From assembly GCF_947500705.1 (NCBI RefSeq), contig NZ_CANMSY010000008.1, positions 66,159 through 130,158 of the forward strand: a DNA stretch of 64,000 nucleotides, read 5' to 3'. Of this stretch, positions 1 through 64,000 are shown piece by piece (the first letter of the stretch is position 1; every line of letters starts with the position of its first letter). The stretch is from an uncultured Brachybacterium sp. GTDB lineage: Bacteria > Actinomycetota > Actinomycetes > Actinomycetales > Dermabacteraceae. The translations under genes and the position numbers were made by a program. The notes beneath the pieces are model-generated. The model did no database searches. It saw only the letters and a list, made by a program, of their open reading frames with translations, and had not been told where the DNA came from.

Positions 1-292
1 GCATATGCGGATCCCGCAGCGCGTAGTCGATGCCCGTCTTGAGCGCCGCGCCCTGTCCCATGTTGTAGGGGTGGCGGACGACCACCGCGCCTGCCTGCTC
101 GGCGATCCTCGCCGAGTCGTCCAGGCTGCCGTCGTCCACGCAGACGACCAACGGGTACCGGGTGCGCAGGGCGCGGATGACATCGCCCACGACCTGCCCC
201 TCGTTGAACAGCGGGACCACGAACCAGGTCGTGTCAGCTCCCGGGGAGGCAGGTGCGACGGGCTCCTCGTGCGCAGGATCGGACGTGCTCAA
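1..292 (-). CDS. GT2 glycosyltransferase, polyprenol-phosphate sugar synthase (PpgS/DPM-synthase-like); 5' part only, runs off the window
   Basis: Manual translation from TTG at 292 with SD GAAGGAG: ..TWFVVPLFNEGQVVGDVIRALR..VCVDDGSLDDS..VVRHPYNMGQGAALKTGIDYAL. Confidence 0.85.
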   Translation of the reverse strand, partial: MSTSDPAHEEPVAPASPGADTTWFVVPLFNEGQVVGDVIRALRTRYPLVVCVDDGSLDDSARIAEQAGAVVVRHPYNMGQGAALKTGIDYALRDPHM

Positions 293-459
293 GGGCTCTC
301 CTTCTGGGGTGCCGGGCGGACGTGAGAACACCGACGGCGCGATGGCGCGGGATGCAGGTTCCAGAACGGCCGATGAGGATACCCTGTCACGGTGGGCCGC
401 CCCTGGTGGTCATCGACGCGCACGCGGCACCGAGAGGTGCCCCACGAGGAGGAACCGAG

Positions 460-1785
460 TTGAAGACTGCTGTTGTCGCCCTGGGGAAGATCGGCCTGCC
501 GCTTGCGGTGCAGTTCGCGGATTCCGGTCATGAGGTGATCGGGGTCGATGTGAACCCCCGCCAGGTCGAACTGATCAATGCCGCGACCGAGCCGTTCCCG
601 GGTGAGGCGCACCTGCAGGAGAAGCTCTCCGAGCTGGTCCCTGCAGGGAAGCTGAAGGCCACCACCGACTACGCCGAGGCGATCCCGAGCGCGGACGCGA
701 TCGTGATCGTGGTGCCGCTGTTCGTGAACGACGCCACCTGGGAGCCGGACTTCGCGTGGATGGACGCCGCGACCCGCTCCCTGGCCGAGCATCTCACCCC
801 CGGGACCCTCGTCTCCTACGAGACGACCCTGCCGGTGGGGACGCTGCGCACCCGCTTCGTGCCGATGATCGAGGAGATCTCCGGCTTGAAGGAATCTGTC
901 GACTTCTTCGCGGTGTTCTCCCCCGAGCGGGTCCTGACCGGGCGCGTGTTCGAGGACCTGCGCAAGTACCCCAAGCTGATCGGTGCGCTCAGCGAGGCCG
1001 GCACCACCCGGGCCCGCGAGTTCTACGAGTCCGCGCTCCAGTTCGATGAGCGTCCCGACCTGAACAAGCCCAACGGCGTGTGGGACCTCGGCTCTCCCGA
1101 GGCGTCCGAGCTGGCGAAGCTCGCGGAGACCACCTACCGCGACGTGAACATCGGCCTCGCCAACGAGTTCGCGCTGTTCGCCCAGGACAACGGCATCGAC
1201 GTCTACAAGGTCATCGAGGCGTCGAACTCGCAGCCCTACTCCCACATCCACCAGCCCGGCATCGCCGTGGGCGGGCACTGCATCCCCGTCTACCCGCGGC
1301 TGTACCTCTCCACCGATCAGCACGCGGAGACAGTCCGCACCGCCCGCACCCTGAACGCGTCGGTCCCGGGCAAGCTCGTGGACCGTGCCGCGAACCTCCT
1401 CGGCTCGCTCACGGGGCTGAAGGCCGTGGTGCTCGGTGCCTCGTATCGCACCGGGGTGAAGGAGACCGCGTTCTCCGGCGTGTTCCCCGTGGTCGAGGCG
1501 CTGCGCACGCACGGCGCCGAGGTCGCGGTCCACGACACCTACTACGACGACACCGAGATCGAGGACTTCGGCTGGGCGCCGTACCACCTCGGCGAGGCGG
1601 CGGACCTCGTGATCGTCCAGACCAACCATCCCGAGTACAAGGACCTCACCGCCGCGGACGTGCCCGGGATCAAGCTCATCGTGGACGGCCGCAACATCAC
1701 CACCGCCGAGAACTGGAAGGGCACCCCCCGCCTCGTCCTCGGCGACGGCTCCGCCTCCACCCACCAGCAGACCGACCAGGCCTGA
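460..1785 (+). CDS. Nucleotide-sugar 6-dehydrogenase (UDP-GlcNAc/UDP-ManNAc dehydrogenase, WbpA/WecC family)
   Basis: TTG start after SD GAGGAGG; Rossmann VVALGKIGLP; PERV, KLAETTYRDVNIGLANE and GIAVGGHCIP motifs. Confidence 0.9.
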   Translation: MKTAVVALGKIGLPLAVQFADSGHEVIGVDVNPRQVELINAATEPFPGEAHLQEKLSELVPAGKLKATTDYAEAIPSADAIVIVVPLFVNDATWEPDFAWMDAATRSLAEHLTPGTLVSYETTLPVGTLRTRFVPMIEEISGLKESVDFFAVFSPERVLTGRVFEDLRKYPKLIGALSEAGTTRAREFYESALQFDERPDLNKPNGVWDLGSPEASELAKLAETTYRDVNIGLANEFALFAQDNGIDVYKVIEASNSQPYSHIHQPGIAVGGHCIPVYPRLYLSTDQHAETVRTARTLNASVPGKLVDRAANLLGSLTGLKAVVLGASYRTGVKETAFSGVFPVVEALRTHGAEVAVHDTYYDDTEIEDFGWAPYHLGEAADLVIVQTNHPEYKDLTAADVPGIKLIVDGRNITTAENWKGTPRLVLGDGSASTHQQTDQA

Positions 1786-1789
1786 ACCG

Positions 1790-2212
1790 ATGGGTGAGCA
1801 GGAGCTGATCCTCAGCCTGGGCCCGACCCTGGTCTCCAATCGCACCTTCATCATCCAGCTGCTGCTGGTGGTGGGGATCGTGGTGATCGTCGGCTGGCTG
1901 TTCATGAAGCGAGGCGCGAAGCAGCTCGCCGTGCGCCGCCTGCTGATCCTCGCCTTCGCCGTCTTCGCCGTGGCCGCCGTGCTCTTCCCCGGGGTGCTCA
2001 CCAGCGTCGCCCATCTGGTGGGGGTGGGCCGCGGCGCCGACCTGCTGCTGTACGCGACCGTGCTGGTGCTGCTGGGGTTCCTCGCCCTGCAGGAGGCTCG
2101 GACGAAGGCCGCGGAGAAGCGCACGACCTATCTGGCGCGGCGCCTGGCGCTCGATGAGGCCGAACAGCCCCTGAAGTATCGCGAGCGCATGCTCCCGCGC
2201 CACAAGGAATGA
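1790..2212 (+). CDS. DUF2304-like small membrane protein (Rv3632-like partner of PpgS-type GT2)
   Basis: Three hydrophobic segments; GVGRGADLLLY motif; C-terminal EKRTTYLARRLAL helix. Confidence 0.75.
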   Translation: MGEQELILSLGPTLVSNRTFIIQLLLVVGIVVIVGWLFMKRGAKQLAVRRLLILAFAVFAVAAVLFPGVLTSVAHLVGVGRGADLLLYATVLVLLGFLALQEARTKAAEKRTTYLARRLALDEAEQPLKYRERMLPRHKE

Positions 2213-4149
2213 CCGAACTGATTCAGCTGCTCGTCACGATCATCATCGTGCTGGCCGCGGCGTACCTGCCCGGGTACGCCGCGGCCAGAGCTCTTGGCGG
2301 GTCACGGCTGCTGGCGCTCGGCCTGGCCCCCGCCCTCGGAGCCGCGATCGCCGGTATGAGCGCCGTGATCGCCCCCTTGGTCGGTCTGCGCTGGTCGCTG
2401 CTGCCGTTCCTGCTCGGAAGCGCCATCGCGATCGCGTTGGCCTACGGGCTGAGGCGACTCGGGGTGCGTCTTCCCGGCACGGTGCTCGACGGGCCACTGT
2501 CCTCGCGCCGGATCATCCCCGGCGGCGCGGCCTGGCTCACGGGCGCCCTGGCCGTGGCGATCGTGCCGATCGCTGTCCAGGCCGGCCGGCCGGATGCGGT
2601 GCTCGAACGCTGGGACACGCTCTACCATCTCTCGGCCCTCCAGCGAATCCGCGAGACCGGCACGGCTTCGAGCCTGGCGGTCGGCTCGGTCTCGAACTCG
2701 ACCGGGGACCCCACGGCGTACCCCGCCGGGTTCCATGCATTGGCCTCCCTGGTGCCCGGCGTCGAGATCCCGAACATGCTCAACGGCGCCGTGCTGGCGC
2801 TGGCGGTCCTGCCCTGGGTGCTGGGGACCGCGCTCTTGTCCCGTGCTCTGTTCCCCCAGGTGGCCTGGGCTCCCTTCGCCTCTGCGATGGTCGCGGCGCT
2901 CATCCCCGCGACCCCGGTGGACCTCGCGATCCACCTCTCTCCCATTCCGAACCTCAGCGGGTTCGCCGCCCTTCCCGGGGCGCTGGCCGCCGCCGCTGCG
3001 CTCTGGGGTGCCCTGCTGCCTCGGCTCACCGAGCCCGAGGGCCCGCGCACCCCGCCGCTGTGGAAGGCGGCAATGGCGGCGACAGCGGCGGTGGGTCTCG
3101 CCGGACTCGGGCTGGGCCTGCTGCACCCCAATGTCGCCGTGACCGCGCTGCTCCTGCTCGCGGTGCTCACTGCGGTGACCGGTGCCCGGTGCTGGCGCAA
3201 CCACCCGGGTCTGCTCGTCCTTCCCGTGGCCGCGCTGCTGCCTGTCGCGCTTCTGACGTACACGCCGATGGGTGCCAAGGTGACCGGCTTCTCCGGAGGG
3301 CTCCAGATCCCCTGGTGGACGGCGCTCGGGGAGATCCTGCTGGGCCTTCTCACCGTGTGGCCCATGGCGCTCGGAGTGGTGATCGCTGTGCTGTGGTGGC
3401 CGGGTCTGGTCACGTCGTTCCGCAGCTCGAGTCGCTGGGTGGGCGTCGCCTGGGTGGTGATCGCCGCGATCTACCTCGACGCCGCTCTCGACTCCCCATT
3501 GAACCTCTCGATCCTCTACTACCGCGGACAGGACCGGCTCTCGATGCCCCTGGCGATGCTCTCGGCCGTGCTGATCGTTCCTGGTCTGCAGTGGTGGTCC
3601 CGGAAGCTGCGGACCAGGACCATCGGCGCTCCACGCCCCGCCCTGGCCCGTCCTCTGGTCAGTGCGCTCGTCGTCGTGGCCGCCGTCGTGACCCTGGCCT
3701 CGGTCCCCGCGCGCAGTGATAACGCGGCGAAGAATCTCGCCGCGGAGTACCCGGGTCGAGGCCGGTTCCTCCAGGCCGATGAGCGCGCGATGTTCGAGCA
3801 GCACGTCCCCCTGCTCGACCCTGACGCGACGGTGCTTGCCAGTCCGTTCTCGGGCGCCGCACACCTCTACGCCCTCTACGGGCAGGATGTGCACTTCACC
3901 GTCGCCGGGATGTCGGGACGAGATCTCGACACCCAGCTCCTGACTGCCGCGACGCTCGCTGCGACCTCGCCCGAGCACTGCCAGCTGCTTCAGGGCGCGG
4001 GCATCGGGTACATCTACACCGAACTGACCCCGTACAACAATTCCCCCGAGTTCGCCGTACTGAACGAGGTGGGATCGGAGATCGGAGACGTCGTGTTCGA
4101 GACCTCCCATTCACGGCTGCTCGCGGTCGACTGTGATGCAGATGTCTGA
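2209..4149 (+). CDS. DUF6541-like polytopic membrane protein (putative GT-C glycosyltransferase)
   Basis: Many TM segments, loop motif WDTLYH, C-terminal soluble domain; ATGA overlap with the upstream gene. Confidence 0.7.
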   Translation: MTELIQLLVTIIIVLAAAYLPGYAAARALGGSRLLALGLAPALGAAIAGMSAVIAPLVGLRWSLLPFLLGSAIAIALAYGLRRLGVRLPGTVLDGPLSSRRIIPGGAAWLTGALAVAIVPIAVQAGRPDAVLERWDTLYHLSALQRIRETGTASSLAVGSVSNSTGDPTAYPAGFHALASLVPGVEIPNMLNGAVLALAVLPWVLGTALLSRALFPQVAWAPFASAMVAALIPATPVDLAIHLSPIPNLSGFAALPGALAAAAALWGALLPRLTEPEGPRTPPLWKAAMAATAAVGLAGLGLGLLHPNVAVTALLLLAVLTAVTGARCWRNHPGLLVLPVAALLPVALLTYTPMGAKVTGFSGGLQIPWWTALGEILLGLLTVWPMALGVVIAVLWWPGLVTSFRSSSRWVGVAWVVIAAIYLDAALDSPLNLSILYYRGQDRLSMPLAMLSAVLIVPGLQWWSRKLRTRTIGAPRPALARPLVSALVVVAAVVTLASVPARSDNAAKNLAAEYPGRGRFLQADERAMFEQHVPLLDPDATVLASPFSGAAHLYALYGQDVHFTVAGMSGRDLDTQLLTAATLAATSPEHCQLLQGAGIGYIYTELTPYNNSPEFAVLNEVGSEIGDVVFETSHSRLLAVDCDADV

Positions 4150-5215
4150 TCCCCGCCCGCAGCGCACGTATCTCCCCTTCCTCGATGTGACCCGAGTCCT
4201 CGCGGTGCTGGGGGTCGTGGCGATCCACGTCGTCGGAGGCGGAGTGAGCAGCGGCCAGGTCGGCCTCTCCGTGATCACCCTCGACATGGCTCTCGTGATC
4301 GCCGTCCCGGTGTTCTTCATGATGGCCGGTGCCCTCAGCCTCGATCCCCGCGCGCATCACCAGGGACCCCTCGTCTTCCTCCGCAAGCGGGCGATCCGGA
4401 TCGTCCCGGCCATGGTGGTCTGGTCGGCCTTCTACATCGTCGTGATCCGCACCATGGTCTCCAGACATCCGGTCTCCGTTCTCGACGTGCTCGACCTGGT
4501 GGTGAGCGGGCAGACCTACACCCACCTCTACTTCCTGTTCGCCATCGCCGGGCTCTACCTCGTCGCGCCCGTCCTGCAGGCGTTCCTCGCCGGGAACGAG
4601 GAGGTCCGCGCCTGGGTGCTCGGACTCGTCGCCTGCTTGTGGACCGTTGGTGTGATGGCCATCGGACAGGCCGGGCAGATGGGCGTCGGCCACTCTGTAC
4701 CACTCCAGGCGGGGACGGCGACCTTCTTCCTCCTGTACACCGGGTACTTCGTGCTCGGCCGCGCCTTCCTGGTACGGCCGATCCCGCGCTGGGCCGCCGT
4801 CGTGGGACTGGCCACGGTGCCGGGATTCATCGCGCTGGTGACCTGGCTGTACGTCGCCTCGAAGCGCGCCGCGGAAGATGGCACCCCGGATCTGTGGTTC
4901 TCCGTACTCGCTCCGAGCTACGTCTCCCTGCCGGTGGTGGTCTACGCGATCGTCCTGATGGCCTCGATCTCGAGCCTGTGCCGCGGCTGGAGGGTCTCGG
5001 AACGGATGGAACGCCTTCTGCGGACCGTCGGCAACGCCACCTTCGGGATCTTCCTCGTCCACTTCGCCGCGCTCGTGGTGCTGCGGGAGCTGTTCCCTGC
5101 GCTCTCGCCGTACACCCCCGGCGCGATGGTCGGGGCCTGGGCGCTGACGGTCGCCGTGTCAACTCTCCTCGCTCTCGTGGGTCAGCGCATCCCACTGCTC
5201 CGACTGATCTTCTGA
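4133..5215 (+). CDS. Acyltransferase family 3 (glycan O-acyltransferase); start may be 4142
   Basis: LDVTRVLAVLGVVAIH, VPVFFMMAG, KRAIRI, HLYFL and TFGIFLVH motifs; about 10 TM segments. Confidence 0.85.
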   Translation: MMQMSDPRPQRTYLPFLDVTRVLAVLGVVAIHVVGGGVSSGQVGLSVITLDMALVIAVPVFFMMAGALSLDPRAHHQGPLVFLRKRAIRIVPAMVVWSAFYIVVIRTMVSRHPVSVLDVLDLVVSGQTYTHLYFLFAIAGLYLVAPVLQAFLAGNEEVRAWVLGLVACLWTVGVMAIGQAGQMGVGHSVPLQAGTATFFLLYTGYFVLGRAFLVRPIPRWAAVVGLATVPGFIALVTWLYVASKRAAEDGTPDLWFSVLAPSYVSLPVVVYAIVLMASISSLCRGWRVSERMERLLRTVGNATFGIFLVHFAALVVLRELFPALSPYTPGAMVGAWALTVAVSTLLALVGQRIPLLRLIF

Positions 5216-5270
5216 CGTCCCCGAGGGTCCGGTGCCGGAGCCCTATGGGATCGATCGGGTCATGAACGGG

Positions 5271-6470
5271 TCACGGGCGCCGCACGCTCTCGAGCACGGC
5301 GCGGGCGCCTTTCGCGGCACAGCCCGCGAGGGACGCGTTCTCCACGGTCCACTGCCGCAGATGCTCCGGGGAGAGGTTCCCTTCGCCGCGCAGTGCCGAC
5401 TCCATCGCCTCGGCGACGGACTCCGCGTCATGGTCACAGGCCCAACCGAGGGAGTTGGCCCGGATCCGATCGAATGCGGCGCCCTCCCCCGCGTGGATGA
5501 CGGGGGTGCCGGTGGCGGTGGCGGCATAGATCTTGGTGGGCAGCGCAAATTCGTAACCCTGCTCAGGAGTGATGGAGGACAGACCGGCGACCGCCCCGCG
5601 AAGATGAGCGGCCACCTGGGCGGCAGGGATCTTGTCGCGGAACTCGATACCGGCGATGCCCTCCTCCCGCACCCTCTGCTCGAGCATGTCGCGCCCGCTG
5701 CCTTCGGAGAAGAACAGCAGCCGCGCATCGGGGTGCGTGGCGCGCACCCGGGCGAAGGCATCGACGAACACGCCCGCACCCTGCCATTCCGACACAGTGC
5801 CCGCGTACACGAAGTACTGCCCCTGCTCTCCCCCGTCGGGCCCTTCCGGGGTGAACATTCCGGTGTCGATTCCGTTGCCGACCATGACCAGGTTCGGCCT
5901 GCTCCCGATTAGCTCCTCGACGCGGTGCTGCACGCCCGGTGAGATGGTCAGCACCCTTGCGGCGCGCTTCCACACCGTGGTTTCCGACACGCGCAGCAGC
6001 CGGCTCACGATCGAGGGCACTCCCTCGACGCTGTCCACCGCATCGGACCAGACGTCCGCCGCATAGTAGGTGTACGGCACCCGCCGGATCGCCGCGGCGA
6101 CCAATCCCACGGCCCCGGTGGTGGGCGGCGGCTCAAGCACGAGCGCGTCCATCCGGCGCTGCAGCATCAGCCGCAGCGCGAGCGGGATGTCAAAGCTGAG
6201 GTACGAGAGGTACCCGCGGACCTGACCCTGCTGGTCCCGTTTGACCGGCCAGCGTGAGACGTGCCGCTCCCGTGAACGGACTTTCCCGGTACCCGGGGCA
6301 GTGCTGGTGAGCACCGTGACCTCCGCCCCGGCTCGCTCGAGGGCGAGGACCAGTGCTTCCTGGCGGAACGCTGCCGCGACAGGCTCAGGTGAGAAGAGAC
6401 GGGTTGCGACGACGACATGCAGAGGGCGATCTGCGCCACGGCGTCGTGGGGTGCGGGACCGGGGTGACAT
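5271..6470 (-). CDS. Glycosyltransferase family 4
   Basis: RLFSPE, YYAADVWSD, NGID, YAGTVSEWQG and ALPTKIYAATATGTP GT-B motifs; TGATG overlap with the epimerase. Confidence 0.85.
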   Translation of the reverse strand: MSPRSRTPRRRGADRPLHVVVATRLFSPEPVAAAFRQEALVLALERAGAEVTVLTSTAPGTGKVRSRERHVSRWPVKRDQQGQVRGYLSYLSFDIPLALRLMLQRRMDALVLEPPPTTGAVGLVAAAIRRVPYTYYAADVWSDAVDSVEGVPSIVSRLLRVSETTVWKRAARVLTISPGVQHRVEELIGSRPNLVMVGNGIDTGMFTPEGPDGGEQGQYFVYAGTVSEWQGAGVFVDAFARVRATHPDARLLFFSEGSGRDMLEQRVREEGIAGIEFRDKIPAAQVAAHLRGAVAGLSSITPEQGYEFALPTKIYAATATGTPVIHAGEGAAFDRIRANSLGWACDHDAESVAEAMESALRGEGNLSPEHLRQWTVENASLAGCAAKGARAVLESVRRP

Positions 6471-7534
6471 CAGGCGCGCTCGAGCAGTGCGTCGACGCTC
6501 CGCTCGGCAGCCTTCCCGTCCCCGTAGTAGGGGGGCTGATCAGCCGTGGGTCGGACGCGGGTCACGGCCGCGGGGAGTTCGGAGGGATCGGACACCAGTC
6601 GGTTCCAGTCGTTCTCGAGGGTCTCGACCCATTCCGTCTCCGTGCGCACGGTGGAGCAGGGGGTGCCCAGGAGGTACGCCTCCTTCTGCAGACCGCCGGA
6701 GTCGGTGACCACCGCGCTCGCGGAGTTCACGGCGTTGATGAGATCCGGGTAGGCGAGGGGGGCACCGACGTGGACAGCACCTGCTGCCAGGTTGATGCCC
6801 GCCTCCTTCGCCTTGGCGACGAGCCGCGGGTGCGCGAACAGCGCGAGCGGGATGTCGAGGGCTTGGAGCGCGGCGACGATCGCCCGCAGGCGCGCGGGGT
6901 CGTCAGTGTTATCGGCCCGGTGGATGGTGGCGACGGCGAACTCACCGGAGGGGTCGATACCCTCCGGCAGCGCGAGCGGCGTGCCCTCGACGGAGGCGGC
7001 GACGCGCAGGCAGACATCGGTCATCACGTCACCGGTGACCAGGGTGCGCTCGGCGAGGCCCTCCGATGCGAGGTGCAGTCGGGCAACCTCGGTGGGGGCC
7101 AGCAGCAGGTCCGCGGCATGGTCGGTGAGCACGCGATTGTGCTCCTCGGGCATGCGCCGGTTGAAGGAGCGCAGTCCGGCCTCGAGGTGCGCGACCTTCA
7201 GGTGCATCTTCACCGCGGAGAGGGTTCCGGCCAGGGTGGAGTTGGTGTCGCCGTAGACGAGCGTCCAGTCCGGCCGGTGCTCCTCGAGCACCTCGTCCAT
7301 GCCGGCGAGCATCGCACCGGTCTGACGGCCATGGGAGCCGGAGCCGACGGCGAGGTTGACGTCCGGGGCGGGGATCCTCAGATCGGCGAAGAAGACGTCG
7401 CTCATGGCGGCGTCGTAATGCTGACCGGTGTGGACGATGACGTGTTCGACATCGTCACGCTTCGCGGCGGCATCCGCGATGGCGGCGAGCTTGACGAACT
7501 GTGGGCGCGCGCCCACGACGGACAGGATCTTCAT
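6470..7534 (-). CDS. wecB: Non-hydrolysing UDP-HexNAc 2-epimerase (WecB/WbpI family)
   Basis: MKILSVVGARPQFVK, HTGQHYD, VYGDTNST, HLEAGLRS, PEEHNR and TDSGGLQKEA. Confidence 0.93.
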   Translation of the reverse strand: MKILSVVGARPQFVKLAAIADAAAKRDDVEHVIVHTGQHYDAAMSDVFFADLRIPAPDVNLAVGSGSHGRQTGAMLAGMDEVLEEHRPDWTLVYGDTNSTLAGTLSAVKMHLKVAHLEAGLRSFNRRMPEEHNRVLTDHAADLLLAPTEVARLHLASEGLAERTLVTGDVMTDVCLRVAASVEGTPLALPEGIDPSGEFAVATIHRADNTDDPARLRAIVAALQALDIPLALFAHPRLVAKAKEAGINLAAGAVHVGAPLAYPDLINAVNSASAVVTDSGGLQKEAYLLGTPCSTVRTETEWVETLENDWNRLVSDPSELPAAVTRVRPTADQPPYYGDGKAAERSVDALLERA

Positions 7535-7706
7535 GAGGTCTCCACGGAAATTCGAGGTCGGGACCGGAGTTCCGGCCACGGGCGCGACGACGGCCAATGC
7601 GCGTTCCACTGTAACCGCCCGCTCCGTGAGACCGGTCTCGACGCGCTAGGCTCGGTCGCGGATGAGCCGCAGGTCGCGGGGCATCGCAGCGAGGGAAGGA
7701 CCGTCC

Positions 7707-8825
7707 GTGAGAATCACTGCCGTCAGTGCTTGGTTCCCGACCACCGACGCGCCGAGCAGGGGCTCGTTCGTGGTGAGGGATGTGCTCTCCATCGCCCGTC
7801 ACCACGACGTCCGCGTCGTGCACCTCGTCCCGGAACAGGATGACGACGGCACTCGTCGGCTCGTGAAGGAGGGCATCGAGGTGCTGCGCATACCGATGAC
7901 CCCGTCCAAGCCCCTGTCCGTTCTGCGCGCCGCCCGTGCCGTGCGCGCCGCCCTCGAGGGTACGGACCTAGTCCACACGATGGCTTTTCCCACACTCCTC
8001 CCCTTCAGCGTGCCGGGCCTCTCCGCTGTTCCCGCCGGCGCCTCCTGGGTGCACACGGAGCACTGGTCCGCCCTCTCGACGCCGAGCAGCCTCACAGCGA
8101 CCGTCCGCCCCGCGCTGCCTCTGCTGACCCGGCTGCTTCGTGGGCCCGACCGGGTGACCTCGGTGTGCGAGTTCCTGGCAGCTCCCATCCGACAGGTCCG
8201 CGGCGAGCGCCCCGTCGATATCGTGCCCTGCATCGTGAATCCGCATCCGGTGTCCGCCCGACGGGACCGCTCCGACGGGGCCCTGCGCCTGGTCTCCACC
8301 GGTGGCCTGATCCCCCGCAAGGACCCCCTGGTCGCCGTGGAGACCGTGGCGGAGCTCGTCTCCCGGGGCGTCGATGCGCATCTGGTCTGGTTGGGTGAGG
8401 GCCCACTGCGGGAGGACACGTTGGCGAAAGCCCGTTCCCTGGGCGTCCAGGAGCGCGTATCCCTGCCCGGGTCCGTGGACGGCCAGGGGGTGATCGATGC
8501 CCTCGGTGCGGCCGACGTCTTCTTCGGTCCCACCCGCGCTGACAACTTCTTCGTCTCCGCCGCCGAGGCGATCGTCGCCGGTCGCCCCGTGGTCCTGGGG
8601 GCCACGGGAGGCCAGGGCGAGTACGTCCGGGACGAGGTCGGCGTGCTCGTGGCCGACCAGGACCCGACGCTGTACGCGGAGGCGCTGATCGATCTGGATG
8701 AGCGCACCCGTCATCTGTCGGCGGAGACGATCGCCGGGACGATCGGCGACGCGTTCTCCACCGAGACGGTCGGTGCCGGTTACGACTCCGTGTACCGCCG
8801 CCTGGAGGTCAGCGCAGGGAGGTGA
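7707..8825 (+). CDS. Glycosyltransferase family 4
   Basis: GTG start after SD GGAAGGA; SAWFP..GSFV, HTEHWS, GGLIPRKDP and NFFVSAAEAIVAGRPVV. Confidence 0.8.
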   Translation: MRITAVSAWFPTTDAPSRGSFVVRDVLSIARHHDVRVVHLVPEQDDDGTRRLVKEGIEVLRIPMTPSKPLSVLRAARAVRAALEGTDLVHTMAFPTLLPFSVPGLSAVPAGASWVHTEHWSALSTPSSLTATVRPALPLLTRLLRGPDRVTSVCEFLAAPIRQVRGERPVDIVPCIVNPHPVSARRDRSDGALRLVSTGGLIPRKDPLVAVETVAELVSRGVDAHLVWLGEGPLREDTLAKARSLGVQERVSLPGSVDGQGVIDALGAADVFFGPTRADNFFVSAAEAIVAGRPVVLGATGGQGEYVRDEVGVLVADQDPTLYAEALIDLDERTRHLSAETIAGTIGDAFSTETVGAGYDSVYRRLEVSAGR

Positions 8826-9903
8826 GGTCGTCCGCGACCTGTCGGGCGCGAGCGGTCCACGTGTGATCGCCGCGGCCCTCGACCACCGCCCGCCGGGCGG
8901 ACTCGAGCCCGGCCGGGTCCTCGCGCAGCCGCGTGAGCGCAGCAGCGACGTCGTCCGTGCCGTACGGGGTCTCCCAGCCGAAGCCGGCCTGCGTGACCGT
9001 GCTCGCCGCGAGGGTCCCTGCACTGATCAGGACCGGCTTGCCATGCCCCAGGTACTCATAGAGCTTGATCGGTGCCGCGAAGTCCCGGTACTCGGCCGGC
9101 TCCACCACGAGGGTGCAGACGTCCGCCCGTGCGAACAGCGGCTCGAGCTCCGGGCCCCGACGGTGGACGATCTCCACTGACTCGCTGAGCAGGGGCTCAT
9201 ATTCGCGGCGCACTGACTCCCACGAGCCCTCCGGCGTGCACAGGATCAGCTCGACGCCGTCGACCCGGCCGACGGCCTCGATCAGCGCGTGCATCCGGTA
9301 GTACTCGCTGATGTTTCCGACGTACAGCAGCGTGACGGTGCCGTCCGTCCGCGGAGCGCGCGGGATGTCGACGATCGTGCCGCCGGGCGGGAGCGGCCGC
9401 GCCGTCCGGGGGTCGATGTGCGGCACGTACGCGGCCATCGCGTCCGACGGCAGGTAGAACCGGTCCACGAGGCGAGCCATGAGCAGGAGCTCCGCGTGGT
9501 AGAGGGTCTTGGTGCCGTAGCCGACCAGCTTCGGGACGCTCGCGTCATAGGCCGGGAAGCGCCAGTACACATCGCGGTAGAAGAACCCCGTGGGGATCCC
9601 CTGCCTGTCCATGAGGCGCAGCAGCTCCAGATCCACGAGCGGGTGCGTGGGCAGATGGTGGGATTCGGTGAGCAGCGTGGGCATCGTGGAGCTCTCACCG
9701 TAGGCGAAGTCGATCCGGGCCCCGTCCTCGATCCTCCGGCGCAGCGCACGCAGACGCTGCGAGCGCTCGGCTCCGGTGCCGACGACATCGAGCACCTCGT
9801 AGCCAAGATCGCGGAACGCCTGCAGCATGCGCGGCGGACGCGCCGACGACCCCGTTCCCCCGGTGACGACCGGGTACGGGGCGTGGAAGACCATCGTCGA
9901 CAT
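8809..9903 (-). CDS. Glycosyltransferase (GT-B/GT4-like)
   Basis: FFYRDVYW, LLYVGNIS and APIKLYEYLGHGKPV. Confidence 0.8.
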   Translation of the reverse strand: MSTMVFHAPYPVVTGGTGSSARPPRMLQAFRDLGYEVLDVVGTGAERSQRLRALRRRIEDGARIDFAYGESSTMPTLLTESHHLPTHPLVDLELLRLMDRQGIPTGFFYRDVYWRFPAYDASVPKLVGYGTKTLYHAELLLMARLVDRFYLPSDAMAAYVPHIDPRTARPLPPGGTIVDIPRAPRTDGTVTLLYVGNISEYYRMHALIEAVGRVDGVELILCTPEGSWESVRREYEPLLSESVEIVHRRGPELEPLFARADVCTLVVEPAEYRDFAAPIKLYEYLGHGKPVLISAGTLAASTVTQAGFGWETPYGTDDVAAALTRLREDPAGLESARRAVVEGRGDHTWTARARQVADDLTSLR

Positions 9904-11232
9904 TCAGTTGTCCTTCCGGGACACGGGGTGGGGAGAGAGAGGGGGCGTGCTGTGATCGAGTCGAACTGCCCGGGGGTTCTGGGACCGACCGTCTGCGAGG
10001 GCCATGAGCCACAGTTCCTCGGCACGCGCGGCGTAGGAGGCCGGGCTGTAGCGGGCCAAGGTGTCCTCCCGCAGACCGGGGACGGGGATCCGCTCGCCCT
10101 CGACGTGGGCGAGCACTGCGGCGTCCATCGCCGCAGTCAGCGCGCGCACGTCGCCGACCGGGACGATGACACCGCGGTCCGGGTCATCGGCGATCACATC
10201 ACGGGCTCCCCAGGTATCGGTGGCGATCACCGGTACGCCCATGCACAGCGACTCCGCCAGGACGATCCCGAAGGACTCCTGGGCGCTCGCGAGCACGAAC
10301 CGATCCGCAGTGGCCAGGAGCAGCGGGACGTCCTCGCGCCGGGTGCGTCCGACCAGAACGACATCCGACCCGGTCTGTGCGAGCACCCGGCCGCGATCCG
10401 GGATCCGGGACGCCACGGCGGTGCCGTGGCGGGCGGCGATCTCCCGAACCTGCTCCGGGCGCCCACCCGCGATGACCAGCTCGCTGGGATGTGCACCGCC
10501 GCGGGCACGGAAGGCGAGGATCAGATCGTCGACCCGTTTGATCCCGGCGAGATGGGAGAGGTGGACGAAACGCGTGACATCGCCGCTCGACCGGGACTGC
10601 ACGCCCGAGCTCTGGGCCGAGGTCGCCGCGACGAGATCCGCGGACACAGGGTTCGACAGAATCTGCACGCTTCCCTCAGGCAAGGAGTAGCGCTGCTCCA
10701 TCACCCGGGAGAGACCGTCGCTCACCGCGCTGAGGAGGTCGGCATCGGCGATGGCGGACCGGATCTGCGCCTCGAAGCGCGGCCTGCGCGTCGCCGTGAC
10801 GGAGGACGGCCGGTGCTCGGTGAGCAGCCAGGGCACGCCGAGGTCCCGCGCGACGGCACGGGCCACGATGGCACCTGGATGCACCGAATGAGCGTGGACC
10901 ACGTCGACGTCCTCGACGCGGGAGCGAACCACTCGCAGGGCGAGCGCGGCCAGAGCTCGGGCAGCCGGTCCGGGGATCCCCGGCAGCGGCACGGGCAGGC
11001 GGAGGCGCAGCACGCGCACGCCGCGCTCCTGGGCTTCGTCCAATCGCAGGGCCCGAGCCAGTGCTGGGCGGATGCTCGCCGGCTTGCGAGGATCAGGGGC
11101 CGTGATCTCGGCGGCGAGGACTGTGATCCGATGACCCGCGGAAGCGAGGATCTCGGCCTGCTCGCGGAAAAAGGTACCGCTGGGATCGTCAGCGTCGCGG
11201 GGGTACCACGAAGGGATCAGGAGTGCATGCAC
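9904..11232 (-). CDS. Glycosyltransferase family 4
   Basis: GTG start VHALLIPSWYP..GTFFREQA; HAHSVHPG, TEH and ESFGIVLAESLCMGVPVIAT. Confidence 0.82.
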   Translation of the reverse strand: MHALLIPSWYPRDADDPSGTFFREQAEILASAGHRITVLAAEITAPDPRKPASIRPALARALRLDEAQERGVRVLRLRLPVPLPGIPGPAARALAALALRVVRSRVEDVDVVHAHSVHPGAIVARAVARDLGVPWLLTEHRPSSVTATRRPRFEAQIRSAIADADLLSAVSDGLSRVMEQRYSLPEGSVQILSNPVSADLVAATSAQSSGVQSRSSGDVTRFVHLSHLAGIKRVDDLILAFRARGGAHPSELVIAGGRPEQVREIAARHGTAVASRIPDRGRVLAQTGSDVVLVGRTRREDVPLLLATADRFVLASAQESFGIVLAESLCMGVPVIATDTWGARDVIADDPDRGVIVPVGDVRALTAAMDAAVLAHVEGERIPVPGLREDTLARYSPASYAARAEELWLMALADGRSQNPRAVRLDHSTPPLSPHPVSRKDN

Positions 11233-11328
11233 CTGCGGCTCCCTACTGCGTCGGCTTCGAGGACGGCCTGCCCCGTCGTATCGTGGATCGTACTTCACCG
11301 CCCCACCCCGTCCTCTGAGAGGAGCACG

Positions 11329-13035
11329 ATGCCCACTGATCCGCCGCTCGCGCTCGACGACGCTCTGCTGCTGACGCGCGAGGGCTGGGTGCGCCGGGAC
11401 TCGGGTGCTGCCGTGCTGCTCGCGCTCGCGCCCCGGCTGCCACGGGCCGACGTGTCCAGGATCCTCGCTGCGGCGCCGTCCCCGCTGCACGCCCTCCGCG
11501 CCCTTGCGGAGCTCGGCGAGGCCGCCGTCATCGCGATCGGGGCCGAGGGCACGATCTCGCTGCTGACCGATGTGAACCGCTCGTTCCCCCTCTTCTGGCA
11601 GGCACGCGGCGCTGGCTGGGTCGCCTCTGACGACGTCCGCGTCCTCGCCGGTGACGCGAGCGGCGCGTACGAGGACGACGAACGGTCCGTACGGCAGTTC
11701 ACCGCCGGGGGCCTGGTCCTGGGGGATGCCACGCTCTATCTGGGCGTGCACCGCACTCCACCGGATGCCACGGTGCAGCTGCCTGCCGCCGGCGCGTGCT
11801 CCGGAGCGGCGGGGCCGGTGCTCAGCCGGCACGGTGACATCGCCCTGCCTGAGGAGGGGCCGGTGCGCACGGGCGCGGAAGCCGGCGCCGCCTTCCGAGA
11901 CGCCCTGCTGGAGTCGGTGGGCACCATGGTCGCCCGGGACCCCGGCGCCACCTATTTGCTCCCGCTGAGCGGCGGTGCCGATTCCCGCATGCTCGCGAGC
12001 GCGTTCGTGATCGCCGGTGCCCGGGACGTGCGGTGCTTCACCTATGGAGTGGCTCAAAAGGCCGAGGTCGCGGTCTCCCGTCGGGTGGCGGGGATGCTCG
12101 GACTCCCGTGGACCTTCCTCGCGACCCCTCCGGACCAGGTGCGCTCCGCCTGGCAGGAACGATCCACCGCGCGTTTCCTCGCGGACGCCTACACCGGCGC
12201 AGCACTCCCGCACATCCAGGACTGGTACGCGATGCGTCTGCTCGCCGCCGATCCCGAGGTACCCGGTGACGCGGTGGTCGTGCCCGGGCACACCGCGGTC
12301 CGGACGCTGAAGGACGCGGATCTCCTGGAGGCCGCGTCCGTCAGCCGCGACGAGCTGATCGACGCGATCATCCTGCGGCACTTCTCCCAGGCGGGTGCTC
12401 CCGGCCCCTTGCTCGACGATTCGGGCACCCGGGAACAGATCTCCGCCTCACTGGATCGGGTCGAGTACGACGGGTCCCCGCTGAGCAGGGCTCGCGCGCT
12501 GCAGGCGGTCAACATCGACGGACGCCAGAGCACCTACATCCTCAACTCGGTGCGCGGGTACGAGAGCTTCGGCTTTCGCTGGGCCATGCCGATGCTCGAT
12601 GCGCCGCTGCACCGCGTCACGAGCTCACTGCACTGGGAGCTCACCCGGGATCGTGACTGGTACCGGGCGATGACCGACGACGTCTTCGCCTCGGTCGTGG
12701 GTGAGCAGGCCGAGGAGCTGAGCTTCTGGGCACCGACGGAGATTCCCGTGCACAAGCGCGAACGGATGAAGGACGCACTGCGTCGGGTGGGGCTGCTCCG
12801 GCTCGCCGAGCATGTGGCCTCCAGCCGGACCAATCTGCGCCATCCGATGGCCTTCGAGGCCTTCGCCCCGAACCGCGCCGACTACGCGCGCCGGATCGCC
12901 CAGGGCTCGAGCCCGCTGGGAGTCTTCACCCGGGCGTTCCTCGCCGGGCGGTGGAACCGGTGGATGGACTGGCGCGTTCCCAGCACCTGGTCCACCCCTT
13001 CGGTCAGGGTCGTATCCGATCCCACTGGCGATTGA
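11329..13035 (+). CDS. Asparagine-synthase-like ATP-dependent amide ligase (PP-loop), no N-terminal Cys
   Basis: ATG after SD GAGAGGAG; LLPLSGGADSR PP-loop, CFTYG and EVAVSRRVA; degenerate Ntn-like N-terminus (DVNRSFPLFW). Confidence 0.75.
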   Translation: MPTDPPLALDDALLLTREGWVRRDSGAAVLLALAPRLPRADVSRILAAAPSPLHALRALAELGEAAVIAIGAEGTISLLTDVNRSFPLFWQARGAGWVASDDVRVLAGDASGAYEDDERSVRQFTAGGLVLGDATLYLGVHRTPPDATVQLPAAGACSGAAGPVLSRHGDIALPEEGPVRTGAEAGAAFRDALLESVGTMVARDPGATYLLPLSGGADSRMLASAFVIAGARDVRCFTYGVAQKAEVAVSRRVAGMLGLPWTFLATPPDQVRSAWQERSTARFLADAYTGAALPHIQDWYAMRLLAADPEVPGDAVVVPGHTAVRTLKDADLLEAASVSRDELIDAIILRHFSQAGAPGPLLDDSGTREQISASLDRVEYDGSPLSRARALQAVNIDGRQSTYILNSVRGYESFGFRWAMPMLDAPLHRVTSSLHWELTRDRDWYRAMTDDVFASVVGEQAEELSFWAPTEIPVHKRERMKDALRRVGLLRLAEHVASSRTNLRHPMAFEAFAPNRADYARRIAQGSSPLGVFTRAFLAGRWNRWMDWRVPSTWSTPSVRVVSDPTGD

Positions 13036-14113
13036 GGATGCCGCTGGCCGCGTGACGGGCCCGCTGCTCCCGGTCCAGCGCTCCACCGGGTCGCGCGGGC
13101 AGGAGTCGATCGACGATGCCCAGGCGGGACCAGTCACCGGCGATGCGGCTCTGCGCCTCGACGTCCGAGGTGGCGACGAGCTCGCGGATCAGGCGCTCCT
13201 CACCGCGAGAGAGCGCGTTCTGGATCGATGCCACCGCGAGCCAGGCGGACAGCTCCTCCTGGATCGCGAGCGCCCCGTCCGGGGTGAGGGTCTGCGCATG
13301 GCGCACCAGCGTGCCCAGCACGTCACGCCGCACGGTGCGGATCGCATACGCACGGCGGAACTCCTTCGGGGCCTTCGTGAACCACTCGCATCCTCGCAGT
13401 CCTTGCGCAGGCAGCAGCATCTCCTCGGCAGGGAAGCGGACGGCCTGGATCCGGTCCTCGGCTCCTGCGACCACGACATGACGCGGCATCGATGCGGGGG
13501 CGAGATCTATCCTGCGGGCGCGCAGGAAAGCCTTCGCGGTGAACTCGAGGTCCTCACCGTGCCGCAGGCCGTCGCGCATCCGGATCCCGTGGTCGCGCAA
13601 CAGCTGCGTGCGCAGCAGGAGCATCGGGCCGGTGCGGTAGCCGAGACGATCCGCGACCGGGTCCAGGCGACGCCGACGCCCGGGGCGCACATGCGGGATC
13701 GTCGCCTCGGAGGACTCCTCGGGCCGTTCATGGTCGACGGTGCGGGTGCGCATCATCATCACGTCGCCGCGCTCCTCACGGAGGGCGCCCGCCCAGGCGG
13801 TGAGCGCGCCCGCTTCGAAGAAGTCATCGGAGCCGAGCACGCAGGCGAACTCGGTGTCCACGGCGTCGAGGCCGCGGTTGAGGGGTCCGGCGGGCGAGGG
13901 GATCCCGTCGCGCAGCTCGACCAGCTCGATGTCCCCGGTCAGTCCGGCGAGCCGCTCCCTGATCGGGCCGGGCTCGGTGTTGTGGCAGACCACTATCGCT
14001 CGCGCACCGTCGGCCACGACGGAACCGACCGCGCGTTCGATGGGTCGGACCGGTGTGTGGACCGGGATGGCGACGCTGACATCCCGTGCATGCGCGTGCG
14101 AGGTGATCGTCAT
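13004..14113 (-). CDS. Glycosyltransferase family 2
   Basis: VSVAIPVH, PLNRGLDA, VLGSDDFFE and GLRHGEDLEF. Confidence 0.8.
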   Translation of the reverse strand: MTITSHAHARDVSVAIPVHTPVRPIERAVGSVVADGARAIVVCHNTEPGPIRERLAGLTGDIELVELRDGIPSPAGPLNRGLDAVDTEFACVLGSDDFFEAGALTAWAGALREERGDVMMMRTRTVDHERPEESSEATIPHVRPGRRRRLDPVADRLGYRTGPMLLLRTQLLRDHGIRMRDGLRHGEDLEFTAKAFLRARRIDLAPASMPRHVVVAGAEDRIQAVRFPAEEMLLPAQGLRGCEWFTKAPKEFRRAYAIRTVRRDVLGTLVRHAQTLTPDGALAIQEELSAWLAVASIQNALSRGEERLIRELVATSDVEAQSRIAGDWSRLGIVDRLLPARPGGALDREQRARHAASGILNRQWDRIRP

Positions 14114-14245
14114 CCCTGTCCCATCGTCATAAGGGCCACACCGGCTGTCACAGTGAGGTCACTGCTCCGGGTGGAGCACTACCTGCGTGGTAGTTTCTTC
14201 GATTGTGCCGCGCCATGGAAAAGGGTGATCGTCGAGGGGGTTGCA

Positions 14246-16258
14246 GTGCTCGAGCTGATCTCGTCCGCTCTCCCCTGGGCGTCTGCGATCGGCTGCACCC
14301 TAGCACTGCTGATTCTTCCCGGGTGGGGCGTCCTCGCCCTTGCTCGCGTGCCCATGCGCCGTCTGTACGGCGTCGCACCCCCGGTGACGCTCGCGATGCT
14401 CACCGTCATCGGCGCCCTCGCACATCTGGTCGGCATCCCGTTCGGACGACCGGTGGTCATGGCAGGGTTCCTGCTGATGTTCGCCCTGGCCGCGATACTC
14501 GGCCGGACCGTATGGCGTGAGACCTCAGCGCCCGAGCTGACCCCTACGGAACCGGCGGAGTCGGCATCCCGCCCGAGGTACCTCCGCATCGCCGCCTCCA
14601 TGGCACCCGCGCTGCTCGCGCTGCTCGTCGGGCTCGGCTGGGCCGTGCCGTCGGTACGGGCGATCGGCTCCGTCGACGAGCTCGCCCAGTCCTTCGACGC
14701 CTTCTTCCACCATTCGGCGATCCAGCAGCTGCGGGAGGGCGGCGATGCCTTCCCGCTGACGGCGCTGGCGCCGCTCTACCACGCCGAGACCGTCATGTAC
14801 CCGGTCGGCTGGCATTCTGTCGCAGCGCTCCTGCCCGGGGACACCACGGTCGCGGCGAACAGCCTCGTGGTCGCCACCCTGATGCTGCTGCCTCTGACGA
14901 TGCTGACGATGATGGATCAGGTGCTTCCCCCGGGTCGGGCTCGCCGCGTCTCGCTCACCGCCCTGATGTTCATGCCCGCGTTCCTGACCTTCCCGTCGGT
15001 GACGCTGCGCGCCGGGCTGTGGCCGTACAGCCTGGCTGCTGCCCTGCTGCCCGCGCTCATCGCAGCGCTCCTGCACATGCGCCACGGTCGCCGGGCCGAC
15101 GATCGGACGAGCCGCTCCGTGATCGTGCTGCTCGCAGTGATCGGTGGGACCGCGGCGACGCATCCCGCATTGGCCTTCGCTCTGCTGCTGATCGTTCCGG
15201 TGCTCGTGATCGACGCCATCGTACTGGTCCGAGACCCGGAGACCCGGCGACGCGGGGTGACCTTGCTGGTGGTCTACGGCGTCGCCGCTGTCGCCCTGCT
15301 GGGCGTCTCCTTGAGCAGGTTCGATTCGATGTCGACGTTCTTCGGTCGCATGTCCTCGAACAGTCCGCTGATGGCGCTCGGGATCGTCCTGACCGACCGG
15401 CCCGCATATCAGGCTCTGCCCTTCGCTCCTCTGCACGTGATCCTGCCCTGGATCTTCGCGGGCATCGGGGTGCTGGTGGGGATCCGGCGCCGTTCCGTTC
15501 CCGTGATCGGGATGACGATCGGTCTGGGCGCTGTGGTCCTGGTGATGACCTCTGCCCTCATCCCCGGTCCGCTCGGCCCGCTGCTGACCTGGCCCTGGTA
15601 CGGGGACCGGGAGCGCCTTGGTCCGGTGATGGTGATCGGGGTCATCGCCCTGGCCGGCGTCGGCCTGCAGGAGGTCGTGATCGTCGCCGAACGGCTGAGG
15701 CGACGGTCCTCGGAGCCCGGCTCCGGGCGGAGACGGGCCACCCCCGTGATCGCCCTGGTGCTCGTCGCCCTCGGCGCGACCGGCACGTTGACGAGCGGGC
15801 GTACCTCGATCCTCGCCGAGGCGACGTATCACCCGGAACGCAGCCCCTACAAGGTCTACGTGGCCGAGGCCGAGGAGGACTTCATCCGGGCCACCTCGCA
15901 GGAGCTGACCGCGGACGCTGTGGTCCTCGGCGATCCCCGCGACGGTACCTCGATGTTCTCTGCCCTCGGCGGGCACGAGGTCGTCTTCGCCTACCTCCAG
16001 CCCCCTCTCGACATCCCCCGCAAACGCGTGGCCCGGTACGCGGACCAGTACGAGGACGTCCCGCGGGTGTGCGCCGCGCTGGCCTCGACCGGAGCGAATT
16101 ATCTCTACCGCGACACCAGTGCGGATTCCGGTCGGAGCGGCGCCACCGCCGAGCAGAACGAGGAGTTCGCCGGCCTCAATGCCCTGGACACCTCCGAGCT
16201 CGAGCTGATCGCCCAGCATGGGCCCTACGCGCTGTACCGGCTCGACGTCACCTGCTGA
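14246..16258 (+). CDS. Second DUF6541-like polytopic membrane protein (putative GT-C)
   Basis: GTG after GAGGGGG; FDAFFHHSAIQQLREGG, YPVGWH, THP and WYGDRERL align by eye with 2209..4149 (WDTLYHLSALQRIRETG, YPAGFH, LHP, YYRGQDRL). Confidence 0.7.
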   Translation: MLELISSALPWASAIGCTLALLILPGWGVLALARVPMRRLYGVAPPVTLAMLTVIGALAHLVGIPFGRPVVMAGFLLMFALAAILGRTVWRETSAPELTPTEPAESASRPRYLRIAASMAPALLALLVGLGWAVPSVRAIGSVDELAQSFDAFFHHSAIQQLREGGDAFPLTALAPLYHAETVMYPVGWHSVAALLPGDTTVAANSLVVATLMLLPLTMLTMMDQVLPPGRARRVSLTALMFMPAFLTFPSVTLRAGLWPYSLAAALLPALIAALLHMRHGRRADDRTSRSVIVLLAVIGGTAATHPALAFALLLIVPVLVIDAIVLVRDPETRRRGVTLLVVYGVAAVALLGVSLSRFDSMSTFFGRMSSNSPLMALGIVLTDRPAYQALPFAPLHVILPWIFAGIGVLVGIRRRSVPVIGMTIGLGAVVLVMTSALIPGPLGPLLTWPWYGDRERLGPVMVIGVIALAGVGLQEVVIVAERLRRRSSEPGSGRRRATPVIALVLVALGATGTLTSGRTSILAEATYHPERSPYKVYVAEAEEDFIRATSQELTADAVVLGDPRDGTSMFSALGGHEVVFAYLQPPLDIPRKRVARYADQYEDVPRVCAALASTGANYLYRDTSADSGRSGATAEQNEEFAGLNALDTSELELIAQHGPYALYRLDVTC

Positions 16259-16341
16259 CCTGCCGCGCACGAAGTGCTCTCAGCACGCCTGCACCGCACG
16301 GGAGTCGATCGGCCCCGGAAGATGATCGGCGGTCGATCGGA

Positions 16342-16360
16342 CCGCGGTCGATGACCGCGG
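16342..16360. terminator. Hairpin between convergent genes
   Basis: CCGCGGTC-GAT-GACCGCGG perfect 8-bp stem; no clear U-tract. Confidence 0.4.
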
Positions 16361-16367
16361 CGCACGA

Positions 16368-17501
16368 TCAGCCGCGCCGGGCGATCGCGTCGACCGCGCT
16401 CTTCCAAGGCTCGACCACTGTTTCGGCGCCCACCTCGCGAGCGATCCGGTGCGAGGCGGCCTTGAACTCCTGCACGCCGTCCACGGTGAGCTCGTCGAAG
16501 GCGGCGGCCACGTCCTGCGCGGAGAATCCCCCGGCGACCAGACCAAGGCCGTAGGTGCGCACGTGATCGGCCATCTCGACGCTGGGCCCCACGACGAGGC
16601 CGAGCCGCGCCTGGGTGTAGTCGAAGATCTTGTTGGGGAGCGCCAGTTCATGGTTCATGTTCACCGGCGGGAGCACATGGACGCCGACGTCGTACGCGTT
16701 CAGGGTGTCCGCGAGGTCGCGGTACGGCACCGGGTCGTGCACGACCACGCGACCGCTCTTCCGGCCCTGCTCTCGCAGCTCATCGATATAGGCCGGATCG
16801 TTGGGGGCGAGGTACAGGTCCAGAGTGACGTCGGTGCGTGCCAGGGCGGTCGCCTCCACGATCAGGGCGAGGTCACGGTTGCGCAGCGCCGCCCCGGAGT
16901 GCACAAGACGGATCGGGCTGCTCACGGGCATCGGCTCGAGATCCGCCCGATGGGGGGCGGCGTTGGTGACCACCAGCACGTCGTGCCCGACCAGGCGACG
17001 ATACTCCCGGGCGATCGCCGCGGAGACGGTGCTGACCGAGGCCGCACGGCTCACGTGGCGCCTGACGAGCCACCGGAAGTACGGCGACACGAAACGTCGC
17101 CAGGTGGGGTTCTGCGCATGCAGGGCGGGGAAGAACTCGTGGAGGTCGACGTGGACTCGCTCCGGGGGCGCGATCTCGAAGGCGAGCAGCACGGTGTCGG
17201 CGTCATTGGCGATCACGACGTCCCAGGTGCCGCGCAGATGATCCCTGGCCCACGCGGGGCCCTGCTGCGACCAGTACACACGGCGGAACTGACGCAGGGC
17301 GGCGAGCTTGCCGTTGACCCGATTGATCGTCCTCTCGGGAACCTCGACGTGCTCATGGACGCCTTCGGGGGCCGGCCCGTAGCCGCAGGTCGTGATCCGG
17401 TAGTCCTCCCGCAGCAGTGCGATCTGCTTCAGGATGCGCGCATCCCGGGCGACCGGGGAGAAGGAGATGATCAGCAGCGAGGGATCCTGGGCGTCGGTCA
17501 T
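16368..17501 (-). CDS. Glycosyltransferase (GT-B/GT4-like)
   Basis: DARILKQ, VDLHEFFP, LVHSGAA and ALPNKIFDYTQARL. Confidence 0.8.
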   Translation of the reverse strand: MTDAQDPSLLIISFSPVARDARILKQIALLREDYRITTCGYGPAPEGVHEHVEVPERTINRVNGKLAALRQFRRVYWSQQGPAWARDHLRGTWDVVIANDADTVLLAFEIAPPERVHVDLHEFFPALHAQNPTWRRFVSPYFRWLVRRHVSRAASVSTVSAAIAREYRRLVGHDVLVVTNAAPHRADLEPMPVSSPIRLVHSGAALRNRDLALIVEATALARTDVTLDLYLAPNDPAYIDELREQGRKSGRVVVHDPVPYRDLADTLNAYDVGVHVLPPVNMNHELALPNKIFDYTQARLGLVVGPSVEMADHVRTYGLGLVAGGFSAQDVAAAFDELTVDGVQEFKAASHRIAREVGAETVVEPWKSAVDAIARRG

Positions 17502-19303
17502 CGCAGCGGCCTTCCGTCAGGGCCGACGAGGCCGGCCAGCTGTGCCTGCAGAGCGAAGGCCGGGACCTCGGCGACAAGTTCGTCGAAGCTCCCCACCTTC
17601 TCCACACGGGCGTTCTCCATGAAGCAGATCTGATCGAAATGGCGGATCGTCGAGAGGCGATGCGCGACCGCCACCACGGTGACCTCCCCATGGAGTGCAC
17701 CGATCGCCTGGGTGATCGCTTCCTCCGTGGTGGTGTCCAGTGCGCTGGTGGCCTCGTCCATCACGAGCACGAGCGGGTCGCTGTACAGCGCTCGGGCGAT
17801 GCCCAGGCGCTGGCGCTGACCACCGGAGAGGGCAAGTCCGCGTTCCCCGATCCGAGCGTTGATGCCACCAGGACGCTGGGCGACGGTCTCCGCCAGCTGC
17901 GCCTGTTCGAGGCACTGCATCACGCGATCCTCATCAGCGTCGTCGCCCCAGGTGAGGGCGACGTTCTGAGCGATGGTCGCATCGAAGAGGGCGACGTCCT
18001 GGGGGACGTATCCGACCCGGGAGCGCCATGCCTTCAGGACGTCCTGGAGATCCTTCCCGTCAACCTGGATGGAACCGTCGGTCGTGGTCAGCAAGCCGAG
18101 CAGGAGGTCGACGAGGGTCGACTTGCCGGCGCCGGACCGGCCCACCAGACCGAGCGAGGTGCCCAGCGGGATGGTGAGGTTCACGTCGCGCAGTGCGGCG
18201 TTGTCGCTGCCCGGGTAGGTGAAGCTGACATCTGAGAAGATCAGCTCGCGCGGACGCACCTCGAGCGGATCGGTACCCAGAACCTCCTGGTTCTCCCTGA
18301 ACTCCTCCGTCGTGTGGATGTCACGGATGACGGCCTCGGCGTGCGGGATCGCAGCTGCCGTGGTCGACATGAGGGTCTGGAACCGGACGATTGCCGGCAC
18401 GATGCGCAACCCGGCGATGCCGAAGAGGGCGACGGCGCTGAGGGCACCCGACAACCCGTCCCCGAGGTACGCGGTGACCCCGACCAGCACGAAGCCGATC
18501 ACGAGGGCGGACTCCACGATGAACTTCGGCACTGCGGCGAGGAACTGGAGGTTCGCACGTGCCCGTGTGGAGAAGGATCGGTTGTGCTGGATCACGTCGC
18601 CGACGTCGTCGAGCTTGTCCCGCAGGACGATCTCCTTGAGAGTTCCGACCATCTCGGTCATCAGGCGCGCGACGCGGAAGGAGTAGTCCCGGGAGACGCG
18701 ACCGGCCTGCAAAGAACGCCGGGTGATCACGAGGTAGAGGAAGAGGGCGACCACACCGAGATAGAGGACCGTGATCGCGGCCGTGGTGGGCTGGGCGATG
18801 AAAAGTACCAGGATCACGGCGAGGGTCGTGAAGATCTCGCCGGGGATCGAGGCGGCAGGTAGCAGCACGCCGGTCATGGTGTTGGCGATGCCGACGTCTG
18901 CCAGTCGCACCAGCTCCGCGGTGGAGCGGGAGAGGCGAGCGGTCCAGGACGCACGGATGTACGCCCCGAAGAGGCGGCCGCCGATCGCGAGCTCGTAGTT
19001 CCCCATGCGACGGGTAGCGACCCAGTTCCACGCGACCGCAATGATGCTCTTGAGGACCATAAGCCCGGTGGCCACGCCGAGAACGGCGACTGTCGCACCG
19101 CCCGATAACGTGCCGATCACCGGAAGGGAGACCGTCGTCTGGCCCCCGACCAGCGGTGACAGCACGGAGGCCAGCAAGCCGAGCGCCATGACATCGAGGA
19201 GCGCGAGCGAGCTCAGCGCCACTGCATAGATGCCGAGGAACCTCCGAGCGCCCTGTGGCAGCAGGGGCATCAGCTCGCTGACAGTGCGAAGAAGTCTCTT
19301 CAC
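17498..19303 (-). CDS. ABC exporter with fused TMD and NBD (MsbA/PglK-like glycan flippase)
   Basis: N-terminal TM helices; Walker A GRSGAGKST, YVPQD, signature LSGGQRQR and Walker B VLVMDEATSALD. Confidence 0.88.
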   Translation of the reverse strand: MKRLLRTVSELMPLLPQGARRFLGIYAVALSSLALLDVMALGLLASVLSPLVGGQTTVSLPVIGTLSGGATVAVLGVATGLMVLKSIIAVAWNWVATRRMGNYELAIGGRLFGAYIRASWTARLSRSTAELVRLADVGIANTMTGVLLPAASIPGEIFTTLAVILVLFIAQPTTAAITVLYLGVVALFLYLVITRRSLQAGRVSRDYSFRVARLMTEMVGTLKEIVLRDKLDDVGDVIQHNRSFSTRARANLQFLAAVPKFIVESALVIGFVLVGVTAYLGDGLSGALSAVALFGIAGLRIVPAIVRFQTLMSTTAAAIPHAEAVIRDIHTTEEFRENQEVLGTDPLEVRPRELIFSDVSFTYPGSDNAALRDVNLTIPLGTSLGLVGRSGAGKSTLVDLLLGLLTTTDGSIQVDGKDLQDVLKAWRSRVGYVPQDVALFDATIAQNVALTWGDDADEDRVMQCLEQAQLAETVAQRPGGINARIGERGLALSGGQRQRLGIARALYSDPLVLVMDEATSALDTTTEEAITQAIGALHGEVTVVAVAHRLSTIRHFDQICFMENARVEKVGSFDELVAEVPAFALQAQLAGLVGPDGRPLR

Positions 19304-20868
19304 GCGGTTCCTCCTTCAGGACGCGGGACGGCCCCACGAAGTTCGTGATCATACGGGCCCGGTATCCAGGCACGCTGCGACTTGGCCAGCGTTCCGGGGT
19401 CGCGATCCCTGCGGATCCACGCTGTGGCCTCACGGGCGAGGTCCTGCCGTTCGGATCGCGCCGCGAGGATCCGTCGGGCAGCCTGCTCGGGTTCCTGGAC
19501 CAGCCACGAGGCCGGATAGACCGTGCTCGCACCACCGTATCCGCGTACCTGCGGCCAGTCGCGCACAATGGGTACGCACCCTGCCGCTGCACCTTCGGCG
19601 ATCGCCTCGTGCGTGCCCTCGATGACTGAGGCGGAGATCACCCATCCCAGATGTGGCAGCACCGCCGGGACGTCCTCCCTCCGTCCGAGCACGCGAACTC
19701 GCGAACCGGCCGCGGCGACGCGCTCCAGCAGGCGGGTCGCCCGCTGCGCGTCGGATCCGCGAACCGGGGGCTCGGGGCCCACCAGCACCAAGGTCCAGGG
19801 TCCGTCATCAGCACGGGTGAGCTCGTCGAGCACGTCGATTGCCCACTCTGCGTCCTTGGCAGGGCCCGCCCAGCCGACCACGCCGAGCACGTGCTCGGGG
19901 GCGGGCAGGTCTGCGGGCAGATCCACTGCTGCAACTGCGCCGGTGAAGCGATTCAGATCCAGGGCATTCTGGGTGACGTCGATCCGGTGCGCTCGAGTGA
20001 GCCGGGGGGCGATCCGGAGCGCGGCGTCCCGCACGTGCGGAGCCACGAAGCAGAGGGTGTCCACCTGGGACGCCGCTAGCAACTGGGGGTACGGCGTGAG
20101 GATCTCGTACTTGTGGATGCGCACCGACAGAGAATGACCGGGCAGCTCGAGGTGGCTGAACCAGGCCGCGGTCTCATCCCCCCACTCCACGTGGAGGTGG
20201 TCGAACCCGGACAGTCGCGCAGCGAGCTCCGGGGGAACCTGGGCGCGCTTCCCGGTGCGCCAGGTGGTGACCGCGGCGCCGACGACGGTACGCAGCGTGG
20301 GTCTCTGGGCCGACGGCAGATCGCTCATCGCCAGCGTCCGCACCTCGTAGCCCGCGGCCTGCCACACATCGAGCACCGGCTGCAGAAAGCTGAGTCCGCC
20401 TCCCGTGACGACAAGGACCCGGGGCGTGTGGTCCGGCACCCGCTCACCGGGATGGTGTGCGGCGTCCGTGTCGTGCACGGGCGTGGGCCCGGCGGCCGGA
20501 TCCGGAACGGAAGCGGGCCGGGGATCCGACGTGCCACGTCGTCGCCCGAGCACTTCTCCGATCGCGCCCTCGTCGAGGACCCGGAGAACACCTGCCGGGT
20601 CCTCCAGCAGAGCGGGCAGCTCCGCCCCGGCGGCGCGCGCGGGATGGAAGATCAACGTCAGCGCCTTGGTGAGCGCTTCAGCGGCTCCGGAATCCTTTCT
20701 GCGCGCCAGGTCGGACTCGGCCTGTCGGAGCAGGGCCCGGACCAAACGGTCCGTCCGCGGTGCGTCCCGACCGGCCTCGAGACGTGCCCGGGTGTCGACG
20801 TAGGCCGCCCGTCGGCCGGCGTCGCTGGGGAAGAGTCCCAGAGCCCGGACGAGGACGTCTCGCATCAC
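19300..20868 (-). CDS. Putative GT-B glycosyltransferase with an extra N-terminal domain
   Basis: C-terminal half has GVVGWAGPAKD, VLGRREDV and SVIEGTHEAIAEGAAAGCVPI (EX7E-like); 4-nt overlaps on both sides. Confidence 0.65.
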   Translation of the reverse strand: MMRDVLVRALGLFPSDAGRRAAYVDTRARLEAGRDAPRTDRLVRALLRQAESDLARRKDSGAAEALTKALTLIFHPARAAGAELPALLEDPAGVLRVLDEGAIGEVLGRRRGTSDPRPASVPDPAAGPTPVHDTDAAHHPGERVPDHTPRVLVVTGGGLSFLQPVLDVWQAAGYEVRTLAMSDLPSAQRPTLRTVVGAAVTTWRTGKRAQVPPELAARLSGFDHLHVEWGDETAAWFSHLELPGHSLSVRIHKYEILTPYPQLLAASQVDTLCFVAPHVRDAALRIAPRLTRAHRIDVTQNALDLNRFTGAVAAVDLPADLPAPEHVLGVVGWAGPAKDAEWAIDVLDELTRADDGPWTLVLVGPEPPVRGSDAQRATRLLERVAAAGSRVRVLGRREDVPAVLPHLGWVISASVIEGTHEAIAEGAAAGCVPIVRDWPQVRGYGGASTVYPASWLVQEPEQAARRILAARSERQDLAREATAWIRRDRDPGTLAKSQRAWIPGPYDHELRGAVPRPEGGTA

Positions 20869-21878
20869 GACGCGTCGAGCGCGACCACGTGGCCGTCGCG
20901 AGCCGATTCGAGCACGGCTTCAACGGTGCGGACCGTGTGCAGCCCCTCACGCATGGACACGATGTTCGAGGCGTCCCCGTTGATCGCGTCGCGGAAGGCC
21001 TGGTGCTCGGTGGCGAGCGGCTCGTGACGCTGCAGCGCGTAAGTGATCGAGTCACCCTCGCTGACGCCTCTGAACGAGGCCATCGACTCCCACACGTTGG
21101 TCGCCGCATCAGCATTCGCGTGGAAGGTCAGATCCGCGTTCAGGGTGTCACCCACCAGAGCGCCCTTCTCCCCCGTCACCACGGTCACCCGCTCCTTGAA
21201 CGGCGTCAGCCAGTTCACCAGATGGTTGGTGATCGTGCCGTCTTCGAGGCGGCCGGCGACGGAGACCATGTCCTCGTCCTCCCGGCCGGAGCGGCGGGTC
21301 GAGGTCGCTGCGACCGAGGCGTACGGCGACTGCGCGACCCACGCCGTCAGATCCAGGTCATGGGTCGCGAGGTCCTTCACGACCCCCACATCCGCGATCC
21401 GGGCCGGGAACCCGCCCTGGCGGCGGGTGACGATCTGGTAGATCTCCCCCAGCTGACCGTCGGCGATGCGCTTACGCATCTCCTGCAGGGCCGGGTTGTA
21501 CCGCTCGATATACCCCACCGCCCCGACCAGGCCGGCCCTCTCGAACGCGGCGGTGATCTCCTCCGCTTCCCCGATGTCGAAGGCCAGCGGCTTCTCCACC
21601 AGGGTATGCACCCCCGCCTCCGCCAGCTTGATCGCCACATCGCGGTGGAACTGGGTCGGCACCGCGACCACCGCATAGTCGATCCCGGCCGCGATCAGCG
21701 CCTCCACATCCGGGAGCACCTCCAGCCCCGGCACCGCACCATGCGGATCACCATGGGCATCCGCCGCCGCGACCAGCTCCACCCCCTCCAGCGCCTGCAG
21801 GTTCCGGGCATGATGACGACCCATCATGCCCAGACCGATCAGCCCGGCCCGCAACACCTTCTTGTTCGTCATGCTCAT
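20865..21878 (-). CDS. Gfo/Idh/MocA oxidoreductase (WbpB/WlbA-like 3-dehydrogenase)
   Basis: AGLIGLGMMGRHH, LVEKP, GYIERYNP and DLATHDLD. Confidence 0.85.
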   Translation of the reverse strand: MSMTNKKVLRAGLIGLGMMGRHHARNLQALEGVELVAAADAHGDPHGAVPGLEVLPDVEALIAAGIDYAVVAVPTQFHRDVAIKLAEAGVHTLVEKPLAFDIGEAEEITAAFERAGLVGAVGYIERYNPALQEMRKRIADGQLGEIYQIVTRRQGGFPARIADVGVVKDLATHDLDLTAWVAQSPYASVAATSTRRSGREDEDMVSVAGRLEDGTITNHLVNWLTPFKERVTVVTGEKGALVGDTLNADLTFHANADAATNVWESMASFRGVSEGDSITYALQRHEPLATEHQAFRDAINGDASNIVSMREGLHTVRTVEAVLESARDGHVVALDAS

Positions 21879-22984
21879 GCCCCCGCCTTCGCCACTGTGT
21901 TCACAGCCGTCACGATCCGCTCGCGATCCTGCTCCGAGATGCTCGGATGCACCGGCAGCGACAGCACCTCACGCGCCAGCATCTCCGTCACCGGAAGATC
22001 CACCTCCGTGAGGAACGTCGCCAGCCGATGCACCGGGGTCGGGTAATACACCCCGCAGCCCACCAGGTGCTCCTCCCGCAGCGCAGTCGCGAAGGCATCC
22101 CGCTCCGCCGCCGTCGCGCCCTCGATCCGGATCGTGTACTGGTGATACACATGCGTCGCACCCTCACGCACCACCGGCGTCACCACGCCCTGCAGGTTCG
22201 CGTCGAAGAACGCCGCGTTCTCCTGCCGCGTCGCCGTCCACGCCGGGAGCTTGCCCAGCTGCACCCGACCGATCGCCGCATGGATATCCGTCATCCGGTT
22301 GTTGAACCCGGCGACCTCGTTCGCGTACTGCTTCTCCATCCCCTGGTTCCGCAGCAACCGCACCTGACGCGCGATCTCCGGCGTCGCGCAGGAGACCATC
22401 CCACCCTCACCCGAGGTCATGTTCTTCGTCGGATACAGCGAGAACATCCCACCCTGGCCGAAGGTCCCCACCTGGGAGCCTTGCCAGGTCGCGCCATGGG
22501 CCTGCGCCGCGTCCTCGAACACCCACAGACCGTGCTTCTTCGCGATCGCGAGGATCTGGTCCATCGGCGCGGGATGCCCATACAGGTGCACCGGCTGGAT
22601 CCCGACCGTCCGCTCCGTGACCGCAGCCTCGATCGCCGCAGGATCCACCGTGAACGTCTCCGGATCCACATCCACGAACACCGGGACACCGCCCGACACA
22701 GCCACCGTGTTCGCTGTCGCCGCGAAGGTGAACGACGGCACGATCACCTCATCACCGGGCTTCAGACCCAGCGCCAGCATTCCCAGATGCTGCCCCGAGG
22801 TCCCCGAGTTCACCGCCACCACCTCACGGCCACCCGCCAGCGCGGCGGAGAACTCCTGCTCGAACGCCGCGACCTCCGGTCCCTGCGCCACCATGCCCGA
22901 GGCCAGCACGCGATCCACCGCGTCCCGCTCCTCCTGGCCGATGATCGGCTTCGCCGGCGGGATCATCGTGAGTTCGCTGTTCAT
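21875..22984 (-). CDS. DegT/DnrJ/EryC1/StrS aminotransferase (WbpE/WlbC-like)
   Basis: NSGTSG, PSFTFAAT, PVHLYG, EDAAQAHGA and FSLYPTKNMTSGEGG. Confidence 0.92.
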   Translation of the reverse strand: MNSELTMIPPAKPIIGQEERDAVDRVLASGMVAQGPEVAAFEQEFSAALAGGREVVAVNSGTSGQHLGMLALGLKPGDEVIVPSFTFAATANTVAVSGGVPVFVDVDPETFTVDPAAIEAAVTERTVGIQPVHLYGHPAPMDQILAIAKKHGLWVFEDAAQAHGATWQGSQVGTFGQGGMFSLYPTKNMTSGEGGMVSCATPEIARQVRLLRNQGMEKQYANEVAGFNNRMTDIHAAIGRVQLGKLPAWTATRQENAAFFDANLQGVVTPVVREGATHVYHQYTIRIEGATAAERDAFATALREEHLVGCGVYYPTPVHRLATFLTEVDLPVTEMLAREVLSLPVHPSISEQDRERIVTAVNTVAKAGA

Positions 22985-23667
22985 GCGGGGAGTCCATCCT
23001 GTCCATCGGGGTCGGTGAGGGTGGCCGGGCGCGGCGCGTCGGCCAAGGGTGAGGAGGCGAGCAGCAGCCCGCCGGTGGAGTCGTCGTGGATGTACCACTC
23101 GCCCGTGGTGGGGCATATCCAGGCATCGGTCCCGTCAGAGGAGGGGATCAGCTTCTCGCCGGAGCGGCCCACCCAGCCGAGGCGCCGGGCCGGGACGCCC
23201 GCCACCAGCGCGTGCGGGGGGACGTCCTTGACCACGGTGGCGCCCGCGGCGACCATCGCCCAGGCACCGATGGTCACCGGAGCCACGCAGACGGCGCGGG
23301 CTCCGATCGAGGCGCCGGTCTCGCAGGTCACGCCGACGGGCTCCCAGTCGGAGGCGGACTTCGGGGTGAGATCAGGGTTGACCGCTCGCGGGAAGTGGTC
23401 GTTGGTGAACACTGCGGCGGGGCCGACGAAGACGCCGTCGGCGAGCTTCGCGGGTTCGTACACCAGCGCGTAGTTCTGGACCTTGCAGCCCTTGCCCATC
23501 TGCACGCCGGAGCCGATGTAGGCGCCGCGGCCGATCACGCAGTCGGTGCCGAGCCGGGCACCTTCGCGCACCTGCGCGAGATGCCAGACGGAGCTGCCGT
23601 CCCCGATGGTCGCGTCGTCCGAGATGTCGGCCCCCGGGGCGACCCGGTAGGCAGGGGTTTCGCTCAT
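22981..23667 (-). CDS. Hexapeptide-repeat N-acetyltransferase (WbpD/WlbB-like)
   Basis: Left-handed beta-helix repeats; KVQNYALVYE, FVGPAAVFTND.FPR and VAGVPAR. Confidence 0.9.
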   Translation of the reverse strand: MSETPAYRVAPGADISDDATIGDGSSVWHLAQVREGARLGTDCVIGRGAYIGSGVQMGKGCKVQNYALVYEPAKLADGVFVGPAAVFTNDHFPRAVNPDLTPKSASDWEPVGVTCETGASIGARAVCVAPVTIGAWAMVAAGATVVKDVPPHALVAGVPARRLGWVGRSGEKLIPSSDGTDAWICPTTGEWYIHDDSTGGLLLASSPLADAPRPATLTDPDGQDGLPA

Positions 23668-23780
23668 GGGGCCGACGATACCGCGAGCACCGGCCGATGA
23701 TCGGGAGGAACGCCCCGAGACCCATGCCGATGGGAGAACGTGCACACGATCCTCACCGCATTCTCACCTGAGCGCCTGCG

Positions 23781-24299
23781 TCACCGCGAGGCCCGCAGCT
23801 TCTCCCCCTTGGCGAGTGCGATCTCGCGCAGCTCCGCCTGAAAGGCGACCATCCGCTCGCGGAGGCGCTCCGCCTCCGCGCCGGAGCCGGCGGCGAGGAT
23901 CCGGGCGGCGAGCAGGCCGGCGTTCCGGGCTCCGCCGATGGAGACGGTGGCGACCGGCACCCCGGCGGGCATCTGCACGATCGACAGCAGGGAATCCATG
24001 CCGTCGAGGTGCTTCAGCGGCACCGGCACCCCGATCACGGGCAGGGGCGTGAGGGCGGCGAGCATGCCGGGCAGGTGGGCGGCACCGCCGGCCCCGGCGA
24101 TCACCACCCGCAGCCCGCGTTCGGCGGCGCTGCGGCCCCAGGTGACCATGTCCTCGGGCATCCGGTGGGCGGAGATCACCTCGACAGACGCGCCGATCTC
24201 GAACTCGGCGAGCGCCTCCTCCGCGGCCTTCATCACCGGGTAGTCGGAGTCGGAGCCCATCACGATGCCCACCAGCGGGCGCGGGGTGTTCTCGGTCAT
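23781..24299 (-). CDS. purE: N5-CAIR mutase
   Basis: [26 protein letters not shown] and [10 protein letters not shown]. Confidence 0.96.
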
Positions 24300-25606
24300 C
24301 GGGTCTCTCCTGAGGTCTCCGCTGCGGTGATCGTTGCAGCGACGGGTGCGTCGGTGACAGGCGCGTCGGCGACAGGCGCGGCAGCGACGGGCGCGGGCCC
24401 GTCGATGATCAGCAGCTCGGCACGGTGGGCGCGCTCGAGCAGCGCGTCGGCGTCCGCGCCGACGAGGGTGACGTGGCCGATCTTGCGACCGGGGCGCACG
24501 GACTTGCCGTAGAGGTGGATCTTCAGCTCCGGATCGGCGGCGAGCGCGGCATGGGTGCCGGGGGCGAGGTCCTCGGCGGTGCCGCCGAGCAGGTTGACCA
24601 TCACGGAGACCGAGGCGAGGGCGGTGGTCGCGCCGAGGGGCAGATCGGCGACCGCTCGCAGGTGCTGCTCGAACTGGCCGGTGACGGCACCGTCCATGGA
24701 CCAGTGGCCGGTGTTGTGGGGACGCATGGCGAGCTCGTTGACCAGCACCTCGCCGCCCGCCGTCTCGAACAGCTCCACGGCGAGCATCCCGGTGACGCCG
24801 AGGTCCTCCGCGATGGCAAGGGCGAGGGCCTGGATCTGCTGCTGGCCCTCCGCATCGAGGCCGGGCGCGGGTGCGACCACCTCGTAGCAGACCCCGTCCT
24901 TCTGCACCGACTGCACCACCGGGTAGGCCACGGCCTCTCCCCCGGGCCGGCGCGCGACCTGGGCGGAGAGCTCGCGGGTGAAGGGCACCAGCTCCTCGGC
25001 GAGCAGCTCGCCGTGCTCGGCGAGCCAGTCCTGGGCCTGCTCGGCGCGCTCGATGATCCGCACCCCGTGGGCGTCGTAGCCGCCGCGAGGGGTCTTGATC
25101 ACGATGCGGCCGCCGCTCTCGGTGAGTGCGTCCTCCAGGTCCGTCACGGATCCGATCCGCCACCAGCGCGGGCAGGGGTGGCCGAGGGCCGTGAGGCGCT
25201 CGCGCATCACCAGCTTGTCCTGGGCGTGGACGAGAGCCGCGGGGCCGGGTCGCACCGCGGCGATCCCGGCGCGCTCGATGTCTTCGAGGATCCATGCGGG
25301 AACGTGCTCGTGGTCGAAGGTGATCACGTCGACCTCGGCGGCCAGGGCGCTCACCGCCTGCTCGTCGTCGTGTCGACCGATCCGCACCTCGGCGGCGACT
25401 GCGGCGGCGCTCTCCGCGGGGTCGGTGGCCAGCACCGGCGTGGTGAGGTCCAGCTCGATCGCGGGGCCGATCATCATCCGGGCCAGCTGCCCGGCGCCGA
25501 TGAGGCCGACGCTGCGGGCACCCACCGGGCTCTCGGGAGCGGCAGCAGGGGCGACTGCCGGCGTAGGAAGGGTGGTCTGCTCAGGGCGGGGCGGGGTCAT
25601 CGACAC
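24296..25606 (-). CDS. purK: N5-CAIR synthase
   Basis: [38 protein letters not shown] and [13 protein letters not shown]. Confidence 0.95.
24335..24394 (-). repeat. 4 x 15-bp degenerate coding repeat ([20 protein letters not shown]) in the purK tail
   Basis: Units GCGCCCGTCGCTGCC, GCGCCTGTCGCCGAC, GCGCCTGTCACCGAC and GCACCCGTCGCTGCA on the - strand. Confidence 0.8.
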
Positions 25607-25624
25607 GGCGGCCAGTGTACGAGG

Positions 25625-27088
25625 TCAGCTGCGTGAGCGCGGGCGGCGCCGGACCACGGACCCCTGAGGCAGGGAATCGAGGTCATCCGCGCCGGGGCGC
25701 GACCGCTGCGCGGCACTCGGCGCCATATCGGCGCGGACCCCGCGGGCGGACTTCGCGAATCGTCCGCCGCGGCCATCCCGAGCTACTCGTGCGCTGCGAC
25801 CGCTGCGCTTCTCCTCGTAGTCGTCCTCACCGCCGTCGTCACCGGGCGCGGAGATCAGGAACACTCCGAAGGTGGTGGGATTCTCGGTGAGCAGCTCGAG
25901 CCGCCCGCCGTCGTCCTCGACCAGGGTGCGGGCGAGCGCCAGGCCCACACCGGTGCCGCTCGAGCTCCGCCCGGAGACGGATCGCTCGAAGATCCGCGCG
26001 CCGAGCTCCGGGTCGATGCCTCCGCCCTCGTCGGAGACCTCGACCACGGTCGAGTGGTCGTTGCGGCGCACCTTGACCGTGGTGCGCCCGCCGCCATGGG
26101 CGAGCGCGTTCTCCACCAGCGTGGCGATCACCTGGGTGAGCGGTCCCGTCGAGCCCCAGACCGCAGCGCTGCGAGGAACCTGCACGCGCAGCTCGCGGTG
26201 GGCACGCCGGTACGCCGGCGACCACTCCTCGCTCTGCTGGGTCAGCACGTTGCGCAGTTCGACCACGCCGGGGGTGCGGCGCTGGGAGGCGCGCGGGGCG
26301 TTGATGAGGTCGTGGACCACTTCGGTGAGCCGATCGATCTGCTCGAGCGAGATGCGGGCCTCCTCGCGCACCCACTCCTCGGAGCTGGTCGCGAGGATCT
26401 CGTCCAGACGCATCGACAGCGCGGTCAGCGGGGTGCGCAGCTGATGGGAGGCGTCGGAGGCCAGCCGGCTCTCCGCTTCGAGGCGTTCGTTGAGCATCGC
26501 GCCGGAGCGGGCGAGCTCCTCGGCGACGTCGTCGATCTCGGCGATGCCGGAGGCATGCCAGGGGCCCCGGGAGCGTCCGGAGCCCATCTCCTCGGCCCGT
26601 CGGCTGAGCCGGGCCAGCGGCATCGAGATGCGTTGCGCCTGCCAGAGCGCGACGGAGACGCCGATGGACAGCGCCGCCAGTCCGGCGACGGTGATCAGCA
26701 CCCAGGCACTGGCGGTGTGGGCGCGCACGTCCGACTGCGGGATGTAGACGGCGATCGACTGCCCGGAGGCGCCGTTGGTGGTGACCCTCTCAGGGTCCTG
26801 CCCCGGAGGGTCGCCCGCGGAGTAGGTGACGCCGTCGTGGATCACCGAGATCGCGATGTTCAGGTCGGTCTGCGCATCGACATGGCGCTGGAGCAGCGCC
26901 TCATCGATCTCGCCGCCCTCCTGGAGCCGCGCCTCCGTGTCGATGCGCACGGTGTCGACGATCTTGTTCGCCTGATTGGTGAGGCTCTGCCTGGCCAGTG
27001 TCAGCCAGGAGACGCCCAGCGGGATCCCGAGCATGAGCACGGCCAGCAGCACGGTGATGATGGTGGCCTGCAGCACGCGCTGCCGCAC
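25625..27088 (-). CDS. HAMP-domain sensor histidine kinase
   Basis: Two TM segments; H-box DASHQLRTPLT, N-box LVENALAHG, and DEGGGI and GTGVGL G-boxes. Confidence 0.92.
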   Translation of the reverse strand: MRQRVLQATIITVLLAVLMLGIPLGVSWLTLARQSLTNQANKIVDTVRIDTEARLQEGGEIDEALLQRHVDAQTDLNIAISVIHDGVTYSAGDPPGQDPERVTTNGASGQSIAVYIPQSDVRAHTASAWVLITVAGLAALSIGVSVALWQAQRISMPLARLSRRAEEMGSGRSRGPWHASGIAEIDDVAEELARSGAMLNERLEAESRLASDASHQLRTPLTALSMRLDEILATSSEEWVREEARISLEQIDRLTEVVHDLINAPRASQRRTPGVVELRNVLTQQSEEWSPAYRRAHRELRVQVPRSAAVWGSTGPLTQVIATLVENALAHGGGRTTVKVRRNDHSTVVEVSDEGGGIDPELGARIFERSVSGRSSSGTGVGLALARTLVEDDGGRLELLTENPTTFGVFLISAPGDDGGEDDYEEKRSGRSARVARDGRGGRFAKSARGVRADMAPSAAQRSRPGADDLDSLPQGSVVRRRPRSRS

Positions 27089-27091
27089 CGG

Positions 27092-27787
27092 TCAGCTCTC
27101 CGAGCCGGTCTCGAAGCGGAAGCCCACTCCCCTCACCGTGGTGATCCGGCGGGGATCGGCGGCATCGTCGCCGAGCTTGCGACGGAGCCAGGAGACGTGC
27201 ATGTCCAGGGTCTTGGTGGAGCCCCACCATTCGGCGCCCCACACCTCGCGCATCAGGTCGTCGCGGGTGACGACGCTGCCGGACTCCCTCACCAGCACGG
27301 TGAGCAGGTCGTACTCCTTGGCGGAGAGGCTCAGCTCCTCGCCGTCCGCGTAGGCGCGGCGGGCGGAGACGTCGAGCATCACGCCGTTGACGTCGTAGCT
27401 GTCCCCGGATTCGTCCATCGCCTGGGAGCGACGCATCAGAGCCCGGATACGGGCCTGGAGCTCCCCGAGGCGGAACGGCTTGGTGACATAATCGTCGGCG
27501 CCGGCGTCGAGTCCCACCACGGCGTCGACCTCATCGGCGCGGGCGGTGAGGATCAGGATCGGGGACTCGAGCCCGCCCTTGCGCAGCCGCCGAGCGACCT
27601 CGAGGCCATCGAGATCGGGCAGACCGAGATCCAGGATCACCAGGTCGATCGCCTCGGGTCCCGCCGCGATCGCGAGCGCGTCCATTCCCCGGGACGCACG
27701 CGTCACGGTGTAGCCCTCCCGGTCCAGTGCGCGGGAGAGTGGTTCGGCGATGGCCGAGTCGTCCTCGACGAGTAGCAGTCGTGTCAC
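27092..27787 (-). CDS. OmpR-family response regulator
   Basis: LLLVEDD, ILDLGLP, ADDYVTKPF and ITTVRGVGFRF; GTG 27787 preferred because it lies 7 nt after TAGGAT. Confidence 0.93.
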   Translation of the reverse strand: MTRLLLVEDDSAIAEPLSRALDREGYTVTRASRGMDALAIAAGPEAIDLVILDLGLPDLDGLEVARRLRKGGLESPILILTARADEVDAVVGLDAGADDYVTKPFRLGELQARIRALMRRSQAMDESGDSYDVNGVMLDVSARRAYADGEELSLSAKEYDLLTVLVRESGSVVTRDDLMREVWGAEWWGSTKTLDMHVSWLRRKLGDDAADPRRITTVRGVGFRFETGSES

Positions 27788-27915
27788 GGGTTCCATCCTA
27801 CGACGAGGCCGGCAGGGACTGCCCGGTCCGGGGTGGGGCCAGGCATCTGCCCATCATCACAGCTCCGCCGCGATCACGGCGAACCCGGGCACTCGCAGCG
27901 CTCCCCGACGGCTGC

Positions 27916-29136
27916 TCACAGGCCCATGTCCAACGGCGCCGAGCGGTCGCGCCGCATCTCCTGGACGTGCACGCTGCCGATCCCGTGGAGCTCGACCTCC
28001 TCGCCGTCGGTGAGTGAGAATCCGCCGGGCAGCGCCTGGGACACCGCCTCGGCGGTCTCCGCATCGACCAGCACGGATCCCGGTCGCGCCACGGATTCCA
28101 TCCGGGCCGCGAGGTTGACCGTGGGGCCGAACACGTCCCCGTAGCGGGAGAACATCGATCCCCAGGCCAGCCCCACCCGCACCGGCGGGAGGTCGGGCGA
28201 GGCGGTGATCGTCTCGGCGAGGCTGACCGCGATCTGGGCACCGTCCTCGGGCGTGTCTGCGAGGAACATGATCTCGTCGCCCACCGTCTTGACCACCCTG
28301 CCGCCGCCCACGGAGATCAGGTCCCGGCTCACCGATTCGAAGCGGCCGACCATGTCGGCCAGCTCGGCGCCGGGCAGGTCCTGGGCGAGGCGGGTGAACT
28401 GGACCAGGTCCGCGAAGCCGATGGCTCGGTGGAGCGGGAACAGCTCATCGGTGTCACGGTGCAGGACTTCGCTGCCGGCGCGGGCCGCGTAGGCGGCGAG
28501 CTGCCGACGGAAGGTGAACATCACCTGCGACTCGAAGATCTCCAGCAGCTCCGGGATCGAATCGAGCATCTGCTGACGGGCCTGGGCGTCGTCGAGGCCA
28601 TCGGCGTACTTCGCCTCGTCCACGAGCGCCTCGGTGATCCACATCGCCAGCCGCCCCATATGGAAGCCCAGCCCGCGGGAGATGCTCGCGAAGGCGCGCT
28701 CGGTGATCACCCCCTCCTCGACGATGGCTGAGAGGTCACCGATCGCATAGGCATCCTCCTCGGTGAACACGACCGTGTCCTCGTCGACCGGGGTGAAGCC
28801 CTGCGAGCGCCAGTACACGGAGGTGAGGCGTTCGGGGATGTCCTGCTGATCGGCGAGATCTCGGCGCGAGTACTTGCGCGGGCCCTGCAGCAGCACCTTC
28901 TCCAGGGCTCCGACGCTGCGGCGCACAGCGGCGAACCGCTTGTTGAGGTCGAGGATCTCCCGGTCATCCAGCGAGGCCTGCCCGGCACCCGTCTCCGAGA
29001 GGTCAGGCAGCTTCACGGTCTCCACGGGGACGGACTCCACCGGGACGGGCTCCTGCGGCACCGCGGACGGCTCGCCAGGAGAGGTGCTCCCCTCCTGGCC
29101 TGCGGCGCGCTCCAGGTCTTCCATGCCTCCGGTCAC
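27916..29136 (-). CDS. Class III adenylate/guanylate cyclase; start 29136 or 29124
   Basis: IGFADLVQFT, VKTVGDEIMF and DVFGPTVNLAARM. Confidence 0.9.
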   Translation of the reverse strand: MTGGMEDLERAAGQEGSTSPGEPSAVPQEPVPVESVPVETVKLPDLSETGAGQASLDDREILDLNKRFAAVRRSVGALEKVLLQGPRKYSRRDLADQQDIPERLTSVYWRSQGFTPVDEDTVVFTEEDAYAIGDLSAIVEEGVITERAFASISRGLGFHMGRLAMWITEALVDEAKYADGLDDAQARQQMLDSIPELLEIFESQVMFTFRRQLAAYAARAGSEVLHRDTDELFPLHRAIGFADLVQFTRLAQDLPGAELADMVGRFESVSRDLISVGGGRVVKTVGDEIMFLADTPEDGAQIAVSLAETITASPDLPPVRVGLAWGSMFSRYGDVFGPTVNLAARMESVARPGSVLVDAETAEAVSQALPGGFSLTDGEEVELHGIGSVHVQEMRRDRSAPLDMGL

Positions 29137-29181
29137 GTGACGTGCTCCTCCTGCTCGATGTCCTTCAAGTGCTTCATGCGG

Positions 29182-30099
29182 TCACGAGGACTGCCTGGTC
29201 CGCAGATGTCTCACATCTCCGACATCCACGGCCACCTGCCCGACTCCTTCACGGTCGACGACCAGCCTGCCGTGGACGTCCACGGTCCGGGCGAGGCCGT
29301 ACCAGGAGCTCGATCGCTCTCCCCCCGTGTCGGGATCCCCCAGAGGATCGACTCGCACGTGACGCCCCAGTGTGAGGCACGTCATAGTGTAGCGGTCGTG
29401 GATTCCGGAGCGGACGCCGTCTCCCCCAGTGGACTCGAGGCGGGCGAGCTCCTGGGCGAGTGCCGTCACCAGCGATCTCTCGAGCCGCTCCTGCAGCTCC
29501 TCATCCGGCAGGACATCCGGCTGTCCTGCGTCGCTCGTCGGGCGCTGGCCGCCCTCTCCCCGCAGCCAGGCGGCGCCGGGCACGACGGCGCCGTCCTGCT
29601 GACGCACCGGCCCACGCAGATTCAGTCCGATGCCCACCAGCACCGCCTGCGCACCCCGCCCCTCCACCAGGATCCCTCCGAGCTTCTGCCCGTCCGCCGT
29701 GTGCAGGTCGTTGGGCCACTTGAGGCCGATCTCCTGCGTCGCCCGCAGGCCGAGCACCTCGCCGAGGGCGGTGACCGCGGCCAGCCCGGCCGCCAGCGGG
29801 AACCAGCCGCGGTGGGCCGGCGCCAGTCCGCTGCGGTGGACGTACGTGAGGGAGAGGCTGGATCCCTCGGGGCTCGCGAAGGCCCGGCCGAGCCGCCCCC
29901 GGCCGGCCGTCTGCCGGCGGGCGGTGAGTGCGAAGGGCGGTGCCAGACCCTCTGCCAGCCGGCGCGCCGCCTCGTCCTGGGTCGAGGTGACCGTGCCGCG
30001 CCGCAGGATGACCGGCTCCACCCCGGCAGGGCGCTGCACCGCTGCGCCATCGCGCGATCCTGAGCTGTCGGACTCTGCTGCGCCAGTCGTGCTCGTCAT
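29182..30099 (-). CDS. birA: Biotin--[acetyl-CoA carboxylase] ligase
   Basis: TSTQ, QTAGRGRLGRAF, LKWPND, KLGGILVE and VGIGLN. Confidence 0.9.
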   Translation of the reverse strand: MTSTTGAAESDSSGSRDGAAVQRPAGVEPVILRRGTVTSTQDEAARRLAEGLAPPFALTARRQTAGRGRLGRAFASPEGSSLSLTYVHRSGLAPAHRGWFPLAAGLAAVTALGEVLGLRATQEIGLKWPNDLHTADGQKLGGILVEGRGAQAVLVGIGLNLRGPVRQQDGAVVPGAAWLRGEGGQRPTSDAGQPDVLPDEELQERLERSLVTALAQELARLESTGGDGVRSGIHDRYTMTCLTLGRHVRVDPLGDPDTGGERSSSWYGLARTVDVHGRLVVDREGVGQVAVDVGDVRHLRTRQSS

Positions 30100-30278
30100 G
30101 CCGCTCCTCGTCCTGCCGCTCGCCCTGCTGTCCGGGGTGGACCTCGCCGATCGCCGAGCCGCGGCGGCGCTGGTGGCGTCGGGGCGTGGGCGACCGCCGT
30201 CGGACCTCCGTAGCGTAGTATCCCGATGTCCATCCGCCGGATCACTACGCGGCCCCGCAGGCCGCAGCAGGAGGCTCC

Positions 30279-31868
30279 GTGACCGACGCTCCGCGGCCGC
30301 TCACCACCGCCCAGCGACTCGAGGACCTGCGCGAGCGCAACGCCGCTGCGGTCTCCGCCGCCGATGAGCTCGCGGTCCAGAAGCAGCATGCCCGCGGCAA
30401 GAAGACCGCCCGGGAACGGATCTCCGATCTGCTGGACGATGGCTCCTTCGTCGAGACCGATCGCTTCGTACGGCATCAGGCCCGCAGCTTCGGCATCGAT
30501 GCCAAGCGGCCCGACGGAGACGGCATCGTCACCGGCTTCGGCACCATCGACGGCCGCCAGGTGTGCGTGTACTCACAGGACTTCACCGTCTTCGGAGGCT
30601 CCCTCGGCGAGGCGCACGGTCGCAAGATCCAGAAGATCCAGGACCTCGCGCTGAGCACCGGAGTGCCGATCATCGGCATCCTCGACGGCGGCGGTGCCCG
30701 CATCCAGGAGGGTGTCGCCTCGCTCGCGATGTTCGCCGGGATCTTCAAGCGCAACACCCGCGCCTCGGGTGTGATCCCGCAGATCTCCCTGATCATGGGC
30801 CCGGCCGCCGGCGGCGCGGTGTACTCCCCGGCGCTGACGGACATCATCGTGATGGTCGAGAAGACCTCCCACATGTTCATCACCGGCCCCGATGTGATCC
30901 GCACGGTCACCGGTGAGGACGTCGGCTTCGAGGAGCTCGGCGGCGCACGCACCCACTCCTCCCGCTCCGGGGTCGCCCATTACATGGCGCCCGACGAGGC
31001 GGAGGCGATCGAGTACGTCAAGGACCTGCTCAGCTACCTCCCCGCCAACACGCTGAGCCCCGCCCCTTCCTTCCCCGTGCGCTTCGAGCAGGACCGCACC
31101 CCGGCGGACACCGCCCTGGATGCTCTGGTGCCGGATTCGCCGAACCAGCCCTACGACATGCTCACGGTGCTGCGGGCGGTGCTCGACGACGAGGAGTTCC
31201 TCGAGGTCCAGCCGCTGTTCGCCCGCAACATCCTGGTGGGCTTCGGCCGCGTCGAGGGTCACAGCGTGGGCATCATCGCCAACCAGCCCTCGCACCTCGC
31301 GGGCACCCTGGACATCGACGCCTCCGAGAAGGCGGCGCGCTTCGTGCGGCTGTGCGATGCGAACAACATCCCGGTGCTCACCTTCGTGGACGTGCCCGGC
31401 TTCCTCCCCGGCACCGATCAGGAGTACGGCGGGATCATCCGCCGCGGCGCGAAGCTGCTCTACGCCTACGCCGAGGCGACCGTCCCGCTGATCACCGTGA
31501 TCACCCGCAAGGCCTACGGGGGCGCCTATATCGTGATGGGCTCGAAGGAGCTCGGCGCGGACATCAACCTCGCCTGGCCCACCGCCCAGATCGCCGTCAT
31601 GGGTTCGCAGGGAGCGGTGAACATCCTCCACCGGGGCGATCTGCGCCAGGTCGCCGAGCAGGGCGGGGATGTCGAGTCCGAGCGCCAGCGCTTCGAAGCG
31701 GAGTACGACGAGCAGTTCGCCAATCCCTACACCGCTGCCGAGCGGGGTTGGATCGACGGCGTGATCCCTCCGGCCGACACCCGGCTGGAGGTGGCCCGGG
31801 CGCTGCGTGCGCTGCGCACCAAGCGGGACACACTGCCCACCAAGAAGCACGGGAACATCCCGCTGTGA
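30279..31868 (+). CDS. Acyl-CoA carboxylase carboxyltransferase (beta) subunit
   Basis: [37 protein letters not shown] and KKHGNIPL. Confidence 0.95.
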
Positions 31869-32149
31869 CCGCTCCGCACACCACGACAGAACCCTCCGAC
31901 AGCCCGCCGGTGCGCCTCTCCGACGTCCGACTCGTGCAGGGATACCTTCGCGATGACGAGCTCGCCGCGATCGCGGTGGTGATCTCCGCGATGAGCGTCA
32001 CCAGCCGGCTGGAGGCCGAGGAACGCACCCTCGCCGAGGGCCAGAGCGCGGGCGCCGGTGCCTGGGCCGATCCCGTGCACTGCCATCCCCGTGCCCATGG
32101 TCTGAGAGGGCTCCCCTCCCCCGCCGCCTGGCAGTTCTCGGATCGCTGA
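31865..32149 (+). CDS. Acyl-CoA carboxylase epsilon subunit (AccE-like)
   Basis: GTGA overlap with the beta subunit; VQG...DELAAIAVV, then W..P and a terminal W; typical position. Confidence 0.75.
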
Positions 32150-32180
32150 ACCGGCAGCGCATCGCACTAGACTGCGGCGC

Positions 32181-33860
32181 ATGTCCGAGCCTGCTCCCAC
32201 CACCCCTGTGCGCACCGCCTCCGCCCTTGACCGCCTGGCCGACGAGTACGTCGAGCTGAGCGCCCGCCTGGATCCGTTCCTCGCCACCTCGCTCGGCATC
32301 CCCGGGTACGACACCGAGGTCACCGACTACTCCCCCGCCGCCGTCGACGAACGCACCGACGCCGCCCGGACCCTGCTGTCCCACGTCGCCGAGCTCCCCG
32401 ACCAGGACGCGGTGGACTCTGTCACCCGCGCCGCACTCACCGAGCGTCTCGGCCTCGAGATCGAGCGCGCCGAGCAGCGGTTGGACATCGCGGCCGTCAA
32501 CAATCTCGCGTCCCCGCTGCAGTCCCGCGATGTGCTCGATCAGATGCCCACCGAGACCGCCGCCGACTGGCACGTGATCGCCCAGCGCATGCAGGCGATG
32601 CCCCGCACGCTCAGCTCCTGGGTCCAGTCGCTGCAGGAGGCCGCCGAGCACGGTGTGCTCTCCTCCCGCCGCCAGCTCCTGCTCGGCGCGGAGCAGGCTC
32701 GCGGCTATGCCGCTGAGGACGGTTTCTTCGCCGGCTTCGCCCGGGACGCCGTGGGGGACGACACCCAGCGCGCACAGGTCACGGAGGCGGCGGGCGCCGC
32801 CGCGCGCGGCTATCTCGACCTCGCCGAGCAGCTGGAGGCGCTCGCCCCCCGCGCCCCGGAGCACGACGCCGTCGGGCGCGACGCCTACGCCCTGGCCTCC
32901 CGCACCTTCCTGGGGACCGACATCGACATCGACGAGACCTACGCCTGGGGCATCGAGGAGCTGCGCTCCGTGGTCGCCGAGCAGGAGGAGGTCGCCGAGC
33001 GCATCAACGCCCGCGCCGGCAACGGCGGTGGCGGCTCAGTGGCCGCGGCCAAGGACGCGCTGAACGCCGATCCGGCCCGGATCCTGCACGGCACCGAGGA
33101 GCTGCGTCGCTGGATGCAGGACCTCAGCGACCGTGCGATCGAGGACCTCGCCGGAACCCACTTCGACATCCCCGAACCGCTGCGCAGGCTCGAGTGCAGG
33201 ATCGCCCGCACCGGCTCCGGCGGCATCTACTACACCGGCCCCAGCGAGGACCTCACCCGTCCCGGCAGGATGTGGTGGGACGTCCCGACCGGGACCACCG
33301 AGTTCCACACCTGGCTGGAGACCACCACCGTCTACCACGAGGGAGTGCCCGGCCATCACCTCCAGGTGGGCATCCAGACCCTGCAGGCGAGCACGCTGAA
33401 CCGCTGGCGCGCCCTGATGTGCTGGGTCTCCGGCCACGGGGAGGGCTGGGCCCTCTACGCCGAACGGCTGATGGATCAGCTCGGTCATCTCTCCGACGAC
33501 GGCGACCGGCTCGGGATGCTCGATGCGCAGCGCCTGCGCGCGGGCCGGGTGGTGCTGGACATCGGCCTGCACTGCGGCCTGCCGATGCCGGAAGGCCTCG
33601 CCGGCTCTGCGGGTGGTGCCTGGAGCTACGAGAGCGCCTGGGACTTCATGAGCGCCCATTGGGGCGTGACCGAGGCGGAGCAGCGCTTCGAGCTGAACCG
33701 CTACCTGGGATGGCCCGGCCAGGCGCCCTCCTACAAGGTGGGCCAGCGGGTCTGGGAGCAGCTGCGAGCGGCGTCCACCGAGCCGGCCCGAGACTTCCAC
33801 CGACGCGCCCTGCAGCTGGGCAGCCTGCCCCTGTCCGTCCTCGAGGAGGCCCTGCGATGA
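32181..33860 (+). CDS. DUF885 family protein
   Basis: YYTGPS, TTVYHEGVPGHHLQ, GEGWALYAE and RYLGWPGQAPSYKVG. Confidence 0.9.
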   Translation: MSEPAPTTPVRTASALDRLADEYVELSARLDPFLATSLGIPGYDTEVTDYSPAAVDERTDAARTLLSHVAELPDQDAVDSVTRAALTERLGLEIERAEQRLDIAAVNNLASPLQSRDVLDQMPTETAADWHVIAQRMQAMPRTLSSWVQSLQEAAEHGVLSSRRQLLLGAEQARGYAAEDGFFAGFARDAVGDDTQRAQVTEAAGAAARGYLDLAEQLEALAPRAPEHDAVGRDAYALASRTFLGTDIDIDETYAWGIEELRSVVAEQEEVAERINARAGNGGGGSVAAAKDALNADPARILHGTEELRRWMQDLSDRAIEDLAGTHFDIPEPLRRLECRIARTGSGGIYYTGPSEDLTRPGRMWWDVPTGTTEFHTWLETTTVYHEGVPGHHLQVGIQTLQASTLNRWRALMCWVSGHGEGWALYAERLMDQLGHLSDDGDRLGMLDAQRLRAGRVVLDIGLHCGLPMPEGLAGSAGGAWSYESAWDFMSAHWGVTEAEQRFELNRYLGWPGQAPSYKVGQRVWEQLRAASTEPARDFHRRALQLGSLPLSVLEEALR

Positions 33861-34645
33861 CCCACCCCCGCGACACGACCGATGCCGTTGCCGATGCCGA
33901 TGCCGATGCCGTGATCGATCCCTTGATCGATCTCGTGACTGATCCCGACCATGACCCGCTGCTGCTTCTCGCCTCCGCCTCGCCGGGACGTCGCGCCACC
34001 CTCCGTGCGGCCCGCATCGAGCATTCCGCGATGCCGGTCGATCTCGACGAGGACGCGATCCTCGCCGCCGCCCGCGAACGAGCCTCCGAATCCGGGGATC
34101 CCGAGGACCTGCTCACCGCAGAGGAGGAGGTGCTGCTGCTGGCTCGGGAGAAGGCCCTCACGGCGACCGCCCGCAGCGAGGGCGGCTATGTGGTGCTCGG
34201 CTGCGACTCGATGCTCGAGCTGGACGGCGAGGTGATCGGCAAGCCGCTGACCGCCGAGCGCGCCCGGGAGCGCTGGCAGGCCATGCGCGGGCGCACCGCG
34301 GTGCTCCACTCCGGGCACTGGTTGGTGGACGACCGCGACGAGGAGGACGGCGGCACCGGGGCGACCTTCGGCGCGACGGCGAGCTGCCAGATCAGCTTCG
34401 CCGCACTCAGCGACGAGGAGATCGACGCCTATGTCGCCACCGGCGAACCGCTCGGTGTGGCGGGCGGTTTCACCATCGACAGCATGGGAGGTCCCTTCAT
34501 CGAGAGCGTCGACGGCGACCCGCATGCCGTCGTCGGCCTCTCCCTGCCGCTGCTGCGCACGATGCTCGCCGAGATCGGTCTGGGCATCCACCAGCTGTGG
34601 GGCGAGATACCCACCAGCAGCCCTGCGGGCCCCGACACCGCCTGA
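33857..34645 (+). CDS. maf: Maf family nucleoside-triphosphate pyrophosphatase
   Basis: LASASPGRR, GCDSM, GKP, GEPLGVAGGFTIDS and VVGLSLP; ATGA overlap with DUF885. Confidence 0.9.
   Translation: MTHPRDTTDAVADADADAVIDPLIDLVTDPDHDPLLLLASASPGRRATLRAARIEHSAMPVDLDEDAILAAARERASESGDPEDLLTAEEEVLLLAREKALTATARSEGGYVVLGCDSMLELDGEVIGKPLTAERARERWQAMRGRTAVLHSGHWLVDDRDEEDGGTGATFGATASCQISFAALSDEEIDAYVATGEPLGVAGGFTIDSMGGPFIESVDGDPHAVVGLSLPLLRTMLAEIGLGIHQLWGEIPTSSPAGPDTA
33881..33910 (+). repeat. 5 x 6-bp GATGCC microsatellite (DA repeats) in the maf N-terminus
   Basis: gatgcc gttgcc gatgcc gatgcc gatgcc. Confidence 0.75.
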
Positions 34646-34698
34646 ACGCCCGCGGTACTAGACTCGGCCACTGCTGACTCCCGGAAGGAACCCCGCCA

Positions 34699-36480
34699 AT
34701 GCCCGCACGCTCCTCCAAGCCCCGCCCCCTGTCCACGGTGCTCATCGCCAACCGTGGAGAGATCGCGGTGCGGGTCGCACGGGCCTGCCGGGACGCCGGG
34801 CTCCGCTCCGTCGCCGTCTACGCCGACCCCGACCGCGACGCCCTGCACACACAGATCGCCGACGAGGCCTATGCGCTGGGCGGCAGCACCGCCGCCAGCT
34901 CCTACCTGGTCGTCGACAAGATCCTGGACATCGCCAAGCGCTCCGGCGCCGACGCAGTGCATCCCGGCTACGGCTTCCTCTCCGAGCGCGCCGATTTCGC
35001 CCAGGCGGTCATCGACGCCGGACTGACCTGGATCGGCCCGCCCCCCTCCGCCATCGAGAAGCTCGGCGACAAGGTCTCCGCCCGGCACATCGCGCAGAAG
35101 GCCGGCGCTCCCCTGGTCGCCGGCACCAAGGACCCGGTGCAGAACTCCGACGAGGTCGTCGACTTCGCCCGCGAGCACGGCCTGCCGATCGCGATCAAGG
35201 CCGCCTTCGGCGGCGGCGGTCGCGGCCTGAAGGTGGCTCGCGAGGAGTCCGAGGTGCGGGAGCTGTTCGACTCCGCGGTGCGTGAGGCCGTCGCCGCCTT
35301 CGGCCGCGGCGAGTGCTTCGTCGAGCGCTTCCTCGACTCCCCCCGCCACGTCGAGACCCAGTGCCTGGCGGACATCCACGGCAACGTCCAGGTGGTCTCC
35401 ACCCGTGACTGCTCGCTGCAGCGCCGCCACCAGAAGCTGGTCGAGGAAGCCCCTGCACCGTTCCTCACCCCGCAGCAGAACGCGCAGCTGATCTCCTCGT
35501 CGAAGGCGATCATGCGGGAGGCGGGCTATGTCGGCGCCGGCACCTGTGAGTTCCTGGTCGGCAAGGACGGCACCATCTCCTTCCTCGAGGTCAACACCCG
35601 GCTCCAGGTCGAGCACCCGGTGACCGAGGAGGTCGCAGGGGTGGATCTGGTGCGCGAGCAGCTGCGCATCGCCGCGGGCGAGCGCATCAGCGACCAGGAC
35701 CCGGTCGTGCGGGGACATTCTTTCGAGTTCCGGATCAACGGCGAGGACCCGGGCCGCGGCTTCATGCCCGCCCCTGGCCGGATCCAGCGCTTCGATGCCC
35801 CCTCCGGCCCGGGTGTCCGGGTCGAGACCGGGGTCCGCACCGGGGACGAGGTCTCCGGGGCCTTCGACTCGATGCTGGCCAAGCTCATCGTCACCGGCGC
35901 CACCCGCCAGGAGGCGCTCGAGCGCTCCCGCAGGGCGCTCGCGGAGTTCACGATCGAGGGGATCCCGACGGTGCTCCCCTTCCACCGCAAGGTGGTCGAG
36001 GACCCGGCGTTCGCACCGGAGGATCCCGAGCAGGCCTTCTCCGTGCACACCACCTGGATCGAGTCCGCTTTCGACAACGACCTGCCGGCCGCACCGCTGC
36101 CCACTCAGCCCGAGGAGGCGGAGGATCGCGAGGCCGTGGTGGTCGAGGTCGACGGCCGCCGGGTCGAGATCAGCCTGCCCGCCTCGTTGCGCGCGCCGCA
36201 GGCGGCGGTGCGCCAGCGTCGCAAGCGTCAGCACCGTGCTTCCGGCGACGGCACCGCCGCCGGCGGGAACAGCGTCTCCGCTCCGATGCAGGGCACGATC
36301 GTGAAGGTCGTCGCCGAGGAAGGGCAGTCCGTCTCCGACGGCGACCTGCTCGTGGTGCTCGAGGCGATGAAGATGGAGCAGCCCATCACCGCGCACCGCT
36401 CCGGTGTCGTCAAGGGCCTGAGCGCGGAGATCGGCGCGACCGTCTCGGCCGGTGCCGTGCTCTGCCAGATCGAGGACTGA
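34699..36480 (+). CDS. Acyl-CoA carboxylase alpha subunit (biotin carboxylase + BCCP; AccA3-like)
   Basis: [39 protein letters not shown] and biotin site EAMKM. Confidence 0.96.
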
Positions 36481-36521
36481 ACCCCGACTCTCGACGCCGC
36501 CTCGGCGCGGCTGCTCAGGCC

Positions 36522-36578
36522 GACGTCATCTGGCAGCGCTGACGTCATCTGGCAGCGCTGACGTCATCTGACAGCGCC
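36522..36578. repeat. 3 x 19-bp intergenic tandem repeat GACGTCATCTGGCAGCGCT
   Basis: Two exact copies at 36522 and 36541, and a third, GACGTCATCTGACAGCGCC, at 36560. Confidence 0.92.
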
Positions 36579-36584
36579 GACTTC

Positions 36585-36627
36585 GACGTTCAGACCATTC
36601 TGCGGAACCCATACCAGTCTGAACGTC
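36585..36627. repeat. Perfect 11-bp inverted repeat with a 21-nt spacer
   Basis: GACGTTCAGAC (36585-36595) and GTCTGAACGTC (36617-36627). Confidence 0.8.
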
Positions 36628-36697
36628 TATCTCGCACCTCTCTGGCTCGACCCCTCTGGCCCGACGTCGAGGTGCACAGCATCTCCGGCCGTGCCGC

Positions 36698-38164
36698 TCA
36701 GCTCTCCGAGTCGAGCACCCGTTGCCTGGCCACCTCGGCCAGCGAGCCGGTGAGCGAGGGATAGACGGTGAAGGTGCCGGCCACCTGTTCGGCGGTGAGC
36801 CGGTGGGCGACGGCGAGGGTGTACGGCAGGATGAGCTCGCTCGCGCGGGGCGCGACGACGACCGCACCGATCACGGTGTGGGAGCCGGGACGCACGATCA
36901 GCTTCACGAACCCCTCGGTGATGCCCTGCATCTTCGCGCGGGGGTTGGTGTCCAGGCCCAGCACCATCACGTCGCCGCCGACCACGCCGTCGAGGACGTC
37001 CTGCTCGCTGACGCCGACCACCGCGATCTCGGGGCTGGTGAAGATCGCGGAGGAGACCTGCGTGGAGATCAGGGGGGAGACCGCGTCGCCCAGGGCGTGG
37101 TGCATCGCGATCCGGCCCTGCATGGCGGCGACGGAGGCGAGCGGGTACACCCCGGTGCAGTCCCCGGCGGCGTAGATCCCGCGCACCGAGGTGCGTGAGA
37201 CGCGGTCGGTCTCGATGTGGCCTGAGTCCTTCACCCGCACGCCGGCGGTCCACAGCCCGAGGTCCTCGGTCCACGGGATCCCGCCGAGGGCCATCAGCAC
37301 ATGGCTGCCGGCGATCTCCTCGCAGGACGTGAGGGTCACCACCACGCCCTCCTCGCTGCGCCGGGCGGTGGCGGCGCGCGAGCGGGGGCGCACGGTGACG
37401 CCGCGCCGTGCGAAGGCATCCTCGAGCACGTCCGCGGCGTCCGCATCGCTGCCGGGCAGCACCTTCTCGCGGGAGGAGACCAGGGTGACCTCGCTGCCGA
37501 GCGCCCGGTAGGCGCTGGCGAACTCAGCGCCGGTGACCCCCGAGCCGACCACGATCAGGTGCTCGGGCAGGCAGTCCAGCGCATACAGCTGGGTCCAGTT
37601 CAGAATCCGCTGCCCATCGCACGGGGCACTGTCCAGCTCTCGCGGGCGGGCACCGACGGCCAGCAGGATCACCTCGGCCTCGTGCTGAGCGATCCGCATC
37701 CCGGTGGGGTCCAGCACCTCGATCCGGTCCGGTCCGTCCAAGCGGCCGCGCCCCTCGAGGATCTGCACCCCGGCTTCCTGCAGGCTCGTGCGGATGTCGA
37801 CGGACTGCGCCGCGGCGAGCTCGCGCACTCGCTGGTTGACAGCCGCGAGGTCGACGTTCAAGGTGTGGGCGGTCGGGGCGGCGCCGGTGTCGGCATCGCG
37901 GATGCCCAGCTGCTGGGAGCCGGCGACCTGGTCCAGGACCTCGGCGGTGGCGATGAGCGTCTTGGACGGCACCACGTCGGTGAGGACAGCGGCACCACCG
38001 ATGCCGCGCTCCTCGACCAGGAGTGTCTCGGCGCCGTGCCGGGCGGCGGTGAGGGCGGCCTCATAGCCGCCGGGGCCGCCGCCGATGATCACCACCCGGG
38101 GCCGCCCACCGGTGTGCGGGAGACGTCGGGGGTCGGAAGGCAGGGCTGTGCTGGGATCACTCAC
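36698..38164 (-). CDS. lpdA: NAD(P)H-quinone reductase, LpdA-type flavoprotein disulfide reductase
   Basis: IIGGGPGGYEAA; GGAAVLTDVVPSKT, which lacks the CxxxxC pair as in mycobacterial LpdA; VGSGVTGAEFA and AAGDCTG. Confidence 0.88.
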   Translation of the reverse strand: MSDPSTALPSDPRRLPHTGGRPRVVIIGGGPGGYEAALTAARHGAETLLVEERGIGGAAVLTDVVPSKTLIATAEVLDQVAGSQQLGIRDADTGAAPTAHTLNVDLAAVNQRVRELAAAQSVDIRTSLQEAGVQILEGRGRLDGPDRIEVLDPTGMRIAQHEAEVILLAVGARPRELDSAPCDGQRILNWTQLYALDCLPEHLIVVGSGVTGAEFASAYRALGSEVTLVSSREKVLPGSDADAADVLEDAFARRGVTVRPRSRAATARRSEEGVVVTLTSCEEIAGSHVLMALGGIPWTEDLGLWTAGVRVKDSGHIETDRVSRTSVRGIYAAGDCTGVYPLASVAAMQGRIAMHHALGDAVSPLISTQVSSAIFTSPEIAVVGVSEQDVLDGVVGGDVMVLGLDTNPRAKMQGITEGFVKLIVRPGSHTVIGAVVVAPRASELILPYTLAVAHRLTAEQVAGTFTVYPSLTGSLAEVARQRVLDSES

Positions 38165-38316
38165 CCCGCCATTGTGGCAAAGCCCCGGCCGGTCAGGGGC
38201 TGGTTCGGGGGCAACTGAGCATCTCACCACCGGATCACGGCAGAGCGCAACCGCGTCTCGCCCCCGGGACCGGCTGCGGTGCCCCGCAAGGGGCTTCTCT
38301 GCGCTACCTTCGGTCC

Positions 38317-39195
38317 ATGACTGCTTCCGCATCCGATCCGTATCAGCTCGCCCGCGACGCCGCCGCCGCCATCGCCGAGGCCAGCGGGGTCCCCGCCCAC
38401 GATCTCGCCCTGGTGCTCGGTTCCGGCTGGGCCGAGGCCGCCGATCTGCTCGGCGAGACCGTCTGGCAGGGCGACGCCACCACCATCCCCGGATTCCGGC
38501 CGCCCGCGGTCGCCGGCCACATCGGCACCCTGCGCTCGGTCCGCGTGGAGGGCACCGGCGCCCGCGCGCTGGTGCTCGGAGCGCGCACACATTTCTACGA
38601 GGGCGCGGGGGTGGATGCCGTGGTCCATGGGGTCCGCACCGCGGCCGCGACCGGGGCCCGCACCATGGTGCTGACCAACGGCTGCGGCGGCATCGATCCG
38701 TCCTGGATCCCTGGCACCCCGGTGCTGATCCGTGACCAGATCAACTTCACCGGGGCCACTCCCCTGGTGGGCGCCAACTTCGTGGACCTCACCGATCTGT
38801 ACACCCCTGCCCTGCGGAAAATCGCCCGCGAGGTCGATGAGAGCCTCGCCGAGGGCGTGTACATGCAGTTCTCCGGCCCCAGCTACGAGACCCCGGCGGA
38901 GGTGCAGATGGCCAAGGCCGTGGGCGCGAACCTGGTCGGGATGTCGACCGCGCTCGAGGCGATCGCCGTGCGTGAGGCGGGGATGGATCTGCTGGGGATC
39001 TCTCTGGTCACCAATCTCGCCGCCGGGATCAGCGGTGAAGCCCTGAGCCACCAGGAGGTGCTCGAGGCGGGCCGCGACGCGGGCCCGCGCATCTCGCGGC
39101 TGCTGGCCGAGACCGTGCGCCGGATCACCGGCGTGGCGGGCGATTCCGGGGCCGCGAGCGGGTCCGGCGCGAGCGGGTCCGGCGGCGTGGCATGA
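38317..39195 (+). CDS. punA: Purine-nucleoside phosphorylase (trimeric family)
   Basis: VLGSGW, RTHFYEG, LTNGCG, GPSYETPAE, VGMST and SLVTN. Confidence 0.93.
   Translation: MTASASDPYQLARDAAAAIAEASGVPAHDLALVLGSGWAEAADLLGETVWQGDATTIPGFRPPAVAGHIGTLRSVRVEGTGARALVLGARTHFYEGAGVDAVVHGVRTAAATGARTMVLTNGCGGIDPSWIPGTPVLIRDQINFTGATPLVGANFVDLTDLYTPALRKIAREVDESLAEGVYMQFSGPSYETPAEVQMAKAVGANLVGMSTALEAIAVREAGMDLLGISLVTNLAAGISGEALSHQEVLEAGRDAGPRISRLLAETVRRITGVAGDSGAASGSGASGSGGVA
39153..39182 (+). repeat. 2 x 15-bp coding repeat in the punA tail (ASGSG x2)
   Basis: CGCGAGCGGGTCCGG twice. Confidence 0.7.
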
Positions 39196-40907
39196 GCTTC
39201 GAGGGCGGCTCGGGCCTGCGCATCCAGGAGTGGCTCCAGGATGATCCCGATCCCGCGACGCGTGCGGCGCTCGCGAGCCTGCTGGAGCAGGCGGAGGCCG
39301 GAAGCGAGGTTGCGCAGGTCGAGCTCGCCGACGCCTTCTCCGCCGATCTGCAGTTCGGCACCGCCGGGCTGCGGGGACGGATGGCACCGGGTCCGAACCG
39401 GATGAATCTCGCCGTGGTCTCCCGGGCTGCGCGCGGGCTCGCCGACCACCTGCTCGAGGATCTCGAGCTGACGGAGCCGCTGGTGGTCATCGGCTTCGAT
39501 GCCCGCCACAACTCCGAGGCCTTCGCCCGGCGCTCCGCCGCGATCATGGTCGCCGCCGGCTGCCGGGTGCAGCTGCTGGAGCGCTTCGGCCCCACCCCGC
39601 TGGTCGCCTTCGGGGTGCGGCAGCTGGAGGCCGACGCCGGCATCGTGGTCACCGCCTCCCACAATCCCCCGGCGGACAACGGCTACAAGGTCTATCTCGG
39701 TGGGCGCGCCGCCGACCCCGACGGTCGTGGTGTGCAGATCGTGCCGCCCTCGGATGCGCAGATCGCCGCCCGCATCGCCGCGGTCGGCCCTGTGCAGGGG
39801 ATCCCGGTCGCCGACTCCGGCTGGGAGCTGCTGGGCGAGCAGCTGCGCGAGGACTATCTCGCAGCGATCTGCGCGCTGCCCGCGGAAGACGGGCCCCGCG
39901 AGGTGCGGATCGTGCACACGGCGATGCATGGGGTGGGCACTGAGATCGCACTGGCGGCCCTGCATCGCACCGGGTTCACGGACGTGCATCCGGTCGCGAA
40001 GCAGGCCGATCCCGACCCCGACTTCCCCACCGTCGCCTTCCCGAACCCCGAGGAGCCCGGCGCGATCGATCTCGCGCTCGAGCTGGCCCGCACTCTCGAG
40101 GCCGATGTGGTGATCGCCAATGACCCCGACGCCGACCGCTGCGCCGCCGCGGTGCTCGATCCCCACCTGGCCAACTGGCGGATGCTCACCGGCGATGAGC
40201 TGGGTGTGCTGCTGGGAGACCACCTGGTGCGTCGGCACGGCTACCGCGGAGTGCTGGCCCGCTCGATCGTCTCCAGCCGGTGGCTGAACCGGGTCGCTGA
40301 GGACGCGGGCCTGGAGGCCGCGACCACGCTGACCGGGTTCAAGTGGATCACCCGCGCGCCGGGGATCGCCTTCGGCTATGAGGAGGCGATCGGGTACTGC
40401 GTGCTGCCGGAGGTGGTGCGGGACAAGGACGGGCTCTCGGCGGCGCTGATGGTCGCGGAGATCGCGGCGCTCGCGAAGGCGGAGGGCACCACGCTGGTCG
40501 GGCGGCTCGACCAGCTCGCCGCGGGGCACGGCCTGTACTCGACCGCGCAGCTGTCGATCCGGGTCGAGGACCTGTCGCTGATCGGCGTGATGATGGAGCG
40601 CCTGCGGGCGGCTCCGCCCACGGCGCTGCTGGATTCACCGGTGCTGACGACTCAGGACCTCTCCGAAGGGTCCTCGGAGACCACCGGGCTCCCGCCGACG
40701 GAGGGCGTGCTGCTGCTCAGCGAGGATGACACCCGAGTGGTGGTGCGGCCCTCCGGGACCGAACCGAAGCTCAAGTGCTATCTCGAGCTGGTCACGACGT
40801 TGCCCGCCGGCGCCTCCGGCGCGGAGATCGGACGGATCCGACGCCGGGCCGAGGAGCGGCTGGAGCTGTTGAAGGACGAGCTGCGCCTGGTGCTCGGGGC
40901 CGCCTGA
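39192..40907 (+). CDS. Phospho-sugar mutase (PGM/PMM family; phosphopentomutase role plausible from context)
   Basis: FGTAGLRG, TASHNP, DPDADR, GYEEAIG, DKDG and RPSGTEPKLKCY. Confidence 0.92.
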   Translation: MSFEGGSGLRIQEWLQDDPDPATRAALASLLEQAEAGSEVAQVELADAFSADLQFGTAGLRGRMAPGPNRMNLAVVSRAARGLADHLLEDLELTEPLVVIGFDARHNSEAFARRSAAIMVAAGCRVQLLERFGPTPLVAFGVRQLEADAGIVVTASHNPPADNGYKVYLGGRAADPDGRGVQIVPPSDAQIAARIAAVGPVQGIPVADSGWELLGEQLREDYLAAICALPAEDGPREVRIVHTAMHGVGTEIALAALHRTGFTDVHPVAKQADPDPDFPTVAFPNPEEPGAIDLALELARTLEADVVIANDPDADRCAAAVLDPHLANWRMLTGDELGVLLGDHLVRRHGYRGVLARSIVSSRWLNRVAEDAGLEAATTLTGFKWITRAPGIAFGYEEAIGYCVLPEVVRDKDGLSAALMVAEIAALAKAEGTTLVGRLDQLAAGHGLYSTAQLSIRVEDLSLIGVMMERLRAAPPTALLDSPVLTTQDLSEGSSETTGLPPTEGVLLLSEDDTRVVVRPSGTEPKLKCYLELVTTLPAGASGAEIGRIRRRAEERLELLKDELRLVLGAA

Positions 40908-40970
40908 GTCGGCGCCGGCGCGGGCTCGGAACTCGCGCCGGGACTCCGCACTCAGGCGCGGGCTCCGCAT

Positions 40971-42128
40971 TCAGGCCCGGGCTCTGCGACGCGAGCCGGC
41001 GACGACGGTGGCGAGCACCGCGATCAGCAGCGAGCCGGCGGTGATCACCCCCGCGAGCACCAGCAGCCAGCCGACGGGGATGCCCATCACGGCGACGACC
41101 TTCGTGGTGGTGTAGGTGGGGATCACGTCCTCCGCCTCGGGATCGGGGACGAAGGTGAAGTCGGTGGTGAAGGAGTCCGGTGCCCCGCGCACCTCGAACT
41201 CGGTCACCATGCGGTATGCCGCCGGGCGCTCTTGGCTCTGCGCCGCGTCGCCGAGGTCCTCCCCCGCCAGTTCCCGCAGAGTCGCATCGGACCAGGTCCA
41301 GTCATTGCTCGTGGGTGAGCCGATCCAGGGCCGGTTCACCTCCTGCTGCGCCGCGGACGGGTCGGTGCGGTGCACGGCCGTCTCGCCGAGCACGAAGAGG
41401 TGCACCGTCTGGGCGGTCTCGGCCGCCTGGGAGAAGCGCATCGGGTAGATCAGCTCGTCGGTCTCGAAGTCGAACCTCAGCGGCTCGACGTCCCCGCTGA
41501 GCACGGCGTCGGCCGCATAGCGGACCGCGGTGAAGGTCCATCCGTCCGCAGAGTAGGGATCGATCAGGGCCGAGAGGTCCTCGGACAGGGCGTAGCCGTT
41601 GTCCGTGAGCCAGTTGCGCACCCCGTCGGGCTCTCCGCCGAGCACCGCCACCTCGTAGTCGCCGATCCGCTCCTGGGAATGGACGGTGGGCTGTGCACCT
41701 TCGGTCACGCCGGTGCCAGGTGCACCACCGCCTGCCCCCGCGCCGAACGGGCTCTCGCCCCAGAAGTCGTACTCGATCACCTCACGGGGTGCGGTCGCAG
41801 CCGTCATCTCCCGCAGGGTCCCGGACTGGGCGGCGCTGACCTCCGGCACCGCCGGGGTGGGCATCAGCAAGGTCGAGCCGACGCGTTCGGCATCGAGCGC
41901 GAGGCCCATCACGATCGTCTCCACGCCATCGCGCAGGGAGAGCACCGCGGTCTCCTTCATGACGTTGGCGCCGTCGGGCCGGTCCGCCGGATCGACAAAG
42001 CCGCCGCAGGCGCACGCCGCGGCCGGCGACGCAGCCCCGAGGACCAGCTGCGCCATGAGCAGGGCGCCCGCGAGCAGACCGCAGAACCAGCGACGGAAGG
42101 TCCGGTCGGTCGCGAGCGCCGAGCCCAT
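40971..42128 (-). CDS. DUF2330-like exported/membrane-anchored protein
   Basis: Signal-like N-terminus, then ACACGG; PLRFDFETDELIYPMR; C-terminal TM. Confidence 0.65.
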   Translation of the reverse strand: MGSALATDRTFRRWFCGLLAGALLMAQLVLGAASPAAACACGGFVDPADRPDGANVMKETAVLSLRDGVETIVMGLALDAERVGSTLLMPTPAVPEVSAAQSGTLREMTAATAPREVIEYDFWGESPFGAGAGGGAPGTGVTEGAQPTVHSQERIGDYEVAVLGGEPDGVRNWLTDNGYALSEDLSALIDPYSADGWTFTAVRYAADAVLSGDVEPLRFDFETDELIYPMRFSQAAETAQTVHLFVLGETAVHRTDPSAAQQEVNRPWIGSPTSNDWTWSDATLRELAGEDLGDAAQSQERPAAYRMVTEFEVRGAPDSFTTDFTFVPDPEAEDVIPTYTTTKVVAVMGIPVGWLLVLAGVITAGSLLIAVLATVVAGSRRRARA

Positions 42129-42131
42129 CTC

Positions 42132-42797
42132 TCAGTACCCCGAGCCGATGCCGCCCTCGAGGATCGTCCTCGAGGAGGACAGCCCCAGCCGGCTGGCGCC
42201 GGCGGCGACCATCGCCTCGGCGGCCTCGCGGGTGCGGATCCCGCCAGAGGCCTTGACGCCCAGCCGATCGCCGACGGTGCTGCGCATGAGCTGCACGGCG
42301 TGCTCGGTGGCACCCCCGGCGGGATGGAAGCCGGTGGAGGTCTTCACGAAGTCGGCGCCGGCGCGCTCGGCGGCCTCGCAGACCGCGACGATCTGCTCGT
42401 CGGTGAGGGCGGCGGACTCGATGATCACCTTGAGCACCACCGGTGCCGGAGCAGCCTCGCGCACGGCGCGGATCTCCTGCTCGACGGCAGCGAAGTCGCC
42501 CGCCCGGGCGAGTCCGACGTTGATCACCATGTCGACCTCGTCGGCGCCCTTCGCCGCGGAGTCGGCGGCCTCGGCGGCCTTGATGGAGGGGGCGTGCTGC
42601 CCCGAGGGGAATCCGCACACGGTGGCGACCTTGACCGTGGTCTCGAGCGGGAGCATCGAGGGAGAGACGCAGAGGGAGTAGGTGCCCAGCTCCTCCGCCT
42701 CGCGCAGCAGCGCGGCGACGTCAGCGGCAGTGGCCTCGGGCTTGAGCAGGGTGTGGTCGATGAGACCGGCGAGGGTCGAGCTGTCGATGTTGGTCAT
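42132..42797 (-). CDS. deoC: Deoxyribose-phosphate aldolase
   Basis: [34 protein letters not shown] and VKASGGIR. Confidence 0.95.
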
Positions 42798-42996
42798 GCG
42801 CTGATCTTGGCAGAACACCCCTGCCCACCGCATCCGCGACAGCGACGATCCGGTCACGATGGGCCCTGCTCGAGGAGATCCTTGCTCGGGGAGATCCTTC
42901 GCGAGGTCGAACAGGGATCCGACGCGGTGGAACCTGGTCACGATGAGGCACGTCCCATGAGCTGTGCATTCCACGCGGCCTCTAGACTGGCGCGCT

Positions 42997-44076
42997 GTGA
43001 CTGCTCCTGGATCTCGTCCCCGCCCGCCCCGGCGCATCGTCCTGCTCGCCGGCCCCTCGGGCAGCGGGAAGGGTGAGCTCTCGCGTCGCTCCGGGCTGCC
43101 GGTGCTCGCGCTGGACGAGTTCTACCACGACCTCGATGAGCCTGGTCTGCCGCGCCGCTACGGCATCGTGGACTGGGACGATCCGGCGTCGTGGAACGGC
43201 GGGGCTGCGCTCGAGGCGCTCACTGCCCTCGCCCACGAAGGCAGCACCGAGGTGCCCGTCTACTCGATCGCCGCCTCGCGCCGCCTGGACACCCGCCGGC
43301 TCGATGCCGGGGATGCACCGCTGCTCATCGCGGAGGGCATCTTCGCCGCACAGCTCATCGAGCCGCTGTCGGCGGCAGGGCTGCTGGCCGATGCGCTGGT
43401 GCTGCAGCGGCCCACCCCGGTGGTGTTCATGCTGCGCCTGGCACGAGACCTGCGGGAGCGGCGCAAGCCTCCGCACACGCTGCTGCGGCGCGGCTGGTCG
43501 CTGGCCCGTGAGCAGCGCACCGATATCGCGCGCTGGAAAGCTGCGGGAATGCGCCCCGAAGGGCTCCACCGCGGCACCCGCTGGCTCCGCCGCCTCACCG
43601 CCAGCGCCGAGGCGGAGCAGCATCTGCACGCCAGCGACCCGCGCACCGAGATCCTGCGGATCACCTCGGTCTGCTTCCTGCGCGAGGGCACGGAGGGCCT
43701 GGAGGTGCTCGCGGTGCGCAAACGAGGCACCGGCTCGTACATGCAGGTCGGCGGCAAGCTCGAGGGAGGCGAGTCCGCACTCCAGGCTGCGGTGCGGGAG
43801 GTCGATGAAGAGCTGGGCGTGCAGCTCGCAATGACCGATCTGACGCTCCTGGGCGACTTCGAAGCAGCCGCAGCCAACGAGCCGAACACGATGGTGCACT
43901 CCACCGTCTGGACCACCCGTGCGCCCCTCCCGGAGCCGCTCGCGGTGCGCGCCGAGCTCGCCGATCACCGCTGGGTGGACATCGAGAAGCCGGGGACCGG
44001 GGCACGCCTGGCCCCGCTGATGGTCCAGCACATCCTGCCAGCTCTGCGCATGCTCTATGGTGCGCGCCGCGGCTGA
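42997..44076 (+). CDS. Uridine-kinase-like P-loop NTPase fused to a NUDIX hydrolase
   Basis: [25 protein letters not shown] and IAEGIFA; C-terminal [23 protein letters not shown] Nudix box; GTG 8 nt after TAGACT. Confidence 0.75.
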
Positions 44077-44113
44077 GCCCGCGACAGCGGCAGCGGGAGC
44101 AGCCACGGCCGTC

Positions 44114-44156
44114 CACGCTGATCACGCTGATCACGCTGATCACGCTGATCACGCTG
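44114..44156. repeat. 9-bp VNTR (CACGCTGAT) x4.8
   Basis: Four exact units plus CACGCTG. Confidence 0.92.
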
Positions 44157-44164
44157 GCCACAGC

Positions 44165-44190
44165 GGCCCCGGCCCCGGCCCCGGCCCCGG
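44165..44190 (-). repeat. (GGGGCC)4 hexamer repeat, potential G-quadruplex
   Basis: + strand GGCCCC x4; four G4 runs with 2-nt loops on the - strand. Confidence 0.8.
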
Positions 44191-44252
44191 AAGAGTGTCG
44201 GCGCCGATGCTCCCTGGAAGCACCGGCGCCGGTCAGACATCGCGGCGATCGC

Positions 44253-45566
44253 TCAGGCGATGCGGTCCTTCACGATCTTCCGCGCCGGGACAGCCGTCCC
44301 GGGGGCGGCGAGGGTCCAGGATCCGGTGATCGACTCGATCGCGCGCGGCATCCGCTCGGCGGTATCGGTGTGCAGACGGGCCAGGACATCCCCTGCCCTC
44401 ACCGCATCACCGATATGCGCCTCGATCTCGACCCCGGCCGCGGCCTGCACCGCCTCGCCCGGACGGGAACGACCCGCGCCGAGCCGCCACGCGGCGACGC
44501 CCACGCCCATCGCATCGAGCCCGGTGACCACGCCGTCCTCGGTGGCGCGAAACTCCTCGACGTGCTTCGCGACAGGCAGCGGCGCATCGACGTCGCCGCC
44601 CTGGGCGGAGATCATCGCGCGCCAGGAGTCCATGGCGCGGCCATCGGCGAGCGCGGCCTCGACGTCGGGATCGCGCACCCCGGCGGCCTCGAGCATCTCG
44701 CGGGCGAGGGCGCAGGTCAGCTCGACCACATCGGCGGGTCCTCCGCCGGCGAGCACCTCGAGGGACTCGCGCACCTCGAGACCGTTGCCGGCGGTGCGAC
44801 CCAGCGGCGCGGACATGTCCGTCAGCAGGGCGACCGTGCGCACGCCCGCGTCGGTGCCGAGCTCGACCATGGTGCGGGCGAGCTCGCGGGCGTCGGCCTC
44901 GTCCTTCATGAAGGCACCGGCGCCGGTCTTCACGTCGAGGGTGAGCGCCGCCGTGCCCTCGGCGATCTTCTTGGACATGATCGAGGAGGCGATCAGCGGG
45001 ATCGCCTCGACGGTACCGGTGACATCACGCAGGGCGTAGAGCTTCTTGTCCGCCGGGGCGAGGCCGGAGCCGGCCGCGCAGATCACGGCGCCCACCTCCT
45101 CGAGCTGGCGCATCATCTGCTCGTTGCTGAGGTCCGCGCGCCAGCCCGGGATCGCCTCGAGCTTGTCGAGGGTGCCGCCGGTGTGGCCGAGCCCGCGCCC
45201 GGACAGCTGCGGCACCGCGACCCCGTAGGAGGCGACCAGGGGTGCCAGCGGCAGGGTGATCTTGTCCCCCACCCCGCCGGTGGAGTGCTTATCGGTGGTG
45301 GGCTTCGACAGCGCAGCAAAATCCATCCGCTCGCCGCTGGCGATCATCGCGTGCGTCCAGCGGGCGATCTCGGCACGCTCCATGCCGCGCAGGAAGATCG
45401 CCATCGCGAGCGCCGCCATCTGCTCCTCGGCGACCACTCCGCGGGTGTACGCGTCGACCACCCAGTCGATCTGGCCGTCCTCGAGGCGACCGCCGTCGCG
45501 CTTGGTGTGGATCACGTCGACGACGTCGAAGGGTTCGACGGCGAGAGATGCTGGGGCGTCGTTCAT
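44253..45566 (-). CDS. deoA: Thymidine/pyrimidine-nucleoside phosphorylase
   Basis: DKHSTGGVGDK, SGRGLGHTGGTLDKLE, LYALRDVT and SSIMSKK. Confidence 0.95.
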   Translation of the reverse strand: MNDAPASLAVEPFDVVDVIHTKRDGGRLEDGQIDWVVDAYTRGVVAEEQMAALAMAIFLRGMERAEIARWTHAMIASGERMDFAALSKPTTDKHSTGGVGDKITLPLAPLVASYGVAVPQLSGRGLGHTGGTLDKLEAIPGWRADLSNEQMMRQLEEVGAVICAAGSGLAPADKKLYALRDVTGTVEAIPLIASSIMSKKIAEGTAALTLDVKTGAGAFMKDEADARELARTMVELGTDAGVRTVALLTDMSAPLGRTAGNGLEVRESLEVLAGGGPADVVELTCALAREMLEAAGVRDPDVEAALADGRAMDSWRAMISAQGGDVDAPLPVAKHVEEFRATEDGVVTGLDAMGVGVAAWRLGAGRSRPGEAVQAAAGVEIEAHIGDAVRAGDVLARLHTDTAERMPRAIESITGSWTLAAPGTAVPARKIVKDRIA

Positions 45567-45642
45567 GCGGTGCTCCTCGGGTTGGGTCGGTGCGCCCTCT
45601 GTCCCGCCGCGCTGTGGTCGGGGCCGGGCGTCCTGGGTCGGA

Positions 45643-46110
45643 TCAGGGCTGGAGATCAGCGGGCCCGAAAGCCTGAGGCAGCACGGCGTCCATCCCGCGC
45701 GTTCCCTCAGGCGTGAGGATCACGAGGTCGGGTGCCGCGTGCTCCGAGAGCAGCTGCCGGCACCGGCCGCAGGGCATGACCACGCCGCGCTCCTCGCGGC
45801 GGAGCTGCTCGTCGCCGCCGACGCAGACGAAACGGCGCAGCCGTCCCCCGCCTCCGGCGATCAGCTCGCTGATCATCCCGCACTCCGCGCACAGGGTGAC
45901 GCCGTAGCCGGCGTTCTCGACGTTGCAGCCACGCACCAGGCGGCCGTCCTCGGTGAGGCCGGCCGCCCCCACTCGGAAGTGGGAGTACGGGGTGTAGGCG
46001 CGCTCGGCGATCTCCCGAGCCACGGCGAGCAGGTCGTCGAACTCGGTGTCGTGGGGAGTGGCGTTGTCGTCACCGGGGATCCCGCGCTCGGCGGGCTCGC
46101 TGCTGCTCAT
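45643..46110 (-). CDS. cdd: Cytidine deaminase
   Basis: AYTPYSHFRVGAA, GCNVENA, CAE and PCGRCRQ. Confidence 0.93.
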   Translation of the reverse strand: MSSSEPAERGIPGDDNATPHDTEFDDLLAVAREIAERAYTPYSHFRVGAAGLTEDGRLVRGCNVENAGYGVTLCAECGMISELIAGGGGRLRRFVCVGGDEQLRREERGVVMPCGRCRQLLSEHAAPDLVILTPEGTRGMDAVLPQAFGPADLQP

Positions 46111-46123
46111 GCTGCCGATGCTC

Positions 46124-47461
46124 TCACTGCTTGATGTACGGCTGGCCGTCGGCCGCTGGCACCCGCACTCTGCCCACGACACCTGCCACGGCGAACAGCG
46201 CGACGATGTACGGGAGCATCAGCAGGAAGTCGCCGGGGATGGAGACTCCGCCTTCGGCGGCGGACATCGTGCCCAGACGCAGCTGGAGCGAGTCCGCGAA
46301 GGCAAAGGTGAGCGCCGCGAGGAGCGCGCCGACCGGATGGTAGCGGCCCAGGATCATCGCGGCGAGCGCGATGTAGCCCTTGCCGGCGGACATCTCCTCG
46401 CCGAAGGCGACTCCGGTGCCGATGGTGAGGGTCGCCCCGCCGAGGCCCGCGACCGCGGAGCCCAGCAGCACGTTCTTCCAGCGGGTGAGGTTCACGGCGA
46501 TGCCGACGGTGTCGGCGGCTTTCGGATGCTCGCCGACGGCGCGCACGCGCAGCCCCCAGCGGGTGCGGAACAGCGCGACGGTCAGTCCCGCGACGATGAT
46601 CCACATCAGGTAGACGAGGATGTTCTGCTCGAACAGCGCGGCGCCGACCAGCGGGATGTCTGCCAGCACCGGGATCCGCAGCGTGGGCAGTCGCATCGGA
46701 GCGTTGAACAGCCCGGGGTTGTCGCTCATCACGGACCCGAAGAAGAACGAGGTGAGCCCGATCGCGAGCACGTTCAGCACCACACCGACGATGATCTGCT
46801 GGACGTGATAGCCGACCGCGAACATGGCCAGCAGCGCGCCCATGAACATGGCGACGATCGGTGCGGCCACCAGGCCGATCCAGACGCTGCCGGTGATCGA
46901 GCCGACCAGGGTGGCACCGAAGGCGCCGAACAGCAGCTGCCCCTCGATCGCGATGTTGATGACGCCCGAGCGCTCTGAGAGCACCCCGGACAGGGCGCCG
47001 AAGGCCAGCGGGACGGCCAGCACGATGGTGCCTTGCAGCAGGGTGGTCACATCCAGCGTGCGCTGGGAGATCACCCAGGTCATGAACGCCAGGATCCAGG
47101 CCACCGCGAACACGGCGATCAGCGTGAGGCGCGCGCGGGCCGACGGCCGGGCGCTGCGGGCATGGAGCACCCAGAGCGCGGCCGAGGCGAGCAGCGCGAT
47201 CACCGACAGCGCGATAGCGCCGCCCATCGACGAGACGACGATGCGCTCGGGGATGAGGCCGAAGGGGTTCAGATCGCTCTCATGGACCACGACGTACGCG
47301 GAATCCACACCCGGGATCCCGCGCAGGCCGAAGACGACCAGAGCGAGCAGGCCCATCACGGTGGTGGTGGCTGGAAGGTGCCACCAGCTCGTGGGGCGGA
47401 CGTCGGTGAATGCCTTCTCCACCGGCGAGTCGTCGGCGACGACGTGAGGTGCAGTGCTCAT
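46124..47461 (-). CDS. Nucleoside ABC transporter permease
   Basis: SERSGVINIAIEG, RAVGEHPKAADTVG and GKGYIALAA. Confidence 0.9.
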   Translation of the reverse strand: MSTAPHVVADDSPVEKAFTDVRPTSWWHLPATTTVMGLLALVVFGLRGIPGVDSAYVVVHESDLNPFGLIPERIVVSSMGGAIALSVIALLASAALWVLHARSARPSARARLTLIAVFAVAWILAFMTWVISQRTLDVTTLLQGTIVLAVPLAFGALSGVLSERSGVINIAIEGQLLFGAFGATLVGSITGSVWIGLVAAPIVAMFMGALLAMFAVGYHVQQIIVGVVLNVLAIGLTSFFFGSVMSDNPGLFNAPMRLPTLRIPVLADIPLVGAALFEQNILVYLMWIIVAGLTVALFRTRWGLRVRAVGEHPKAADTVGIAVNLTRWKNVLLGSAVAGLGGATLTIGTGVAFGEEMSAGKGYIALAAMILGRYHPVGALLAALTFAFADSLQLRLGTMSAAEGGVSIPGDFLLMLPYIVALFAVAGVVGRVRVPAADGQPYIKQ

Positions 47462-48981
47462 CGCTCCTCCTCCTGCGCATCGGTGCGGTCCTCGGACGAG
47501 TCCGCTGCGGGGGTCGGTCCTTCCAGGGAGGAAGGATCGGTGTCGTCGGTCGCGTGGGGATCTGGTGGTCCGCCGCTGGTCGCGGTGCCCGCAGCTCCGG
47601 GGGCGCCGGAGGTGACAGCGACCTTCTCGGCACCGGTCCTGGGACGGCGGGCACCCCGCACGCGAGCGGCGGCGCCGGGATGGTCGATGCGGCGCAGGCC
47701 GATCAGCGTCCGCACCAGCGGCGGGGCGGCGATGAACAGCACCACGAGCACCTGGATCACCTGCACCAGGTCCAGCGGGACGCCCTGGTTGGATTCCATG
47801 AAGCGCCCACCCGTGGACAGCCCCGCGAAGAGCAGGCCCGCGAGCACGATGCCGACCGGGCCCGAGCGGCCCAGCAGCGCCACGGTGATGGCATCGAAGC
47901 CGAGGCTCCCGGCCACACCCTCGGTCAGCCTCTGCTCGGTGCCGAGCACGTGCACAGCACCGGCGAGACCCACCAGGGCCCCGGCGACGGCGAGCACCAG
48001 GAAGGAGGTGCGGGCCGGGGAGATCCCGGCGACCTGCGCGGCACGAGGATTGGAGCCCACCGCGCGGAAGTGGAAGCCGATGGTGGAGCGACTCATCAGC
48101 CACCACAGCAGCACGGCTGCCCCGGCGGCGAGGAACAGACCTGCGTGGAGGCGGAACCCGGAGCCCAGCAGCAGCGGCAGCACCGCGTTGTCGCCCACGG
48201 AGGGCGAGGTGGGCTGGGACTGGTTGACGCCGGTGAACGCTGAGGTCTTGAGCGCGAAGAACAGCAGGTACGTGGCGATCCAGTTCAGCATGATGGTGCT
48301 GATGACCTCATTGGCTCCGAAACGGGCCTTGAGGAAACCGGCGATGCCGCCCCACACCCCACCGGCGAGGACACCGGCGATCAGGCAGGCCAGCAGATGC
48401 ACGACGATCGGAAGCTCGAAGGTGAAGCCCACGTAGCCGGCAGCCATCGCGCCGGCGATCAGCTGGCCGGTGCCGCCGATGTTGAACAGCCCGGCGCGGA
48501 AGGAGACGGCCATGCCCGCGGACGCGATGATCAGCGGGGTGGCGACGGTGAGGGTCTCGGTGAGGGGCCGAAACCCCGCGGAGAGAGCAGGGAGCAACAC
48601 ATAGGTGCCAGACCCTCCGGCCTCCCGGACGCTCTCGGCAGCCCGCGTGTAGCCGGGGATGTCGAAGATCGCTCCGCGGAACATCGCGCCATAGGCCTGG
48701 GTGACCGACTGCCAGATCGCGGACAGCGCGTCGGTGGGGCGGGCGAAGAAGTAGCTGAGGGTCCCACGGACCTCCTGGTTGGCGATCACGATCAGCACGG
48801 AGCCGATCAGGAAGGCGAACACGAAGCTCATCACCACGACCAGCAGGTCGCCACGGGCGATCTTCTGCAGGGTCCTGGCCAGAGCCGTCTCCGCGGACTC
48901 GGAGGGTGGCGGCGGGGTGTCGGAGCTTCCCGCCCCGACACCGGGGGCGGAGCCGGACTCGGCGGCCTCGAGCGTGCTCAT
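47458..48981 (-). CDS. Nucleoside ABC transporter permease
   Basis: GLFNIGGTGQ, GANEVISTIMLN, AVGSNP and GFDAITVALLGR; true start MSTLE at 48981, not the repeat-containing extension in the ORF track. Confidence 0.88.
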   Translation of the reverse strand: MSTLEAAESGSAPGVGAGSSDTPPPPSESAETALARTLQKIARGDLLVVVMSFVFAFLIGSVLIVIANQEVRGTLSYFFARPTDALSAIWQSVTQAYGAMFRGAIFDIPGYTRAAESVREAGGSGTYVLLPALSAGFRPLTETLTVATPLIIASAGMAVSFRAGLFNIGGTGQLIAGAMAAGYVGFTFELPIVVHLLACLIAGVLAGGVWGGIAGFLKARFGANEVISTIMLNWIATYLLFFALKTSAFTGVNQSQPTSPSVGDNAVLPLLLGSGFRLHAGLFLAAGAAVLLWWLMSRSTIGFHFRAVGSNPRAAQVAGISPARTSFLVLAVAGALVGLAGAVHVLGTEQRLTEGVAGSLGFDAITVALLGRSGPVGIVLAGLLFAGLSTGGRFMESNQGVPLDLVQVIQVLVVLFIAAPPLVRTLIGLRRIDHPGAAARVRGARRPRTGAEKVAVTSGAPGAAGTATSGGPPDPHATDDTDPSSLEGPTPAADSSEDRTDAQEEER

Positions 48982-49148
48982 ACGTTCATCTCCTGCCGCT
49001 CGTTCCTCGCAGTTCGTCGCCGAACACTGCTCACTGCGTTCATCTCCTGCCGCTCGTTCCTCGCAGTTCGTCGCCGAACACTGCTCACTGCGTTCATCTC
49101 CTGCCGCTCGTTCCTCGCAGTTCGTCGCCGAACAATGGTGCTCATACG
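48974..49148 (-). repeat. MIRU-like intergenic element: 2.8 x 54-bp tandem unit flanked by an 11-bp direct repeat
   Basis: Units at 48983-49036, 49037-49090 and 49091-49134 (partial) are identical; GTGCTCATACG at 48974 and 49138. Confidence 0.93.
48978..49145 (-). CDS. Repeat-encoded 55-aa small ORF, translationally coupled on both sides
   Basis: MSTI-(VRRRTARNERQEMNAVSS)2-VRRRTARNERQEMNV*; its ATG overlaps the ATPase TGA and its TGA overlaps the permease ATG (both ATGA). Confidence 0.5.
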   Translation of the reverse strand: MSTIVRRRTARNERQEMNAVSSVRRRTARNERQEMNAVSSVRRRTARNERQEMNV

Positions 49149-50713
49149 ATCTCTCCTTCGTCGGCGAGCTGGGAGTCAGTGGTACGGGCGCCGGCGGCGA
49201 CAGCCTCACGGGCGGCCTCGACGCTGTAACCGGCCATCATCAGGCCGAGCACATCGCGATCCTCGTCCCCCGGGACGATCCCCAGGATCTTCCCGCGGTA
49301 CATCACGGCGATGCGATCCGCGAGCTGCGTGACTTCGTCGAGCTCGGTGGAGACGATCACCACCGGGGTGCCCTTGTCCCGCTCGTCGAGGATGCGGCGG
49401 TGGAGGAACTCGATCGAGCCCACGTCCACGCCGCGGGTGGGCTGGGAGGCGATCAGGAGAGCGAGCTTGCGGTGGAGCGCGCGGGCCATGACGACCTTCT
49501 GCTGATTGCCGCCGGACAAGGTGGAGACGGCGGACACCGCCGATTCTGTGCGGATGTCGAACTCCGGGATCAGGCGCTCCGCGTTCTCGCGGATGGTCCT
49601 GAGCTTCATCGCCAACGCGCTGCCGAAGGGCGCGCGGTCGTGCTGGTCCAGAACCAGGTTCTCGGCGACGGAGAAGTCGGCGACCAGCGCGTCGTGGGTG
49701 CGGTCCTCGGGGACGAAGCCGACGCCGGCGTCGAGCACCTGTTTGGTGGTGCGTCCCACCAGTTCCTGTCCTTCGAGCTTCGCCGAACCGTGCACGGTCT
49801 CCTGCAGCCCCAGCAGGGCTTCGGTGAGCTCGGTCTGGCCGTTGCCCTGGACGCCTGCGATCGCGAGCACCTCGCCGTGGCGCACCTCGAAGGAGACGCC
49901 GTCGAGGGTCCTGGTCCCGGCCGCATCGCTGACCCGCAGGTCGGTGACCTGGAGCGCGATCTCGCCGGGGGTGGCCGCAACCTTGTCCTGCGCGAGGGAG
50001 ACCTGGCGACCCACCATCAGCGACGCGAGCTCCGCCTGGTCCGCGGACGGGTCGGCCTCGCCGACGACCTTGCCGCGACGGATCACGGTGATGCGATCGG
50101 AGACCGCCTTGACCTCGCGGAGCTTATGGGTGATGAACACGATCGAGGTGCCCTCGTCCCGCAGCTGACGCATGATCTCCATCAGCTCGTCGGTCTCGTG
50201 CGGGGTGAGCACGGCGGTGGGCTCGTCCAGCACCAGCACCTCGGCACGACGGCTGAGCGCCTTGATGATCTCGACGCGCTGCTGGGCACCGACGGGCAGG
50301 TCCTCGACCAGGGCGTCGGGATCGAGATCGAAGCCGAAGCGGGCGGAGATATCCCGCACCAGCTTCCTGGCGGCGGCGAGGTCGAGCAGACCACCCTTGG
50401 TCGGCTCGTTGCCCAGCACCATGTTCTCGGCGACGGTGAAGACGGGGACCAGCATGAAGTGCTGATGGACCATCCCGATGCCGGCGTCCATCGCGTCGCC
50501 GGGGTCGGAGAAGGTGACCGGGGTGCCGTCGATGACGATCTGCCCGCCATCGGGCCGGTAGAGCCCGTACAGCACGTTCATCAGGGTCGACTTGCCGGCC
50601 CCGTTCTCACCCAGCAGGGAATGGATCTCCCCCGGTTCGACGACCAGGTCGATGGCGTCATTGGCCACGAATCCCCCGAAGGTCTTCGTGATCCCGCGCA
50701 GTTCGAGTTTCAC
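49142..50713 (-). CDS. Nucleoside/sugar ABC transporter ATP-binding protein (two NBDs)
   Basis: GENGAGKST, VGAQQRVEI, LDEPT and LSGGNQQK. Confidence 0.93.
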   Translation of the reverse strand: MKLELRGITKTFGGFVANDAIDLVVEPGEIHSLLGENGAGKSTLMNVLYGLYRPDGGQIVIDGTPVTFSDPGDAMDAGIGMVHQHFMLVPVFTVAENMVLGNEPTKGGLLDLAAARKLVRDISARFGFDLDPDALVEDLPVGAQQRVEIIKALSRRAEVLVLDEPTAVLTPHETDELMEIMRQLRDEGTSIVFITHKLREVKAVSDRITVIRRGKVVGEADPSADQAELASLMVGRQVSLAQDKVAATPGEIALQVTDLRVSDAAGTRTLDGVSFEVRHGEVLAIAGVQGNGQTELTEALLGLQETVHGSAKLEGQELVGRTTKQVLDAGVGFVPEDRTHDALVADFSVAENLVLDQHDRAPFGSALAMKLRTIRENAERLIPEFDIRTESAVSAVSTLSGGNQQKVVMARALHRKLALLIASQPTRGVDVGSIEFLHRRILDERDKGTPVVIVSTELDEVTQLADRIAVMYRGKILGIVPGDEDRDVLGLMMAGYSVEAAREAVAAGARTTDSQLADEGEIV

Positions 50714-50782
50714 AGCGCTCGCTTCCGTCGGTGCAGGCCGGGCGCCCCGGCGGTGTTCAGGCAGTGGTGTTCAGACATGGGA

Positions 50783-50814
50783 CGCGGCCCCCGCCGTTTC
50801 AGACGGGGACCGCG
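50783..50814 (-). terminator. Stem-loop after the solute-binding gene (terminator or mRNA-stabilising hairpin)
   Basis: CGCGGTCCCCG-10nt-CGGGGGCCGCG on the - strand, 11 pairs including one G-U. Confidence 0.5.
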
Positions 50815-50831
50815 CTCGGATCAGCCGATGC

Positions 50832-51950
50832 TCAGACTCCCGCGGGAGCAGCCTCGGACTCGACCTTGACGGTGCCGTCGATGATCTCCTGCTCGAGGGC
50901 ATCCAGCTCTTCGGTGAGCTCTGCCGGGACGTCCTCCTCGAAATCGTGGAAGGGGGCCAGGCCCACTCCGCCGTTCTCGAGGGTGCCGACGTACGGGGTG
51001 GCGTCGAACTCGCCACCGGCAGCACCGGCGATGACATCCTCGACGCCCACGGTCATCTCCTTCATGACGGAGGTGAGGATGACCGACTGCGCCTCGGGAT
51101 CGGCGGAGTTGGTCTCGTAACCATCCGCGTCCACCCAGATCACCTTGCGGTTCTCGCCTTCCTTGGCAGAGGCGAGCGTACCGGCACCGACGGGACCGGC
51201 CACCGGCATCACGATGTCTGCTCCGGCGTTGTAGAACTCGTCGGAGACTGCCTTGCCCTTGGACTGGTCCTCGAAGGTGCCGACGATGGAGCCGGACTGG
51301 GTCTCCTTGTTCCAGCCGAGCACCTCGACGTCCTCACCGTGGGTCTCGTTGTAGTGGGCGACGCCGTCGACATAGCCGTCCATGAAGATGGTGACGGTGG
51401 GGATGTCCACGCCGCCGTAGGTGGCGACCTTGCCGGTCTCGGTCATGCCCGCGGCCAGGTAGCCGGCCAGGAACGCGGCCTCGGCGGTGTTGAACTCGAG
51501 GGGCTTGACGTTCTCCAGCTCGAGCGGAGCGCCGTCGGCGTCCTGAGCGGTGGAGTCGACGATCGCGAAGTCGGTGTCGGGGTTCTCCTGCGCGGCCGCA
51601 CCGGTGGCCGGCGCCAGCAGGAAGCCGACGGTAATGATGAGATCGCAGCCCTGGGTCACCATGTTGTTGATGTTCGGGGCGAAGTCGGAGACGGTCGTGG
51701 ACTCCGCGGTCTGCGTCTCGACGCCGAGATCCGCCTTCGCATTCTCGAGGCCCTTGAAGCTGGACTCGTTGAAGGACTTGTCATCCCAGCCGCCGGCGTC
51801 GGAGACCATGCAGGCCTTGTAGTCGCTCGAGGCGCCGCCGGCATCGCTGCCGCCGTTGCTCCCTGCGGTCTCCTCCGGGGCGGTGCCGCAGGCGGCGAGG
51901 GTCAGGGCGCCGGCGCCGACCAGGGCGAGGGCACGCGTGATGCTCTTCAT
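50832..51950 (-). CDS. BMP-family nucleoside-binding lipoprotein
   Basis: Lipobox LAAC; GGWDDKSFNES, VIWVDADG and TSVMK. Confidence 0.92.
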   Translation of the reverse strand: MKSITRALALVGAGALTLAACGTAPEETAGSNGGSDAGGASSDYKACMVSDAGGWDDKSFNESSFKGLENAKADLGVETQTAESTTVSDFAPNINNMVTQGCDLIITVGFLLAPATGAAAQENPDTDFAIVDSTAQDADGAPLELENVKPLEFNTAEAAFLAGYLAAGMTETGKVATYGGVDIPTVTIFMDGYVDGVAHYNETHGEDVEVLGWNKETQSGSIVGTFEDQSKGKAVSDEFYNAGADIVMPVAGPVGAGTLASAKEGENRKVIWVDADGYETNSADPEAQSVILTSVMKEMTVGVEDVIAGAAGGEFDATPYVGTLENGGVGLAPFHDFEEDVPAELTEELDALEQEIIDGTVKVESEAAPAGV

Positions 51951-52001
51951 GAAGGTTCCTTCGGGTCAGATGTGGGGCCGGATCGCCCCGTGGGGTCCGT
52001 G

Positions 52002-52017
52002 GCGACAGCGCTGTCGC
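52002..52017. promoter_or_regulatory. Perfect 16-bp palindrome, candidate LacI-family operator
   Basis: GCGACAGCGCTGTCGC about 50 bp upstream of the BMP start. Confidence 0.5.
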
Positions 52018-52154
52018 AGTGCGATCTGGACCATATCCGCGCGAGGCGCCTGCGGGGGGCCGCTTCGGTTCCAGTCCGTGAACCGTTATGAAATCGACGC
52101 GGATGTGACGTATACGCGAACGCGACGTGACCCTGAGAGTCCCTGCCAGGTCGC

Positions 52155-53396
52155 TCAGGCGGGGAGCAGATCCCGCTGGACACAGGCCGCCGCGAGCACC
52201 GAGGCGCCGATCCCGATCGCGCGCTCATCGATCATCAGGTCCCCCATGTGGAGGTCGAAGGTGCGTCCGCCCGGGGTGCGGGTGCCGAGCCGGGCCAGCG
52301 CCCCGGGCACCTTCTCGAGGTACCAGGCGAAGTCCTCGCCGCCGAGGGACTGCGCGGTCGGATCGAGGTTCTCCCGGCCGAGCACGCCGCTCACCGCGGC
52401 AGCCAGCACCTCGACGCTGGCGGGGCTGTTGGACACCGGCGGCACGCCGCGGTCGTGCGTGACCCAGGCGTCGACGCCCCAGGGGCGCACGAGATCCGCG
52501 AGCACCGACTCCAGCAGCTCCTCGGCCCGGTCCCAGGCGTCATGATCCAGGCAGCGCAGGGTTCCCTCGAGGGTGCCGCTGCTGGGGATCGCGTTGAAGG
52601 CGGAACCGGCATGGATGCTGCCCCAGGTGAGGTTCACGCCCGAGCGCGGGTCCATCCGGCGGGTCAGCGCGGCCGGCAGCTGGGTGGCGATGGAGCTGAG
52701 CGCATAGACCAGGTCCTGGGTGAGATGGGGTCGGGAGGTGTGCCCGCCGGCTCCGCGCACCTGGATCTTCACCGGATCCGTGGCGGAGGTGATCGGGCCG
52801 GACTTCAACCCGACGTGCCCGACGTCCACGCCCGGATCGCAGTGCAGGGCGAGGATCGAGTCCACGCCGTCCAGCACGTTCTGGCCGATCAGTTCGAGGG
52901 CGCCGCAGGGATGCATCTCCTCAGCGGGCTGGAAGACCAGCCTGACCCCTCGGTGCAGGCCGCCGACCTCCGCCACCCGCACCAGGGCCGTCGCCGCTCC
53001 CAGCACCGCGCTCATGTGGACGTCGTGCCCGCAGGCGTGGGACACCCCGTCGACGGAGGAGCGGAAGGCGACGGTGCTCAGCTCGGGGATGCCGAGCGCG
53101 TCCATATCGGCGCGCAGGGCCATCAGGCCGAGCGAAGGGTCGTTGCCGGGGATGTCGCAGATGAGGCCGGTCTGCGCCATGCGCTGCGGGGCGAGACCCA
53201 GTGCGGCGAGCTGCTCGGCGATGTAGTCGGTGGTCGCGTGCTCCTGATGGGAGAGCTCGGGGTGCCGATGGAGATGGCGCCTGACCTCGCGGAGGTCCGC
53301 GGACTTCTCGGCGACCGTCCGGGCGATCAGGCCCTCCGGTCCCAGCATCGACCGCTGCTGCACGGTCCCCAGCAGGACCTGCTGCGACTGCTCCAC
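52155..53396 (-). CDS. M20 amidohydrolase (hippuricase-like); start 53396 or 53348
   Basis: LHRHPELSHQE, ALRADMDAL, HACGHDVH, FQPAEE and GGEDFAWY. Confidence 0.92.
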   Translation of the reverse strand: MEQSQQVLLGTVQQRSMLGPEGLIARTVAEKSADLREVRRHLHRHPELSHQEHATTDYIAEQLAALGLAPQRMAQTGLICDIPGNDPSLGLMALRADMDALGIPELSTVAFRSSVDGVSHACGHDVHMSAVLGAATALVRVAEVGGLHRGVRLVFQPAEEMHPCGALELIGQNVLDGVDSILALHCDPGVDVGHVGLKSGPITSATDPVKIQVRGAGGHTSRPHLTQDLVYALSSIATQLPAALTRRMDPRSGVNLTWGSIHAGSAFNAIPSSGTLEGTLRCLDHDAWDRAEELLESVLADLVRPWGVDAWVTHDRGVPPVSNSPASVEVLAAAVSGVLGRENLDPTAQSLGGEDFAWYLEKVPGALARLGTRTPGGRTFDLHMGDLMIDERAIGIGASVLAAACVQRDLLPA

Positions 53397-53487
53397 CTGT
53401 GTACTCCCTGCGTCCGTTCGGGATGGCCGTCGGCGGGGCTCGCCGGGGGCCGGTGCCGTTCGCGGTGGCCGTTGCAGGCGGTCGACG

Positions 53488-54699
53488 TCAGCGCAGGTGG
53501 CCCAGTCCCCGCTCGTCAAGGCGGGCGACGAGCGTCGTGAGGTCCTGCGCGTGCGCGTCGGCGAGCACCAGCAGCGCGTCCTCGGTGTCGACGATGCTGA
53601 TGCCGTCCAGCCCGACCAGGGCGATATGGCGATCCGTGGCACCGTACACCGTGGCCCGTGAGGAGACAGCATCGACGTCGGCGCTTCCCAGCACCCGGAC
53701 ATCACCGCCATCGCCGGCGCCAGGAGGCTCGTCCCCGTCGGCCGCCCGACGGTCCGGGGCACCGATGCCCCGGAAGTCCGCTCCGCTTCCGGCGCGCAGC
53801 TGCTGGGCGAGCGCCGCGAAGTCTCCGACGTCGTCCCAGCCGAAGCCGGCGGGCACCACTGCGACCTTCCCTGCTGCGGCGAGCGGCTCGGCCAAGGCAT
53901 GATCGATGGCGATCGCGGTGAGCCGGGGCCATACCCGTGCGAGCACCTCGTCGTACTGCTCGGTGCCGTGCGCGGCGGCGAGCTCACGCACCCCGTGCGC
54001 GAGCGGCGGGATCTGGGCGGCGAGCTCATCGAGCAGCACGGAGGCGCGCACCACGAACATGCCGGCATTCCAGAGGAATCGTCCGGTGCTCAGGAACACC
54101 TCAGCACGTTCGCGGTCCGGCTTCTCCACGAAGCGGGCGACGGGAAGCGCCCCGCTCGCTGCGAGCGCCTCGTCGCCCTGCACGGGATCTCCATGCTCGG
54201 CGGGCGCCGATGCCGACTGCTCGATGTAGCCGAATCCGGTGGCCGGGAAGGTCGGCTGGATTCCCAGGGTCACCAGGTAGCCGAGTTCTGCCGCCTGCCG
54301 GGCGCTGGCCACGGCGCGGGCGAAGGACTCCTGGTCGTCGACCAGATGATCCGCGGCGAAGGAGCCGATGACCGCCTCCGAGTGCTCCCGTTCCACGAGG
54401 GCGGCGGCCAGCGCGATGGCGGGCATCGAGTTGCGAGGGGAGGGCTCGGCCAGCACCACGGCCGCCATGCCGAGCTCACCCAGCTGCTCACGCACCGCCG
54501 CCTCATGGCTCACCCCGGTGACCACGATCGGGGCCTGGTCCGTCAGCGGCGCCAGTCGCTCCATCGTGCCCTGCAGGAGGGAGCGGCCCTCCCCCGTGAG
54601 ATCGAGCAGGAACTTGGGCCGGGAGCGGCGTGAGAGCGGCCACAATCGGGTCCCGGCGCCACCGGCGGGGATCACGGGCACAAAAGGAGCCTGGGGCAT
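53488..54699 (-). CDS. manC: Mannose-1-phosphate guanylyltransferase
   Basis: AGGAGTRLWPLSR..PKFLL, EPSPRNS, FVEKPD, WNAGMF and WDDVGDF. Confidence 0.92.
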   Translation of the reverse strand: MPQAPFVPVIPAGGAGTRLWPLSRRSRPKFLLDLTGEGRSLLQGTMERLAPLTDQAPIVVTGVSHEAAVREQLGELGMAAVVLAEPSPRNSMPAIALAAALVEREHSEAVIGSFAADHLVDDQESFARAVASARQAAELGYLVTLGIQPTFPATGFGYIEQSASAPAEHGDPVQGDEALAASGALPVARFVEKPDRERAEVFLSTGRFLWNAGMFVVRASVLLDELAAQIPPLAHGVRELAAAHGTEQYDEVLARVWPRLTAIAIDHALAEPLAAAGKVAVVPAGFGWDDVGDFAALAQQLRAGSGADFRGIGAPDRRAADGDEPPGAGDGGDVRVLGSADVDAVSSRATVYGATDRHIALVGLDGISIVDTEDALLVLADAHAQDLTTLVARLDERGLGHLR

Positions 54700-54975
54700 C
54701 GTCCCAGCGTATCGGTCCGACGGTCGAGGTCCATGAGTCCTCCGTCGCCGACGCCACGGACCGCGCCGTGCCGCGCATCAGCGGCCCTGCCTGGTGCTAC
54801 GCTGGCAATGCCCCTGTCGGGGGCGATGATGATGTCGCCGTGTCGTGAAATGTTCGTCCGCGAGGCGTCCAGGACGCGATGGCCGCCCGAGTTCCGCCCG
54901 GCCGCGCCGGGCGCCGTGCTCCATGGCATCTCGTCACCGTTCCCGGCTTCATCCCGACGCTTCTGGAGGATCTCC

Positions 54976-55353
54976 GTGGCTTCAGCCCAATCCGGGACGC
55001 TCTATCGCGGACGCGAGGGCATGTGGTCCTGGGTCGCCCACCGCATCTCAGGAATGCTCATCTTCCTGTTCCTGCTGGTGCACGTCCTGGACACCGCTCT
55101 CGTCCGTGTCTCCCCCGAGGCGTACAACGAGGTGATCGGGCACTACAAGACGGTGGTGTTCGGCCTCGGCGAGGTCGGCCTCGTCGGCGCGATCCTCTTC
55201 CACGCCCTCAACGGCCTGCGCATCATCCTGGTGGACTTCTGGTCCCAGGGGACCAAGCGCCAGCGCAGCCTGTTCTGGGGTGTGGTGATCGTGTGGGCCA
55301 TCCTCATGGCCGGCTTCCTCCCCCGCCAACTCATGCACATGTTCGGAGCGTGA
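54976..55353 (+). CDS. sdhC: Succinate dehydrogenase cytochrome b subunit
   Basis: LYRGREGMWSWVAHRISG and FHALNGLRIILVDFW; SD GGAGG. Confidence 0.93.
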   Translation: MASAQSGTLYRGREGMWSWVAHRISGMLIFLFLLVHVLDTALVRVSPEAYNEVIGHYKTVVFGLGEVGLVGAILFHALNGLRIILVDFWSQGTKRQRSLFWGVVIVWAILMAGFLPRQLMHMFGA

Positions 55354-55355
55354 CC

Positions 55356-55814
55356 ATGAGTGCACAGACCGGAACCTCTATCCCGGATCCCACCACCCGC
55401 TACCGCCGCACCGGACAGCGCGGGATCAACGCCGAGATGCTCTCGTGGATGTTCATGCGAGCCTCCGGCGTGCTGCTGGTGATCCTCGTCTTCGGCCACC
55501 TCTTCGTGAACCTCTGGCTCGGCCAGGGTGTCAAGGGCATCGACTTCGCCTTCGTGGGCGGCAAGTGGGCCTCCCCCTTCTGGCAGGTCTGGGACCTGCT
55601 GATGCTGTGGCTGGGCCTGATCCACGGCGGCAACGGCGTACGCACGATCATCAACGACTACGCCCGCGGTGATCGTCTGCGGATGGTCCTCAAGGGCCTG
55701 CTCTACTTCGCCGTGGTCGTCACGATCATCCTGGGCACCCTGGTGATCTTCACCTTCGACCCCTGCCCCGTCGGCGCCGAGCCGAGCCTGCTGCCCTCCT
55801 TCTGCGAGGGCTGA
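55356..55814 (+). CDS. sdhD: Succinate dehydrogenase membrane anchor
   Basis: FMRASG..L...GHL and HGGNGVRTIINDY. Confidence 0.92.
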   Translation: MSAQTGTSIPDPTTRYRRTGQRGINAEMLSWMFMRASGVLLVILVFGHLFVNLWLGQGVKGIDFAFVGGKWASPFWQVWDLLMLWLGLIHGGNGVRTIINDYARGDRLRMVLKGLLYFAVVVTIILGTLVIFTFDPCPVGAEPSLLPSFCEG

Positions 55815-55821
55815 CGCCCCT

Positions 55822-55857
55822 GGGGCGGTCGATCCCATCGACCGCCCCTTTCCTTCT
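55822..55857 (+). terminator. Intrinsic-terminator-like hairpin inside the sdh operon
   Basis: GGGGCGGTCGAT-CCC-ATCGACCGCCCC followed by TTTCCTTCTT. Confidence 0.6.
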
Positions 55858-55891
55858 TCCCGGTCGACCCGAAACGGAGCAGTCACCAGAC

Positions 55892-57667
55892 ATGCAGACC
55901 CATAACTACGACGTGGTGATCGTCGGCGCCGGCGGTGCCGGCATGCGCGCGGCCCTGGAGTCCTCGAAGAACTCCCGCACCGCAGTCGTCACCAAGCTCT
56001 ATCCCACTCGCTCCCACACCGGCGCGGCCCAGGGCGGCATGTGCGCCGCCCTCGCCAACGTCGAGGACGACAACTGGGAATGGCACACCTACGACACCGT
56101 CAAGGGCGGTGACTACCTGGTCGACCAGGACGCCGCCGAGATCATGGCCAAAGAGGCCATCGACGCGGTGCTCGACCTGGAGAAGATGGGGCTGCCCTTC
56201 AACCGCACCCCCGAGGGCAAGATCGACCAGCGCCGCTTCGGCGGGCACACCCGCGACCACGGCGAGGCCCCGGTGCGCCGCTCCTGCTATGCCGCGGACC
56301 GCACCGGCCACATGATCCTGCAGACGCTCTACCAGAACTGCGTCAAGCAGCAGGTCGAGTTCTTCAACGAGTACTACGTGCTCGATGTGCTCATGACCGG
56401 CGACCCGCGCAGCGACGAGGGCGTGCGCGCCTCCGGCGTGGTCACCTACGAGCTGGCCACCGGCGAGCTGCACATCTTCCGCGCGAAGTCCGTCATCTTC
56501 GCCTCCGGCGGCTTCGGCAAGATCTTCAAGACCACCTCGAACGCCCACACCCTCACCGGTGACGGGCCCGCGATGGCATTCCGCCGCGGCATCCCGCTGG
56601 AGGACATGGAGTTCTTCCAGTTCCATCCGACGGGCCTCGCCGGGCTGGGCATCCTGCTCTCCGAGGCGGCCCGCGGCGAGGGCGGCATCCTGCGCAACAG
56701 CGAGATGGAGCGCTTCATGGAGCGCTACGCCCCCACGCTCAAGGACCTCGCTCCCCGTGACGTCGTGGCGCGAGCGATGGCGAACGAGGTGCGAGAGGGC
56801 CGCGGCGCCGGCCCGAAGAAGGACTACGTCTTCCTGGACCTCACCCACCTCGAGCCCTCGCACATCGATGCGAAGCTCCCGGACATCACCGAGTTCGCGC
56901 GCACCTACCTCGGGGTCGAGCCGTACACGGATCCGATCCCGGTGTTCCCCACTGCGCACTACGGCATGGGTGGCATCCCCACCAACGTCCGGGGTGAGGT
57001 GCTCCGCAATGCGACCGACGTGATCCCCGGGCTGTACGCCGCCGGGGAGACCGCGTGCGTCTCCGTGCACGGCGGCAACCGCCTGGGCACCAACTCCCTC
57101 CTGGACATCAACGTCTTCGGTCGCCGCGCCGGCATCGCCGCAGCGGAGCACGCCGCGACCGTGGACCTGCCCGAGCTGCCGGAGGGCCTCGAGCTGCCCA
57201 CCGTCGAGCTGCTCGAGCGGCTGCGCGACCGTCCCGCGACCGAGGATCGCATCGCCGACATCCGCAGCGCACTGCAGGAGACGATGGACGCGAACGTCCA
57301 GGTGTTCCGCACCGACGAGACCTGCCGCCAGGCCCTCGCCGACATCAAGGGACTCAAGAAGCGCTACGAGACCGTCGCCATCCAGGACAAGGGGCGGCGC
57401 TACAACCTCGACCTGATGGAAGCCGTGGAGCTGGGCTTCCTGCTGGACCTCGCAGAGATCGTGGCGCTCGGCGCGCTCGAGCGCAAGGAGTCCCGCGGCG
57501 GCCACTTCCGTGAGGACTTCGAGAAGCGCGACGACGTCAACTTCCTCCAGCACACCATGGCCTATCGAACCCTCCCCGACGAGGAGGGCCTCGAGGGCAC
57601 CTCGATCCGCCTGGGCACCAAGCCCGTCGTGATCACCCGTTACGAGCCGAAGGAGCGTACGTTCTGA
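55892..57667 (+). CDS. sdhA: Succinate dehydrogenase flavoprotein
   Basis: GAGGAG, RSHTGAAQGG, QFHPTG, HYGMGG, HGGNRLGTNSL and ESRGGH. Confidence 0.97.
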   Translation: MQTHNYDVVIVGAGGAGMRAALESSKNSRTAVVTKLYPTRSHTGAAQGGMCAALANVEDDNWEWHTYDTVKGGDYLVDQDAAEIMAKEAIDAVLDLEKMGLPFNRTPEGKIDQRRFGGHTRDHGEAPVRRSCYAADRTGHMILQTLYQNCVKQQVEFFNEYYVLDVLMTGDPRSDEGVRASGVVTYELATGELHIFRAKSVIFASGGFGKIFKTTSNAHTLTGDGPAMAFRRGIPLEDMEFFQFHPTGLAGLGILLSEAARGEGGILRNSEMERFMERYAPTLKDLAPRDVVARAMANEVREGRGAGPKKDYVFLDLTHLEPSHIDAKLPDITEFARTYLGVEPYTDPIPVFPTAHYGMGGIPTNVRGEVLRNATDVIPGLYAAGETACVSVHGGNRLGTNSLLDINVFGRRAGIAAAEHAATVDLPELPEGLELPTVELLERLRDRPATEDRIADIRSALQETMDANVQVFRTDETCRQALADIKGLKKRYETVAIQDKGRRYNLDLMEAVELGFLLDLAEIVALGALERKESRGGHFREDFEKRDDVNFLQHTMAYRTLPDEEGLEGTSIRLGTKPVVITRYEPKERTF

Positions 57668-58428
57668 TGACTGCCGTCGCTGAGAAGCCCGAGGTCGACG
57701 CGTCCGCGGGCGAGGTCCCCTCGTTCCAGGTCACCCTCCGCATCGCTCGCTTCAACCCCGAGGATGACAAGGGCACCCACTGGGAGGACTTCACCGTCAC
57801 CATGCACGGCACCGACCGGGTGCTGGATGCGATGCATGAGATCAAGTGGCACCTCGATGGGTCGCTCACCTTCCGCCGCTCCTGCGCGCACGGGATCTGC
57901 GGCTCGGACGCGATGCGGATCAACGGCCGCAACCGTCTGGCCTGCAAGACCCTGCTCAAGGATCTCGACATCAACAAGCCCATCACCGTCGAGCCCATCA
58001 AGGGGCTCCCGGTGGAGAAGGACCTGATCGTCGACATGGAGCCGTTCTTCGACTCCTACAAGGAGGTCATGCCGTTCCTGGTCGCCAAGGGCCAGGAGCC
58101 CAGCCGCGAACGGCTGCAGACCGCCGAGCAGCGCGAGCGCTTCGACGACACCACCAAGTGCATCCTCTGCGCCGCCTGCACCTCCTCGTGCCCAGTGTTC
58201 TGGACCGACGGGCAGTACTTCGGCCCCGCCGCGATCGTCAACGCGCACCGCTTCATCTTCGACTCGCGCGACGATGCCGGTGATCAGCGGCTGGAGATCC
58301 TGAATTCCAAGGAAGGCGTGTGGCGCTGCCGCACCACCTTCAACTGCACCGAGGCATGCCCCCGCGGCATCCAGGTCACCAAGGCGATCGCCGAGGTCAA
58401 GCAGGCTGTGATCCGCGGCCGCGTCTGA
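57667..58428 (+). CDS. sdhB: Succinate dehydrogenase Fe-S subunit
   Basis: RSCAHGICGSD, CILCAACTSSCP and CRTTFNCTEACP. Confidence 0.97.
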   Translation: MTAVAEKPEVDASAGEVPSFQVTLRIARFNPEDDKGTHWEDFTVTMHGTDRVLDAMHEIKWHLDGSLTFRRSCAHGICGSDAMRINGRNRLACKTLLKDLDINKPITVEPIKGLPVEKDLIVDMEPFFDSYKEVMPFLVAKGQEPSRERLQTAEQRERFDDTTKCILCAACTSSCPVFWTDGQYFGPAAIVNAHRFIFDSRDDAGDQRLEILNSKEGVWRCRTTFNCTEACPRGIQVTKAIAEVKQAVIRGRV

Positions 58429-58465
58429 CCGCCCCGCCCCGCGCGGGCCGACACACCCCGCGCCG

Positions 58466-58505
58466 CCCACGCGGGCGATCCGGCTCCCACGCGGGAAATC
58501 CGGCA
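58466..58505. repeat. 2 x 20-bp direct repeat (17/20 identical)
   Basis: CCCACGCGGGCGATCCGGCT and CCCACGCGGGAAATCCGGCA. Confidence 0.65.
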
Positions 58506-58508
58506 AGT

Positions 58509-58560
58509 AATGCGAGCTGAGGACCGATGCTCTTCTGAACATCGGTCCTCAGCTCGCATT
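58509..58560. repeat. Perfect 21-bp inverted repeat with a 10-nt loop (REP/MITE-like)
   Basis: AATGCGAGCTGAGGACCGATG-CTCTTCTGAA-CATCGGTCCTCAGCTCGCATT. Confidence 0.92.
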
Positions 58561-58567
58561 TCTCGTC

Positions 58568-58769
58568 GGCGGCGAGCCGACCTCGTGGTGCGGAAGTGCG
58601 CATCGGCGGCGACCACGGCGCCGGCCTCGTGTCGCACCGCGGTGCAGACGGCGTCGGTCTCCTGCCGGAGTGCGTCGATGAAGCAGGCGTTGGCGTTGCC
58701 CATGAGGCCGAAGACCTCATGGACGTGGCGGGCGAGTGTGCGGGCGACGTGGGTGGAGACGATGGCCAT
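58568..58769 (-). pseudogene. Truncated ThDP-dependent enzyme (acetolactate-synthase-like PYR domain) remnant
   Basis: SD GGAGG plus ATG; MAIVSTHVARTLARHVHEVFGLMGNANACFIDAL..AVRHEAGAVVAADAHFRTT; GRLAA follows in a shifted frame; the sequence then runs into the inverted repeat. Confidence 0.78.
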
Positions 58770-58987
58770 AGGGGTCCTCCGAGAGATATGCGAAGGCGTG
58801 TGCGCTCCGTATATGTCTCGCTCCGAGATCGCCCGGGGGTTCGTGCCCCTGGTGAGAGCACCGGCTGACGCTCCGCGATGAGCGCGCCTGACAGGGGGAC
58901 AGCAGCACCGGTCCCCTCGCACCGGAGCACGACAGGGCGCGAGCCGGTGTGCTCGGCAGCTCACGCCCTGCGTCGCTCGGAGTCAGC

Positions 58988-59809
58988 TCACGAGTAGCTG
59001 ACCACCAGCGGGGCGTGATCGGACCAGCGGGTGTCATAGCTCGGCGCACGATCCACCTGCGCGGACGATGCCTTCGCGGCGAGGCCCTCGGTGGCGAGCT
59101 GGTAGTCGATCCGCCAGCCTGCGTCGTTGTCGAAGGCCTTCCCCCGCTGCGACCACCAGGTGTACGGACCGGGGCCGTCACCATGGAGGGTGCGGTGCAC
59201 GTCCACGTAGCCCGCGGCGGTGGTGAGGCGATCGAGGTAGGCACGCTCCTCGGGCAGGAACCCTGCAGACTTCAGATTGCCCTTCCAGTTCTTGATGTCC
59301 CATTCGGTGTGGGCGATATTGATGTCGCCGGTGAGCACCACGTGCCGTCCTTCGCCCCTCAGAGTCTCCAGACGCTCCATCATCACGTCGAGGAACGCGT
59401 ACTTGTCGATCATCGTCTGCGGCTTCTCGGTGTTGCCCGAATGCACGTAGCAGGAGATCACCGTCATCGTGGTCCCGTCTCCCAGCGGGTCCTCGAGGTC
59501 GGCCTCGAGCCAGCGGCCGGTGTGGGCGTCCTCGTCGAGGCCGGGCAGGCCGCGGCGCACCCCGGCCAGGTCGATGCGTTCCAGGGAGGTGCGGGCAGCG
59601 ATCGCCACTCCGGCGCGGCCCTTCAGCTGCGAGGCCTCCCCCACGATGGACCAGCCCTCTCCCATGAGACCGGCGAGCAGCTCCTCCGGGGCGCGCACCT
59701 CCTGCAGGGTGATGACGTCCGCCGGGGTGGAGGAGAGCCAGTCGTCCATCCCCTTCCGTGCGGCGTCGCGCAGGCCGTTGACGTTGACGGTGGCGAGGAT
59801 CAGGCTCAT
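58988..59809 (-). CDS. xth: Exodeoxyribonuclease III / AP endonuclease
   Basis: [32 protein letters not shown] and SDHAP. Confidence 0.94.
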
Positions 59810-60705
59810 GCGGGCATCTCGATCCCGGCGGCGCGCTCGGCCGCCTCGACGACATTCTTCAGCAGCAGCGCACGCGTCATCGGCCCGACGCCTCCGGGGT
59901 TCGGGCTGATCCAGCCGGCGACCTCGCCCACCGCAGGATCCACATCACCCACGAGCTTCGCCTTGCCCCCCTCGGGGTCCTCCCGGCGGGAGACCCCGAC
60001 ATCGAGCACGATCGCGCCGGGCTTGACATCCTCGGCACGGACCAGATGCGCGGCACCGGCGGCGGCGATGATCACATCGGCACGGCGCAGGTGGGAGGGC
60101 AGGTCCGTGGTCCCGGTGTGGCACAGCGTGACGGTCGCGTTGTGCTCCCGACGAGTCAGCAGCGCACCGATCGAGCGGCCGACGGTGACGCCGCGGCCGA
60201 CGACCACCACGTCCTTGCCCCGGAAGTCCTGGCCATGGCGCTCCACCAGCTCGATCACGGCGCGCGGGGTGCAGGGCAGCGGGGTGTCGATCGCGGTGTA
60301 GGCGTTGAGGATCAGGCGCCCGAGGTTCGTCGGGTGCAGCCCGTCGGCATCCTTGGCCGGGTCGATCCGCTCGAGGATCGCAGCGGTGTCGATCTGCTTC
60401 GGCAGCGGGAGCTGCACGATGTACCCGGTGCAGGCGGGGTCGGCGTTGAGCTCATCGACGAGCGCCTCGACGTCCTCCTGGGTGGCGTCCGCCGGGAGGT
60501 GCTTCTGGATCGAGTTCAGCCCGATCTGCTCGCTGTCGCGATGCTTGCCGCGCACATAGGCGGCGCTGCCCGGATCATCACCCACCAGGACGGTCGCGAG
60601 GCCGGGGCGCTGCTGCCCACCCTCGACGAGTCGGGCGACGCGCTCGGCGAGCTCCTCCTTGATCGCTTTCGCGGTGGCCTTGCCGTCGAGGATCTGAGCC
60701 GTCAT
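59806..60705 (-). CDS. folD: Methylenetetrahydrofolate dehydrogenase/cyclohydrolase
   Basis: [23 protein letters not shown] and PGGVGPMT. Confidence 0.96.
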
Positions 60706-60805
60706 GGTGCTCCTTGGGTTCTCTGGGGGTGATGGATGGTGCAGCAGCTGTGGCGGAGGGCCCCTGTCCCAGGACGCGGCGCAGGGACCGGGTGCAGGGA
60801 CACCA

Positions 60806-60836
60806 GTGGGGCCCGGCGCTGTGTGCCGGGCCCCAC
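60806..60836 (-). terminator. 12-bp-stem hairpin between glyA and folD
   Basis: GTGGGGCCCGGC-7nt-GCCGGGCCCCAC. Confidence 0.55.
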
Positions 60837-60844
60837 GGGGCTGC

Positions 60845-62113
60845 TCAGTACTGCTGGAGATCGGCGTACAGGGGCTTCGCCTCGGCCAGTGCAGCGGTGC
60901 GGGCACGCAACGACTCGATATCCGCGCCACCGGTCAGGGCCAGGGCGATGACATCGGCGACCTCGGTGAATTCTGCGGCGCCGAAACCGCGGGTGGCCAG
61001 CGCCGGGGTGCCGATGCGCAGGCCGGAGGTGACGCGCGGCGGGCGCGGGTCGTTGGGGACCGCATTGCGGTTCACCGTGATCCCGGCCTCGTGCAGGCGG
61101 TCCTCGGCCTGCTGGCCGTCGAGCTCGCTACCGGTGAGATCCACCAGCACCAGGTGCACATCGGTGCCCCCGGAGATCAGCTTCACGCCGGCCGCCTTGG
61201 CGTCCTCCGCCTGGAGTCGATCGGCGAGGATCTTCGCGCCTTCGAGGGTGCGGGCCTGACGGTCCTTGAAGTCTTCGGTGCCGGCGATCTTGAGCGCGAT
61301 GGCCTTCGCGGCGATGACGTGCATCAGCGGCCCGCCCTGCTGGCCGGGGAAGACGGCCGAGTCGATCTTCTTGGCCCACTTCTCCTTGCACAGGATCATG
61401 CCGGAGCGGGGCCCGCCGATGGTCTTGTGGATGGTGGTGGAGACGACGTCCGCGTAGGGGACGGGGCTGGGGTGCAGGCCCGCGGCGACCAGACCCGCGA
61501 AGTGCGCCATATCGACCCAGAGCACCGCACCGACCTCGTCGGCGATCTCGCGGAATGCAGCGAAGTCGAGCTGGCGGGTGTAGGCGGACCAGCCGGCGAC
61601 GATCACCTTGGGCTGCTCGGCGATGGCCAGCTCACGCACCTTGGCCATGTCGATCTGCCCGTTCTCGGGCTCGGTCTCGTAGGCGACGATGTCGTAGAGA
61701 CGGCCGGAGAAGTTGATCTTCATGCCGTGGGTGAGGTGGCCGCCGTGTGCCAGCGACAGGCCCATGAGCTTGTCACCGGGGCGGGCCAGGGCATGCATCA
61801 CCGCGGCGTTCGCCGAGGCGCCCGAGTGGGGCTGCACGTTGGCGTGCTCGGCGCCGAAGAGCTCCTTCGCACGGTCGATCGCGATCTGCTCGGCGACGTC
61901 GACCTCTTCGCAGCCGCCGTAGTAGCGGCGACCCGGGTAGCCCTCGGCGTACTTGTTCGTGAGCACGGATCCCTGCGCCTGCAGCACGGCGCGGGGAACG
62001 AAGTTCTCGCTCGCGATCATCTCGAGCGTGCGCTGCTGGCGCGCCAGCTCACGGTCGAGCACCTGGGCGATGTCCGGGTCGAGCTCGGAGATGGACTGGT
62101 CGAGGACGTTCAC
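60845..62113 (-). CDS. glyA: Serine hydroxymethyltransferase
   Basis: [21 protein letters not shown] and [14 protein letters not shown]. Confidence 0.97.
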
Positions 62114-62199
62114 AGGGCCTCCTGCAGTGTTCGGGGCGGATGGGCGATGGACGCCGTCCGGCCATCTTAGGTCGCGGGAACGGATCCCGGCGGGGCGGC

Positions 62200-63323
<1,124 letters not shown>

Positions 63324-63327
<4 letters not shown>

Positions 63328-63806
63328 GCGGCATCGTTCCCGGTGCGCGCCTCTGCAGAGTCGGGGCCCGGGAGCGCAAGAGTGGCCCGGGCGCGCCCGA
63401 GCACCTTGGTGCCGTCGAACTCGGCGGTGAGGTCCACCCTTGCCGTGCGTGCGGCCTCGTCGATCGCTGCGACGACGGCGCTCACCTCGAGGACGGCCGC
63501 GCCGGTCGCGGGCACGGGGATCGGATTCGTGAAGCGAGTCGTGTAGGCCCGCACCGCGGTGGGATCCGCGATCGCGTCGAGCAGCCCGGTCACTGCGGTG
63601 CCCATGGTGAGCATGCCGTGGGCGATGACGCCCGGGAGCCCGGCCTCGGTCGCGACGGTGTCGTTGTAGTGGATCGGGTTGAAGTCCCCCGAGGCACCGG
63701 CATACCTCACGAGCGTGTCGCGGGTGATCTCGTGCCGGGTGCGGGCGAGCTCCTGGCCGACGACCAGGTCGGCGAGATCTACTGGGGTGGGCGTGGTGGC
63801 GGTCAT
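63324..63806 (-). CDS. MaoC-family (R)-hydratase/dehydratase (HadB-like)
   Basis: YAGASGDFNPIH and IAHGM. Confidence 0.9.
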
Positions 63807-63870
63807 GTCTGCTCCTGGATTCCGGGGAGGCGGGCGTGGCGAGGTTCGGCGCGGCGGGCGTGGACCAGGG

Positions 63871-64000
63871 TCAGGCGCCGCGGACGACGAGCATGCTACG
63901 CACGCTGGCGACATCGGTGCCGGCCTCATCGGCCAGGTCCACGCGGGTGGTGATCATCGAGTGGCCGCCGGCGGCTCGCACCGCCTCGACGGTGAGGGTC
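63871..64000 (-). CDS. 3' end of a MaoC-N/FAS1-like dehydratase (HadA-like), partial
   Basis: Manual translation ..TLTVEAVRAAGGHSMITTRVDLADEAGTDVASVRSMLVVRGA*; directly upstream of the MaoC gene. Confidence 0.7.
   Translation of the reverse strand, partial: TLTVEAVRAAGGHSMITTRVDLADEAGTDVASVRSMLVVRGA

What the first reader, a model, noticed from the sequence alone, without database searches (positions are those of the whole stretch)
48974..49148. MIRU-like self-coupling repeat element inserted at an ATGA stop/start junction
Seen: (1) 2.8 identical 54-bp units between the ABC ATPase and the permease. (2) The junction sequence CGTATGAGCAC (sense) is duplicated at both ends, 164 bp apart, like a target-site duplication. 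(3) A 55-aa ORF starts in the ATPase stop (ATGA) and ends in the permease start (ATGA), so translational coupling is kept. (4) Each unit has a sense-strand hairpin GCAG(UG)UUCG-GCGA-CGAACUGC with a GNRA tetraloop, followed by an SD-like AGGAG; the last copy can supply the permease RBS. (5) The permease frame is also open through the repeats, which could mislead annotators. Known: mycobacterial MIRUs are short intergenic units whose mini-ORFs overlap the flanking stop and start codons. Inference: an analogous, possibly undescribed, non-autonomous element family in Micrococcales that stays harmless in operons by carrying its own coupling signals. Copy number could tune downstream expression.
Basis: partly seen in the sequence, partly recalled or inferred. 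Interest (0 to 1): 0.8.

Follow-up and report, generated by a model that had tools for sequence, protein, structure and literature searches.

The report
MIRU-like stop-codon repeat family in Brachybacterium
The 164-base spacer between two transporter genes is three copies of a small hairpin repeat, apparently undescribed, that is scattered over Brachybacterium genomes, always sits on a gene's TGA stop codon, and here carries a throw-away reading frame that probably hands ribosomes on to the next gene, much as the MIRU repeats of the tubercle bacillus are thought to do.

Summary
Window 48982-49145 (minus strand) holds three units (57, 54 and 53 nt). They lie between the ATGA stop/start of a nucleoside-type ABC ATPase and the ATGA start of its permease, and form one 55-codon ORF.

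It is not a local oddity.
- About 15 loci (about 24 units) in this genome share an invariant core, CTGCGAGGNACGAGCGGNAGGAG.
- 42 of 55 Brachybacterium genomes carry 1-48 units. Other genera do not.
- At this junction 16 congeners have the empty ATGA overlap, and the six closest species compared (five from the relatives search, plus sp. Z12) carry 1-2 units.

There are two forms.
- The coupling form, as here, has 53- or 56-nt units, each a 17-19-codon ORF bounded by NTGA. The chain is unbroken in 28-30 of 31 arrays.
- The commoner form lies in 3' UTRs, where a stable, covarying hairpin contains the stop codon itself.

Sites are biased to GNC|TGA, and no transposase partner was found.

The design matches mycobacterial MIRUs, but sequence homology to them is not demonstrable. 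My verdict is a real, apparently undescribed family and a new variant of a known kind.

The parts
49142..50713 (-). ABC transporter ATPase gene (two ABC_tran domains). Its TGA stop (49144..49142) overlaps the first ATG of the element.
   Evidence: ORF list. Pfam PF00005 at 4.9e-50. Orthologues at 80-94% identity in congeners.
48982..49145 (-). The inserted array: 164 nt, three units of the Brachybacterium repeat in its coupling form ('type B').
   Evidence: TRF, core matches, absence from 16 orthologous junctions, CM R2 scores of 72-76 bits.
49089..49145 (-). Unit 1 (57 nt). It begins with ATGA, which overlaps the ATPase stop.
   Evidence: Sequence, alignment A1.
49035..49088 (-). Unit 2 (54 nt). 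It begins with GTGA, but the TGA is out of frame, so the ORF runs on.
   Evidence: Sequence. Comparison with the 53-nt units of relatives.
48982..49034 (-). Unit 3 (53 nt, the length typical of the family). The permease ATGA follows it.
   Evidence: Sequence, alignment A1.
48978..49145 (-). Mini-ORF of 55 codons (MSTIVRRRTARNERQEMNAVSS...), ATGA-coupled at both ends. It is probably a relay frame and not a functional protein.
   Evidence: ORF list. No Pfam family. In relatives it is split into 18-19-codon ORFs.
48990..48994 (-). Shine-Dalgarno-like AGGAG of unit 3, 8 nt upstream of the permease ATG. Equivalent copies lie at 49044-49048 and 49098-49102.
   Evidence: Sequence. These columns are invariant in 38 type B and 111 type A units.
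49138..49148 (-). Upstream copy of the flanking direct repeat CGTATGAGCAC (target duplication or partial unit).
   Evidence: Sequence. Empty sites read GATCGTATGAGCACC.
48974..48984 (-). Downstream copy of the flanking direct repeat CGTATGAGCAC. It contains the permease start codon.
   Evidence: Sequence.
47458..48981 (-). Permease 1 gene (BPD_transp_2). The true start is the ATG at 48981..48979.
   Evidence: Pfam PF02653 at 2.5e-43. The N-terminus MST...GSAPGVG aligns with orthologues that start at the ATGA overlap.

Best explanation
The spacer is a three-unit array of a Brachybacterium-specific, hairpin-forming, non-autonomous repeat. It was inserted once, in the ancestor of a subclade, exactly at the ATGA stop/start overlap between the ATPase and permease genes of a Bmp/PnrA-type ABC importer.

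Shown:
- The family is dispersed.
- It always lies in the sense orientation, directly on the TGA of an upstream gene.
- It prefers GNC|TGA sites.
- Copy number varies between species.
- It is absent from orthologous sites in many congeners.
- It has a conserved core flanked by covarying stem arms.

There are two forms.
- In the coupling form every unit is 53 or 56 nt (2 mod 3), starts with NTGA, stays open for 17-19 codons, and carries AGGAG about 8 nt before the next NTGA.
- The commoner 3'-UTR form is a very stable hairpin whose 5' arm contains the stop codon and the last codon of the gene.

Inferred:
- A ribosome that terminates on the ATPase UGA re-initiates on the unit's AUG. It melts the weak hairpin, terminates on the next UGA and re-initiates again. 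The permease therefore stays translationally coupled and the insertion stays nearly neutral.
- In this genome a 1-nt gain made the period 54 nt. That fused the units into one 55-codon relay ORF without breaking the final ATGA.

How the element spreads is unknown. No transposase was found. Any model must account for junctions that duplicate 8-15 nt including the TGA, and for a 3'-arm base complementary to the middle base of the gene's last codon. These features point to a mechanism guided by homology or base pairing, or to template switching, rather than to a classical transposase.
For: Family in the own genome: nhmmer and CM searches find about 15 loci and about 24 units. All lie 0-18 nt after a long sense ORF ending in TGA.

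Genus-wide: a pattern scan gives more than 116 stretches, almost all in Brachybacterium. CM R1 hits 42 of 55 genus genomes with 1-48 units each. It finds nothing credible in about 380 other genomes of the order or about 400 of the class.

Filled and empty sites: at this junction L007-L022 are empty (ATGA overlap). L002 and L006 carry 2 units and L003-L005 carry 1 unit. Brachybacterium sp. Z12 carries 2 units (L053). A 3'-UTR locus is filled in 5 species and empty in about 24.

Context: at least 101 of 112 arrays directly follow a sense ORF's TGA. The 123 arrays lie behind 65 distinct upstream genes, and copy numbers differ at orthologous sites.

Coupling geometry: the NTGA chain is unbroken in 28 of 31 type B arrays. 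The count is 30 of 31 if two small downstream genes are included.

Structure:
- Type A has 94% of cells paired, and 97 compensatory cells against 28.3+-5.0 in shuffles (0 of 500).
- Three type A pairs covary, at (3,44), (8,39) and (15,33).
- The type B outer helix has 29 compensatory cells against 12.1+-3.0.
- Type A hairpins fold with z of -4.7 to -6.1.

Target: the last codon is GNC in 34 of 42 independent loci, against 30% of 1931 TGA genes. The flank base at -2 pairs with the 3' arm in 36 of 42 loci, against 13 in shuffles.

No Y1/HUH or OrfB genes are present in this genome.
Against: Relay translation is therefore inferred from geometry alone.

The window's own array is not more stable than shuffled sequence (z 0.16; single unit z +0.74).

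Units within an array, and orthologous arrays, are not independent observations.

The strong conservation of the core across species would also fit a host function, such as a protein-binding RNA, instead of or in addition to a selfish element.

No new insertion has been observed and no mobilising enzyme has been identified.

The copy number of three was not verified in reads.
Confidence: 0.8

Rival explanations
1. Host-selected cis-acting RNA module. On this reading the hairpin with its invariant loop GAGGNACGA and the AGGAG is a functional 3'-UTR or intercistronic element. It could be an exonuclease block like REP, an RNase or protein binding site, or a structure that affects termination or ribosome recycling. 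Selection would then explain its spread and conservation, with mobility secondary. This can coexist with the main explanation.
For: 26 of 51 type A columns are invariant across 111 distinct units from many species, while neighbouring intergenic DNA cannot be aligned. Covariation is present. Hairpins are very stable (z to -6.1). Orientation is strictly sense and the position at the stop codon is fixed. Most type A copies are followed by a separate terminator-like hairpin.
Against: 13 of 55 genus genomes, and every other genus searched, lack the element, so it is dispensable. The host genes are functionally unrelated. Copy number drifts between 1 and 7. Rfam has no matching family. Conservation of the core could equally reflect the needs of the propagation machinery, or recent spread.
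Confidence: 0.3
2. True distant homologue of mycobacterial MIRUs. Both would descend from one ancient actinobacterial element, and the resemblance would not be convergence.
For: The two share one architecture: NTGA, then a 5' arm, GACGA, a core, GGAG(G)A, a 3' arm and NTGA, with a 53-nt modal unit. The consensus-to-consensus alignment has 37 identities. Its score is beaten by 0 of 3000 shuffles, and by 0.4% when the ATGA is held fixed. The only hit of the Brachybacterium type B covariance model in the 4.4-Mb H37Rv genome is a genuine single MIRU unit, aligned in register. Both families have long variants with an extra apical hairpin, 77 bp in MIRU and 84-91 bp here.
Against: That CM hit has E 0.38 and 16.8 bits, so it is not significant on its own. 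The classical MIRU-VNTR loci score 9.4 bits or less and align out of register. A MIRU HMM finds nothing at the element loci in this genome (best E 0.4, elsewhere). No intermediates were found in about 800 genomes of the order and class. The shared features (SD, ATGA, GC-rich stem) are the ones convergence would produce.
Confidence: 0.25
3. Purely local event. Replication slippage duplicated the ATPase/permease junction in place, and no element family is involved.
For: The units are nearly identical, and the flanks repeat the junction sequence. The 5' end of the unit resembles the permease 5' end in empty sites.
Against: The same core occurs at about 15 unrelated loci in this genome and at 65 or more sites in the genus. 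The single-unit insertions in L003-L005 are not duplicates of local sequence.
Confidence: 0.03
4. The 55-aa product (or the 18-aa peptides MSTxRRRxARxEREE...) is a functional small protein.
For: The ORF is intact and well placed for translation. The arginine/glutamate-rich motif recurs in type B units.
Against: The peptide motif follows from the conserved nucleotide core. The same core sits in untranslatable type A units that have CTGA and no downstream gene. The number and fusion state of the peptides vary between species. There is no Pfam match.
Confidence: 0.05

Closest known systems
MIRUs, mycobacterial interspersed repetitive units (Supply et al. 1997, Mol Microbiol 26:991; summarised in PMC3184786 and PMC12548453)
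   Same: Both are 40-100-bp units in tandem arrays, dispersed over the genome and in sense orientation within operons. Each unit is a small ORF whose ends overlap the neighbouring stop and start codons as NTGA. The modal unit is 53 bp, and longer variants carry an extra hairpin. Short direct repeats flank filled sites, and empty sites exist in relatives. Copy number is variable. An SD-like GGAGG lies before the next start. The overall fold is a long imperfect hairpin.
   Different: The host is a different order (Brachybacterium, Dermabacteraceae). Profile-level sequence similarity is not significant. Most copies here are a 3'-UTR form with CTGA junctions and no mini-ORF, whose stable hairpin contains the stop codon. 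I did not find such a form described for MIRUs in the reviews I read. The GNC|TGA site bias and the pairing with the last codon have not been reported for MIRUs, as far as I could find.
REP/BIME and other small extragenic palindromic repeats (reviewed in PMC3184786)
   Same: These are also short GC-rich hairpins, often in tandem, in transcribed 3' regions after stop codons. They may stabilise upstream mRNA.
   Different: REPs occur in both orientations and are mobilised by RAYT (Y1 HUH) transposases. They do not carry coupling ORFs and are not anchored on the stop codon itself. This genome has no Y1 transposase.
MITEs such as Correia/NEMIS, RUP and Nezha
   Same: These are non-autonomous and dispersed, are flanked by short duplications, and are co-transcribed with neighbouring genes.
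   Different: No terminal inverted repeats match any IS here. The duplication length is variable (about 8-15 nt), not fixed. Orientation is strictly sense. Arrays are tandem.
MIRU-like mini-ORF repeat families noted earlier in this scan (Acidimicrobiia, Gaiellales, other high-GC actinobacteria, Saccharibacteria; AI notes)
   Same: They share the design principle: a small repeat on stop/start or start codons, with its own relay ORF, hairpins and SD, and no detectable match to MIRU sequence.
   Different: Their sequences, unit lengths (39-135 nt) and hosts differ. None of the notes I saw describes a dominant terminal-stop hairpin form or pairing with the last codon. I did not re-test those notes.
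Ribosome termination structure (RTS), a stable mRNA structure just downstream of stop codons (PMC7518266, abstract only)
   Same: It is a stable hairpin immediately at or after the stop codon, in an operon context where re-initiation matters.
   Different: The RTS is a general structural tendency and not a repeated sequence family. Any functional link to this element is speculation.

Membership tests
MIRU (mycobacterial interspersed repetitive units) | Short (about 40-100 bp) units in direct tandem arrays at many dispersed loci | tested here: met
   Units are 52-57 nt (long variants 84-91 nt) in arrays of 1-7. There are about 15 loci in this genome and 65 or more distinct sites in the genus.
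MIRU (mycobacterial interspersed repetitive units) | Unit ORFs whose ends overlap the stop and start codons of the flanking genes (-4 nt, NTGA) | tested here: met
   This holds for the window array and for 28-30 of 31 type B arrays. It does not hold for the majority type A form (CTGA, 3' UTR).
MIRU (mycobacterial interspersed repetitive units) | Same orientation as the adjacent genes | tested here: met
   All 15 loci in this genome and at least 101 of 112 arrays in the genus.
MIRU (mycobacterial interspersed repetitive units) | Filled and empty sites in relatives, with short direct repeats at filled sites | tested here: met
   At the ABC junction 16 sites are empty and 6 filled, including this genome, with the direct repeat CGTATGAGCAC. 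At a 3'-UTR locus 5 sites are filled and about 24 empty, with direct repeats CCGTCTGA and CTGTCTGA.
MIRU (mycobacterial interspersed repetitive units) | Sequence similarity to the MIRU consensus | tested here: not met
   The MIRU HMM against this genome gives best E 0.4, and not at element loci. CM R2 against H37Rv gives one hit at E 0.38, which is a true MIRU unit aligned in register. The classical MIRU loci score 9.4 bits or less. The consensus alignment is modestly better than shuffles. Taken together this is suggestive but below significance.
MIRU (mycobacterial interspersed repetitive units) | Host genus Mycobacterium | tested here: not met
   The named hits are Brachybacterium spp.. CM R1 found nothing credible in a sample of 400 genomes of the class, which included the genus later identified as Mycobacterium.
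MIRU (mycobacterial interspersed repetitive units) | Co-transcription with the flanking genes as polycistronic mRNA, and translation of the unit ORF | not testable with these tools
The consensus scan finds no promoter-like or terminator-like site in 48600-49500.
REP elements mobilised by RAYT | A cognate Y1 HUH (RAYT / IS200-like) transposase in the genome | tested here: not met
   PF01797 gives 0 matches in this genome while the controls respond. PF01385 (OrfB) also gives 0.
MITE | Terminal inverted repeats, and a target duplication of fixed length matching an IS family | tested here: not met
   The apparent end complementarity is locus-specific and not general. In 14 single-unit loci the duplicated flank varies from 0-7 nt before the TGA and 0-9 nt after it.
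Any Rfam RNA family | A covariance-model match | tested here: not met
   cmscan of 48500-49600 at E up to 10 returns only chance-level hits outside the array.

The most novel reading that the evidence does not exclude
The Brachybacterium elements, the MIRUs and the other MIRU-like families may be branches of one widespread actinobacterial class of TGA-anchored hairpin elements. On this reading they spread without a dedicated transposase. A single-stranded hairpin intermediate (or a nascent strand that switches template) would pair with GNC-TGA at the end of a gene. That would explain why the 3' arm carries the complement of the host gene's last codon and why the junction duplications vary in length. 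The 3'-UTR form would be the basic element, and the coupling (MIRU-type) form a derivative adapted to stop/start overlaps.
Probability: 0.2. Interest if true: 0.85.

Novelty: new variant of a known kind. Interest (0 to 1): 0.62.

Why it matters
MIRUs have served as typing markers for 25 years, yet how they move and what they do is still unknown. The papers I could search describe them only in mycobacteria.

This family has the same design and lives in a non-pathogenic, fast-growing genus with dozens of sequenced species. It offers clean filled and empty sites, two related forms (a coupling form and a terminal-stop form), a defined site preference (GNC|TGA) and a covarying hairpin. Those features make the open questions testable:
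- whether the mini-ORF really relays ribosomes;
- whether copy number tunes the downstream gene;
- what recognises the hairpin;
- how the element is copied.

There are practical points too. The arrays break short-read assemblies. The open permease frame through the repeats can mislead start-codon annotation. The loci would make VNTR markers for Brachybacterium.

Tried and rejected
**Searches that found nothing**
- Rfam scan of the region: nothing.
- RAYT/HUH and TnpB/OrfB partners: absent.
- Reading the exact 54-nt unit as a multi-copy element: only this locus matches at full length. The family appears only with the core or a profile.
- MIRU HMM against this genome, and Brachybacterium CMs against the order, the class and H37Rv: no significant cross-hits.
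- Literature searches for MIRU-like elements outside mycobacteria, or repeats in Brachybacterium: nothing relevant.
- Earlier scan notes for this genome or for look-alike stretches: none on this family.

**Structural and mechanistic ideas rejected**
- My first inner-stem register (16-20 with 30-35) gave way to the MFE register, which shows covariation at (15,33).
- Thermodynamic support for the window array itself is absent (z 0.16).
- MITE with terminal inverted repeats: the end complementarity seen at two loci is not general.
- SECIS or read-through signal after UGA: the host genes are unrelated, the units repeat the TGA, and most are followed by terminators.

**Checks that could not be run**
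- My first automatic context filter under-counted (61 of 78). I replaced it after inspecting the misses by eye.
Full report
**1. What is in the window**

The genes lie on the minus strand. The operon runs in this order:
- a Bmp/PnrA-type binding protein (50832-51950);
- an ATPase with two ABC domains (49142-50713);
- two BPD_transp_2 permeases (47458-48981 and 46124-47461).

Between the ATPase and permease 1 lie 164 nt (48982-49145). They consist of three head-to-tail units of 57, 54 and 53 nt. TRF reports period 54, 3.0 copies and 98% matches. The 43-nt core occurs exactly three times, against 0 expected.

- The ATPase TGA overlaps an ATG (ATGA). From that ATG a 55-codon ORF runs through all three units and ends in a second ATGA, which is the permease start.
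- The sense sequence CGTATGAGCAC flanks the array on both sides (49148..49138 and 48984..48974).
- AGGAG lies 8 nt before the permease ATG.
- A 583-codon ORF in the permease frame is open through the array.

**2. It is one locus of a dispersed family**

BLAST with the whole unit finds only this locus. Partial hits elsewhere came in tandem with periods of 52-62 nt. Iterated nhmmer and two covariance models give about 15 loci and about 24 units in this genome. All share the core CTGCGAGGNACGAGCGGNAGGAG. One array lies at a contig break (end of C13, start of C2). Every locus follows, within 0-18 nt and in sense orientation, a long ORF that ends in TGA. At several loci the downstream gene is convergent, so those copies lie in 3' UTRs.

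**3. Taxonomic range**

Nearly all are in named Brachybacterium species and MAGs, in arrays of up to 6-7 units. Covariance model R1 hits 42 of 55 genomes of the genus, with 1-48 units each. Thirteen genomes have none. The other Dermabacteraceae genera sampled, about 380 further genomes of the order and about 400 of the class give only chance-level single hits. Rfam has no matching family.

**4. Filled and empty sites**

At the orthologous ATPase/permease junction, 16 congeners (ATPase identity 80-91%) have the plain ATGA or GTGA overlap. An example is GGAGAGATCGTATGAGCACCGTCGCG. The five closest species in the relatives search (identity 92-94%) carry one unit (L003-L005) or two units (L002 and L006). 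Brachybacterium sp. Z12 also carries two (L053). The insertion is therefore old, shared by a subclade, and variable in copy number (1-3).

In those species each unit is 53 nt and is its own 18-codon ORF (MSTxRRRxARxEREExxx), chained by ATGA or GTGA. In this genome the internal junction reads GCAGTGA where relatives have GCATGA or GCGTGA. The period is therefore 54 nt and the ORFs are fused.

I also examined a 3'-UTR locus (C1:466731). It is filled in this genome and in four other species, including one distant species (76% identity in the upstream protein). It is empty in about 24 species. One species keeps an internally deleted remnant. One has a 19-nt duplication of the stop region without a core.

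Across 123 arrays there are 65 distinct upstream genes. Copy numbers differ at shared sites, for example 6/2/3/1.

**5. Two forms with one core**

- *Type A* is the majority form. It reads xxC-TGA-(T/G)CGACGTRCTGCGAGGNACGAGCGGYAGGAG(A/C)TCAG-x', then about 10 variable nt, then xxC-TGA. The TGA is the stop codon of the upstream gene. Junctions are CTGA, so there is no usable start codon, and periods are 53-56 nt.
- *Type B* is the form in the window. It makes up about 30 of 115 arrays. It reads NTGA-GCACC, then a 5' arm, GACGAACTGCGAGGNACGAGCGG(G/A)AGGAGA, a 3' arm and NTGA. Units are 53 or 56 nt, both 2 mod 3.

I followed the reading frames in 31 type B arrays. In 28 of them there is an unbroken chain: upstream stop, then one to five mini-ORFs of 17-19 codons, then a long downstream ORF. 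Two more arrays end in a 53-codon gene. This geometry, together with the invariant AGGAG before each next start, is what translational coupling by termination and re-initiation requires. That ribosomes actually use it is inference.

**6. Structure**

The 111 distinct type A units align without gaps. A 15-pair interrupted hairpin is 94% paired. It has 97 compensatory cells, against 28.3+-5.0 in shuffles (0 of 500), and it collapses when the 3' partners are slid.

Three pairs covary:
- (8,39): UA 89, GC 15, CG 2;
- (15,33): AU 47, GU 31, GC 26;
- (3,44): CG 40, GC 34, AU 10, UA 5.

Single type A hairpins fold at about -23 to -25 kcal/mol, with z of -4.7 to -6.1. The 5' arm contains the UGA stop codon and the last codon of the gene.

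In type B the equivalent outer helix lies inside the mini-ORF. It also covaries, with 29 compensatory cells against 12.1+-3.0 (0 of 500). The inner stem carries mismatches, and stability is modest (z -0.8 to -2.7). The window's own unit (z +0.74) and the whole array (z 0.16) are no more stable than shuffles. A weaker hairpin in the translated form would make functional sense, but that is inference.

It is broken in L062 and L133, where the long-range stem is compensated.

**7. Site preference and junctions**

I took one representative for each of 42 distinct upstream flanks.
- The last codon is GNC in 34 of 42, against 30% of 1931 TGA-terminated genes in this genome.
- The last base is C in 41 of 42, against 63% in the background.
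- The middle base of that codon is Watson-Crick complementary to the base after CAG in the 3' arm in 36 of 42. Shuffles give a mean of 13 and a maximum of 23.

The downstream junction varies. It repeats 0-7 nt before the TGA and 0-9 nt after it. At clean single insertions the duplications are 8-12 nt (CCGTCTGA, CTGTCTGA, CAGCTCTGAGTC).

No Y1/HUH transposase and no OrfB/TnpB are present. These facts do not fit a classical transposase with a fixed target duplication. Three explanations would fit:
- sub-lineages of the element that each integrate by short homology at a matching GNC-TGA;
- template switching;
- extension of the palindrome into the flank after insertion.

I cannot tell these apart.

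**8. Comparison with MIRUs**

It is the 4,411,532-bp genome with an exact MIRU-26 primer match at 2995983. I fetched twelve MIRU-VNTR loci from it.

In sense orientation the units read ATGAGTCGCGCCGGTGACGATGCAGAGCGAAGCGATGAGGAGGAGCGGCGCAG|ATGA (53 nt). Variants of 77 nt carry an extra hairpin.

The plan is the same as type B: NTGA, a 5' arm, GACGA, a core, GGAGGA, a 3' arm and NTGA. The MFE folds are alike. Long variants of 84-91 nt with an extended apical stem also exist in Brachybacterium.

The sequence evidence is weak.
- A MIRU HMM finds nothing at the element loci.
- CM R2 gives a single hit in H37Rv, at E 0.38 and 16.8 bits.
- That hit is a genuine single MIRU unit at an ATGA...ATGA junction, aligned in register.
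- The classical MIRU loci score 9.4 bits or less.
- The consensus alignment beats shuffles, 0 of 3000 and 0.4% with the ATGA held fixed.

My conclusion is that the element works like a MIRU and is built like one. Membership of the MIRU sequence family is not shown. Common descent is possible, at roughly one chance in four.

**9. Known or new**

The searchable literature describes MIRUs only in mycobacteria. It holds nothing on such repeats in Brachybacterium. Earlier notes of this scan report analogous MIRU-like families in other Actinomycetota and in Saccharibacteria. I treat those as unverified leads. They suggest that the kind is widespread, which lowers the surprise of finding one more family.

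What this case adds is:
- a dominant form at terminal stop codons;
- a stop codon embedded in a covarying stem;
- the GNC|TGA bias and the pairing with the last codon;
- good material for comparing filled and empty sites.

**10. Limits**

No reads or RNA data could be consulted. The copy number in this strain, co-transcription and translation of the mini-ORF are therefore unverified. Units within arrays, and orthologous arrays, are not independent. Where it mattered I reduced the data to one representative per flank. E-values from the covariance models are rough, because calibration was shortened.

Noticed in passing
genome contigs C13:63486-63560 and C2:1-160 (outside the window): An array of the same family (55-nt units, at least 4 copies) lies exactly at the end of one contig and the start of another. 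These repeats therefore break the assembly, and array lengths in draft genomes are probably underestimates.
   Followed up: partly
L205 (G015:C8:195350-195700), L206 (G041:C55), L207 (G014:C23): Long variants of the element (84-91-nt period) keep both arms and the loop motif but have an extended GC-rich apical stem. This parallels the 77-bp MIRU type, which is a 53-bp unit plus an extra hairpin.
   Followed up: partly
L209 (M. tuberculosis H37Rv 1179342-1179402): A single MIRU unit lies between two ATGA overlaps at a locus that is not one of the twelve MIRU-VNTR loci I fetched. It was the only genome-wide hit of the Brachybacterium type B covariance model.
   Followed up: partly
L178, L181, L187, L192/L196 and L201 (orthologous 3' UTRs of the gene at own C1:466731): In species that lack the element, the spacer after the same stop codon often carries other short tandem duplications, some of which include the stop region. 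Examples are AGGCCTGAC three times in L187 and a 19-nt duplicate of the last codons plus TGAG in L201. These may be excision footprints, or they may reflect a general tendency of stop-proximal DNA to duplicate.
   Followed up: no
L040 and L074, L124: In a few type A copies the TGA position reads CGA or TGG (for example GTGTCCGATCGACG, where the orthologous copy has GTGTCTGATCGACG). In those species the upstream gene would read on into the element.
   Followed up: no
whole genome: About 94% of confidently called long ORFs end in TGA, and TGAGC is the commonest context after the stop (32%). This resembles the 5' end of the element (TGAGC or TGATC).
   Followed up: no
window 36522-36581, 44114-44156, 24339-24395 and 40917-40984: Other short tandem repeats in the window have periods of 19, 9, 15 and 19 nt and 3-5 copies. 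They are probably inside coding regions and look unrelated to this family.
   Followed up: no
L062, L063, L069, L080 and L084: A few core matches lie in MAGs labelled Corynebacterium, Klebsiella, Nesterenkonia or Nocardioides. The Corynebacterium-labelled and Nesterenkonia-labelled contigs carry typical type B units and may be mis-binned Brachybacterium DNA.
   Followed up: no
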